Of a stretch of 64,000 nucleotides of DNA, positions 1-64,000 are shown one piece after another. Each line of letters opens with the position of its first letter. Within the stretch, counting starts at the first letter, position 1. Source of the DNA: Podarcis gaigeae (lineage: Eukaryota); NCBI GenBank assembly GCA_964106915.2, contig OZ066928.1; one strand, 5' to 3'. The translations under genes and the position numbers were made by a program. Under the pieces are notes generated by a model that worked only from the letters and a program-made list of their open reading frames with translations, searched no databases and was not told where the DNA came from.

Positions 1-96
1 AAGACTTGGGATGACCTTTTTAAAAAAATGCAGAATTGACTCTTTGAGATTTATGTTTCTATCTCTTTGTTTTCATTTTTCTTTTTTCCAATGTCC

Positions 97-236
97 NNNN
101 NNNNNNNNNNNNNNNNNNNNNNNNNNNNNNNNNNNNNNNNNNNNNNNNNNNNNNNNNNNNNNNNNNNNNNNNNNNNNNNNNNNNNNNNNNNNNNNNNNNN
201 NNNNNNNNNNNNNNNNNNNNNNNNNNNNNNNNNNNN
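97..236. other. assembly gap
   Basis: Run of N. Confidence 0.99.
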
Positions 237-1505
237 TGCTCTGGTGAAGAATTTAAACATACCTAGGAACTTAAAATGCAATATTTGACCTTGCGCTGAT
301 GTCAGATGATGGAGCGATACTTTAATTGTAAGGGATGACTCTTCTTTAAATGCCACTTATGTATCAATAGAAAATAAAGGATTGTGTCCAACTAAGTCAC
401 GCTCAGAGTAGACCCACTGAAACAAATAGACCAGTTAGCCACATCAGTTGACTTCAGTGGGTCTGTAACTTACTTGCATACAACCCTGAGTCCCTTTATT
501 GGGAATCCTTCCATACATTGCAGCAAGCTAGCAATGTGCTACAGTAAGGTAGCTGAGTATCAAGATCAGTAGCATGCCAAATAGAAACCATAGAGCAACG
601 TCCACAGGGTCTCTGTGACAAAAAGCTGCTCTTTGGTACATAGGCTATCATCAGCAACATGGGGAAAGTATTTTAAATAAGTTTATGAATAATTGCTATA
701 ATGTTCCTCTTGTCTGGCAGTCACTGTTGGTACTTCATCTGCATGTACTTCGATTTGCTGCTGTTTGGAGGAGACTCCGGCCTCCATTTTTCTTTGAGAT
801 GTTTCGCACTTTATGGTTTTTAAAATGTGCTTCTAAAAATGTGATGTGTGAGTGAACATTATTGGAAAAATGCAAGTCATTGTGCCGGAATTGAGTGGCT
901 TCAACCTGTCAAGTGTCCAGCAGGTTACATACATACTTGGGTGTTGCTCTCACCATTTGGCCAGGCTGGATGGGGCTGATGGGAGTTGGAGTCCCAACAA
1001 CATCTCAGAGGGTTCCCTAGCCCCGCCCTGTTTTGATGCTGCAGTTTGAGAGAGTGTGTGTCTGATTTACCTTTTGTGGGGCCAAGATTTAACCAACATA
1101 CATGCAATACTACCATTAGAAACTTCGATTGCAAATGACTTCATGTAGTTTTTTAGTGCAAACATGGCAGCAAATTTCTTGTTTGCTTATTCCATACATA
1201 TTAAAAACAGTTATATGAAGCTGCTCTTCCATATAAAACATCACAAGTCAGTATACAAACTAAAAGCATCAAATGTTTAAAAAATGAGCTCTAGAAAGCA
1301 GAATTGTGTGTGCCTTCTGGCTGCCCACCCTTCTTCACAGGAAGAAATAGGTGAGATTTCTTCTTGCAAGGCCATTTTTCTAGGTGAGAGAATTTGCATG
1401 CTGCATGGTTAGACCTGGCCCTGGCGTCTACACAATGTCTTCACTAGTTATGCCTTGCAATTTGGCTTTTGGTTTCTGTGTTCTAATAGTATTTTCCTCC
1501 CCTGA

Positions 1506-1616
<111 letters not shown>

Positions 1617-2067
1617 TAGGAGTCCATTTTTCTCTATGCTTACAATCTGCATTTCATGGGCATGCCAGTTTTATTATTGGCAAAAAGTGAGCTGTTTCCT
1701 GCAGCATCTCTCCTGATAATGGCAGCAAAGATCTAATAATGACGCTTAATAGAATATTCTCCCCTTTCTTCTGCATCTGGATCTAATGGATTCTAGGAGT
1801 CTGGGCATATTAGGGTATTAGAGCTTTGCAAAGAGGAATTGATTATGATGATGAACAGATTGCAGTATGAGAGAGCAGCAGTCCTGAAGCTCTTCATTTA
1901 GAGGCTGAGGCAGTTGTTTTCAGGCTCTTAGCCCAAAGCAAATGTGACATTAAATGTATAACTGTATTAGCTGCAGGATTGAGGCTGTCGGCAGAGGGGG
2001 CTTAACCCTTTCTCCCTGTGCTGCACCCCTGCTGAAAATCCCCAGCTGCTTTTGTTAACAGGGAAAT

Positions 2068-2112
2068 GTTTGTTTGTTTGTTTGTTTGTTTGTTTGTTTG
2101 TTTGTTTGTTTG
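2068..2112. repeat. (TTTG)n microsatellite
   Basis: Read directly; a second (TTTG)n lies at ~3893-3922. Confidence 0.95.
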
Positions 2113-3084
2113 TGAAAGTATTTGTATACCACCATTTCATGCAATACAACACGGAGGTGCACGGCAACATATACCATAAAATGTAAAACACCACAAAACA
2201 GTATACAATTACTAAAATGACTGATGATAAAGAATACAGTGATTAAAAGTAGGCACACTGAATGAGTTCAAGCATTTAACATCAAAAGCTTTGGCCCTCA
2301 CATCAGAGCACTGTGTCATGGCTGGACCAGCTTTTGTGCTGAACAGATCTAGGATCAGTTCTAGCCCTTGAAAGCTATCATTGGACTTGGCCATTGTTCT
2401 GGGCTCTTAATTTTACCAATTTCTTGCAGAGCAGCTTCCCTCGTAGCTCTGCATTGGCACTAGGGTCAGCCTATAGCTTATGATCTATGCCAGAGCTTGT
2501 GACCATCCAGATCTGGCTGCAGCTAATATTCCACCATGCCTCATTCTAACTCAGGCTCAGGAGAGTTGGGAGTCAAACATCTGGGTGGCCACAGGTTCCA
2601 CATCCCTGATCTTTGCAAATTTGATGGAGACGTATGGTCCTTTTAACTAGGCACTACTTTCCCCAGTCCTGTACACATTGCCGAATGGGTGGACTTAATT
2701 AGACCCGGATTGCAACTGCTTCAATTTCAAGCCAGTTTAGCTTTTAAGGGAAACTTTAAACACAGCAGAACAATTCTGCCTTTTTTTCTCTTTAATGGCT
2801 AAATGTTTGCCGATCTGCTGTTTGTGTAATTAAACATCAAACTACCTTTAAAGGCAATTCCAGAACTATTCCAGATAAGTGCATGTTGCTGATCATGGGC
2901 CAGATCCTGTGTTAGCAGCCACACCAAAATGCACATTCATCCTTAGTAGAACTTCTGGTTTAATTTACAATGCTTTTGTCCTCATGGGTCTTACTTCCCT
3001 TCCCACTTAGCCTCACTTCTTCTTCTTCTTCTTTGGCGATTCATTTTATTCTGATATATCAACAGTTGCACTTTTTAAATCATA

Positions 3085-3440
3085 AAGGTAAAGGTAATGG
3101 GACCCCTGACCATTAGGTCCAGTCGTGGCCGACTCTGGGGTTGCGGAGCTCATCTCGCTTTATTGGCTGAGGGAGCCGGCGTACAGCTTCCGGGTCATGT
3201 GGCCAGCATGGCTAAGCCGCTTCTGGCAAACCAGAGCAGCGCACGGAAATGCCGTTTGCCTTCTCGCTGGAGCGGTACCTATTGATCTACTTGCACTTTG
3301 ACGTGCTTTTGAACTGCTAGGTTGGCAGGAGCAGGGACCGAGCAATGGGAGCTCACCCCGTTGCAGGGATTCGAACCGCCGTCCTTCTGATCGGCAAGTC
3401 CTAGGCTCTGTGGTTTAACCCACAGCGCCACCTGCGTCCC
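3085..3440 (-). mobile_element. Sauria SINE, subfamily A
   Basis: tRNA-like head gggacgcaggtggcgctgtgggttaaacc...ggttcgaatccc on -, (ACCTTT)n tail, near-perfect TSD tttttaaa(a)tcata. Confidence 0.9.
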
Positions 3441-4167
3441 TTTTTAAAATCATAGCAGTACATAAAACAGGTCCTGTGCGTGTGCTTTTTGTTGATGCTT
3501 TTGCTGCCCTTTACTGATGCACATTCAAGGCATTGGGCTAAACACCAAACCTTAAGGGACAGGTAGCCAGCATTGTATCATCCAGATATTGCTGGACTAC
3601 AACTTCCATCATCTTGACCAATGGTAATGCTGACCAGGGCTGATTGAATTTGACAAGGAAAAGCTACACAAAGAATGCTAGCCCAAGAGCTGCTTGGTGA
3701 ATTGGCATGTTGGCGTGTGCTTGATTTAGAAGCTTGGACTCTGGTGAGTTCTTTCCTGTGCCAAATCTGACTGGCTGAAAGCAGGTCTCTTCTGACTAAT
3801 TGCCTTCTCCTTAGTCAGTGGGCCATGGGGATGACTTCAGATAAATAACAGAAAAATAGCTTCAGATAAATAACATACAGGAAGCCAGGGTTTTGTTTGT
3901 TTGTTTGTTTGTTTGTTTGTTTTTGTTTTTAAAGTAAAAAACATGGTGGGGTTTGTTTGTTTTTTAGTCTAGATCATAAGAGAGAGGGGAGGTCATTCCA
4001 CAAGCTGGTTCTAGATAGCAGGTGTTTATAGAAGCTCATTCTCCAGCCCTAATGACTAGTTGTAGGAATCAACATTGGTATACTTTTCCAATTAATAAAT
4101 AATGGCCTTGTCCCTTCCAAGGCTTACCCTATTTAGGTTATTCCTCATAAAATTCATGCTCCTAGGT

Positions 4168-4418
4168 CAGGGTTTAGCAAACCTTTTCAGCAGGGGGCCA
4201 GTTGACTGTCCCTCAGACCTTGTGGGGGCCAGACTATATTTTGAAGGGGAAAAAATGAATGAATTCCTATGCCCCACAAATAACCCAGAGATGCATTTGA
4301 AATAAAAGGATACATTCTACTCATGTAAAAACACACTGATTCCTGGATCGTCCGTGGGCCGGATTTAGAAGGCAATTGGGCCAGATCCGGCCCCCGGGCC
4401 TCAGTTTGCCTACCCATG
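4168..4418. mobile_element. hAT-superfamily MITE
   Basis: Imperfect TIRs cagggtttagcaaac / gtttgcctacccatg; perfect 8-bp TSD tcctaggt. Confidence 0.88.
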
Positions 4419-4608
4419 TCCTAGGTCATTGGTGGATAATGGATCATAAAGGGGCAGGGAACCTGTGTGTGGACATATGTGTGTCTGGCCTCTATATGCA
4501 GACTGCAATGTGTGTGCATTGTGTTACTCACTGCATATTTTGCAGTCAGAAGTCTGTTTCTTGATGTGTTGCTTTGGGAATTCCTGAACGTTTCCTCCTT
4601 TTCTTTAA

Positions 4609-4776
<168 letters not shown>

Positions 4777-7700
4777 CACTGAGCCGCATGACCAGTCCCT
4801 GGACTTCTCTGCAGACCTCTTCCCAGGAGACCCCACCCCCTCTTGGTCTAGCTATCTCTATTACTGTACAATTTTATGATGATAGTTTCCGTTGCCATGA
4901 TGGCGCTTCTCCACAGCAGGTTAAGTTCATCATGGCAACGGATGGAAACGCTGCATCATTACAAAGAGCCCCTTCACTCTCTTTTTACAAAATCCTTACT
5001 TTGGCTAGTATATAGACCTTTTGGGATTCTTTTGATATAAAACCTTAAAATTCTAACTTCATTAACATTGAACTATATCAGTCAAGTTTCTCTGTAAGAC
5101 TGTGGATGGAAGGAAAGAGTATAATGCTTAAAGGGTTTGGATTAGAGAATACAAGCATGATTAGCTGCTCATAAAAACAAAATATACAAGATTTAGGTCA
5201 GAAACTTAGACTATGAAGGAGGCCTGAGTAGAACTAGCTGTACAATCCTCAATGTTCCTATAAACTTGTTTTCATTTCGTGTAAGTAAATATGTGAGCCT
5301 CAGATCCTTCTGATAATCCTAGGAGAGGCAGATTTTGAGATGAATTGCTTGATTATGAATAGAAGGCAGCTATGGTTTTTGCGTGGTATACAATGATCAT
5401 ATAGGAAGAATTTTATTGCAAAGCCAGTTCAGGCTGTATTGGCCAATGCATTTGCCATTTTAATTGCTGCACATCTAGGAAGGCGGTGTGCCACCTTTTT
5501 ACTCATGGGACTCAAGGCCTTCACAGGCCCCATGTATAGCAAGGTGGCTTGTGCATGAGTGACTGTTTGCACCAATGCCATTCTAAGACTTCAAGGATAG
5601 AAGCTGCTTTTGTGCTGAAGCCATTGGCATGTAGCAGCTGTCGTATAAGGAAGTCAATGGATTTAGGTATTAGTGCCTTTGACAAGGATGCAAGTTATAA
5701 AAATAATAGGGGGGTATAGGGATAAACTGGAGAAAAGATGGCTATATTGAACTCCTTTCTCTATTGAGAGTTGGTGAGGAATGAAATTAGTTCGAGAGCA
5801 GAAATCGGTTTTCTTCTCTCTCTTCCCAACATATTCCAGTTGCCTGGAGTTTGTTACAATCAACCAAACGCAATTACTGTTTTAAGTAGTCATGGTGGTG
5901 GATATGAAAAATGCGTTTGGATTTAATGAGTCATCTGAATGGTTCTGAGCCGGAGGGATCAGTCCTGTGGCAATGACTGTCTTTCTGTCCTACGTGAAAG
6001 GGGCTGAAAGAGTTATTGTCTTGATCAGACTCTAGCAATGAGGAAGAGAGACGGGGGAAAGGCGTTCATGAAGTTGGAAGCTGTTAGTAGTTTGGGACTC
6101 ACCTTATTTAATGTACTGACAGAACTCTTGTGGACAGTGATGAAGTGTATATTCAAGGGGATAGGCTCTTTGCTAAACAGCCCTGTGATCTTAAGATGAA
6201 GAGCGAGATATAAATTTAATAAATAACAATAATAAATTTTGGAGGAACCAAATACATTTTCACAGGAATCCCAGCATATTTCATTCACTAGATGTGGAGT
6301 TCATATGCATACCTGTAGGAGGATAGATGAGTGTGGGCAAAACCAAACACTATTAAATGTCAAGCAGCTGGTTAAGAATCCTCAAATGTACTCTTAATTC
6401 TCATACGTACAGAGAGGCAAGCAGAGGGTGGCTCTCACATTAACAGGGAAGCTAGCAGAGAAAGTTCTCACAGGGAATGCTGTCATTTCCTTCATCCACA
6501 GCATTTGATGTCCAAATATTAACTTTCTGTTTTAATGCCTTAATTTTAAGTGAGCAGAAGGCCTGAAAACACAAGTAGCCAACAGATGTCTGGCAGACAT
6601 TGCAGGTCAGGAAAAGAACTGGCCATTGCTTCTGTTGAAGTTATGTGGGGACCCTTTCCATTTGGGTGTTGGAAAGCAGATTCACCTTGAAACAACAGGT
6701 ATCAACAAGTGGCTTTCTGAATGCAACTTTTTCATTCTTGCCCTTTAAAGGGAAACTTGAGCACAAGCTGAAAAAAAATATTATCTGCTGCAAAACATTT
6801 GAAAAATCAGCCATGGCCACCCAATCCCATCTTTCCTCTGTTATCTCATTACAGCTCATGCTTCTGGGTGAGCTCATTGTTAGAAGTTTTTTAAAAAGAT
6901 CTATTATATATATATAAATATATGTGTATTTAAAGGTGCTAATCAACCTTGAGCAGGTCACGTGACTGGTCATGCGGACTCGGAAATCATATCAGATTTT
7001 TTTAGAAAAAAAATCCTCAATATATGCAGATGTTATACAGAATTTCTTACCAGTGTAATAATGAAATACTGATTTAAATAAAATATCCTGCAGGGTTTGA
7101 AGGACGAGGTCAGCAATACTTCCCACCATGGCTTGGGGGAGGAAAAAGGATCATTTTGTCTCCTTTTTTGTACACAGTGTAATGCACAATGCATATTTGT
7201 CTATGTTTCAGTAGCTGTTGCTTGGGAAATTAAAACTAGTTCAAAGGGTTATACAAACTGGAAAGGTGTGCTTTAAAAAAAACATGAAAAACCTCCAGAC
7301 CCTTCTGAGCCTATCTTGCATATGTTCATTTAGGAAGAGTTCTTGCTTGGCATGTTGTGAGACAGAAGCTTCAGCAAATGTTCTGTTTTTACATATAGAT
7401 GAATCTGTTTCTTGCTGACATTTTTTTCCTGGCACTTACCTCTTGAGCATGGAAGTGCCAACGACACAAAGGATTATGTTACTTATGTAATTGTAGGTTT
7501 ATTCGTACAAAACATGATGTACTTCACAGGAACATAGTAGCTCTGTTTGCTGAAAACAAATCAAGGAAAAAAACAAGGCTTGAAATATGCCTCGTGGTTT
7601 GTTCCTAAATATGCAAATTGAAATTGGAGCATTTTGTGTTGATTTTGAAAATCCCAGACAGATTTCTCACCTTCCTGTCAATATTGATCACTGAGCTTTG

Positions 7701-9075
7701 GGCAAGCATTGATCAGTTACTTTTGCCTTATTTCATTCCAAAAGGCGCTTTTGTTCTAGCTTTAAAAGTTTGCTTCCTGCACCCGTGTGGTATGAGGCAG
7801 TTCCAGAACAAGTCTCTCCGGTTATGCTGAAGGAGAGTTGCGTCCCTGAGCTGCACACACACAACATACACCGTTCCAGTAGCTGGAAGAGTCTTGTGCA
7901 GTGATGTGTCTTGCATCGTTGCCACTTTCCCGCTGGGGCTGCAGCAGGCTCCGGTGGGATGGGAGGTGCTTTGCACCAACCTGGAAGCACCGGGCCACAC
8001 CACACACCCTGATGCGTATGTATCTCAACCTTTTCACTTGTCTTCAACTGTGCAGGTTCTTGAAACTGTTGCCTGGAGTAGATTACATCTCTTGTGTGTT
8101 GGATCGAACCAAAGAATCCTCCAGCCAAGCCTAAATGCTGCTCCTAAAAAAATAAAATAAAAAAGCCTGCCTTCCAGTCCTTCCAAAATCCCTGCAGGAT
8201 GAAATGGGTTAACTTTTTTTTATTTTTGTACAGTTTCTTAACTGATTTTTTGCTAGTGATGTTAATTGAATTAAGTTTCGAGGAGCCTAAGCGACTCCTC
8301 CAATGAAATAAAACTGGTGACTTTTTTGTGTTTTAAATAAAATAATATAGAAACCCGAAGTGTGCCTCTCAGATTTTAAGGGTTTCTGGTTACATTTATT
8401 AAGACCAGCAATGATTATTCTTTATATACAAAGATATGTTTTTTTTCCTTGTTTTTTTTTATTACTGTTTCAGAAGAAGACTAAAAAAAATGAATAAAAA
8501 AAATACCTTCCTTTTGCTCTGGATCCAGTAACTTTGCTGGTACACAAATGCACTGAGAACAAAAGAACTTTTGTAACAACTTATGACTGTTTTGTATATC
8601 AAAGTTGATTCTTTTCAAAAGATTGGATCTAGTTTCTAAGTTATTTTCGTGTTTTATATGTTACAAGAATTAATGGTTCACCAGCATAATGAGTTCTTTA
8701 ATGCAACAAGGTGACACAAATGGGCAAAAAAAGAAAAGCTGCCTGGAGTAGCTTAAAGGCCCCTATTTTTTTCCTTCCTTAGTAACTTGACTATTGATTA
8801 CAATATTATCACAGATTACCACAAACCTCCTACCATTTAAACTAGATCCTTCCATGTTTATTTGCTATTAGTGTGAAGATACTGTTGAATAAAATGGGCA
8901 TTTTTATAAGTATGGCTTAAAGGTAAAAATGAGGAAAAAGGAAAAAAAAATCTAGAAGGTAATTTGTGGGTCTGTGAGATAATGGCTGTGGAAAGATATT
9001 GTAGTAGTTTTAACACTATTGTTATTACCTTTTAAATCATTTACCCAATAAAAATAAGCAGAAAAAGAAATAATC
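4777..9075 (+). other. AMMECR1: AMMECR1 long 3'UTR (end approximate)
   Basis: Follows the stop codon. AT-rich, no recognisable TE until 9356, several AATAAA hexamers, the most distal at 9047-9052 followed by a U/GU-rich tract. Confidence 0.65.
9047..9052 (+). terminator. candidate distal polyadenylation signal of AMMECR1
   Basis: AATAAA followed ~30 nt later by ttgtatttatgcttttcc; TE-containing DNA starts just downstream. Confidence 0.5.
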
Positions 9076-9355
9076 ACTGCTTGTATTTATGCTTTTCCTT
9101 CAAAGTGTTTTGGCCTGATATATTTCAACCAGATACGTTCAGCTGCCACCATTCTGCAAGAAAATGGGAGATAGGGAGGCTTCAAGTTAACCTTGAAAAT
9201 GCATTTTAGCTTTTCAATATGTAAGCAGAGAGCTTTTCTTTGAAGTACAGTAGGTACCCATGAGGGGGAACCCATACTGGGCATTCTCTGGTGAGCATCA
9301 TGTAAGATTTAAAGATGTTTCTATCTATTAGCAACTTGTTAGCCAATTCACTGTA

Positions 9356-9596
9356 CAGTGGTACCTTGGTTTACGAACTTAATCCATTCCTGAAGTCCGT
9401 TCTTAAACTGAAACCGTTCTTAAACCGAAGCGCGCTTTCCCTAACGAGGCCTCCCGCCGCCAGTGCCCTTCCACCATTTGGATTCCATTCTTAGACCAAG
9501 GTAAAGTTTGCAAACTAAGACACTACTTCCGGCTTTGCGGAGTTCTCAAACCAAGTAGTTTGTAAACAGGACTGTTCGTAAACCGAGGTACCACTG
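9356..9596. mobile_element. Tc1/mariner (Tigger/pogo-like) MITE, family 1
   Basis: TIRs cagtggtaccttggtttacgaac / gttcgtaaaccgaggtaccactg; TA TSD. Confidence 0.88.
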
Positions 9597-10154
9597 TACT
9601 TGGTGTTCCTCTGTTGCATGTAAATTCAACCTCCTGAAGTGTTTCAGTGGACTTTTTCAACTTTTCGAAGTCCACTTGGAGAAACAGAATTCCACAGCCC
9701 CTTCAAGTGTGATGTACGAGTTGCAGTTTGTGGCTGAATACCACTGTCCTTGCCGCTCCTTTAACATTTTTTCCCAGCCTCCAATCAGCTGGCTTCAGTT
9801 GGAGCTATTGCTAGGCCCCTTCCATTATGTAAATGACCCATGTTTGTGTAAATCGTAAGGAAAGATCTCCCATGCTTTGTAATAAAAGCTACTTTGGGGG
9901 CATGCTTTCCACAAGCTCAGAATCTGAGCTGTGCTTTTCTTCCAGCTGCTTTTTAAAAAAACTTTAAAGGGCTGACTTTCCCTTCTCCCCTCCAGTTGGG
10001 TGTGTGATTGTGGAGTAGCAGAATTCCATGCCTATTAAGTATCTAGACCTCCTGGTCTTAAATTACTATTGATGCAGTAGTAATATGGTGACTTAAAACA
10101 GGGGGACTTTCAACGCTCCAAGTCAAATTACAGTTTACAAGTTCGCTTTCGCAA

Positions 10155-10228
10155 TCTTAAGAGTCTTGTGGCACCAAATGTATTAAGAGCACAAGCTTTT
10201 TTGTGAACCACAGTTCACTGGGTCAGCA
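10155..10228 (-). mobile_element. decayed Penelope-like 3' end with a degenerate hammerhead core
   Basis: Minus strand gctgacccagtgaactgtggttcacaaaaaagcttgtgct...ggtgccacaagactc parallels the element end at 27020-27095. Stem gtgaac/gttcac and aagctt are retained; the core is mutated. Confidence 0.55.
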
Positions 10229-11987
10229 ATGTAATCCATGAAATCTTATTGCCATCATATGCATTTTGATCTTTGAGATGCAATAGGACTCTTTGTTCTT
10301 TTTGCTCCAGCTGCCTAACATAATTACCCCCCTTTGGCAATTCCACAATCCAGTTATTTTTAAAGGAAAAAACTATTATGCCAGCTGTAGGCTGATATTG
10401 TGATATGTAGATCAATGGATTAAACTAGCTGATAGGCTCCAAAATTATTATATTTGGCTACACAACTACCAGCCTTATCCTTAATTATTATCTATATGCT
10501 TTCCTAGAAATGTGCATAGCTCTCAGGTACCTACTAGCTGGTGCTCTTGCCGTCAGTAGCAACTATGAACTTCCTGCATCTCCATAGGACTTTTAGAGCA
10601 AAGGATGGCTTTGTGTTTTTGCTCCAGGGTGGTCCACCATCCCACAAATGTCCCACATTTTAGCCACCATCCCACAAATGTCCAAAAGTGGAAGTTACCT
10701 TTAGCATAACTTGTTTTAATTCCTTTATACCACAACTGTGCTAATTGGATGTAGGAATATTTATTCCATTTAAATAAATGCAACCAACTTCCCCAGGAAC
10801 AATATTTTATTAAGAGATAAAGAAAGTCATTTCAGACACAAATACAAATTCCCATAAATTCAAGTACGCGATATCTACTTTGTGTGTGTATTTGGAAAAT
10901 GTTACCTAATGGGTTTTTATTACATTTTTTTTTTTAAGGAATGAGTAGTTTATAAAATTGAACCTACTGTAAAACACCTAGGATTCAGTGGAAGAGAGGA
11001 GGGCTTCAGGGTGGGTTATAGGTCAGGGGAGACACACACACATCCCACTGCCAGTTTTGATGATGGAATAAGCCTCTGCCCAACGGGTACCACTGAAAAG
11101 AAATTCAAAGTAACAAAAGTAATACAGTTTGGCCAAGAAAGGGAGAAAATGAGATGGCTGTTTTTTTAAATTAACTGGCTGGAGATGTCTGCTACTGCAG
11201 GAGAATGGCAGCTTCAGATTAGATGCCATTAAAAACTCATTTTCCCCATATTTATAAAGAGGCAAAAAAGGAATAGGAATTCCCCTGATCTCGATGGTGG
11301 CCAAAACAGCAAGGATAGGTTAGCTATCCTAAAGATACCTAATAAATCATTTATGGATCACAGTTCCTGCTTAAAAAATAAATACTTAATCATAGCTGCT
11401 GCAGAAATGTATCATATGTAGGTTAATCTTCACCTCCATCACACAACACAACCACAAATGTACAAGAAATCAGGGTATTTTGCCCTATAAAGACTACTGG
11501 CGTACAACTCAAGTTCATAATACATAGCAAAATAGTTCATTCTAAAAGAGGAGTAATGAATACGGCCTTTACAAAACACTGAATTAGCAATACAGAAAAA
11601 TATCAAAATTCTGATATAGGCCACAGAAGAAGATAGTCACAGCTACACTGAGGTACTCTAAAAATTGTCTTCCTCAACCAGGTGCCCTGCAGATGGGAGT
11701 TGTTCGAACCATCTGGTGGACACCAGGTTGGGTAAGGCTGATCTCTAATGTTAAAGTGCACATCACAGCCACCCTTCCCAGGCCTTCCATCTCTGGCTTT
11801 CCAAAAGGACAGCTTCTGCTGAACAGAAGGCTATCCTGCAGCCCTAGGGAGTTCTACAGCCAGAAAGATTAAACAAGAAGCTCCAAACACGAAAGCATTG
11901 CAACCCAAGTCCATGCTGATCCCGCCATATGATCTAAGTGGAGGAGTAAAAATCCACAATGCACGGCAACACAGGCATTCTAAGGTG

Positions 11988-12122
11988 CAGTGCTTTTTTT
12001 CTAGGGGTCCTCAAGGGTACTCAGTACTGGCACCTCCCCCCCCAAAAAAATGTTAAAAGTGTGGCACTTACTGTTAACAACTTCATAGTGCCAGCACCTT
12101 TATTTTTTTTAAAAAAGCACTG
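11988..12122. mobile_element. hAT MITE inside the putative TMEM164 3'UTR
   Basis: TIRs cagtgctttttt / aaaaaagcactg; perfect 8-bp TSD ctaaggtg. Confidence 0.85.
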
Positions 12123-12537
12123 CTAAGGTGCAATAGACATTGGCACCCCACTTATTCAAGCACCATATCCTAACAAAAGCTACACTTTGCCTTGCAACGC
12201 TATGCCTTGAAAACTAGCTAAAGAAGCAATGAAGACAGTCCTTTAGTTAGGATGGGGGAGGTATGAGGCCTATAATGAAACTTACAAATTCCAGCCTCTG
12301 GCTCCTTAAGACAATTTACACATCCACCTTCAATGAACAGGACAGCATATAAAGGCAAAGTAGGTAGGGGGCCCAACTCACCTGGAAGTCAAGCACTGGA
12401 CAAACACATCTATCCATGTGGAAATTCTCCCCAGCTGTGACCTGTTACAAATTGTCCTGTCAGAAATGAAAAGCCCCTCTTGGCAAAGGGTGCAATTCTT
12501 AAGTAGGTCAGGCTTTACCTATGGTAGTGGTGAAGAG

Positions 12538-12674
12538 CAGGGATGCAGAAGCTATGGCCCTCCAGGTGTTATTGGGCTCCCACTTCCATCAATCCCAACC
12601 AGCATGGGCATGAGCAGGCACTATGGGAGTTGTAGTCCAGCAACATCTGGAGGGCCACAGTTTCCTCACCCCTG
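12538..12674. mobile_element. short palindromic hAT-type MITE (older copy)
   Basis: caggg...tggccctccaggtgtt...aacatctggagggcca...ccctg fold-back, related to 20944-21080. Further decayed copies at ~930-1030, ~2490-2610, ~3565-3650, ~33275-33330, ~60110-60240, ~61010-61125. Confidence 0.7.
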
Positions 12675-15600
12675 CTGTAGAATCTTCCCCAATGGTACAG
12701 AGATAAGTGCACAACTCTGGACTAGTATTAGAAATTTCAGGCTTCTATCTTAGAACCAATCAGGTTTTGGAAGTTCTTAACAGGTAAGGGGATTGTCCTG
12801 TCACTTAACCGAAACACCCACCCAAAAAAAGTTTATAAGAAGGGTCTTTTTGGCTTCAGGAGGTAAAACTCAGGAAAACCCAAGTTGTAGAAAACTCAGA
12901 AAGCAAGTTCTATTAGGTGAAAGTCCCTTTACTGAATGAGGTGACCAACTTCTGCAACTACAAAGAGCAGACTTGGCAGCTCTTTGTCTGGAATGAAGCC
13001 AAACACACTTTTGTTCTATACTGACCAGCAGTCCTTTTATTTCAAGAATGCAGCCCAACTCACCCACATTCACAACTACAGACTGGAATATGCCACAGTG
13101 CCACACACCAGAGCCCTGAAGAGCATACTTGCATGAAGTGCCCCACACACTGATGCAGGCAGCCTCCCATTCATCAGTCACAAAAGTATGTGGCATAAGT
13201 AACAGGCAGGTGATTATCCAGACCAGTAATGCTGTCACTGAAACTAGTAATGTGTGTGTGCGTGTGTGTGTTTAACCCAGTCAAACTGATCATTAATGCA
13301 GTTTTGCTTACCTCAGAAGAGGAGGCGTGTCAGCCTTAGTGACAAGTTTGAAGTTGCTCAGCTATCTCCTCTGAAAGCAAAACTAGGTGGAACACTTGAA
13401 AGAGGGCAATGGGAGAAAACATGGCACTTTTTAAGAGTGGCAAGTAACTTCCAGGGAGAATCTGAAGCATGGACTAAGGTGATCAAGAAGCACCAACATG
13501 TTTGTTGAAAGGGGCTGGGAAAAGGTAAGGCAGAAGGATTAGGCCCCTTGTGGATGAGCAACATGGCACAGGGTTGAAAGCTTTGACCACTCTCAGTCAA
13601 TTCAGAAGTTTCACTCAAAACCTAAAAAACAACAGCTACTATTTCTGCTCCAGGGAGGGACTGATGGAACTGGAAACAAGTACAAAAAGGGTCATCACCA
13701 AGGGCTAGGTGGCTTCACTGCGATCAAAGAAAGATACCTACTCAAAGTAATTCTAACAGATAGAAAGGTCAGGCACAATTGCTTACAATTTTCAAGGTTT
13801 TGTACTCTTAAGATTTTATACTGCTGAATCCTACATTACTGTCTACTTGTCTACGATAAAGGATTACAGCTATGCTAGGAATTTCACTGTCTTATGCCAC
13901 TTTGGGAGAGTAAACAACCTAGACATTAATATTCACCACAGCAACTGCAAAGAGCAACCCTGGACAGGATTACTGAATATTATGCAAGACTCCCTCCTTC
14001 AATGCTCTGCCAGAAGCAGAAAATAGGCATATGAAAAGCAGGGCTGTGAAACAGGAACTCATCAATGAGCATTTCTGATAAAACTCATGGTAATAAAGAG
14101 TATTCACAGTATAACATGTACAAAATTCCTCACACACTACAAAGATTCCCAAAACAAAAAGGTTTACAAAGACAAAAGTCCAGGATACTCTTCTTTGTAT
14201 GCCAAATTGCAGTTAAATATTCAAGTTTTGGTCAACTGAAGTAAAATACTCAGTAGTGTCTTTTGCAGTTCCACAGCTCTACGAATCTCCATCCCACCAT
14301 CTTCCCTTGGTTGAATGAAATGAGCTGCAATGTTGACCGTTAAGGCAACTTCTCTCTCCTTGAGGTATCAGTGACTGCAGAACGCATCCTGTTGGAGAAA
14401 TATACCTGGAGGAAATATGGCAGTTGTCGTATCCTGCATTCCACAACTAAGGCAATGCAACCAGAAGAATGGGGAGGTGAGAGAGAAAGAGAATGCTTAA
14501 AACATTGTCACTACAGGACACTGTGTGACCATTAAGCAGAATAGTCTTTCAGAAGGTTGCAGAGGAGCATTCTTCACCTTTCTCTTCAAATCTGGGCTAA
14601 CACTGAAAAAGTAACACAAATCCATTCTACTTGTCACCAGCAATCACCAGCTTCCTAAAAAATTTCTGCACCTCTGCTCAGGCAAACCAACTAGTTCTTC
14701 ATGGGTGTGGTTAAGTGAGGCTAAACATAAACGCCATCAGGTGTGTTTAAGTAAACACCATCATTAATTTTAAATACTGTATGATTCAGTTTGCAGAAGG
14801 GTAAAATTCTAACCAACCCAAACTGACAGTGTCTCTTTGTAGAACAATTATTCCTACACAGGCACTGCTTGCATCAAGAGCATAATTCATTCCCTAAATT
14901 TATTACATACTTCCCCCTTCTTCGTGTTTTTTCACTTATCGGTATAGAAAACCGATGAGCTGGAACCAAATACAATATGGTTGGATTTGAGCACACTGGG
15001 ACAGAAATCCACTGTAGCTTGGAAAGTCTTTATTTCTTGTTTCTTTTATTGGGCTGTTAATTGTTCCCCATGGTTTCAACCAGTGTAAACAGAACAGAAC
15101 CTTGCTAATTTGTATTGAAGATCAGGGGATGCCAAACACCATGATCAATTAATGATAAGTGAATCAAGTGAAACTGGCAGAAATAGGATACTACAAGATG
15201 CTCAGTGTCCACAGAACAAGATAAACTGCATTTTACTGGTAAATTTAAGAACCACCACTAGGATTGGTAGATATCTGGTTTTCAGCTTTCCAATCTATGT
15301 CTGAAACATGGAGGTTTGGGGAGAGTGAAGATCAGTCGCAGCCACGAGGGAGATCAGGTGAAGGAGCAGTGTGCTATGCGCACTGTAGATTCCTCCTATT
15401 GGAGGCAGGCAAGCCCTCACGTTTGGTGTGCAAATTCCTTCCACTCCTCCCTAGACAAAGGGAGAAGGAAGAAGCAGCCCACCCACGATTTCTGCAGTGT
15501 AGAGACACTGCAATTACAGTTACGGGGAGGTGCTGAGGCTGGGAGTGGAGTGTTCAGCCATTGGAGGGGAAAGGGAAGGCAGGCACCCAGCTGCCAGAGG

Positions 15601-16085
15601 GCTCTCAATTATACTGCCCTCTGGAGTTGTGAAGTCTGTGCTTTGCAATACATTGCCAGCTCAATTATTCTGAAATAGTTCTCACAATGTGGTCTGCAAA
15701 CTATGTATCAATACATTGCCCAGCCCTAATCACCACCCTGTGTGATTATCTACTAAGAACTAGTGGATGCAGCGAGGACACCATATATCAAGATTTGGGA
15801 GACCCTGGAACACTTCAATCCAAAGTTGCAATATTCTGTTTTCTAAAGGATAGAAACTGCTGGGAATGAATGTCACCCTCTCAGTGGATAAGGCCACAAG
15901 TTTTGCCATTGGCTATGGGCAGTGAAAAATCAGTAGTCAGTTGGGAATGGGAGGGAACACCTTATTTTGTAACAAAAGGAACCATTAATCCACAGTGCTT
16001 TTTCCTCTTCCCCTTTTTCTGCAGCACAACCACCAGTCCTTTTATGCTTCCTATAAAAAAAACCACTTCCTTCCAAGAAGAAGCT

Positions 16086-16292
16086 TCAGTAGATTTTCTT
16101 AGCTGGGAGTCGAAGCAAATCCACACAGAACCTAAAGACAGGCACAGCACTGTAGTAGATGCCAATTATGAGTTTCCCATGAATCAAAGTCATGATCGTC
16201 TGGTGGCCGGAGGCCCAGAGTCTATACCAAGGGCCATAGAAAGGATCCGAGATGGCAGGGCACAGCATATTGTTCAAATTCACTTGTGTGGC
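16086..16292 (-). CDS. TMEM164: TMEM164 last coding exon
   Basis: Acceptor ...ccttcttctag|GCC ACA CAA GTG. Translates [68 protein letters not shown], matching the TMEM164 C-terminus. 207 nt, phase 0. Confidence 0.96.
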
Positions 16293-16594
16293 CTAGAAGA
16301 AGGGGGAGAAAAGGATGGTTCAACAACCTTCACAGCAACCAATTTGTTTACCCAACTCCCTTAGCAACCCAGAAGCAGCAAGCCGGTCACTCCCTGAACC
16401 TGAACCTCCCATGGCACTGTTAACAGGCTGAGTAACAGCAGTTGGCCAGATACAGCTTCTGCAAAGAGAGGTGTGACTCGGAAGCACAAAGCAACATTGC
16501 CTAGATAAGTCACAGTAGCATTAAGCACATACAGACAGTAATTGCTCTTTCAACTACTGGCAGGCATATATAGCAAACATTAATGTTCACTCAC

Positions 16595-16695
16595 CAGTCC
16601 CAGAATCTGTAAAACGCTAAAGTGGTAGATAAACATCAGTCCAGTGGATAATAAAGCCCACCAGAAATTCCAAGATGGCTCAGGAGTGTAGACAC
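16595..16695 (-). CDS. TMEM164: TMEM164 coding exon (101 nt)
   Basis: Acceptor ...ttctaatag|, donor |gtgagt. Translates (G)[34 protein letters not shown] 302-nt intron separates it from the last exon. Confidence 0.95.
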
Positions 16696-18109
16696 CTATT
16701 AGAAACAGAGAGATGGAGAGAAAGGAAAAGTCAATGTTTCATTGATTGCTACAGTTCCCAAGTACCTAGTGCCTCTTTAATAAGGCACTAATTTTCACAC
16801 CAAGATTACAAACTGTGGAGAACCATTTCTGGGTCTGCAACCATTAGGGTCTGCACCTTACCTCCAAAAGACGGGGGATACCTCAGTTGAAAACCTTAAC
16901 TTATGAACACAGTCACAATTTTATGCCGTGTATGTTTCCAAAGGCATCTGAACAACACACACATGATTACAGATCCTGGAGCCTTTCAAACCAGAAATTC
17001 TGAGGATGTAACCAGCAAAAGAAGGCTTCTGCTTCCACTACTGCCTCAGACATAGGCTTCTGAGTTTGGAGAATACAGTAGCATCAAATGTGTAGTTGCT
17101 GCCAAAGTATTCTCCAAACCTGTTTCTCCTAACCTTCAGCTTCTAGTCCACTCTTGCTGTGTACAACAGATTTCTACTATCACCACCTGCAAAAACATGG
17201 AGAACTTTTTTTTGTTTACCACACAGTAAACAAGACAATCTGATCCTGCACACTGATGCTCCCACACATGGAAGGGAAGCCACTTGCAAAGGAGCAGAAG
17301 CTGCTAAATGGGAGGATCAGATCCTGTGCAGGTGGCAGGATCAGGAAGGAAAAGATGTCTTGCAGTGGTGGAAAGGAGGAGAGGCCTGGTGGGAAAGGCA
17401 TCAATCCCCCCCACATACACACTTCATCCTGTGAAGATGCAGCTGGCCAGTAGTTCTTTCCATTTCAGTTTCCTCAGGTTTATCGCTCATGTCTGCGTCT
17501 CTTTCTTTCCTGACATCCTGCCTCTGACAGCCCCAGATGGCTCTGGGAATCTCAACCCAACCGGTCACTACCATGTATCTGTATCACTATCTGGGGGTGC
17601 TTCAACCCACCTCAAACAAGGCACAGATCCCTTCAAAAAGGCCTGATTAGGCTCAAGTGATTTGGGCTGTAGCTGAATCCAGTGCACAGCACAGCCCTGC
17701 CAATTAGGCAAAGCTGCCTGAATATTGTAGGAGTCGATGCCATTTACACAACCTTGGCATTCGTCACTGAGCACCTTGACTTCCCAGGAGAGGCGGTTAC
17801 GTGCGCTTCCAGGGAAGGAAACAGCTTTCAGGCACAAAGCAGCTTATAAGCTTTCTTAGCCAGTGGGTGGCTAAAGGTCAGCACAAGCTTCGGGGGGGGG
17901 GGGCGGATTTTGGAAAGCAGAGTGCCAGACTCCGTGGAGAATCCTTAGAAATCCCAGGAGTGAGCACATGCTTCTTCAGCAGAGACAGACAATGAGAGGA
18001 AAGCTTTACTGGGGAGGGGGGAGGCTGATCAATGTGGCCTTTGAATGCACTTCTTTCTTCCCACCCACCCACCCCCATGTAAATAAATGGTTGCCTATAA
18101 AACAAAGGG

Positions 18110-18390
18110 CAGTGCTTCTCTTGAAGACACTATTACAATAATGGCAAAGCCAATTAACGTAGGAAGAACTTTCAATATATAGGAAGAACTTTCTGACAGC
18201 TAAGAGCTGTTTGGCAGTGGAGAAGACCACCTTAGAAGGTGGTGGACTCTCCTTCACTGGAGATTGTTAAGCAGAGGTTGGGTGGCCATCTGTCAGAGGT
18301 TATTTAGCATTGATTCCTGCATTGCAGGGGATTGGACTAGATGACCATTTGGGTCCCTTCCAACCTTTCAATTCTATGCTGCTATGAATT
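18110..18390 (+). mobile_element. CR1 LINE 3' end
   Basis: aggaagaactttctgacag...ggactctccttcactggag...ggactagatgacc...ggtcccttccaac...attctatg tail. Confidence 0.8.
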
Positions 18391-18682
18391 CTGTACTGAA
18401 GGCAGCCTCTCACTGATGGGAGGGGTGTTATCCATGCAGCTAAAACAGACCCCTTCCACTGGGGTTTCTGAAACATACAAGTTATCTTGAAACGCAAACC
18501 TCACAGGTCTCAGTGCTAGAAGAGAACAGGGAGACAGAAAATTTATTTCAGCTTTTCTGAAATGTGTCTGCTTTTAGTGCACAAGATGCTGGACAGATAC
18601 CCATGCCTGAACCGCTTTTTGTGTGGAAGCAGGATGATATGAACCTTCGGTCTTATCTACTAGGGCATTTTATTGGTATATA

Positions 18683-19163
18683 CCGTATTTTTTGCTCTAT
18701 AAGACACACGCTTTCCCCTCCAAAAATGAAGGGGAAATGTGTGTGCATCTTATGGAGCGAATGCAGGCTCCATGGCTTCAGGGATAGCCGCATGAAGCCT
18801 CCAGAGAGCAGTGGGAACTCCCGCTGCACTCCAGAGGCTTCACGTTGCTTTCGCTGAAGCCAGGAGAGCAAGACTCTCCTGGCTTCAGGGATAGCCGCCT
18901 GAAGCCAGGAGAGCGAGAGGGATCGGTGCGTACCGATCCCTCTTGCTCTCCTGGCTTCGCTTCGCTGGAGAGGCGCTGCGCAGCTTTCCCTCTCTGCGCA
19001 GCACCCCTTCAGTGAAGCAGGAGGAGAAATGGAAGGGGCTTCGTTTCTCCTGCAGCTGAAGGGGCGCTGCGCAGAGAGGGAGAGAATTTTTTTTTCTTGT
19101 TCTCCCCCTCTAAAACTAGGTGCATCCTATGGTCGGGTGCGTCCTATAGAGCGAAAAATATGG
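18683..19163. mobile_element. Tc1/mariner MITE, family 4 (CCG-terminus) with multiple internal hairpins
   Basis: TIRs ccgtattttttgctctataagac / gtcctatagagcgaaaaatatgg; TA TSD. Confidence 0.85.
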
Positions 19164-20077
19164 TAGTTCAGACCCACAAATAGTATACACCTAGTAGAAA
19201 CTGCCCCAGAGGCTCCTGACTTACTCCTGGATTTCCAGCACAGATACATCCCTACTTAAAATAAAAATTTAAATCCACAGCATGCTCAAAACAGTTCCGA
19301 ACAAATGGTGCATGTTTCAGCCAGCTGGAGAAGGAAGCAAAACATTGGAAGGCTTTCAAATGCAACTCACTCCCTTCTAGCCTTTCATCTTCACTTTATG
19401 GTTGCTTATCTCCTTAATGAAATTCTCTCTCTGGATAGGGCTGAAACTTATTGTTTGCGGCTCCATTAGCAAGGTCGTGTATGGAAATACTGGTGATAAA
19501 AGCAGAGGGTGGGAGAGGAAGACAACTAAAATTAGGTTAGTTTTGCTCTCTCTCTTTTCATTGATTGATTGCACATATAGACCATTTTTCATCAGTCTTC
19601 AAAAGCAATTTCCCTGCTTCCTGGCTACTCCTCCTGGCCTCTCATTAAGTTTAATTTCCTCCAACCTAGTCCTTCTCCCCCTTCCTCAAACTGCTTCACC
19701 ACCACTGCTGTGTTCTTTGAACAACTGAAATACAGAATGAGAAGGAGCCATGTTATGCAAAACAAGCAAAACCACACATTTGGATGCCTGGAATATTCTA
19801 AGGGGCAAAATACAAATTTATTTCAAGTTTAGTGCTAAATAAATTAAGCGTATCACTGCCATGAATTCCCTGTATATTTCTCCCAACATGGATGCCTCAA
19901 CACTGTTCAGATGCTTCCAGAGCTTAGGAGACCATTAGGAAGCCAGTTTATTCCTTCACATTTCTAGGTGTGAGCAAAAACAACATGCAACATTGGAAGC
20001 TTCATCCCAGACTGACTTTTTAAAATGTCACTTGCATCAGAAAAGAGATAACATGAGATGACCCAACCCAGACCAAC

Positions 20078-20433
20078 AGGTAAAGCTAAAGATACCTCCT
20101 GACCATTAGGTCGAGTCGTGACCGACTCTGGGGTTGCAGCGCTCATCTCACTTTATTGGCCGAGGGAGCCAGCGTACAGCTTCCAGGTCATGTGGCCAGC
20201 ACGACTAAGCCTCTTCTGGCGAACCAGAGCAGCGCACGGAAATGCCATTTACCTTCCCACCGGAGCAGTACCTATTTATCTACTTGCACTTTGACGTGCT
20301 TTTGAACTGCTAGGTGGGCAGGAGCAGGGACTGAGCAACGGGAGCTCACCCCGTCGTGGGGATTCAAACCACCGACCTTCTGATCGGCAAGTCCTAGGCT
20401 CTGTGGTTTAATCCAAAGCGCCACCCGCGTCCC
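20078..20433 (-). mobile_element. Sauria SINE, subfamily A
   Basis: Same head, body and tail as 3085-3440. Confidence 0.9.
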
Positions 20434-20589
20434 GCCACACCAGTTTAGTAAACAGATTTTGTCCAAGAATACAACACGCACCTTATCATTGCTACAAAAC
20501 TGCAGTTGAGAGGTCTCCCTGCACACCTCTTCCACTGAATCAAGATTCACAGAACTGTAGTGTAAAAAGGGGCCCCAAAGGTCACTGAT

Positions 20590-21185
20590 TCCCACACCCC
20601 TGCAGTGCAGGTATCTTAACTAAAGCATCTCAGATAGAAGGCCATACAACCTCTGCTTAAAAAACTCCTATGAAGGAGAGCCAACCACCTTCCAAAGTTG
20701 TCCATTTAACAGTCGAATAGCTTTTCTAATTTGAAAGGTATTCCTGATGTTTAGTCAGAATCTTCTTTCTTGTAATCTGAATCCATTGCTTCAAGTCCTA
20801 CCTTCCGGAGCAGGCGAACACAAGTCTGCTCCATCTTCCATGTGGCAGCCCTTCAGATATTTGAAGATGGCTATCATATCTCCTCTCAGTCTCCTCTTAT
20901 CCAGGCTAAACATACCCAGCTCCTTCCACCATTCCTCATAAGCCAGGCATAGGCAAACTCGGCCCTCCGAATGTTTTGGGACTACAATTCCCATCATCCC
21001 TGACCACTGGTCCTGTTAAGCTAGGGAAGATGGGAGTTGTAGTCCCAAAACATCTGAAAGGCCAGGTTTGCCTATGCCTGTCATAGGCCTTGGTTTCCAG
21101 AACCCTGATCAATTTGGCTGCTCTTATCTGCACACATTCCAGCTTCTCAATATCCCATTTAAATTGTGGTGTCCAGAACTAGACA
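20590..21185 (-). mobile_element. CR1 LINE 3' fragment (interrupted by a MITE)
   Basis: Encodes KELGMFSLDKRRLRGDMIAIFKYLKGCH...APEGRT, the CR1 ORF2 C-terminus. Confidence 0.85.
20944..21080. mobile_element. short palindromic hAT MITE nested in CR1
   Basis: 15-bp perfect TIR caggcataggcaaac / gtttgcctatgcctg; TSD tcataagc / tcataggc. Confidence 0.9.
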
Positions 21186-21491
21186 GGCAGAATAGTGAGT
21201 TCTGTTTTGACTGTAATAATTTATTTGTTTTTAACAGTACGTCATATTGTGGTAACCCACCCTGACAACAATTACTGGAAATATTAACTGTTTTTGTACA
21301 TGTATTTCTTCTTTAAGAAAAAAAATATTTGTATTGTTTTTGGAACTGCTTTTAATTATTTTTACACTTTCCCTGTTTTAATATTGTATATTTTATTGTT
21401 GCAGCCCACTGTGAGATTTTTATGGTAAAAGAGCACATAAGGAAACAAACAAACAAACAAACAAACCTAAGTATTTTACAATGTAGGTTAA

Positions 21492-21859
21492 AAAGGTAAA
21501 GGGACCCCTGACAGTTAAGTCCAGTCGCAAACGACTCTGGGGTTGCAGCGCTCATCTTGCTTTACAGGCCGAGGGAACCAGCGTCTGTCCGCTTCCGCAG
21601 ACAGTTTTTCTGGATCATGTGGCCAGCATGACTAAGCCACTTCTGGCAAAACCAGTGCAGCGCACGGAAACGCCATTTACCTTCCTGCAGGAGCGGTACC
21701 TATTTATCTGCTTGCACTGAGTACTTTCAAACTGCTAGGTAGGCAGGAGCTGGGACCAAAGAACAGGAGCTCACTCCGTCATGGGGATTCGAACCACCAA
21801 TCTTTCGATAGGCAAGTTCAAGCGGCAGAGTGGTTTAAACCACAGTGCCACCCGCGTCC
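21492..21859 (-). mobile_element. Sauria SINE, A-like variant
   Basis: Same body. TSD tacaatgtaggttaa; the right copy carries an extra ccggta. Confidence 0.9.
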
Positions 21860-22912
21860 TACAATGTACCGGTAGGTTAACACATCTTAAATAAAAGATG
21901 AAAGCTAAAAATACCAACAACCCCCCATACACATTCTACAAAACACAATTAACTAAACACAGCTTCTTCCTCGGTGTCAGAATAAACATTATACATAAAA
22001 ATCAGTCACAAAAATACAAAGCGAGATTCTGCATCATAAAACATAGGAAATAGCTAAATAAAGTATTATCTAGACATCAGGAAATAAAAGAGTAAGAATT
22101 CCATATTTATACACAGACTGGTGGATAACAAGACAAAAGAAAAATCAACTTGCTCTACGCAGTCACCATAAGTTCATAGCCCCTTGTGCAGCAACAAACA
22201 CAACTTAGTCTAACTGTGCTGAAGGGTGGTTAAGAAATGCTACACACCACCCCCAAATCTCCACAGTCCTGCAAGATTTCAGGTGCTTGTCAAGGGTCTG
22301 TGTTTCATTTTGGAAAAATGAGGCACTGCAGAGACTGTGGTGTCTTTATGGTATATGAATTATTTACACATATATACAACCTGAGCATACAAGGGAGAGG
22401 ACCACAGCATACATGCCCCAAGAGGTTCTGGCTTCTTCCATAGCCACAGAAGCCTTAGACTTAAGCAGACCCCAACCACTGTTTTCAAACATTGCTCTCT
22501 CTCCAGCCCACTACTTCCCAACACTGTTGCTTAACTCCTAACTGCCTTTCTAAACATAACCTTTCCTTAAAACACTGGCATTGTCTTTTTAAACTAAATC
22601 CTAAGTTGAGGGACCAATAAAATCCCCTGATTTGCAAATGGTGTATGTCCTTTCATCCTTTGGCTTGCTAATGGATCATTACCCCAAGCTAACACCTCAA
22701 AGGGAAATTTGACTTAATTAACTCTTAAAACATGTTGATTTCCTTAGAAATCACGTTAGAAGTATCTAACGTAAATATATGTATAAAATATAAAAATGCA
22801 TTTAGAAAATAAATAAATAAGCAAGCAAGCAAGCGAGGGGGTAAAGTGTCTAATACACGATTCAGGCAGTTTGCCGTAGTTTTTCACACAGGCTAATTCC
22901 AAAGGGTTAAAA

Positions 22913-23150
22913 CAGGGGTAGGCAACCTAAGGCCCGGGGGCCGGATGCGGCCAATCGCCTTCTCAATCCAGCCCGCGGACGGTCCGGGAATCAGTGTGTT
23001 TTTACATGAGCAGAATGTGTGCTTTTATTTAAAATGCATCTCTGGGGCATAGGAATTCGTTTATATATTTTTTCAAAATATAGTCCAGCCCACCACATGG
23101 TCTGAGGGACAGTGGACTGGCCCACGGCTGAAAAAGGCTGTGGACCCCTG
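22913..23150. mobile_element. hAT MITE, same family as 4168-4418, opposite orientation
   Basis: Termini caggggtaggcaacc ... ggacccctg; perfect 8-bp TSD ggttaaaa. Confidence 0.88.
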
Positions 23151-23267
23151 GGTTAAAAGCTTCTAACACACATCTTAATACACACTGTTATTGATGACTT
23201 TCTAACACTTGGGGGTCTGATAACACTCAATCCTTAATTAAATTCTAGCAGCTACAACAAGCCTTTA

Positions 23268-23509
23268 CAGTGGTACCTCGGGTTACATATGCTTCAGGTT
23301 ACACACGCTTCAGGTTACAGACTCCACTAACCCAGAAATATTACCTTGGGTTAAGAACTTTGCTTCAGGATAAGAACAGAAATCGTGCTCCGGCGGCGTG
23401 GCGGCAGCAGGAGGCCCCATTAGCTAAAGTCGTGCTTTAGGTTAAGAACGGATTCAGGTTAAGAACGGACCTCCAGAACGAATTAAGTTCTTAACCCGAG
23501 GTACCACTA
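23268..23509. mobile_element. Tc1/mariner MITE, family 2
   Basis: TIRs cagtggtacctcgggtta / taacccgaggtaccact; internal repeats of gcttcaggtta; TA TSD. Confidence 0.88.
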
Positions 23510-24639
23510 TATAGCAATATTATGCACATGACTCTCAACTCACACTGAGGTTATGTTCCAGGGATAGAGTGTAAAGCCAAAATTGTGTTTAGTCAAAACA
23601 CATTGGGTGCAATGGTGGGTGGGATTGCCAAAGTATTTCCACCCCACCCCCACCCCCGGACACCTGTCCGCATTCTGCTCCCTTTCTAATTTAAAAAAAT
23701 TGTTTTGCTAAGTGCGTAAAGCTGAACGTGCACGAGTTTAATGTGCGTAAGTTGTGAGTTACCTGTACATACATAATGTGTGATGCTACTGTGGGGAGGG
23801 GGCGTTGCACCAGCCCTCTTGCTACTCTTGCACTCATGGGCTTCAGTATCTGTAAATGGTACTCTAAACAAATGGTGGCATTAAGCTGAAAAAAGGCACC
23901 AAAAGGAGCAACCACATCCTCTTCGACAGAAGAGAGAGCTCTGGCTCCTCCTGCTGGGTGATACAGGCCACACACACAAGCTTTGAACTTAAAGGGAACT
24001 TTCCTAGACAGAGACTGCAATCAAGCTACACATTAAAAGCACATGACTTCCCTCCAACAATCCTGGGAATTGTAGTTTGTCCAGGATGCTGGGAATTGCA
24101 GACCTGTAGAGGGTAAACGATTGCTCCCAGGATTCTTTGGGAGGAATGATGTGCTTTAAATGTTCAGTGCTCGCAACCAGAGGCATGCGGGAGCTCTTGT
24201 GTGAGACAGGTTGTGATGCAATTGTAAGACAGCCTCAGTGCTCATTTGCACCACTGCTTTCCTGCACCAGCACATATCAGAAGACGCAATTTAAATCTCA
24301 CATGTGAAAATGTCCTAAGGCTGAGCAGCAAGCTATGTAATCAGCAGCACTGAGTGGTGAAATAATTGTTGGGCTGTACCACTTCAGCCTGCAAGTGAAG
24401 GATTGGATGTTTTGGTGCTGACACACAGACACACACACACACAAAAAAAAAATCAAGCACCACCTCCCTATGTATACAGAGCTAGCAGGAAGAAAGCCAA
24501 GACAGAACCCCAGGGATCAGTCACACATTCAACACCTTGTGTTAAGAGAGACAAAGCCAAGCAATTGCAGCACACGTGACTCCCTTGTGCAGTTTGCTTT
24601 TAAAGTCAAAAAGGGGTGCAAAATGTGCAGCAACTGTCA

Positions 24640-24806
24640 NNNNNNNNNNNNNNNNNNNNNNNNNNNNNNNNNNNNNNNNNNNNNNNNNNNNNNNNNNNNN
24701 NNNNNNNNNNNNNNNNNNNNNNNNNNNNNNNNNNNNNNNNNNNNNNNNNNNNNNNNNNNNNNNNNNNNNNNNNNNNNNNNNNNNNNNNNNNNNNNNNNNN
24801 NNNNNN
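24640..24806. other. assembly gap
   Basis: Run of N. Confidence 0.99.
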
Positions 24807-25313
24807 TCTGGGATGCTTCAGGAATTTAACCTTTGCAAATTCCAATACAAACTGGCATCATCCACATGTTCTACTACACCAATATCAATGCAGTTATCCA
24901 TTAGCATCTACACCTCCCAAATGTTCTGGCATGGTTAGGACCATAGGAAGCTTCCTTATACAAAGCCAGGTCATTGGTCTATCTATCTCAGCACCAGCTG
25001 CGCTGACTGGCAGAGGCTCTCAAGGGTTTCAGGCAGAGGACACTCTCAGCTCTATCAGGAGATGCCAGGGATTGTACCATTGAGCAATGACACCCCTTGA
25101 ATATTTCTCTGCTCAATAGTGTATCTAGAGCACATTTGTGAATGCATATTCCCTGCAGGATTCCAAGGGCCACATGGCAGTGGTGGCCAAGGCCAGAGAG
25201 AAAAGCTACAAATGCAAAATTTACCTCCAGACAGCAGGCAATCTTACACACATATTCCTTAATCCAGGCAACCGATGTGAGCTGGTCTTTGACTGTAATA
25301 AATTATCTATCTA

Positions 25314-25669
25314 CAGTGGTGCCCCGCAAGACGAATGCCTCGCAAGACGAAAAACCCGCTAGACGAAAGGGTTTTCCGTTTTTGGAGGCACTTCGCTAAA
25401 CGAATTTCTCTATGGGGTTGCTTCGCAAGACGAAAAAATCTTGCGAGTTCCCACTTTCCCCCCCCCTTTTTTCCGCCCTTTCCCTAAGCGCTAAGCCACT
25501 TATCAGCTGTTCCGCTGATAAGCCGCTTCTCAGCTGATCGCTAAAAGCCGCTAGACCGCTAATAACGCTAATCCGCTAAGCTGTCAATGGGCTTGCTTCG
25601 CAGGACAAAAAAACCGCTAGACGAAGAAAATCACGGAACGGATTAATTTCGTCTTGCGAGGCACCACTG
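25314..25669. mobile_element. Tc1/mariner MITE, family 3, inserted in a (TATC)n microsatellite
   Basis: TIRs cagtggtgccccgcaagacgaa / ttcgtcttgcgaggcaccactg; TA TSD; tatctatc on both sides. Confidence 0.88.
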
Positions 25670-25717
<48 letters not shown>

Positions 25718-25725
25718 ATCTATCT
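25670..25725. repeat. (TATC)n microsatellite
   Basis: Read directly. Confidence 0.95.
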
Positions 25726-26795
25726 AATCCAGGCAACCAAGGTGCATTATCAAAGTCCGAGAACATACTGCAGCCAAGCAAAAGGAGTCAATGAGAGTAA
25801 GAGGCAGGGTCAGGAGCCAGGTGCTGCTCAGGTGAGTCCAAAGGGCTTGGCAGAGTGGCTCAAAGGGCTAGGGAACAAAGATCTGCTGGGTTGTGGTGGG
25901 GCTGGGTGAGATGAGAAGGTTATAGAATCTTTCAGCCAATATATATAAACAAAGTTGAGAAAATGCATAGAAGAAATGGTGAAAAATAAACACTAAGTTG
26001 CTGTGAATTGTGCTAGAGAATAGTCTCCCTTTCTTGCAGTTCTGACTGCTTTCCAGTAAGCTAATCAGGAATTCACACTTTCTAAGCAACCGTCCTACAA
26101 GGTCTGGCACTCGCCACACTCCTAGAACCCATGTATGTGGAACAGATGCTGGCAACAGTTCCTGGATCTCATGTTGTCGAGGTACTGCTCACTAGCCTAG
26201 AACCTCCAATGGGCTTTTGTAATGCAAAGTTGGCCCCCCTCTACAACTTTGTGTATATCTCCAAGGCAACCAGGATTTTAGAAGGCAAGCTGGTCAACCT
26301 CTCTCGAGCCAGCACTAGAGGGCAGCAAATAGCTGTAAACCAGCAAGAGGTACCTCTATCGTAATGCAAGGCAGCAGTCTTCAGATGGGAGTGTCACACA
26401 CTTTGATCGTTGTTCAAAAAATCAGAGTGACCATGAAGAAATGTGAGGCTTTATATGGTTTGTCCCCTTCCTACGAACTCCCTAGGCTCCCAAATTATTT
26501 TTTTTTTCTGTTCCAGCAGGCTTTTACCCTCACTGATTTCATGTTCTGCTTCCCAAGTATAACATGGAATAAATGTATCTAGGGATGGAGGTGGGGAAAG
26601 TCCTCATTTGGAAGCCTCAACTTCTATACAGATTGATAGATGTGCTCTAATTGGATTGTGCACCTCTCCAAACTTAGGGGACGAAGGCATATAAAATATG
26701 TATACAAAATGTGAACAATTTAAATGCAAAGTGGGGGGCCTTAAAAAATCTCCAAATAAGCCTTACACACTTACACACACACACACACTACATAC

Positions 26796-26874
26796 CTCTT
26801 TTATTCAGTAGATAGATGGGAACAATGTACAACATGACATGCTGAATGTAATAGACCTCCAATTCAAAAGGTAG
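26796..26874 (-). CDS. TMEM164: TMEM164 coding exon (79 nt), contains the catalytic His motif
   Basis: Acceptor ...ttctttccccag|, donor |gtatgt. Translates [26 protein letters not shown](G). Confidence 0.95.
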
Positions 26875-27002
26875 CTGGGGAAAGAAGGAAAAGAAAGCAG
26901 TAAGTACTATGCATAAATTAACATAACACTATAGATGGAGTCCTGCTGGATCAGGCAAAAGGCCCATCTAGTCAAGTACTCTAGTCTCACATGGGCCAAC
27001 CA

Positions 27003-28146
27003 AAACAAAAAAAATTCCTTCCAGTAGCACCTTAAAGACCAACTAAGTTAGTTCTTGGTATGAGCTTTCGTGTGCATGCACACTTCTTCAGATACACTGA
27101 AACAGAAGTTTCCAGACCCTTCTATATAGTGAGAAGGTGGGGAGGGGTATTACTCAGAAGGGTGGTGGGAATGGGTGATTGGCAGATAGCTGTGATGAGC
27201 CTGTTGACGACTCTTAACGACTGCAATAGGTCTTACAGGAAAAAGCAAGGGGTGAGAAGGTGAAAAATGGCTTTGTCATGTATAATGAGATAAGAATCCA
27301 ATGTCTTTGTCTCTCCATGGTTTTAAGTTTGGTGATAAATTGCAATTCAGCAGCTTCTCTTTCCAGTCTATTTCTGAAATTCCTTTGTAGTAAAACAGCT
27401 ACTTTGAGATCTTGTATAGAATGTCCTGGGAGATTGAAGTGTTCTCCTACTGGTTTCTCTGTCTTGTGATTCCTGATGTCAGATTTATGTCCGTTTATTC
27501 TTTGGCGTAAGGTCTGGCCTGTTTGTCCAATATAGAGAGCTGAAGGACACTGATGGCATTTGATGGCATACACAATGTTAGACGATGAGCAATTAAATAG
27601 TCCCAAGATGGTATGTGTGATGTTGTTGGGGCCAGTAATGGTGTTGTCCGGGTGTATGTGGCAGCAAAGTTGGCATCTGGGTTTATTGCAGGCTCTGGTG
27701 CCAGTGTCCGTGTTAGGTCTGGTTGTAGTATTATTGTGGGTTAGGAGTTGTTTAAGATTGGGTGGCTGTCTGTAGGCAATGAAAGGTCTTCCTCCCAGAG
27801 CTTGAGAAAGAGAACTGTCATTGTCCAGGAGAGGTTGTAGATCTCTGATGATGCGTTGTACTGTTTTAACTTGGGAGCTGTATGTGATGACTAGAGGTGT
27901 TCTGTTATTTTCTTTTTTGGGTCTGTCTTGCAGCATGTTTTCTCTGGGTATCAGTCTGGCTCTGTTGATCTGTTGTCTAACTTCATCTGCTGGGTATTTT
28001 AGTTCTAAAAGGGTTTGCTGTAGATCTCTTAGGTGAGAGTCTCTGTCTGTAGAATTGGAACAGATGCGGCTGTAACGTAGTGCCTGGCTATATACAATGG
28101 ACTGTTTGGTATGTTTGGGATGGTAGCTAGAGGCATGTAGATATGT
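27003..28146 (-). mobile_element. 5'-truncated Penelope-like retroelement (Neptune-type): RT C-terminus, Zn-finger linker, GIY-YIG endonuclease, 3' pseudo-LTR
   Basis: ORF 27214-28197 contains YLHASSYHPKHTKQSIVYSQALRYSRICS, CNKPRCQLC and NIVYAIKC...LYIGQTGQTLRQRINGHKSDI. 11-bp flanking duplication tgggccaacca (26992-27002 / 28147-28157). Inserted into a CR1 3' fragment. A frameshift near the C-terminus puts KDIGFLSHYT* in another frame. Confidence 0.93.
27058..27095 (-). ncRNA. minimal type-I hammerhead ribozyme motif in the Penelope 3' end
   Basis: Minus strand reads GUAU-CUGAAGA-A-GUGUG(CAUG)CACAC-GAAA-GCUC/AUAC. Conserved core, 5-bp stem II, 4-bp stem I, and palindromic AGCU in place of stem III. 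Confidence 0.8.
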
Positions 28147-29498
28147 TGGGCCAACCAGATGTCGTTGGGAAGCCCACAAGAAGGACCTGAGGGCCATAGT
28201 TCTCTTCCCACCAGTGACTCTCAGCAGCTAGTATTCAGAAGCATCCTGCCATCATTTATTTACAAAACTGCATCTGAGAATAGCCATTCAGGAGATATTT
28301 CAGCTCAACTTTCTATGCATTCATAGAGCGTGTAAAAATTAACATGGCAGCCTCCTTCAGTATTAAGAAATCACACAACAGGAAAACAGATCTGAAATGC
28401 TTTCCAGTTCAAAGCTTCACCAGTGCTCTTGGGTGACTAGTTCAAGGGTCACTGTGGACTCAAATCCTGGCACAAGAGAAGCAAAAGCTTTTGAGTCTTC
28501 AATCCCCAGCTGAGGATATAGATACTAATAGGTACTGATTGTCAAGCCTTAGGGCAAAAACACACAATTATGGTCATGGGCTTATTCACTCACTTAACAG
28601 GTTGTGTGAGCCATGTAATATGTGAGATAATAACCCATATAATTACTGTGGTGTAAAGTACTGCTATTCCTAGTGCATTTCAGGTTCATCATTAATGTTT
28701 CCTGGTTGTCACTGGTACTAGAAAATGTTCGGAAGTGAGCAATTGCGACTCACAGCCTCTGATTTGCAGCACATAGCCCATAATGCATTTGGTCTTTTCT
28801 TCTTCTTCTGAAAGTGCACTGAACAACAATCACAGCCTCCCACTAATTATGGAGCCAATTTTTCAAGCTTTGTTACCCTTAACTTTGGTTTGCAAGGAGT
28901 TCAGCTGTTTAGATTTCATGCTGAATTGACTGGTTAAATTGACATTTGCAAGAGCATCAGATGTTTACTTGCAAAGCTTTGCTTGTTTTTTTCTTGGATC
29001 TTCAAGCTTTGTTCTTGACTTACCATTCCTGGTTTGTTTGAAGCAAAAGAAATCATGGGCCCAGGTTCAGATGTAATGCTTGAGCCAAACTATGGCTTAG
29101 CTCCTGGTACGGCTGAGTGATAGATCAATATATCGGCAAAAACTGGTTTGAAGCCCATATCATTATATCAGTTTCATAATTTTTGATCTGGCAATGTATC
29201 ACAAATCATGATGTATGTGCGCGTATGTGCACGCTATGCAAAAATCACAACACAGGAAAAACCGTGAAGCCAACCGTCCTTATTTCAGACATTGTGATAT
29301 ATCGGTATACTGTAATGTTTAGCTGGTGCAGGAGCAGGTTTAGGTGAAAGGACTGTGTGATCATTTCTAGTCCTAAAAATAAATGCCTTCTTTCTAAATA
29401 TACCGAGGCTCCCTATGCAAACATTTGCATCTGGCTCTGGTTGGTAACTCTCAAAGCTACAGGAAAAATCAAAGTAGGTCCATACAGCCTGAAGTCTA

Positions 29499-29872
29499 AA
29501 AGGTAAAGGTAAAAGGTACCCCTGCCCGTACGGGCCAGTCTTGCCAGACTCTGGGGTTGGTGCGCCCATCTCATTCAAGAGGCCGGGGGCCAGCGCTGTC
29601 CGGAGACACTTCCGGGTCACGTGGCCAGCGTGACGAAGCTGCTCTGGCCAGAGCCAGAGCCAGAGCCGCACACGGAAACGCCGTTTACCTTCCCGCTAGT
29701 AAGCGGTCCCTATTTATCTACTTGCACCCAGGGGTGCTTTCGAACTGCTAGGTTGGCAGGCGCTGGGACCGAGCAACGGGAGCGCACCCCGCCGCGGGGA
29801 TTCGAACCGCCGACCTTTCGATTGGCAAGCCCTAGGCGCTGAGGCTTTTACCCACAGCGCCACCTGTGTCCC
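29499..29872 (-). mobile_element. Sauria SINE, subfamily B
   Basis: Diagnostic ggtacccctgcccgtacgggccagtc and agcgctgtccggagacacttcc; TSD gcctgaagtcta. Confidence 0.9.
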
Positions 29873-32007
29873 CACAGTGCCTGAAGTCTACCCACCCCTA
29901 AATTACACTACTTAGAAAGGGTCTTAAATAAACAGCAAATCCTCTCAAAAACATAAAGAAATCTTCACAAACTGCTAAATATACACTTTGGCCATCTGTT
30001 TTAAAAAGTTTTATAAAAGGCCCCCATGGCGACATGGGGGCCTTTTATGACACATGTTGTTAAGCAAGGTGACAATTTAATGCCACCAGAATCCCAGATT
30101 TGTCTTTCTGGAAAGATTTAATACCACAACATTTGCTAGTTTAATCCTCATTGCTATCTTAGTCACATGTCTGTATTTAGATATATCGTAAGTATATCTC
30201 CCAGGGATATTCTTAATATGCAGCTGACAGGTATTATGCTCTGTTTGGATGTATTTTGTTACCTATTATTATTTATTAAAGATAATGATGAAAAAACCTT
30301 GCACAGAAAACATTTTTAAACTGTGATTTTTTTGAACAGTTTTAGGTAAAAAGCAAACACACAAAGTATTCATTTCTGACAGGGTTCCTCTACTGTTTTA
30401 CATAACCACCACAAAGGGAACACTTCTGAAAAATGATTCTGCTGCAACAACATGTAGAACAAAAACAATCTTTCATAGAATGAGAATGGTTTGTTCTCCA
30501 GTTCGGCTAACAAAACAAGTATGTTTCCTGGTACACCGCCGGCATCTGTCTAAACAACATAATTAAAACAAGGAATAGCCAACACCCACTATAATCTAAG
30601 ATGAAAAAGGAAGAACATCACGTCTATCAAATTAAACACAGCCATACAGAGTAAACAGTAGCACATTTATTTCATGTATTCATGACACCATGTGTGACAG
30701 GAAACAAGGGCACAAGGGCCTGAGTAGGCCCCTGATGAAGGAAGCCAAAGGCTCATCTACTCCAGAACTCTGTTCTGACAGTAGCCAATCACTAAGATTA
30801 GTGCAACATCACTCTCCCCACTTGTGAATCCCAGGAAACTGTATTCGGCAGCAGTATCCTAGTTTAAGAACAAGTACCTGGGTTCACAAGAGCAAAAATT
30901 AATACGCTCAGTTCCTTCTCTTACAGCCAGGGCTGGTGGACCCATGAGGTAAAGTGAGATGCAGTGACAGATGGGGGTTAGTTGAAACCCAGACTTGGAT
31001 GCTCTCAATCAGCACCTCAGGGCCACAGGAGTTTACATGCCAACCTAGCCATTACAGAGCCATACTATCATTAATGCTACTAATGGTTTTGAGAGCACAA
31101 AGCACTTTGCCTACATTATCATAGTACTCCTTGCAACCTATTATGCTAAGCATTTCTGCCCCATATAATGCAGCTGGGGAGATACTTGGGCTGAGAGAGA
31201 GAATTAGGCTGCCTAATAAGTTTATTACAAGATTAAAGCAAGATTTCAACTGGGGCTATTCCCATTCTTCACTCTTAGCCATATTTGACAATATTGTAAG
31301 CAGCCTGTCAACCCTGAGGAAGGCCAAGAGAGGCAAACAAGGTAAGACAGGAGCAATCCCTGAGAATCTCTTAACTATATGCATTATGTATCAAGGACTG
31401 AAGGAAATGGTGAGTGCGGGGGGGGGGGGGGGAAACCTGGGTGTTCTGGATTTTCCAGTGTTGATATTGCATCATCCTAAGAAGCACAGCCAGCCATCTA
31501 AGAGGAAGCCATGAATGTGCAGATTAGGAGCAGCTTAGTCAAAACCACAGTTGCTGTTTATTAGTCCAGGCACATTATTGCACAAGTATGACTATTCTTA
31601 CCAGTAAATTGTTACAAAACATTTTCCTCCACATAGTGAAGTTTGAACGCCATAGAAATCCTGGACACAAGGGTCGCATTGACTGATGACCAAAAAATAA
31701 ACAAAATATGCCAAATCTGATCCCGTGGCCAGCAACTTCGTCAGACAATTACATACATGGCATTTGCCATACAAGGATACATGTAGAGATAAAGGGTGAT
31801 AATTCAACTGTCATACCCGGAGTAAATCCACTTAATTCAATGGACTTACCCCTAAAGGCTGTTAACCTCACTTACCTGTGAATAAACCCCACTGAATTCA
31901 ACAGGACATACTTCTGTGTAAATGTGGTTAGGGTTGTGCTGTAAGAGCCAAGCACTGAATGCACACATGCTAACATGTGAGAGAGTGAGGCTCCCACACT
32001 GTGCATC

Positions 32008-32096
32008 TTATCTATCATCTATCTATATCTATCTATCATCTATCTATCTATCTATCTATCTATCATCTATCTATCTATCTATCTATCATCTATCTA
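32008..32096. repeat. (TATC)n compound microsatellite
   Basis: Read directly; abuts an L2-like 3' tail. Confidence 0.9.
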
Positions 32097-32450
32097 TTAT
32101 TTATTTAGAGTATTTGTAATATGCTCTTCAGCCAAAAAGGCTCCCAAGAGTGGCTTACATACAGTCAAAGCAAGGCAGCCCCTACCTGAAGGCTTGCAAT
32201 CTAAATACAATTTTGTATGTGTGTTGAAATCCCAACACACATACGAAAAGGGACAGGGAAGAAAGAAAATCGAAACCAAAACTCAGAGCCCAATTCCTAA
32301 ACAGGTCTTCCCAGCTAGAACAGGTCAGGGGCAGGAGGTGCCTGGAGGAGCTGGGCTACCAGCATCTTGTGATGCTTAAAAGTTAAACATGCTTTGATAG
32401 AGGAAGCACCCACAGTTTAACTACCATTTAAGTTTTACTACAGGCTCTAA

Positions 32451-32814
32451 GGGACACAGGTGGCGCTGTGGGTTAAAGCCTCAGCGCCTAGGATTTGCCG
32501 ATCGAAAGGTCGGCGGTTCGAATCCCTGCGGCGGGGTGCGCTCCCGCTGCTCGGTCCCAGCGCCTGCCAACCTAGCAGTTCGAAAGCACCTCCGGGTGCA
32601 AGTAGATAAATAGGGACCGCTTACCAGCGGGAAGTTAAACAGCGTTTCCGTGTGCGGCTCTGGCTCGCCAGATGCAGCTTTGTCACGCTGGCCACGTGAC
32701 CCGGAAGTGTCTCCGGACAGCGCTGGCCCCTGGCCTCTTGAGTGAGATGGGCGCACAACCCCAGAGTCTGTCAAGACTGGCCCGCACGGGCAGGGGTACC
32801 TTTACCTTTACCTT
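32451..32814 (+). mobile_element. Sauria SINE, subfamily B
   Basis: Full head-to-tail copy; perfect TSD tacaggctctaa. Confidence 0.92.
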
Positions 32815-34341
32815 TACAGGCTCTAAAATGTGTTTCTTGGTTGAGACACAAAATTGGCATGCTGGCAACTCATCTACAACTAAAGACACTGAAAATTAAT
32901 GACAAGAGGAGCTTTTATTAGTCATCAACAGCTATTATACTCTACTCATATTTCCAAATATGAGTTTGGCACAGAACAGCACGTTACTGTTGCACTATTG
33001 GTGGCATGCATCTGCCTCGAGAGACAATGGAGTGTGTGTGACTCCAGAGATGAAGCCAAACTGCTGTATTAGCAGCACAAAAGTCACACACACACACACA
33101 CACACCCTGACGCAAGCCTGGGCAGTGTATATGGAAGTCCTGGGCTGCCTAGCCAACAAGACTCCCCTCTTGGACTGCACTGTAACACCTCCCTCTATTT
33201 CCTGAATCCCTGTACACCATATCATTATCATCATCACTCTTAGCCTGATTTTCTGGGAATGATCCATTCAGTTGATGGATGGGGAGCCTGATGCTCTCCA
33301 GATGTTGCAGGACTACTATCCCCAACAACACCCAGAGGTCACTATGTTAGCTACTCCTGCAACTGTACCTGGAGGGACGCAGGTTCTTCTTCATTGACCT
33401 AGTTTGTTCCAACACAGTGCTTTTGCCATTCAGCCAGCAAATGTACTTGCAGATACAATGGCAGGTGGAGGTTGGGGGTGGAGCCAGAGTTATGATCGGC
33501 CCTACTGTTTGGGAGGAAGCATTAGCTGCCACTGCTAGGCTGCTAGGCTACCTCCCTTACATAAGAATCAAGCATTGTACAATGGAAGAGGCAGCACACA
33601 AACTCACACACTCCTCTCTATTCTCCACCTAGGTGAGAAACAGAGTTGAATTAACATATTCCGGCAAAGAGGGTGCACACAGCTGGCCTAGTGAGAGAGA
33701 ATTCGCTGAGGAGGTGTGACCTGGGAAGAGGGATTCTGGCTAAGTAGGAAGCCTAGAAGGAGGAGAGTCCTGAGGCTCAAAGAGAGAGGACTATGGAGGG
33801 TGCATTTGGCCCCTGGCAGGAGGTTCCCCACCTCTGCTCTATGCCAGTTTCACCATCGTTCTCTACACCCAAAGCCCTTTCAAAGTAAATTAGAAATCAA
33901 TGCTTAGGTTCTACTTTATCTTTTGATTTCTAAAGTAAATGCCTCTTAAAATCACATGTGACACACAAATTAATGTGGCAATTAACTGAGATCTACAGGA
34001 CTAACTAACTAACTAACTAAATACTAAAAGACCACGTGCAAAGCTCTTCAGAGTTACCAAGTTTTCTTCCTAGACTTCAACTTGAGTTACTTACTTCCAC
34101 AGCAAGCCCCTAAATCTAAATTACTTCTTAGAATAACCCTAGTCTAGGAGATGTTTTTTGTGAGCTCCCCAGGGAACAGCTACAGGGTGGTCTATAAACT
34201 CTATGAATATACAGATAAATTTTCCCCAGGTTACAAATGGAAAACCGATGCTGATGAATTCGAGTGCTTTGCCTGAAGCCATATAAAGAAGTCAGAGCCA
34301 AGGTGGAACCCAATCCAATCCCTACAGGCTTTGGGACACTA

Positions 34342-34563
34342 CAGTAGTACCTTGGTTTACGAACGCAATCCGTTCCAGAAGTCCGTTCTTAAACAAAAGC
34401 GTTCTTAAACCGAGACACACTTTCCCTAGTGAGGCCTCCCACTGCTGGTGCCCTTCCGCCGTTCTGCTTCCATTCGGCTTCTGGAACACCTACTTCCGGT
34501 TTTGTAGAGTTCGTATCCCGAATAGTTCGTTAACAGGGCTGTTCATAGACTGAGGTACCACTG
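34342..34563. mobile_element. Tc1/mariner MITE, family 1
   Basis: Homologous to 9356-9596; TA TSD. Confidence 0.85.
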
Positions 34564-34644
34564 TACTTTTATCTGACAAACTGAATTAATGATGCAGAGC
34601 TTGTTTTTGATTTTTAAAAAAGTACATTGCCCCTTCTACCTATA

Positions 34645-37230
34645 ATAAGAATGATAATGATAATGATGATAATGATAATGATAATAATATTAATAATTTA
34701 TTATTTATACCTAGCCCATCTGGCTGGGCTTCCCCAGCCACTCTTGGCGGCTTCCAAAAGAATATTAAAACACATCAAACATTAAAAGCTTCCCTAAACA
34801 GGGCTGTCTTCAGATGTCTTCTAAAAGCCTGGTAGTTGTTGTTCTCTTTGACATCTGGTGGGAGGGTGTTCCACAGGGAAGGCGCCACTACCGAGAAGGC
34901 CCTCTGCCTGGTTCCCTGTAACTTGGCTTCTCGCAGTGGGAGAACCGCTAGAAGGCCCTCGGTGCTGGACCTCAGTGTCCAGGTAGAACGATGGGGGTGG
35001 AGACGCTCCTTCAGATATACTGGACCAAGGCTGTTTAGGGCTTTGAAGGACAGCACCAACACTTTGAATTGTGCTCGGAAACGTACTGGGAGCCAATGTA
35101 GGTCTTTCAAGACTGGTGTTATGGGGTCTCTGCGGCTGCTCCCAGTCACCAGTCTAGCTGCCACGTTCTGGATTAGTTGTAGTTTCCGGGTCACCTTCAA
35201 AGGTAGCCCCACGTAGAGCGCATTGCAGTAATCCAAGTGGGAGATAACCAGAGAACGCACCACTCTGGCGAGGCAGTCCGCAGGCAGATAGGGTCTCAGC
35301 CTACGTACCAGATGGAGCTGGTAAACAGCTGCCCTGGACACAGATTTGACCTGTGCCTCCATGGCCAGCTGTGAGTCCAAAATGACTCCTAGGCTGCGCA
35401 CCTGGTCCTTCAGGGGCACAGTTATCCTATTCAGGACCAGGGAATCCTCCACACCTGCCCGCGTCCTGTCCCCCAAAAACAGTACTTCTGTCTTGTGAGG
35501 ATTCAACCTCAATCTGTTAGCCGCCATCCAACCTCCAACCGCCTCCAGGCACTCACACAGGACCTTCACTGCCTTCACTGGTTCTGATTTGAAAGAGAGG
35601 TAGAGCTGAGTATCATCCGCATACTGATGAACACCCAGCCCAAATCCCCTGATGATCTCTCCCAGAGGCTTCATGTAGATGTTGAAAAGCATGGGGGAGA
35701 GGACAGAACCCTGAGGCACCCCACAAGTGAGAGCCCAGGGGTGTGAACACTCATCCCCCACCACCACTTTCTGAACACGGCCCAGGAGGAAGGAGCGGAA
35801 CCACTGTATAACAGTGCTCCCAGCTCCCACCCCCTCAAGACGGTCCAGAAAGATGTTATGGTCGATGGTATCAAACGCCGTTGAGAGATCCAGCAGAAGT
35901 AGGAAACAGCTCTCACCTTTGTCCCTAGCCCGCCGGAGATCATCAACCAGTGCGACCAAGGCAGTTTCAGTCCCATGATGAGGCCTGAATCCCGAGTGGA
36001 AGGGATCCAAATGGTCTGCTTCTTCCAGGCGTGCCTGGCGTTGTTCAGCAACCACTCGCTCAATCACCTTGCCCAAGAATGGAAGATTTGAGACTGGGCA
36101 ATAGTTGGCCATCGTGGCCGCATCTAAAGATGGTTTTTTAAGAAGCGGTTTAATAACCGCCTCTTTCAGCGGGTCTGGGAAGGCTCCCTCACAGAGGGAA
36201 GCATTCACCACCCCACGAAGCCCATCGCCCAGTCCTTCCCGGCTAGCTTTTATAAGTCAGGATGGACAAGGATCTAGGAGACAAGTGGTTGGTTTCACTC
36301 GTCCAAGCAGCCTGTCCACATCCTCGGAGGTAACAGTTTGGAACTGATCCCACACAACTAGACTAGACAGGACTCTAGCACTCTCCCGCCCCGGCCCTGC
36401 CCTGCCCCACGGTGGAATCTGCCTCTTCTCGAATCTGAGCGACTTTATCTGCAAAAAACTTTGCAAAGTCATTACAAGAGATCATGTGGCCCGTACTGGA
36501 CCCTGATGGAGCAGGTGGTTCCGCTAAATTGCAAACCACCTGAAAGAGTCTCCTGCTGCTGTTTTCCGCAGATGCAATAGAGGCGGTGAAGAATGTCTTC
36601 TTCGCCGTCACTGTCGCCACTTGCTTTCCACGAAGTCCCGAGCTGCCCCTTGTAAGGTCGTGTCGGCATGGATGTTAAAATCCCCTAGGACAACCAAACT
36701 AGGTGTCTCCAGGAGGACATCCGACACGACCTGAAGCACCTCGGGCAGGGAATCCTTGGTGCAGCGGGGAGGTTGGTACACCAATAGAAATCCTGTACTG
36801 CCCCTGGATGCCTGGTGCAAACTAATGACTTCCTAAAAATCACTGCAACCCCCCCTCCCCGCCCACAAGGCCTGGGTTGCTATGCGTAAGAGAAACCTGG
36901 TGGACAAGCAGCAGCAAGGATAGGCCCATCTGCTTCATCCAACCAAGTTTCTGTTACACATGCCAGGTCAAATCCTCCATCCACGATCAAATCATGGATC
37001 ACAATGGTTTTATGGATCATTGACCTGGCGTTGCACAGCAGCACCTTCAGGTCGTGTGGGTATCCCTTGCTGATTCCAGTATCCGTCCGGTCAGGACCAG
37101 ACCTGGAGGCAGGGATAGTCCTCAGACAACGACTAAGCCTGCTTCCTTGGTAATGACATGGTCTGGTCTTAGCGTAACTCTTCCTCCTACCCATAATCAC
37201 CGAGATCGGTTGTCCCAGTCCAACTTCCAC
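34645..37230 (-). mobile_element. L2-clade LINE: ORF2 with disrupted APE endonuclease and an uninterrupted RT C-terminal half
   Basis: APE motifs LLCNARS, CVTETWL, RGGGVA, VYQPP, LGDFNIH (with a stop and deletions). 478-aa open frame 34775-36211 with LLDLSTAFDTIDH, GVPQGSVLSP, YADD, LHWLPV. (ATT/ATC)n tail at ~34645-34700. Confidence 0.93.
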
Positions 37231-37865
37231 TCTGCCTCTTCTTGCTTCCAGAATTCATAGGTCTATGTTTCCAGTTTCAAAGAGGCCTTATGAGGTAGCA
37301 GAACACCATTTGGAGGTTTGCCTTGGAAAAGGCAGCTGAGCAAAGCAACGTCGAAGCTTGATGTTGCCATAATCCCAGTCCCAAGAGGAGCTAGTTCTTC
37401 AGTGGTCTAAGTTTAGCATTCGTCATCCAGTTACACAGGCAGGGTGCAAATGCAGTTAAGAATTTTACGAAAGCTGCAAATGTTTCCAGATTACAGAGTT
37501 TATTTTACTAGGTTTGTTGTCTGGAACCCAAACAACTTAATGCTTTTCTCATGTGGTCTTTTATGAAGTTTAGATTTGATTCAATGCTAGTCTAATCCTT
37601 ACTCGGCCATGGAGCTCAAAGGGCAAGCTTGGGCTAGTCACTGCCTCTCAGCCTAGCTTACCTCACAGAGTTATTGCAAGCGGAAAACGAAGTATACTCC
37701 AAGCATATACCTGGAGGGCACTGACCACATTAAAGACATTAGGCAAAATGTATTGCAGGGCCTACTATATGATAGACCTAGCAGGAAATTTTTGCATCAG
37801 CTTTTGTCCTTACGTAGTCTGGTTTTAAAAGATATATTATTTGCACCTTCCTACCAGGCAGACAG

Positions 37866-38177
37866 GGACTTGCCAATCAGAAGGTCAGTGGTTCAAATCC
37901 CCACGACAGGGTGAGCTCCCGTTGCTTGGCCCCCGTTCCTGCCAACCTAGCAGTTCGAAAGCATGTCAGGTGCAAGTAGATAAATAGGTACCGCTCTGGC
38001 GGGAAGGTAAAGGGCGTTTCCGTGCGCTGCTCTGGTTCGCCAGAAGCGGCTTAGGCCACATAACCCGGAAGCTGTCTATGGACAAACACCAGTTCCCTCG
38101 GCCTATAGAGCAAGATGAGCACGCAACTCCAGATTTGACTTCGGCTGGACCTAATGGTCAGGGATCCCTTTACCTTT
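37866..38177 (+). mobile_element. Sauria SINE, 5'-truncated
   Basis: Body and accttt tail; imperfect TSD accaggcagacaggga / accagacagataggga. Confidence 0.85.
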
Positions 38178-38374
38178 ACCAGACAGATAGGGATTTCCAG
38201 ACTGTGGCCCACAGATTATAGGCGGCTTCTGAGCTTCATTCAGGTGGGCTGTGACATGTCTGTGGATTTGTGGTTAAAGATGGGAAGCACCATATGCATT
38301 GCATTATATTATATCTACTGTTTTTTAATGACATGTTGCTGTTTATTTTAGTTCTTATATTGTATTGCAATATC

Positions 38375-38588
38375 AATTCATGTCTGGTGTTGGACTAGGA
38401 ATTGGGAGTCTCAGGTTCAAATTGATGCTCAGCCATGGGACTCCCTGGAAAACCTTTGCCCAGTCACAGTCTCGGGCCTAATTTACCTCACAGGGTTATT
38501 GTGAGGATAAAATCGGGAGGAATTGAACCATATATGTCACCTTGAGCTCATTGGGAAGAAAAGCAGGATGTAAATGAAATAAATAAAA
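38375..38588 (+). mobile_element. older MIR-related CORE SINE
   Basis: ttggactagga...caggttcaaa...cagtcac...tacctcacagggttattgtgaggataaaa...taaatgaaataaataaa. Related copies at ~58895-59105 and ~37600-37690. Confidence 0.65.
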
Positions 38589-40502
38589 GTTTAAAAATGG
38601 AAAACTGCAATACAAAATGAAAGAAGTGATTTTTTTTAAAAAAAAATGCAGTTAAAACCCACACAGCATCTAGCACAGTGCATTGCAATTGCTTCAACAG
38701 ATAGAAAAATCATTAAGTGGTCCACAAGCAGTTATTTGTGGAGTTGGGAACCGCTGCTACAGTTAATAGTGAAAAAGCATGGGAGGGAAATGTATGTGGG
38801 AGAAGAGAAATGGCCCATGGGGGGCTCCAGGCTCTCTTTTCATTGGGGGTGGGGGCGGCACTTCCAAAGACTTAACCATGTTTGAGAAGTTGAGAGGGGA
38901 ATACTGCCACATTTGCATGTAATGCTAAACCAGACCAGGGCTTAGTGTGTATGTGTAAACTCTCAGGAAGGAAACTGCAGCTGCTTTGTTCCTCCCCTCC
39001 CAGGTAATTTTAGCTCAGTGCAGCATTGCAATTAAGACAGAACTCTGATCAGTATGTCATCCAGGTCCTCTGGAACTCCCTCCCTAGAGAAGCTAGCTTG
39101 GCTCCCTCCTTGTTGTCCTTCCACCAGCAGGTGAAAACTGTTTTATTCTGGGATTTGGGAGACTGATGGGAGTTTTTTTGTTTTTTGTTTTTAAGGAAAG
39201 GGCTTTTAAATAGTGCTGTGCTCTTTTTATGATCTGCATCTTAAAATATTTGCTTTTATATTGTTTTAATTCTATTAGAGTTTAATTACTTTTCAACTAT
39301 TATTTTTAATATGTTTTTAGCGTTTTGTATTTTATCAGTGCTGTTTTAATTTGTGTAAGCCACCTTGAATCCTGGTCTGAGAAAAAGGCAGGATATTATT
39401 ATTAAATAAAAAACCATGATCTGCAGGAAGAAACCTGGGCTGTAGCTCATGCTTAGCAGAGAAGTATTACCCATGACCCCGGGTTTGAATGATACATTAA
39501 GCCAAACCCTGTCTCTTCAAGGCTGGCCTAATACATTTTGGCACCTGAGGCGAACAACAAAATGGGGTCTCCCTCCCTGCCAGGGAAGAAAAGGTTAGAG
39601 AAGAGCTACATCAGGAACAAGGGGGGAAATAAAGACCTACATCAGGATTTGCTGCCCCTGGGGTTCCTGCCACCCGAGGCAGTTGCCTCACCTTGCCTCA
39701 TTGGTGGGCCAGCACTGCTTGTCTGAGCTGCTCTACCACACACTAGGATAAAAAGGACTAGAGAGGAACAAACTGGTTGTGATTTTCTCCCCAGGAGGCA
39801 GTGCATTCACACGGTCTCAGTACACCATAGTTTCCTGAGAACCAGGCCATTATTATTTCTGCATTTGGATCACCAAAGCCTGCTCAGGCAGAGAACCCTG
39901 GGCCTAAATTGCTGCTGTTCACTATGTGGCTAACATGGTCAGGCAACAGGAACAAACACCCAAGTGCTAAAGTGGGGGCTTGGCAGATCTTTGAATTATA
40001 AATGTCAGCGAGCAGATTGTGAAACTGAGCACTGGAAGTACTTTGTTTGTACATCATGGGGGTTTCAATGACACCTTGTTTGTGTCAATCTGTTCAGCAG
40101 GTTCTAAGCTTTCCAACAAAAGCTGGGGAAACTACTCCTGCTGGTTATAAAGAAAGGTTTGGTGCTGTGCATATTAGAAATTACCGAACTGACTTTTGTA
40201 ATTATGACAGCTGGCTTCTTATACACTCGCTTTCATGATATGTGACAATTTCCTCTCAGCCCTAATTAAAATGGTCCAACAGGAAAAGGGGGATTAGTAA
40301 GGAAGACCTGTAACAGATAAAAGTTGTGCTTTATTTCATTAGCTTTCTGAAGATTAAAGCATTTAAATGACTTGGTTAAAAAAAAAACTTTTCAAGAAGG
40401 AAGCTATATATCTTTTGCATTTCTTTTTAAATTTTGTGTTTAACTTCCCTGTTTTTGTTTGTGTGTGTGTGTGTGTTTCAGGAAAGTTCCTATATTATAG
40501 AA

Positions 40503-41087
40503 AGTCATGGACTGGCTGGCTGCAGAGGAGGGGGGGCACCAGCTGGGTAACCCACAAGGGAAGAAGGCTCAGAGTCAGGGGATTGGGTGGTGGGACGACA
40601 ATGAATGGTCAGAGGGCGAAGAGGGAGTATGCTGGGAGGAGGGGGTGTCAGAAGCTGAAGAGGCAACAGGGTTTGGTAAGCAGGAAGAGTCTGGGGCAGA
40701 GAGCAGTCCAGAACCAGAGGCAAAAGAGGAGGCTGGAGAAGAGAAAGGGCCACAAAGCAGAGATCAGGCAGGGTGCTGAAGAAGCCAGGGAGTCTCCCCA
40801 TCCTGCTGCAATCAGCTCTGCTGCCCTTCTGGACACAGCAGAGGGCAGAGCAAAGGGAGACAAGGCAATGAAGTCTCAGATTGCTTGGGAAGGACCAGGG
40901 CAAGGAGTCATCTTAGGGTGCTGTGAGAAGGCAGGGACTTTCAGTCCTCATAACTGCCTAGTTGGGGCAAGATCTACTGTGGAGAGTTACTGGGCTCATT
41001 AGGCCTGAGCTGTTTTGTTTCTTTGAATAAAGAGTTAACTTCACTGGCACTTTGTGAGTTCACTGGCCCTCATATCTGTGTCTGATA
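40503..41087 (+). mobile_element. solo LTR (585 bp)
   Basis: 5-bp flanking duplication tagaa (40498-40502 / 41088-41092). Termini agtca...tgata resemble decayed TGTCA...TGACA. AATAAA at ~41026. Purine-rich body. Confidence 0.65.
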
Positions 41088-41885
41088 TAGAAGTGGCTTG
41101 TCTTAATTCCTCTGCATTAATTCAGAGCAGACACTTATTTGTGACTCACAATGCCAAAGGCCTACAGCAAGCAAAAGTCATTATATCTGAATTTAGCATT
41201 TTGCAGGCAAAAGTTAGTAGAGGCAGGTGAACAAATATTTCAGAGGACTAGTGTACGCTACCACCATCACCGCACCCAGTGACATCCTATACAAATGGAA
41301 CAGTCTGAAACGGCCTCCCTCTAGGAACACCCACTTATGAGAGGCAAGCAAGTCTTGAATACTTGTCCAAACACAGGGTGTTGCTATGCTGCCTGCCTAG
41401 TTCTTACCAACAAGACAGATGCCATCTACCAGAGGCATCCCTTTCTCTGCACACTCAAGTTGGGCACTAAGGGGGGAAAGAATCAACAGTTTTTCTGACA
41501 TGAGCAAGAATAGATAGATTAACCATGTCAGTTTCACTGGTGTTCAATCATTCTGTTTTTAAGAATGTATAGGGAAGAGGAATCTGCATTTAATTTGTAC
41601 ATATTTTGACCAGGTTGTATAGATTATTCCTCCAAAAATATGTGTTTTGTATGCTTTTCCGTATGTTACCCCCAGAATGCACAGTTTTAAAATATATTTT
41701 AAAAGTGAAATTTTTATTTTGTGCACATTTGGGGAAATGGAAATGGCAGTGCAAAATCTGGAGAATGAAATCTGTCTGAAAGTTGCATTCTGGTTTGCCA
41801 ACAAGTTCACTTCTGCTCCTCTCAACTAAAGCCATGATAATCTTGATAATGAAGGTAATCATTAATCTGGTCTTAATTTTAAATA

Positions 41886-42226
41886 GGGACGCGGGTGGCG
41901 CTGTGGGTTAAATCACAGAGCCTAGGACTTGCTGATCAGGTCAGCGGTTCGAATCCCCACGACGGGGTGAGCTCCCGTGGCTCGGTCCCTGCTCCTGCCA
42001 ACCTAGCAGTTCGAAAGCACGTCAAAGTGCAAGTAGATAAATAGGTACTGCTCCGGTGGGAAGGTAAATGGCATTTCCGTGCGCTGCTCTGGTTCGCCAG
42101 AAGAGGCTTAGTCGTGCTGGCCACATGACCTGTATGCCGGCTCCCTCGGCCAATAAAGCAAGATGAGTGCTGCAACCCCAGAGTCAGCCACTACTAGACC
42201 TAATGGTCAGGGGTCCATTTACCTTT
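41886..42226 (+). mobile_element. Sauria SINE, subfamily A
   Basis: Head gggacgcgggtggcgctgtgggtta, body and tail present. Confidence 0.9.
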
Positions 42227-42586
42227 TAATCTAACCAGCTGTTGATTCATAAGACATCGCATTAAGATTCTCTGTAGATTGGGAAGAACTGCTAAAGTAT
42301 CGAAACAAGATTTGAGTTTGCTAACCCAATTCTTTTCAGTCACTGTCATCAAGACAGGACACCTGTTGTTCTAGAATGATAGGCTGGAGAACAAAATTTG
42401 GATAAATAAAAATATGCACAGCTCCATAGCTCATTCCAAAATATGAATACCTGGTTATTTTATTTTTGGAAAAGGTGAAGGGAGGCAACGGTTATGAGTT
42501 ATCAATCTCTGCAGTCACAACAGGTGCTGTGGTTCTTCAGTGGTTTGACTTCACACCCAGAGGCGCACTAGGGGTGAAGTCAGGAC

Positions 42587-42874
42587 AGAAGAAGAAGAAG
42601 AAGAAGAAGAAGAAGAAGAAGAAGAAGAAGAGGAGGAGGAGTTTGGATTTGATATCCCGCCTTTCACTCCCCTTCAGGAGTCTCAAAGCGGCTAACATTC
42701 TCCTTTCCCTTCCTCCCCCACAACAAACACTCTGTGAGGTGAGTGGGGCTGAGAGACGTCAGAGAAGTGTGCCTAGCCCAAGGTCACCCAGGAGCTGCAT
42801 GTGGAGGAGCGGAGACTCGAACCCGGTTCCCCAGATTACAAGACTACCGCTCTTAACCACTGCACCACACTGGC
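42587..42874 (-). mobile_element. tRNA-derived MIR/Ther1-related CORE SINE (Squam3-like) with (CTT)n tail
   Basis: Minus-strand head gccagtgtggtgcagtggttaagagcgg...ccgggttcgagtc, core gggtgaccttgggctag...ctctcagccccactcacctcacag, (AAG)n on plus 42587-42630. Confidence 0.8.
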
Positions 42875-43232
42875 TCTCTCTCAGATCGGTACAAACAAAC
42901 AACAATACACAAAATTGCACTCTGCGCATTCAGATTCTAGTCAAAAAGTGTGGGCTTCTCTTGCTTTAAGTGATCCATGTAGTTATATAGCTATGTATAA
43001 TGATTGTTTAATTATTTGGGTTTAATTGCTGCATGATAGACATTCTTACCTGAAAAGGAGACATTAGCATAACCCGTATTTCCATTATTACAAATGTTTG
43101 TGGTCGAAGATCACTGTACTCTGTTAAAAATGAGAGCACTGCCTAAGTGGTACTGTGTGCTGACTTCCACGTTGGCCCTGCCTGGAATCCACTGCAAAGG
43201 TCAAGTGTCTTTCCAGGGAAAGAGTGTTGTTA

Positions 43233-43388
<156 letters not shown>

Positions 43389-43609
43389 TCACCTTTACAA
43401 TGTAAGAACATACATTTTTTAACAGATGTTCCATATGACTGCATAAAATGTAAGAAGTTGTTTTTTTTAATGCAAGAGATTTGCATTATCCATGCCTATC
43501 CATATTGGCATTCTGCTGGCTTCAGATGATGCACCTATATACAAGCACTCTCTTCATCTCTCAATCCAAGCCTCCTGTTTTAATTACTGTGTTTGTTTTA
43601 TTGCATATT

Positions 43610-44308
43610 NNNNNNNNNNNNNNNNNNNNNNNNNNNNNNNNNNNNNNNNNNNNNNNNNNNNNNNNNNNNNNNNNNNNNNNNNNNNNNNNNNNNNNNNNNN
43701 NNNNNNNNNNNNNNNNNNNNNNNNNNNNNNNNNNNNNNNNNNNNNNNNNNNNNNNNNNNNNNNNNNNNNNNNNNNNNNNNNNNNNNNNNNNNNNNNNNNN
43801 NNNNNNNNNNNNNNNNNNNNNNNNNNNNNNNNNNNNNNNNNNNNNNNNNNNNNNNNNNNNNNNNNNNNNNNNNNNNNNNNNNNNNNNNNNNNNNNNNNNN
43901 NNNNNNNNNNNNNNNNNNNNNNNNNNNNNNNNNNNNNNNNNNNNNNNNNNNNNNNNNNNNNNNNNNNNNNNNNNNNNNNNNNNNNNNNNNNNNNNNNNNN
44001 NNNNNNNNNNNNNNNNNNNNNNNNNNNNNNNNNNNNNNNNNNNNNNNNNNNNNNNNNNNNNNNNNNNNNNNNNNNNNNNNNNNNNNNNNNNNNNNNNNNN
44101 NNNNNNNNNNNNNNNNNNNNNNNNNNNNNNNNNNNNNNNNNNNNNNNNNNNNNNNNNNNNNNNNNNNNNNNNNNNNNNNNNNNNNNNNNNNNNNNNNNNN
44201 NNNNNNNNNNNNNNNNNNNNNNNNNNNNNNNNNNNNNNNNNNNNNNNNNNNNNNNNNNNNNNNNNNNNNNNNNNNNNNNNNNNNNNNNNNNNNNNNNNNN
44301 NNNNNNNN
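43610..44308. other. assembly gap
   Basis: Run of N. Confidence 0.99.
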
Positions 44309-44320
44309 AATGCTTATGTA

Positions 44321-44546
44321 CAGTGGTACCTCGGGTTACATACGCTTCAGGTTACAGACTCCGCTAACCCAGAAATAGTGCTTCAGGTTAAGAACTTTGC
44401 TTCAGGATGAGAACAGAAATTGTGCTCCGGCGGCACAGCAGCAGCGGGAGGCCCCATTAGCTAAAGTGGTGCTTCAGGTTAAGAACAGTTTCAGGTTAAG
44501 TACGGACCTCCGGAACAGATTAAGTATTTAACCCGAGGTACCACTG
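44321..44546. mobile_element. Tc1/mariner MITE, family 2
   Basis: Same TIRs and body as 23268-23509; TA TSD. Confidence 0.88.
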
Positions 44547-45014
44547 TAATTGGTATATAATGACGCACATTTTCCCAGTTAGTGACATTTTCCGGTTAGC
44601 GACACAGCCAAAAGATGCATTTTTGTGTGTGCAAGCATTCAGAAATAACTGAATTTATCAGGCCCATACCTACTGATATCAGTTTTAAATTATTTTAATG
44701 TTTTCCTGATCTAATGCTTTTTTATTTTCTGATATTTGTTATGTAACTATTTTTCATATATTTGTTATGTAACTATTACATGCTGCTCTAGGGTCATTAT
44801 TGTATTGCTGGGTGAGCATTTTACGAATCATGTAATGTACATTGTTTTAAATTTTCTGATTTTAAATTGATTTTATCTGTTTGTATTTTATCTTGTCAAG
44901 TCACCTTTTTAATGAAGTGACTAGCAATCACAGCAAGGTTTTTTTTCTCTGACATGTGGCCTAAAATATTTCACATAAAATTAAATGACATATGAAAGTT
45001 GATAAAAGTGTTAC

Positions 45015-45064
45015 CTGAAGACAACCATTGCAAGATGACAGGGTGGGCAGGCAAGCAGAAAAAT
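45015..45064 (-). CDS. TMEM164: TMEM164 coding exon (50 nt)
   Basis: Acceptor ...aatatttcag|, donor |gtaaca. Translates IFLLACPPCHLAMVVF(R); the phase-2 end matches the next exon. Confidence 0.93.
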
Positions 45065-47073
45065 CTGAAATATTAACAAACAAACAAATCACAATTATGT
45101 TTTTTATGCAGAACATGATACAAATAGTTTGCTTCGCTGTTTTAAACTGCTCTAACAGCTTTCGCCAGATGTTTCCACTTATCAGACATTCCATCAAGAG
45201 TGCAAATATTCAGTCTCAACTTCTCTCGGGATATTTCTCCTTATTTCAACAGTGACTACTATGACTCACCTGATATCAAAGTTCACCACCAGTTCACATT
45301 AGTTCCATCAGCAGAGCCTTAACTTATTGCTCAAGTGGAAGCACTGATTACAATACCCTACCAAGAGCTACAGTTTCTAAGAACATAAGAAGAGCCTGCT
45401 GGGTCAAGACCAATAGCCCACCAAGTCTGGGCATCTTGTTCTCACAGTGGCCAACCAGATGCCTGTAGGAACCCCTTAAACAGGACTTGATCACAAGCAT
45501 TTCCCCTTCTGCAGCTTCCAGCAACTGGTAAAAGCAAACATCTTATCCCTGCTATTCATATGGCTACTGTGTGAGCTTATCAATCAGAATTTGGGTGTGG
45601 CCACATAAATAGGGTTTCCATATTTCAAGAAGTGAAAACAATTCAACACTTTTCCAGTGTGGGCTGCCCTACGCCCAGGTTTTCCTGGACATTTTAACTG
45701 GCTTTCAAAAATTCCGCCCAGACGCCATTTTTGACGGGTTAATCCTGGCTATGTTCGAGAAATTCTAGACATATGTCATCCCTACACATAAAGCACAACA
45801 ATGACCAAATAAGTTCATGTGATCTGTTAACTTTCAGGGGGGAGCAGAAGAGTAGCAGATTCAAGAGTACACTTGGTATCCAAGTGTTCTGTGACACTTG
45901 TGGGGCTTGCTCATCCAAAACGTTTGACAACAGTCAAGTAACATGAAGTACATTAATATCACTGGACATCTTGTCCACCCCTCTGCTTAGTGCAGGTAAT
46001 CCAGAGCCAAAGCATCTCCAGCCTCTGCTCGAACCCACCCCAAGCCCCTTAGGTTACTGGTTCCATTGTCCACTTGTTCTGCCATCAGTACATTTCTGAT
46101 GTTCAACCAAAATGAACCCTACTGTAACATAAGCCCATTAGAACCAGTCCTGCCTCTGAGGCAGCAGAGAACCAAGCTACATTCACACCATAAAACACTG
46201 TAATACCATGTTAAACAGCAATGGCTCCCCCCCTAATAATAATAATAATAATGGAAGCCATAGTTTGCTAAGGGCACTAAGAGTTGGTAGGAAACACCTA
46301 GAGTTACTGTAGAACTCTCACAAGTTCTCTGTGAAGAAGGAATGATTGTTAAACCACTCTGGGGCTTGTAGCTCTGTAAGGGGAATGGGAGGTGGGCATT
46401 AATTTCAGTGGCATATGGCTAACATTGGATACAACCCTGAGATCCCATGAGGTTGCAGAGCTCATCCACAAGCATTCCCAGGAACCTCTACTGAAGATAC
46501 TGAAGATCACTGGTAACCAGATCACTGAAGTGCTGACCCCACACAGGAGGGCAAAGAGTTAGACCACATTAATACCATATATTTAAAGCAGTATTATACC
46601 AAAGTCTTATTTGTGTTCACTGGAACATCTGGAAGAATGATGCAGCCCTCCCTGCCTGCAAGCATTGATCAAGTGTTAGTTAGATGCTGAGTTTATGTTT
46701 TATTACATATTGCACTCTCTCCCATGTCCTTGCTCATTGCTTTTCTAAAATAAACTCTTAACCTTTTTGAATACAGTAGGTAGGCTGGTTGTTATAGAAC
46801 ACTATGGTTCATCTCCCACGAGCCAGACTGCTTTAAAGTTTAGGGAATATTAAAGATATGGATCAACTCTTGCACCCAGTAGAAGCTGAAGGGAGTTGGC
46901 TGGCAGCTCCCCCAAATTCTAGGATAACAGCCCAAGGACTTATGGGGATCCTTGCTTCCCCACTAGTTTGGGAGCTTATAAGCACAGTGGCGGTGGCAAC
47001 AATATGGAAAGGTTGGTACCATGGATGGCAGTTCTCTATGTTCTTTTGCACACTTCAAATTTATGAGTCCTTA

Positions 47074-47433
47074 GTAAAGGTAAAGGGACCCCTGACCATT
47101 AGGTCCAGTCGTGACCGACTCTGGGGTTGCGGTGCTCATCTCGCTTTATTGGCCAAGGGAGCCGGCGTTTGTCCGCAGACAGCTTCCGGGTCATGTGGCC
47201 AGCATGACTAAGCCGCTTCTGGCAAACCAGAGCAGTGCACGGAAATGCCATTTACCTTCCCGCTGGAGCGGTACCTATTTATCTACTTGCACTTTGTGCT
47301 TTCGAACTGCTAGGTTGGCAGGAGCTGGGACCGAGCAACGGGAGCTCACCCCATCGTGGGGATTTGAACTGCCGACCTTCTGATCGGCAAGTCCTAGGCT
47401 CTATGGTTTAACCCACAGCACCACCTGCATCCC
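47074..47433 (-). mobile_element. Sauria SINE, subfamily A
   Basis: Head, body and tail as in the other A copies. Confidence 0.9.
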
Positions 47434-47555
47434 ATATTCATATAATAATTACGAATTAAACCTGGGAGAAAACAGCTGCTATAGGATCTACACAACTATG
47501 CCTTATTGGGCAAACAACAAAGGAAAAGTTGGAGGGGAGGTGAAATAGCAATGTG

Positions 47556-47918
47556 CAGGGCTGGCCCAAGACATTTTGGCACCTGAAGAAAACCACAAAA
47601 TGGCACGACACCCCCCAGCCAGGGGAGAAAAGGTAAGTGAAGATCTGTGTGAAGAACAAGGGTGGAATGAAGATCTTCATTGGGGCCAAGGGTCAGAGGA
47701 GACCAGTAGCACCACCTCTGTAGGTGGCAGAACTGGAAGGAGCTGCTCAGGTGACAGCAAGATCTGTCCTCCAAGAACTGAACCCCAGCTGTTATTGCCA
47801 CTACGGCAGCAACTGCAGCACTGGGCTATGTATTTCTTGGAGGCCAAATCTGCTGCCCCTGTGGATCCTGCAGACCAAGGCAGTCACCTCACCTTGCCTC
47901 ATGGGTGGGCCGGCCCTG
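47556..47918. mobile_element. hAT-like non-autonomous element
   Basis: TIRs cagggctggccc / gggccggccctg; related shorter copy at ~39518-39718. Confidence 0.65.
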
Positions 47919-49359
47919 TCAACATGACAGTGGACAAAGATGGGTACACATGGTTGGAGCTCAGTAAGCAGACAGCAACATCATCATTCAGAAACTCACA
48001 TTTCTAGATGGGGGAAAAGGGGAGGTGAAACACCATCCCCATAAATTTATCTAGAGCAATTTATCTGGGTAGATATATCAAGATCTTTGCCAGCAGCAAT
48101 TCATGAAATTTGGACTGCATAACTGTGATTTATTTTTTTAAAAATGTTGTCCTCTCGCACAGCTGTTAAACATCAAGTGATGAGTGTTCTGTAATGTGAC
48201 AGGCAAACAATTTATCTTTGGTGTATATCCCAATTGTGTTTATATTCTTTTTTATACACAATTCAAGAAAATGCTTTGAAGAAAGTTTTCTTTTTTAAAA
48301 AAATGTAAATATATGTGGGCCGTTGTTTTAGTTGTTCTACACAAAACCCCTCTCTGCTTTCAAAAGTTCCCAACTGTTTTGGACCCAATGTGAAATCTAA
48401 CAAACTGTTGTGGACAGCACAAAATATAATTTCATAAAACATCTGGCATTTAGGCACCCCTCTCCCCCAAAATTAGGATTCCCGGAAGGCTCTGGTTGGC
48501 ACCCAGGGCCCCACAGGCACCATGGGAGCCCAGCAGTTTATCAGGCTTTAGGAGTGCAAGGAATCGATACATCGACCAATTTTCCCTGGGTCTTAATGTC
48601 TCTAATGACACCTAGTTTGTAACAAGACATCAACAAGCATGGAAATTGGAAAGGCCAATCCCTGCTTCATGTATGAAACAAAATACATTTGCCACTTCAG
48701 TTTTCAGACTCATAAATCACTAGTGACGCTTGTTTTAACAGCCGTCATATGCCAGAAGCCCTATCTGTCAGGGCTGTAAACATTATCCAAGCCACATCGG
48801 ATCTGCTTAATTAACATCAGTGCTATTTCAACAGCAGGAACTCACGTAATTCCATAGTAATTACTGTCACCTTAACACATGTGCACTGCTAATGACACCA
48901 GCCTTGCTATATCCTGTGTAACCTATTTGGTGAACTCATTTTTTATTTTGGTCCCTTACTCTGTGCTTAAAGCTGTATTTTCACATAGATACAGAAGACA
49001 ATCAATAATCCATTTCCATCTTTCTCCAAATATCGAAGGCCGTGATATGGCAGCTTGCATTATAACTGAGTGAGAACTCGCTCATCTCAAAAATTATTTA
49101 TCTTATTTAGAAAATGTCTTAACTGCATTATAGTCAGATGCATTATAGTCAAAAGAATCTAAGAGTCAAAAACAAATCAGAACTCAAATACTCCAATACA
49201 ATGTACTAATCATCAGATAAAAAGCTATTAAAATAGCATTATTCAATCAGTAACAGCCACCTGCGTCAGGCAGTACATAATCTCAGTGAGTCACTTTGTA
49301 GAGGGAAAGAGATCTTCCTCCGTTCTGTGGCTGCTACTGAAAGGGACTGAAAATCAAAC

Positions 49360-50345
49360 TGCTGATATTGTAATAGTGTTATACAGGTCTATGGTGAGAC
49401 CACACTTGAAGCACTGTGTAGAGTTTCAGTAACCTCGCCTCAAAAAAGGGTATTGCAAAAAAAGGTTCAGGAAAGGGCAACCAAAATCATCAAGAACGTG
49501 TTCCCCATGCGGAAAGGTGACAACATTTGGGGCATTTTTAGCTTCGAAAGAAAGGTGAATCAGAAGATACATGACAGAAGTGTATAAAATTACACATTTC
49601 ACTTTCTCATAATACTAGAACTCAGGGCCTCCAAATGAAACTAAGTGCTGGAAGATTCCAGACAGACAAAAGAAAGCACTTCACCACACAGCAGATAGTT
49701 AAAACTGTGGAGTTTGCTCCCACAGGATATTGTGATACCACCAGTTTGAATGGTTTTTTAAAGAGGACTGGACAAATTCATGGTAGGGGAGGAAGGCTAC
49801 CAGTGGATACTAGCCACAGTGGCTATGTTCTACCTCCATTGTGAAAGGCAGTATTTCTCTGAATACCTGTTGCTGTGAATCATTATTGGGTAAAACACTG
49901 TTGAACCAGGGGCGTAAGAAGGGGTGCGGGGGGTGCAGTCCGCCCCAGCTGTCATCCCTGAGGGGGTGACAAAATTGTGGGGGGTGGCACTTACCACGGG
50001 GCCTGGCCTGCAGTGTGCCCGAGCCACGCATCTCTCCTGGGAGTGACACAGTGGCTCGGGGCCCCGCGCTGCCTGAAACAGCAGCATGGGTCTTGCGTCC
50101 GCCAGGCGGACTCAATGCACAGCTTGCCGCGGAGCCCCCCTGAGCAGATTGCCGTGGCGCCCCCCCCCCCCGGGTGGATCGTCACGGCAGCCCCCTGGGT
50201 GGCTTGCCCTGCCCTTGCCACTCAGGATGCCGGAGCGGCTAGCTACGCCCGTGTTGAACTCAGGTCCTGATCACAGGCTTCCCATAGATACCTGGTTGGC
50301 CACTATAAGAACAGGATGCTGAACTAGATAGGCATTTGGCCTGAT
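49360..50345 (+). mobile_element. decayed CR1 LINE 3' fragment interrupted by a GC-rich MITE
   Basis: atggtgagaccacacttgaa...aaaggttcaggaaagggcaaccaaaatcatcaag...acagacaaaagaaagcacttc; resumes at ~50255 (aggatgctgaactagatagg). Confidence 0.75.
49907..50251. mobile_element. GC-rich hAT-like MITE
   Basis: Termini caggggcgtaag / ctacgcccg(tg); flanking duplication tgttgaac. Confidence 0.75.
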
Positions 50346-53300
50346 ACACCCTCTCCCATCATGCAAATTCATTCCAAAAGATTTGGAAAGAATTTGGATC
50401 ATTTCCTGAGCCAATCCAGAGTTTGGAAAGTCGCCAATATACATGCCTCAACTCCTAAGAACCCTCCTCTCTCCCTTTAGTCTCCTCAGTAGCAGCCCTA
50501 GGAGTGGCAGGTTGCACGGCAGAAGATCTGTCAATGTACTACTACATATTCAAAGGGCTACAATACCTTTCCTTTGGGTGCATTGCTATTGGCCAACTAA
50601 ATGGAAGAATGTATAGGAAGGAAGCCAGGACCTGGAGGGCTTTTATAAAACGCTTTTCCTTCGGAAGCATATTGCTACAGGCCTGGCTTGACAGAACTTG
50701 TGCTGACATAACTAGAGGTTATAATTGCTCTCTGAATTGAGTGGTTCCAGTGTGCTCCTTTGCAAGCAGCACATATAATATACAGAGACGACTTTTGCAC
50801 GCTGTTTTGGCAAAAATAAAAGCTATGTGAGGATGCTTTCCCTGCCCCAAAGCCATGCTTGCCTAGCCTCCAGCCCCACACACAGGAGCTGGGTCTCAGC
50901 ATTTGCTATTTGGGGTGTGGCCTCCAATGGCTGGATAAATACAAAAATCATGAAAGGCAATATCCACTAACTGATATTGCAAACAAACAAACAAAAAACC
51001 AGCACTGCAGATACATAATTCATAGCCTTCATTCCAGATTTTTCAAGGCTTTCGCACAAAACATTCACCAACTATTTAAAAATAAAATAACAAGAAGAAA
51101 CCAATTTGTAGTCTTCTTCCTTGGTTTGATGGCTTAAATCACCAAAGATGTGAACTAAAACCATACAATAAACTATGCGGAACTTGTTATATTTTAAACT
51201 ACAGAAAGTTGTTTCAAACACCATTTAGAAGAGGGCAGCCCAACATACAGCCCTGAGGTCTTTTTGGGGACTCTAGGTCCTAGAGACCTCCCGTCTTCTT
51301 CCTAAAGCACAGTTAGCACTTTTCCAGCTTTGGAAAAGGGGGGCTCTAGGACCCTGCAAGAGCCCTATGTCTCTTTCCCAAAACCTTAGCTGTTTTTATA
51401 ACTTGGGAGGTGTTAAATTTGGGCCTTGCTCTCCCCTCCCATACAACAAGGCAGTGTGAAGCCCACAGGTTCCATATTGTCAAAGTGCTCTCACGGCCCA
51501 CTTGGTATAAAAAGTTGGACCACCCTGACTTAGAAGCACACATTACCTGTGCTTACCTTTATACAGTTAGTGCTTTCTTGAGTATTTGTTTTGATAGCAA
51601 GTTCATGTCCTTTTGACTTCAGTGGGCCTGCACTCAGTATGAGTAACCTTGGATGTTATCCAATGTCCTTCCCTCATCAAACAACATCATGGCTACAACT
51701 GTGCTTGGCTCTGATTGCAAGCAAGATTGGCAAAGGTCCAACATATCATAGCACTTGAAATTTATGGTGTGAATGTAGCCTTATATTCTGCTTTTGTTCC
51801 ATGATGGATGTCAAAGCAGCACACATGGGGATGCCACGCAGCCCTCCTCCCAGGCAATTATTGGACCTAGATCTGTTTAACCTTCGGATCATGCTCCAAG
51901 AAGACGGCAGCCTTCACTGATGGCAATACTTGTCACCACCCTAGAAAGGCAGCCTCCTTGGAAACCAGTCTCCATCTGTCTATTTCTGAGAGCCACCCAC
52001 CTCTGTGATAAAGGCTAGGCACCAGCAGTTGACACCACCCACAAGTTGACACCACCCTATAAACACCTTCAGACCTCCAGTGTGTGGGTCACAGCCTCGC
52101 TATGCTTTTCGCCCATCTAGAAAGGTATGATAGTTTCCCTGATCCTCTCACTCCTGGTACACAGAACACATGTGCATGGAGATTACAGCTTCAGCAGTGT
52201 TTTCAACCATTTTTCAGAGAGAAACTGCAGAAGAATAGAAATGACTCTCATGTTTTTCCCTGCCCAGGAAACAGAGGAGCACACAGAGTCATCTGCCAAT
52301 AAGGGAGGCAAAAAGCTCAGCACAGTTTCCTTAACTGAGAAAATTCAGTGTTGCAAGCAAAGCCAAATTTATTTTGCAACAAAATAATTGCTCTCACAAA
52401 ACCAGAATTTCCTGTGCATTATTCAAGGTTCAGGCATTAACCAATGCTAAGAACTGAAGAATACCAGATCAAGGAAGATCATACCCTGTTCACTCACTGA
52501 ACCTTTCAAAGACATCCATAAGCCTAATTGCAAGAATTATCTAGACAAGCTGGCTGCACTTGGGTTATGCTCTTTGTAAAACCTGCTTTTAATCTAAATA
52601 GTGCACTCAGTAGATACTCCATTCCATGGAACTCTTTCAGAGCAAACAAGTCTTGGAAACATGATCACTACAATGGAAACACCATTCAGCTTACAATAAA
52701 TTAAAGGTGAATGGATGAACACAAAATCAGTGCAAGGAAAGTCTTGGGGAGAAATGGTTGAAAGAAAGACCATTAGGAACAAAAAGATAAGTTAGGTTCA
52801 TGGGCATAGCCAAGGAGGGAAGGGGGAAGGGGAAGGGCAGGGGGAAGGTTCTCCCCAAATCAAGTAAATCAATGGGGAAAAAATTTCTTAACTGAGGTTC
52901 TGCTCCCACTAGCAAAAAGTCTGCCCCCTCCCTCAACATAAATCCTGCCTACACCCAAGGTTAGGTTTAGTGATGCACATCACTCCTTTTTAAAAAGTAT
53001 CTGTTCTAAGTGCAACTCTAGTTTATGAAGTCTGATAAAACAGCCATGAAAATGAAAAGGGCAGGTGTTATTAGGAAGCCACAACATGCTGGAAAATATT
53101 GTTTACCAACTCAATTGAGCCCTGAGTGATTTTTCAACTCTCCACTTGCAACCTTGCTCCACAGCAGGCAATCGTCTAGAGCAGGGTATTAAACCAGTCC
53201 AGACTAGTGTGGTGTCACTTAGAAACGGACCACTCAGGAGCATGCTCAAACAGCTTTGCAAATCATGCTGAGGGGGAAACTCCGCTCCATGCCAAAATTG

Positions 53301-53379
53301 GTTAAGGCATGTTGGAGGTCCCTGGTGCCCTGCCCAATGACAGCTTGCAAGATCAATTTCAGTTGCTGCAGCCCAAAAA

Positions 53380-54262
53380 TGTTGACAAGACACTTGCAGT
53401 GGTGAGGCTGACTATGTGCCCTGTTGATCCCTTCATGTATGGCAACATCTCACAGAACCGGAATGACTGGATGAGTTCAGATCAATGCCATACCACAGGA
53501 GTTGTGGCCTCTTCCCCGAAAGAGGTGATGTGAAAACCAGAGATTCTAAATGACACTACCAACCAGTCTCTAATATTCCCTCACTAGGCAAGGTGATTGT
53601 GAGGGTGGTGCCTAGCCAGTTTCTGGGATGCTTGGAGGAAGCAGATTCTTCAGATGATTCCAGTCTGGTTTCAAGCCCAGTTTTAGAAGCACAACACCCT
53701 TAATTACCCCTGACTGATGACTGCTATCAAGATGGGGGAGTGTGACCCTGATGGTTCTCCTTGACCTTTCCGTGGCTTTTATTTATTTATTTCATAAATT
53801 TATACACTGCTTCATTGTAAAAACAAAAAACCCAACAACATCAAAGCAGTTTACAGTACAAAAGAAACAGTAAAATCAAGAAAAATGATTTAAAACATGT
53901 TAGAATACTAAAGCATGCTAACACTTTTGACACCATTGACCGTGGTGGTGGAGGCAGCCCCGGTTGGCAATTACCTGGTCAGGGCCTTCTCAGTGGCAGT
54001 CCCTCATTTTTTGAATGCCTTCCCTAATAAGGTGTATCTGTCCCCCTCATCACTGAATTTGAAAATACTTCTCTTTACCTAGGCATTTGATTGCTAAAAG
54101 TTACTGTTCCTGGCATACCTCAGATCACTGATCGATATTTCTTTTAACTGTTTAGAGAAGGGGTGTTAGAAACAGTCTTAGTTGTTATTGTTCTTTTTCA
54201 TATTTTATCTTTGCTGCGTCTGCAACCCTGGGCTCCTTCAAAAGGAAGGCCAGGATATAAAT
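53380..54262 (+). mobile_element. highly decayed L2 fragments
   Basis: gtctctaatattccctcactaggcaaggtgattg...ttctccttgacctttccgtggcttt...tttgacaccattgacc...agggccttctcagtggc parallels the RT/3' region of the young L2. Confidence 0.6.
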
Positions 54263-54264
54263 TG

Positions 54265-54270
54265 AATCAG

Positions 54271-54303
<33 letters not shown>
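54265..54303. repeat. (AATC)n microsatellite
   Basis: Read directly. Confidence 0.9.
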
Positions 54304-54304
<1 letters not shown>

Positions 54305-56558
54305 TGCCATCATTTGTTCAACAAATGATGAGGAAACAAGCTAGAAGTTGTTCCTCCAAAATTTGGCGTGTTTTCCAGCTGCTCTCATTACTTTGTAGCT
54401 TGAGCAAGCATCAAGGCTGGAGCAATCAAACAAACTATGATTAAGCAAGCTTGCGACATTCAAATAAAACACCATCACTTTATAAACCCATAGTTCATAA
54501 TCCAGCAAAAACCATGGGTTCTCACCAGGGCTGTCTTAAGCATATGCAGCGCCGGGGTGAAAAGATCCGCTCGGCGCCCCTCCAGGTTGCCTAGTCCCAG
54601 GTGCGCAGGAGGGCAGAGCCAATCGGCCACCTAAGCATCTTGCTAGCTCAGTCACCCCCCCCAAACTCAAGGCACAGAGCTGCCTGCAGCAGAAGAGCTC
54701 ACTATGGAGCTCCGACCGACAGGCAGGCTCTTCCCCGGACTCAACTCTTGGGCCCCACAGTCTTGGCCTGGCTTCCCTGAGAGCCCTGCACCCCTAGCAC
54801 CTATGGATCTCACTTTGCCTAAACAAATCATGGCTTAATCATAACATGTAAACCAGGCCATTGAGTAGCTCAACAAAAATGTTAACAGTACAAATTGTTA
54901 CAAATTTGATGCTCCAGTTTTTCAAGTTGATAGAACCATAATTAACAGAGTTATGACAGGCAATTACAACGAACTGGAATCCACAAAACCTTACCCCTAA
55001 TTCAAGGAGCTGTTATTCCACCAACCCAAACCTTGGTAAAGAAACATTATTAGACAAAGGAATTTTTGACTAACTTCTACAGGTAAGTACCTTCTGGGTT
55101 TTTTAAAAGTAGTTAACTAAATGTGAATCCTACTGTAGACAGTAACATATAGCACTAAACAGCCTTCAGGAGTGCAGTATTTCTGGCCAATCTACCAAGC
55201 AAATAATTTCTGTTTGCTAAGTGGAGCGTGAGAAATGTAACCTTTTCAAAAGGAAAAAAGGATCAAAAAAGAAAAGGTTAGGTTTGTATGCTAGAAGTGA
55301 CAAACCTCCAGCCATTTGGGTGCTGAGTGTTACATCAAGGTGGGAGCATATTACTCCAATTCTATTTATTAATTATTAGTAGTATTTATTATTATTAAAT
55401 TATTTATTATTATTATTATTATTATTATGTCTATACAGCCCTTCATCCAAGGATCACAGGGTGGTTTACAATATAAAAACACAAAAATATATACCATAGT
55501 AACTAATAAAAACAATAAACCCACCCACAGTTTAAAAGGCCATCCATTATTTAACTACTTAAAGCTAGGACATTTATCATTTGCACTGCCTACCTATATT
55601 CTTCCAGGCCCAATTCAAGATGGTGACTTACAACAGCCTGAATGAATTGGCCCCACATATTTGAAGACGACTCACTCTATCTGTAACCATCGTTTTTCAG
55701 TTTTGGGCCTGAAAACTGTATTAGCCCACAGGAAAGCTGCCAGGTGCGAGATGGACTATAATCACACACCTTTCACACACCATATCACACACACCGAAAG
55801 AGAGAAAGCCATTTTCCATGAAAACAGAACCAAATTTTTAATTCTAATTCCAATTCTTCTTAATATCTGTATTAATATTATTGATTCAAACACTTAATTC
55901 TAATTTTAATGTTGTTCAAGTTTCCCTTTTATATTTTCTTCAAAGACCTTTCCCTTTGTGAATAAATAAGAACTCTCCTGCAGTATGCCCTTTATCTGTC
56001 CAAAATGTGGAAAAGGCAAAATCCTCAGTAATCCCAGAAAATGTAACACTAATGCAAACCTGAACTTCGCAGCTATTTAAAACCTCTGATTTCAACTTGT
56101 GTTTGCAAGAGCAACAATAGCAGCAAACTGCATGGGCTGCTTCTTCTATATTTCCAGGAAACACAAGCCTGCTGAGACTATTTTCTTGCAGAGGAAGCAG
56201 CTACAACTGCACACTTTGAAATCCAAAAGCCCTTTCCCTTCAGAGGGAATTAAATCTGGCTGTCAGAGATTCACCACACCTGGTCTGTGCCATATTGATT
56301 TAAACCTGATAGCTATAGGCTTATGCTATATGCAAAACCATGCCTTTTGTAGTTGATATGCTTCCGTTTCTATTAAATAGTGGGTGGAGATAGCAGACGA
56401 CAGAGAGATTTTTCCAAGTAGTTCTTTATAAGTAAGCTGGAACTGAACAGCAAACAGCTCAGCCAGCGTGCTTTTATAGGTAGCCGGCTGTCAACATTGT
56501 AACAACCCAGGGTTTCCCGACTAAATTAACTGACGTGGACCTGAGTGAAAACTACATA

Positions 56559-56829
56559 CAGTGGTACCTTGGGTTAAGTACTTAATTCGTTCCAGAGGTC
56601 CATTCTTAACCTGAAACTGTTCTTAACCTGAAGCACCACTTTAGCCAATGGGGCCCCCTGCTGCCGCGCCACCGGAGCACAATTTCTGTTCTCATCCTGA
56701 AGCAAAGTTCTTAACCTGAGGTGCTATTTCTGGGTTAGCGGAGTCTATAACCTGAAGCATATGTAACCTGAAGCGCATGTAACCTGAAGCGCATGTAACC
56801 TGAAGCGTATGTAACCCGAGGTACCACTG
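56559..56829. mobile_element. Tc1/mariner MITE, family 2 (inverted; expanded 16-bp subterminal repeat)
   Basis: Same TIRs; the atgtaacctgaagcgc unit is repeated ~4x at 56745-56815; TA TSD. Confidence 0.88.
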
Positions 56830-58336
56830 TACACTATATCCCTGGTGACCAGGGTGAGAACTTCAATACATAACAGTTTCTCCCCATGTGGTTGACACAG
56901 CCACCTCAGAAATTAAATGTAAAATATTAATATTAGTAACTTCCTACCTCCCAAGGACAGTCACACAATTGCCTCTGTCCTTCCAGTGGCATCACTGGCT
57001 GGTCGCTGGAGACATTTAATACTGGTTTGGTTACCTAGACAACTCACTCCTGGACATTAATTCAAGAGTGAAGAAAATTCCTCAGCCTGGGAGCCACATT
57101 CCCTAGTCGGTAACCTTCCAGGGATCACATGCCTGTGATGGGTAGGTAAATGGATCATGGAATCACAGAGCTGAAAGGGACCATTAGGTTCATCTACTTT
57201 AACCCCCTGTAATGCAGGAACCAAGAGGCATTATTACAGTTCAATAACATGTCTGCCAGCTTGGCAAAACAACTAGAGGAAAATGTGGAGCAGTGTCAGT
57301 AGAGGGGTTGGGGGGAAAGCATGTGGAGATTCTTGGGGGCTGTACAGAGAGGCCGAGGGGGGCACATTTGGCCCCAAGGCCCAAAGTTCCTGACTCTTGC
57401 TTTAAATAATGTCAAAGGTCAAGCTGAAACGCCCACTGCACATGCCTATTCCATGTTCTCTTTGCTTGCAAGATCAGTTTGAAGACTGCAGCATCATTTG
57501 AGGTTCTGCAGTATTTCTAGTTCCAAATCGGGGGCATCATTTGTACATTAAGTTATGGAGGAGAGGGACAAAAGCAAAAGAAGTGACCTTGCTATTCACC
57601 GCCATTCCTGGTACATTAAGCCGGTGCATTTCCGCTCACCTGCAAATGTCAGGGGCAAGGTGTCTGCAAGGTTTACCCTGAAGCTCTGCCTAGAACAGGT
57701 GCCATCTCCAGCCCAAAAGGCAGCAGCAGCAGCAAAGAACAAAATGCTCAGTTCGCCCCACACAGCATTCCAAAATAGCACAAAGATCAGCGCTTCTCAG
57801 TGTGCCAAAATCTTCTCTGTGCATTAATTAAAAGGCAACTGCTCTTTCATTGAGAACAACCTGCTCTTCTCAAACTCCAAAACGTAGCCAAATTCAGCAG
57901 AACTAAGACCTTTTGCAAAAGCCTCTAGGTCTGCTAAATTTGAAATACATTAGGCACTTTGAAGGCAAAAAACCTTTTTGACTGAGAGAGGGCCACATTT
58001 AAGCAGTGAGAAGCCGTTGTTGTTTTCCAATATTTGAGCAGATAGCTGATAATTGTGTTTATGCAAGCTATTCGTTTCTTGCTCATTTTTTTCCAAACTA
58101 GAACACATGTGGGAGATACCTCACTATAAAAATAGTAATCCTCCTCATTAAGTTTTCACACACAAGCTGTTGCTTGAAGTTATGCTAGAGAAAGCCAGAG
58201 TTTGACCTAATTTAGACCGATAGCTACAAGATCATGCAAAATTACAACTGAAAATATTATTTTTGCTAAATAACAACTGATAATAACTGATCCTGTTTGA
58301 AACTGGTGGATTGGGAGTACTACTCCCCCCCCCCCT

Positions 58337-58655
58337 TTTTAATATTTTATTAAGTCTCATAATAAAATGACATTAACTCCAACAAAACCTACAGAGCGTT
58401 ACATGCATAACTCAGTAATATACAAGCAGAAAATTGGAGCAGGGACACTATCAACTAAATCACTGAATGCATCGCCAAGGCTTGAACTATCCATGACACA
58501 GCCTCTCCATGACGAAGTATGTGTAGCTGGCGGTCTTGCGTTAACATCGCTTCTGCTTTCAGAGCTGATATAGGGGAACCATACTTTGTCAAAATGCTCT
58601 TGTTTGGTTTGGCCTCTCACGACTCTTCTCCTTCTGTGTGACATTAAATGCTCAG
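58337..58655 (-). mobile_element. L1/Tx1-clade LINE 3' fragment
   Basis: Minus frame HLMSHRRRRVVRGQTKQEHFDKVWFPYI resembles the F-x-K-x-W-x-P C-terminal motif of L1-clade ORF2; followed by AATAAA and a short A tail. Confidence 0.5.
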
Positions 58656-58894
58656 GAAAAGTCAGATCCCAAACTTGATTTTGGGATCAGGCGTAATTAT
58701 TATTTTTTTAGATGTTTGGGGGGAACAGAATTTATAGGAACATTATTATTCTTTCATTAGTATCTATGTAGACCAGCTGCTTTGTATTAATGTAGGCCCT
58801 GTCATGCATAAACCAGTAAGTAGCCTGGGTACAAATACTCTAGATAGACAGACAAGGAGAGAAGAGGGAAACTGGAAAAGTGGGAGATGAGTTA

Positions 58895-59105
58895 GAGATA
58901 AGAACAGCTAAAGAGTGTGTTGGACTAGGGCCTGGGAGACCAGGATTCAAATCCCCACTCAGCTATGAAGCTTTGGTCAGAGACTCTCTCTTAGCCCAAC
59001 CTACCTCAGAGGGTTGTTGTGAGAATAAAATGGGGAGGGAGAAAACCACGTATGCCAACCTGAGCACCCTAAAGAAAAGGTGGGCTATAAATGTGTGAAT
59101 AAAGT
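58895..59105 (+). mobile_element. older MIR-related CORE SINE
   Basis: agagtgtgttggactaggg...ggattcaaatccccactcagc...ctacctcagagggttgttgtgagaataaaatgg. Confidence 0.65.
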
Positions 59106-60634
59106 AAGTGTGAACAAGAGAACAAATGCAACACAGTTGAATATGTAAACTGAGCTAGAAGTAAATGAGGTTGCATGATCAGGGAGCCAAGAAACAGAGT
59201 TTAGGTTGACAGCACCTTTTCAGAATTTTATTTCATCCTTTTCTTTCCCTTGTTAAAGTTGCAAAAAAATTGTTAAAAAATCTTTTTTTAAAAAAAAAAT
59301 AAGGAGTACGTCCAGCCGAAAAGGGGTCTGAATGGAATTTAATGAAACTCACTGGACTGAAAAGGCTTATTAGACTCCCATTTAAAATTATGTAAGAGGA
59401 CATCATGTCCCAAATCCCACTGTGATGCATGCACCCAAATAATAATTCCAGTTTAACTGCCACTTTCTAAAGCCTAGTGTAAATCAAGTGATTCTGTGTA
59501 CATAGCAGTTCTCCAAATATTGGGAAGGGCTTATAATGAAGCATTAAAAGTGTTGTACCTCTCTCAAGCCATTCTTCTTTTAAAAGGTACTCAATCACTG
59601 TACAAATAAATACACCTACTTTTCCTTCCGTGATTTTCAGCCACTTTTTTTTTTTACAAATACCCAAACGTACTTGAAAAATGGGACCTTAAGTTGAGCT
59701 CTTGTAGAGTTAGATTTGTGCAACCACCTCCCACACAAACTACAGCCTAAATGACATAAAAAAAGTTAAGCTTCAGGTGACAGGTTAAGGAATGCTTTAG
59801 AAATGTCTCTTCCAAGCATTGTGACAATCTGTTTATAAAGTGGTGGTCTGAATGTTTGCAGGTAAGGAGCTATGAAGCAACTTGCTTCTCTAAGTGCATT
59901 TTATAGAATAGTGTTTGTGCAGAAAAAGAAATTCACTGCAGGTGCCTGCAAACAAAGAGATTTTAAGCTCTTTCTTCTCTTTCCTTTGTTGTTTCCATGT
60001 GACAAATTCTAAACTGTAAGCCCCTCAGGGCAGGGATCTGTCCCTTTGTACTCTGCAAAGTGCCACGTACATGGCTGATACCACAGCAAAACCAAAAAAC
60101 ACTTCTGCGCAAGGGTGGCTAAGTTCTGGCCCTCCAGATGCCGTTGGGACTCAAACCCCATCATTCCTCAACAATAGAGTGTGTGGACCATGGCTGAAAG
60201 GAGCAACATTTGGAGAACCAAGGACTTAGCCATCTTTGCTTCAAAGGCCTTCAAGGCTTGGAAGATGTATGTGCCGCCCCATACACTCCACTTAGCATCA
60301 GAGGAACATTTTGGGGAAGGGTTGGAACTCAATGGTAAAGCATCTGTTTTGAATGTAGAAGGTCCCTGGTTCACTCCTGGCATCCTAGGCAGGGCTCCTG
60401 AATAAAACCCCAGAGAGCCGTCAGTGTTAGAAACTTAGCTATGAAAGCTAGGAGCTGAACAGCACCTTAAACTTTAAACCTAAGGTTATGGGCGCAACAA
60501 TGAAATGTCTGGGCGTTGCTTTTTTATAACAAGAATACAAAGCTAAAAATGAATGAACTGCAGGTAAAATATCATGTCCATTTTTCACACGGTCTAGTTC
60601 TTCCCCTGACCATCACCCCCAATATTCTTAAGAG

Positions 60635-60929
60635 CAGGGGTAGGCAACCTAAGGCCCGTGGGCCAGATGTGGCCCAGTCGTCTTCTAAATCCAGCCCACA
60701 GACGGTCTTCTGCCGAACCAGAGCAGCGCACGGAAACACCATTTACCGTCCCGCTGGAGTGGTACCTATTTATCTACTTGCATTCTGATGTGCTTTCGAA
60801 CTGCTAGGTTGGCAGGAGCTGGGACCGAGCAACGGGAGCTCACCCCGTCGCAGGGATTCGAACTGCCAACCTTTCGATTGACAAGCCCAAGCGGCACATT
60901 GTTTTAACCCACAGTGCCACCTGCATTCC
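60635..60929. mobile_element. chimera: hAT MITE end (60635-60707) fused to a partial Sauria SINE (60708-60929, -)
   Basis: The first 73 nt match the start of the MITE at 22913; the rest matches the SINE body and head. Confidence 0.8.
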
Positions 60930-61557
60930 TATTGCAAATTATGCACCCACTTTAGCTTCCATGCATATGCCATTTTTGCCACAGTAGCTGCATGGGCAAG
61001 AGTGGGAATAGCCCACAAGCTGCCTTCAGATGCTGTGAGTTCCCATCATCCTTGACCATTGCCCATGATGACTTGGGGATGACAGTAGTACACAATATCT
61101 GGAGGGCACTACATTTGCTATCCCTGGACAAGAGTCTGGGAAGGGCTCTGCAGAAACCTTTTCCACTGAAATTTGTTTCAGTTCAAAGTATGCAACCAAA
61201 CCATTCAGCTTAATTATCCAGGTCAATGACTAGCCTAGGATTGGATTTCCAGACCATGTGAGACCCCATGAAAATTATGGATTGAAGTGACAATGTCTAT
61301 TCAACATACTGTCAGGTAGAGACAGCAACTGACCTAAGCACACTTAGCTAGGTGTAAGCCCCACTGAACCTAGTGTGGCATACTTCTAAGCAGACATGCA
61401 AAGAATTGCACTGTTGCTATTTTTACTCAGCATTAGAAATAGGTCCACAGTTATTAGGCCACTAGCACATATAAACACATATGTAATACACGAAGGGACC
61501 GAGAAAAAGACAGCCAAGTATTTAAATCTGTAACTCCCTTGTTACCTTACCTTGTTA

Positions 61558-61916
61558 AAAGGTAAAGGTACCCCTGCCCGTATGGGCCAGTCTTGATAGA
61601 CTCTAGGGCTGTGCGCCCATCTCACTTAAGAGGCCAAGGGCCAACGCTGTCCGGAGACACTTCCGGGTCACGTGGCCAGCGTGACAAAGCTGCATCTGGC
61701 GAGCCAGCGCAGCACACGGAAACGCCGTTTACCTTCCCGCCAGTAAGCGGTCCCTATTTATCTACTTGCACCCGGGGGTGCTTTCGAACTGCTAGGTTGG
61801 CAGGCGCTGGGACCGAGCAACGGGAGCACACCCAGCCACGGGGATTCGAACCGCCGACCTTTCAATCGGCAAGCCCTAGGCGCTGAGGCTTTTACCCACA
61901 GCGCCACCCGCGTCCC
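61558..61916 (-). mobile_element. Sauria SINE, subfamily B
   Basis: Perfect 14-bp TSD accttaccttgtta (61544-61557 / 61917-61930). Confidence 0.92.
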
Positions 61917-62104
61917 ACCTTACCTTGTTACCTGAAGGCAATTCTTACCCAGTGAAGGCAAATGGATATTGACAAGCCTACATTAAATCTATGGTATTTA
62001 TATTTATCACTTCAACCCGACTGAAGCTGTATTCACAACACAACATATATAATTGCTTATAGACAATAACTGGTGGTTTTCGTATTTCCAAATGCAAAAC
62101 TAAA

Positions 62105-62221
62105 TGGTTTGTATCCAGTGTAAATCATACTCAAAGTAGACCTATTGAAATTAATGGTCATGACTAACTTAGGTCCATTAAGTTCAATGGTTCTACTCAG
62201 AGCAGAACTCAGATACAACCT
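62105..62221. repeat. short fold-back interspersed repeat (squamate MITE-like)
   Basis: ggtttgtatc...agtagacctattgaaattaatgg...ccattaagttcaatggttctact...gatacaacc. Related copies at ~378-487, ~31810-31940, ~61325-61415. Confidence 0.6.
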
Positions 62222-63852
62222 AAGTATTTCCTTCCCTGTCCTTGCATCATCTTTGTAACCAAATGTCTTTTGCATTAAGGCACGATTCCAAACTCATTAA
62301 TCAGTTCCTTTAATCACCAACTTAAGACTGAAACAAACTGTAGAGAATGTTTTACATCATGCCCTCTTTTTACCCATATTTCTCTCTCCCCCGCATCCTG
62401 TTCCATTTGCTTTTAAACATCCAGCATGAGGAAGAGCGTCTACGTATCTCGAAAGCTCAATTACCACAATGTGAACTTTGGCTGGCCCTAATTGAAAGTA
62501 TTTTGCTACCGCTCTTGTTTCAAAGATTCCTTCCTGGAAATCAGAAGCAGAGCGCTGAATGAAACAGCTACTAATAAAATATAAAGGAAAAGAAATTGCA
62601 TAGCCCCCCCCCCAAGACATACACAGCTGAAAAGTCCACTGCTGCCTGAAAGCTGCTCCCACACACACTCTTCCTCTGTAAGAACTAATTTGTCTGATTT
62701 CAGTGTTGTCAACATAGATCATTTAGTCCAAGATACAGTATCACAACAGGCCCTCTTTAAGATATGGGGGCAGTTCCCTTTGTAGTAAAGGCAGAAGCTA
62801 TGTTTTTCTTGGCTACTTTAGGCTCAGTAAGCAGCTGTGGTTGGCAGCAACTCAAGCTTTATTTGCTTATCAGGAGTTTGGCGATAGTCCCATTGATGCA
62901 ATTAGAATTGTAATTAGTGAGACCCATAAACTAGTAATATAAACACTTCACCACACAGCCTAGCCTAGAAATGCCCACCTCACATTCATAGGTTATTATT
63001 TTAGCTAGAAGTCAACCATTCCCAATTCTTTTCCCCGCTATGGAAAAATCTAAGCTTCTGCATGTTCAAAACTAAATATTTCCCTGCCCAGGAAAGCCCC
63101 CATGGTGCCAGTCTTATCTTTGGGGTAACAAATATGGCTCTGCCAGGGTTTTGAATATAATCTTATTGGATGCCACCATTTATTATACATTAGCTATTTA
63201 TTTTATCTTGGTGCTCTCTTTTTTTGTAAAGTACCCTAGAAGCTTTGCTGAAGGGAGGTAATATATAACATAAAATAATGTTTGTAGTAAGAAGAGCCCT
63301 GATGGATCAGCATTCCATTTCCTAGAGTGCTTAACTAGATAGTTACAAGAAGCCAAATAGCAAAACTTGAGTGCAATGATGCTTTCCTCCTGGTCACACT
63401 CAGCATCTGTTATTCAGAGCTGGCATACTGACTCTGATCCTAGAAAACACAACACCGCTAAGCAGGATAATTTCAAAGGAGTTCACTGCCAAAAATGAAA
63501 CCTTATCCAATCAGGGGTGCCAACTTGAATAAAATATTGGGAGGGGCAGGTAAGCCCTACACCACACAATCATTCACAAGACACACACACACCATTTGAA
63601 TGGCAATACCCATTAACTTGGGGTTGGGGGCCTTAAATATTTTAGGAGAGGGCTGAAGGGACCTTGGCCCCTTGGAGTTGGCTTCTATGATCTCCATATC
63701 TGGAATGAATGCCTATTATGCTAATGACCTGTTATACCATCTACTTTTATCCCTGAAAAAAGGCAGATATTTCCAGGAAAATTCTGTTTCCAGTGTGGCT
63801 AAACAAAAGGGGTGCAAAGGTTTTTGTTGTTTTCTTTAACAGTATTCCTCAC

Positions 63853-64000
63853 CTGCATCATCGTAACTACGTGGCAGGGATTCAGCAAGTAGATGACTGT
63901 CTTAGAAGCAAACTTGAATCCCACTTCCAATCCAAAAGTGAGGCAGAAGAACACCAGCAACAGGTTCTTCCCTATGCTCTCCTCTTTCTTCCGAGACTGA
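63853..64000 (-). CDS. TMEM164: TMEM164 first coding exon, 3' part (runs off the window), contains the catalytic Cys motif
   Basis: Translates ...[49 protein letters not shown]; donor CAG|gtgagg, phase 0. Confidence 0.95.

Follow-up and report, generated by a model that had tools for sequence, protein, structure and literature searches.

The TMEM164 locus and its inserted element

The 64,000-nucleotide stretch of Podarcis gaigeae DNA analyzed here (the window) carries exons of TMEM164 on its minus strand. A 79-nt exon at 26796-26874 (minus strand, as are all features below) corresponds to human TMEM164 amino acids 170 to 194 (E 1.3e-8) and includes the equivalents of Y177 and H181; the Pfam TMEM164 model also aligned here (E 0.0017), below its cut-off. 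Y177 and H181 are termed metal-chelating, and C123 the catalytic residue, in a cryo-EM paper (PMC12830759). The exon is preceded by an acceptor (26875-26896) with 20 of 20 pyrimidines followed by an AG at 26876-26875, where the initial annotation had placed it. The peptide of an upstream 67-nt exon (43305-43371) agrees with human amino acids 146 to 158, and the intron between the two (43304-26875) is 16,430 nt long. A downstream 101-nt exon is predicted at 16595-16695 from its size, AG/GT borders and open frame, and the first coding exon lies near 64.2 kb. The 16,430-nt intron also holds two copies of a GC-rich SINE-like repeat (29500-29890 and about 32450-32750), which we take to resemble Sauria-SINE.

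Positions 27001-28146 of this intron are occupied by a 5'-truncated Penelope-like retroelement (PLE) of 1,146 bp. Of 42 family matches listed, 30 loci were retrieved and, with the window copy set aside, 29 were aligned; all 29 share 97.7-98.2% identity with the window copy. These siblings are the best-scoring copies, so the whole family is somewhat more diverse. The window copy comprises the 3' part of the ORF and the 3' pseudo-LTR without an optional tail of ~34 nt, and family homology stops at 27001. It is flanked by a target-site duplication of 9-11 bp, the edges of which are ambiguous by microhomology (5' copy, 28147-28157; 3' copy, 26992-27002). Compared with the majority of the aligned copies, it differs by 8 substitutions and one 11-bp deletion near the ORF end (27311-27312), which is absent from 29 of 29 other copies. 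Insertion has split an older, abundant repeat fragment (26938-26991 and 28158-28214), and both of its flanks attract many other contigs.

The ORF remnant retains part of an endonuclease (EN) domain of the GIY-YIG type (27430-27576; Pfam PF01541, E 2.7e-5, over the cut-off) and a zinc-finger-like CX4CXXC linker (27664-27690), which recurs in the longer sibling copy L055. A CX2-5CXXC linker between reverse transcriptase (RT) and EN is the hallmark of Neptune/Nematis (PMC8557442), and the linker at 27690-27664 conforms to it, which points to Neptune (or Nematis). In L055, RVT_1 (E 9.4e-11) and GIY-YIG lie within one 706-aa frame, the arrangement of EN+ PLEs (a single ORF, RT and then C-terminal GIY-YIG); the window copy has the C-terminal part only. 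The insertions likewise take the form expected of EN+ elements, with 12 of the 29 copies tailed and an inverted arm flagged in 19 of 30 loci. No full-length pLTR-ORF-pLTR unit was present among the five longer copies fetched, all of which are 5' truncated, with a shared length of up to 2.1 kb. On this anatomy, the carrier is best classified as a young, 5'-truncated Neptune-type Penelope-like retrotransposon. In L010 and the 11 other tailed copies, the tail (past the equivalent of 27001) has an ATG near its start in good context; this ATG may be the real ORF start of the family.

A minimal hammerhead in the pseudo-LTR

The minus strand from 27095 to 27058 reads as an intact minimal type-I hammerhead, sense to TMEM164, as the initial annotation had proposed. 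Its 4-bp stem I is formed by a 5' arm at 27095-27092 and a 3' arm at 27061-27058. Between them lie the core box CUGAAGA (27091-27085), an extra A after A9 (27084), a 5-bp stem II with the loop CAUG (27083-27079/27074-27070), the core box GAAA (27069-27066) and GCUC (27065-27062), and cleavage is predicted between 27062 and 27061. In place of stem III there is a palindromic AGCU (27066-27063), and the G10.1-C11.1 pair is G27083-C27070. The motif thus has the CUGANGA, GAAA and UH boxes and stems I and II of a minimal hammerhead ribozyme (min-HHR), together with the unpaired base between positions 9 and 10.1, the G10.1-C11.1 pair and the palindromic 15.2-16.2 segment. It also occupies the pseudo-LTR position of a min-HHR, 3' of the GIY-YIG ORF and 60 nt from the 3' end of the element. 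The earlier assignment to a Penelope-like minimal hammerhead with a palindromic stem III is therefore borne out by both the sequence and the anatomy of the element. The ATG in loop II opens 9 codons only.

We considered whether the motif might be a chance match. Bare CUGANGA..GAAA boxes do occur in the window at chance level (6 matches versus 5.98 expected), and an Rfam scan of the window gave 0 matches at the gathering score. The Rfam result is uninformative, because min-HHRs may have no Rfam model. A descriptor requiring stems I and II gave one match in the window and no match of any kind in 100 shuffles, and that match lies at a known PLE position. The hammerhead search proposed at the outset thus succeeded with the stem-based descriptor but not with Rfam. 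Together, the shuffles, the sibling alignment and the 9,021 exact genomic copies described below refute a chance origin, the probability of which is vanishingly small.

Stem II and its loop (27070-27083) form a perfect 14-nt palindrome. According to the folding model, pairing of this palindrome between two copies would be preferred over stem III and might either restrain or scaffold ribozyme dimers.

The family is abundant and young

The 38-mer was found in 9,021 exact copies in the genome (4,512 forward and 4,509 reverse; 0 for a control pattern), a density of about 6 per Mb in 1.51 Gb. A search of the window and the 150 kb upstream of it gave no second family copy within the gene as mapped from its first coding exon onward. 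The description of a lone copy therefore holds for the mapped gene but not for the genome. The only other family hits in the searched stretch were two short fold-back stubs upstream of TMEM164, at ~127,600-127,780 (L045) and ~206,090-206,270 (L053); the first coding exon, at about 64.2 kb, is far from both. Assuming that 30-50% of the genome is intronic, we estimate 1,350-2,250 sense-intronic family copies; under assumed intron sizes, some 70-190 of them would lie no more than 250 nt from an acceptor. Another, older PLE family is the probable source of two hammerhead-like matches (G000:C3:38194834 and C21:50729047), whose stem II differs and whose core is CUGAUGA.

Given the window copy's identity of about 98% to its siblings, the core would be expected to have stayed intact even in the absence of selection; at 0.7% divergence, the probability that all 38 nt remain intact is about 0.76. 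Per-site variation in the 29 copies was similarly low in the hammerhead motif (0.36%) and in the ORF (0.51%). The CpG formed by C11.1 and G12 has been lost in about 13 of the first 100 copies listed (counted by eye), and the window copy keeps it, with a perfect core. Among the 100 listed of 120 stem-II variants, we saw no compensatory change, nearly all being uncompensated point changes; this covariation search was uninformative because the family is too young. From these comparisons, the decay of the hammerhead in the family looks neutral. There was no sign of selection on the window hammerhead, whose conservation does not exceed that of the remainder of the element copy.

The insertion is recent and lineage restricted

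The insertion site was compared in contigs from eight sequencing runs. The empty site is represented by organisms D (X7) and E (X11), in whose contigs 26993 is joined to 28149, skipping 1,155 bp with 9 letters shared; in both, the flanks of the split repeat rejoin. Contigs of organisms A (X2, possibly the source sample, and X3, a different sample) and B (X4) cross the 5' junction and extend about 30 nt into the element. A flank contig of organism C (X5) stops aligning at 28149, with 44 letters to spare, like those of D and E; as its joint was not in the rows listed, C was not counted as empty. In organisms F and G, whose runs we guess to be RNA, contigs cover the element family and leave the insertion site undecided. 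No accumulation of ends was listed for any of these runs, although contigs do not reveal RNA ends. No empty allele was present among the joints listed for organisms A and B, in which the insertion may be fixed. Since the site is empty in D and E, the insertion is recent and lineage restricted.

These results bear on the notion that the motif is a domesticated ribozyme, comparable to the conserved amniote intronic hammerheads or to CPEB3. An intronic position, the sense orientation and an intact core are what such a ribozyme would present, but the motif has no monomer stem III and is no more conserved than the rest of its copy, and conservation at the orthologous site, which domestication would predict, was absent from D and E. 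We regard domestication as having next to no likelihood, as it is largely refuted by the empty orthologous sites.

Family-wide 5' ends point to a probably capped, uncut template

We examined where family copies begin by searching with patterns in which two mismatching bases had to precede a chosen position. Copies whose 5' end falls on 27095, where stem I begins, numbered 2,929. There were 76 with a 5' end at the cut site and 43 with one at the control position, which lies 5 nt upstream of that site, so that cut-site starts were 1.8-fold above the one control position. A G precedes the 27095 start in 75 of the first 100 copies listed (by eye) and in at least 1,661 overall, and a T occupies that position in 22 of 22 distinct copies that continue upstream. 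Reading of the cap as an extra G is known from LINE-1 work. The 5' ends, the extra G and the upstream T thus place the inferred transcription start of the family at 27095. A TATA-like box of the pseudo-LTR (27123-27128), with a putative promoter role, lies 33 nt before this start.

Among the first 30 cut-site loci, the start is joined to other element sequence, inverted or on the same strand, in 21, of which 8 show stem-I microhomology at the joint; the remaining 9 were unflagged, one of them having an inverted tail by eye. In the fold-backs L062, L064, L066, L076, L077, L084, L085 and L087, the arms are joined through the 4-bp complementarity of stem I, and such stem-I-joined fold-backs therefore mimic a 5' end at the cleavage site. 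A target duplication of at least 7 bp abutted the extra G in 1 of 30 loci, where the G lies within the target; most junctions have filler or inverted arms, so an untemplated origin of the G is putative.

The preponderance of starts at 27095 (2,929 versus 76 at the cut site) argues for a template RNA that probably carried a cap and had not been cut. From these genomic records we infer that the element transcript is capped, starts at stem I and is copied uncut to its end, the cap being read as an extra G, and that cleavage in the element's own particle is rare or leaves no trace. Cut RNA might be degraded, leaving no genomic record. A literature search returned no report of an extra G or a cap at Penelope retrotransposon 5' ends, which is weak evidence of absence. 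The family-wide 5' ends support, from insertion records, the in vitro result that PLEs copy uncut RNA, and they suggest a place for the ribozyme at the transcript's capped 5' end.

Predicted folding, partners and timing

ViennaRNA was used, without proteins or tertiary contacts, to estimate how often the hammerhead adopts a competent fold (stems I and II formed, with the core and AGCU free). For the bare 38-mer the probability was 0.12. Two short folding windows gave 0.15, in host context, and 0.0014; a 140-nt folding window gave 3e-6, and intron contexts of 375 and 625 nt gave about 0.007. A trans dimer joined by stem III alone (four base pairs) had a predicted energy of -3.9 kcal/mol, corresponding to a Kd of about 2 mM, a rough value without tertiary or protein terms. 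Cofolding of two copies favored a 14-bp stem-II duplex (-30.6 kcal/mol) and left stem III incomplete. The expectation that a single copy would be weak as a monomer is in keeping, by analogy, with the published behavior of min-HHRs: a single motif showed no activity, and dimers and trimers cleaved weakly (Cervera and De la Pena 2014, PMC4209133).

The predicted cut lies 187 nt 5' of the acceptor of the Y177/H181 exon, close to the ~190 nt given initially. It is not at the branch point, near which it had been placed: the closest branch-point-like sites (26918 and 26901) are some 140-160 nt further downstream. At 2-4.1 kb/min, Pol II would cover the 187 nt from cut to acceptor in 3-6 s, compared with 2.5-3 min for CPEB3, and a cut so close to the acceptor leaves less time to act before the exon has been transcribed. 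Completion of splicing may come later than Pol II transit to the acceptor.

Consequences for TMEM164

The motif is the standard hammerhead of the inserted element's 3' pseudo-LTR and very probably a passenger without activity, removed together with the TMEM164 intron during splicing. The copy would have been made by target-primed reverse transcription from the proximal of two internal sites, which would leave it without a tail and ending 60 nt after the cut site. In the pre-mRNA, the hammerhead is predicted to be rarely in a competent fold and without a stem III partner, and the copy lacks the stretch of downstream RNA on which protein-assisted activity depended in the Anolis element. Together, these features would make cleavage too slow to matter before the exon, 187 nt downstream, has been made and spliced. 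Several points count against the passenger interpretation: the core is perfect, including its CpG, and conditional activity is real for the PLE hammerhead class. The possible fixation in A and B, the 1.8-fold excess of cut-site starts over the control, the fold probability of 0.15 in one host-context folding window, the different clade of the Anolis element and the published effects of other intronic hammerheads (see below) also weigh on this side.

That conditional activity underlies the alternative that the hammerhead is switched on in trans, by a partner RNA completing stem III or by the element protein, and cuts TMEM164 pre-mRNA. An intact core lies on the sense strand, dimer-dependent and protein-assisted cleavage has been published for the class (PMC4209133, PMC11167929), partner RNA could come from at least 9,021 copies, and the putative RNA runs of organisms F and G have contigs covering the element family. 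Pairing in trans is nevertheless predicted to be poor (a Kd of about 2 mM, with the -30.6 kcal/mol stem-II duplex competing), and the template RNA of the family was probably mostly uncut even though it was presumably protein bound. The window copy ends at +95 from stem I, and the extension activity of the Anolis element PAc, which is of a different clade, needed RNA to about +172 of its ORF, the protein site being imprecisely mapped (PMC11167929). Pol II would be at the acceptor within 3-6 s, and the insertion is recent and lineage restricted. We consider trans activation at TMEM164 very unlikely. The conditional regulatory system put forward in the initial annotation is thus unsupported, given at least 9,021 identical copies, a recent insertion, no sign of selection and a trans dimer of ~2 mM.

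A slight effect on TMEM164 might instead arise from the pseudo-LTR promoter (start 27095, directed toward the exon at 26874-26796) or from a cryptic acceptor, without involvement of the ribozyme. The TATA-like box and inferred start site are intact, on the sense strand and 221 nt upstream of the exon, and Penelope has its own promoter in Drosophila, although that promoter is TATA-less and internal and so differs in architecture (PMC2377424). AGs contributed by the element have 12-16 pyrimidines in 20, compared with 20 of 20 at the true acceptor; splicing to the AG at 27097 would lengthen the exon by 222 nt and bring in an early stop. Methylation silencing of young copies is also likely, judging from the CpG decay. 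Such an effect is therefore unlikely.

Where a Neptune element is expressed (for example, in the germ line), its protein or RNA could trans-activate one to two thousand or so sense-intronic hammerheads and lower host mRNA, a scenario we hold to be highly improbable. If the conditional model were true, a transposon would regulate host pre-mRNA through a ribozyme distributed by the element itself, and PLE hammerheads would acquire a host-side cost. The TMEM164 insertion, filled in two species and empty in two relatives, is a ready natural test of trans-activation. As it stands, the passenger interpretation makes the locus of little consequence, as one more copy of a described retroelement motif.

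Comparison with known systems

The motif resembles the min-HHRs of metazoan PLEs, reptiles included, in its short stem I, the extra base between 9 and 10.1, the G10.1-C11.1 pair, the palindromic 15.2-16.2 segment, its pLTR position and its occurrence as thousands of mostly single copies (PMC4209133). Unlike the published examples, the family in the TMEM164 intron is very young and near uniform, and its 5-bp stem II and loop make up a perfect 14-nt palindrome. The function of PLE hammerheads is described as still open (PMC8557442).

The closest experimental counterpart is PAc, a Poseidon element of Anolis carolinensis. [quoted passage not shown] The available text of Frangieh et al. (2024, PMC11167929) reports that the PAc hammerhead cleaved only with protein, that no RNA-seq ends fell at the cut site and that catalytic hammerhead mutants inserted normally. 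PAc has two reverse-transcription start sites (PMC11167929); similarly, the family studied here has two 3' end classes split by the optional tail (12 of 29 copies tailed). Unlike PAc, this family has the CX2-5CXXC linker of Neptune/Nematis.

Intronic ribozymes have been reported with different outcomes for the host. Slow ones left splicing unchanged (Fong 2009, as cited in PMC10919898). In zebrafish, gene knockdown is achieved with a fast hammerhead placed in an intron (PMC11856399), and Xenopus introns show a depletion of hammerhead retrozymes (bioRxiv 10.64898/2026.07.22.740005). Our literature search found no paper combining TMEM164 and a ribozyme. The HDV-like ribozyme of CPEB3 is likewise a self-cleaving motif in a vertebrate intron and is proposed to compete with splicing; it is conserved, cleaves as a monomer with a half-life of 2-3 min and is separated from the following exon by 9,931 nt (PMC10919898). 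In contrast, the TMEM164-intron motif is recent, is expected to be partner dependent and has its acceptor 187 nt away. The intronic hammerheads of amniotes mentioned above also lie on host pre-mRNA, but they are old and conserved, whereas the TMEM164-intron motif is absent from close relatives and has no monomer stem III.
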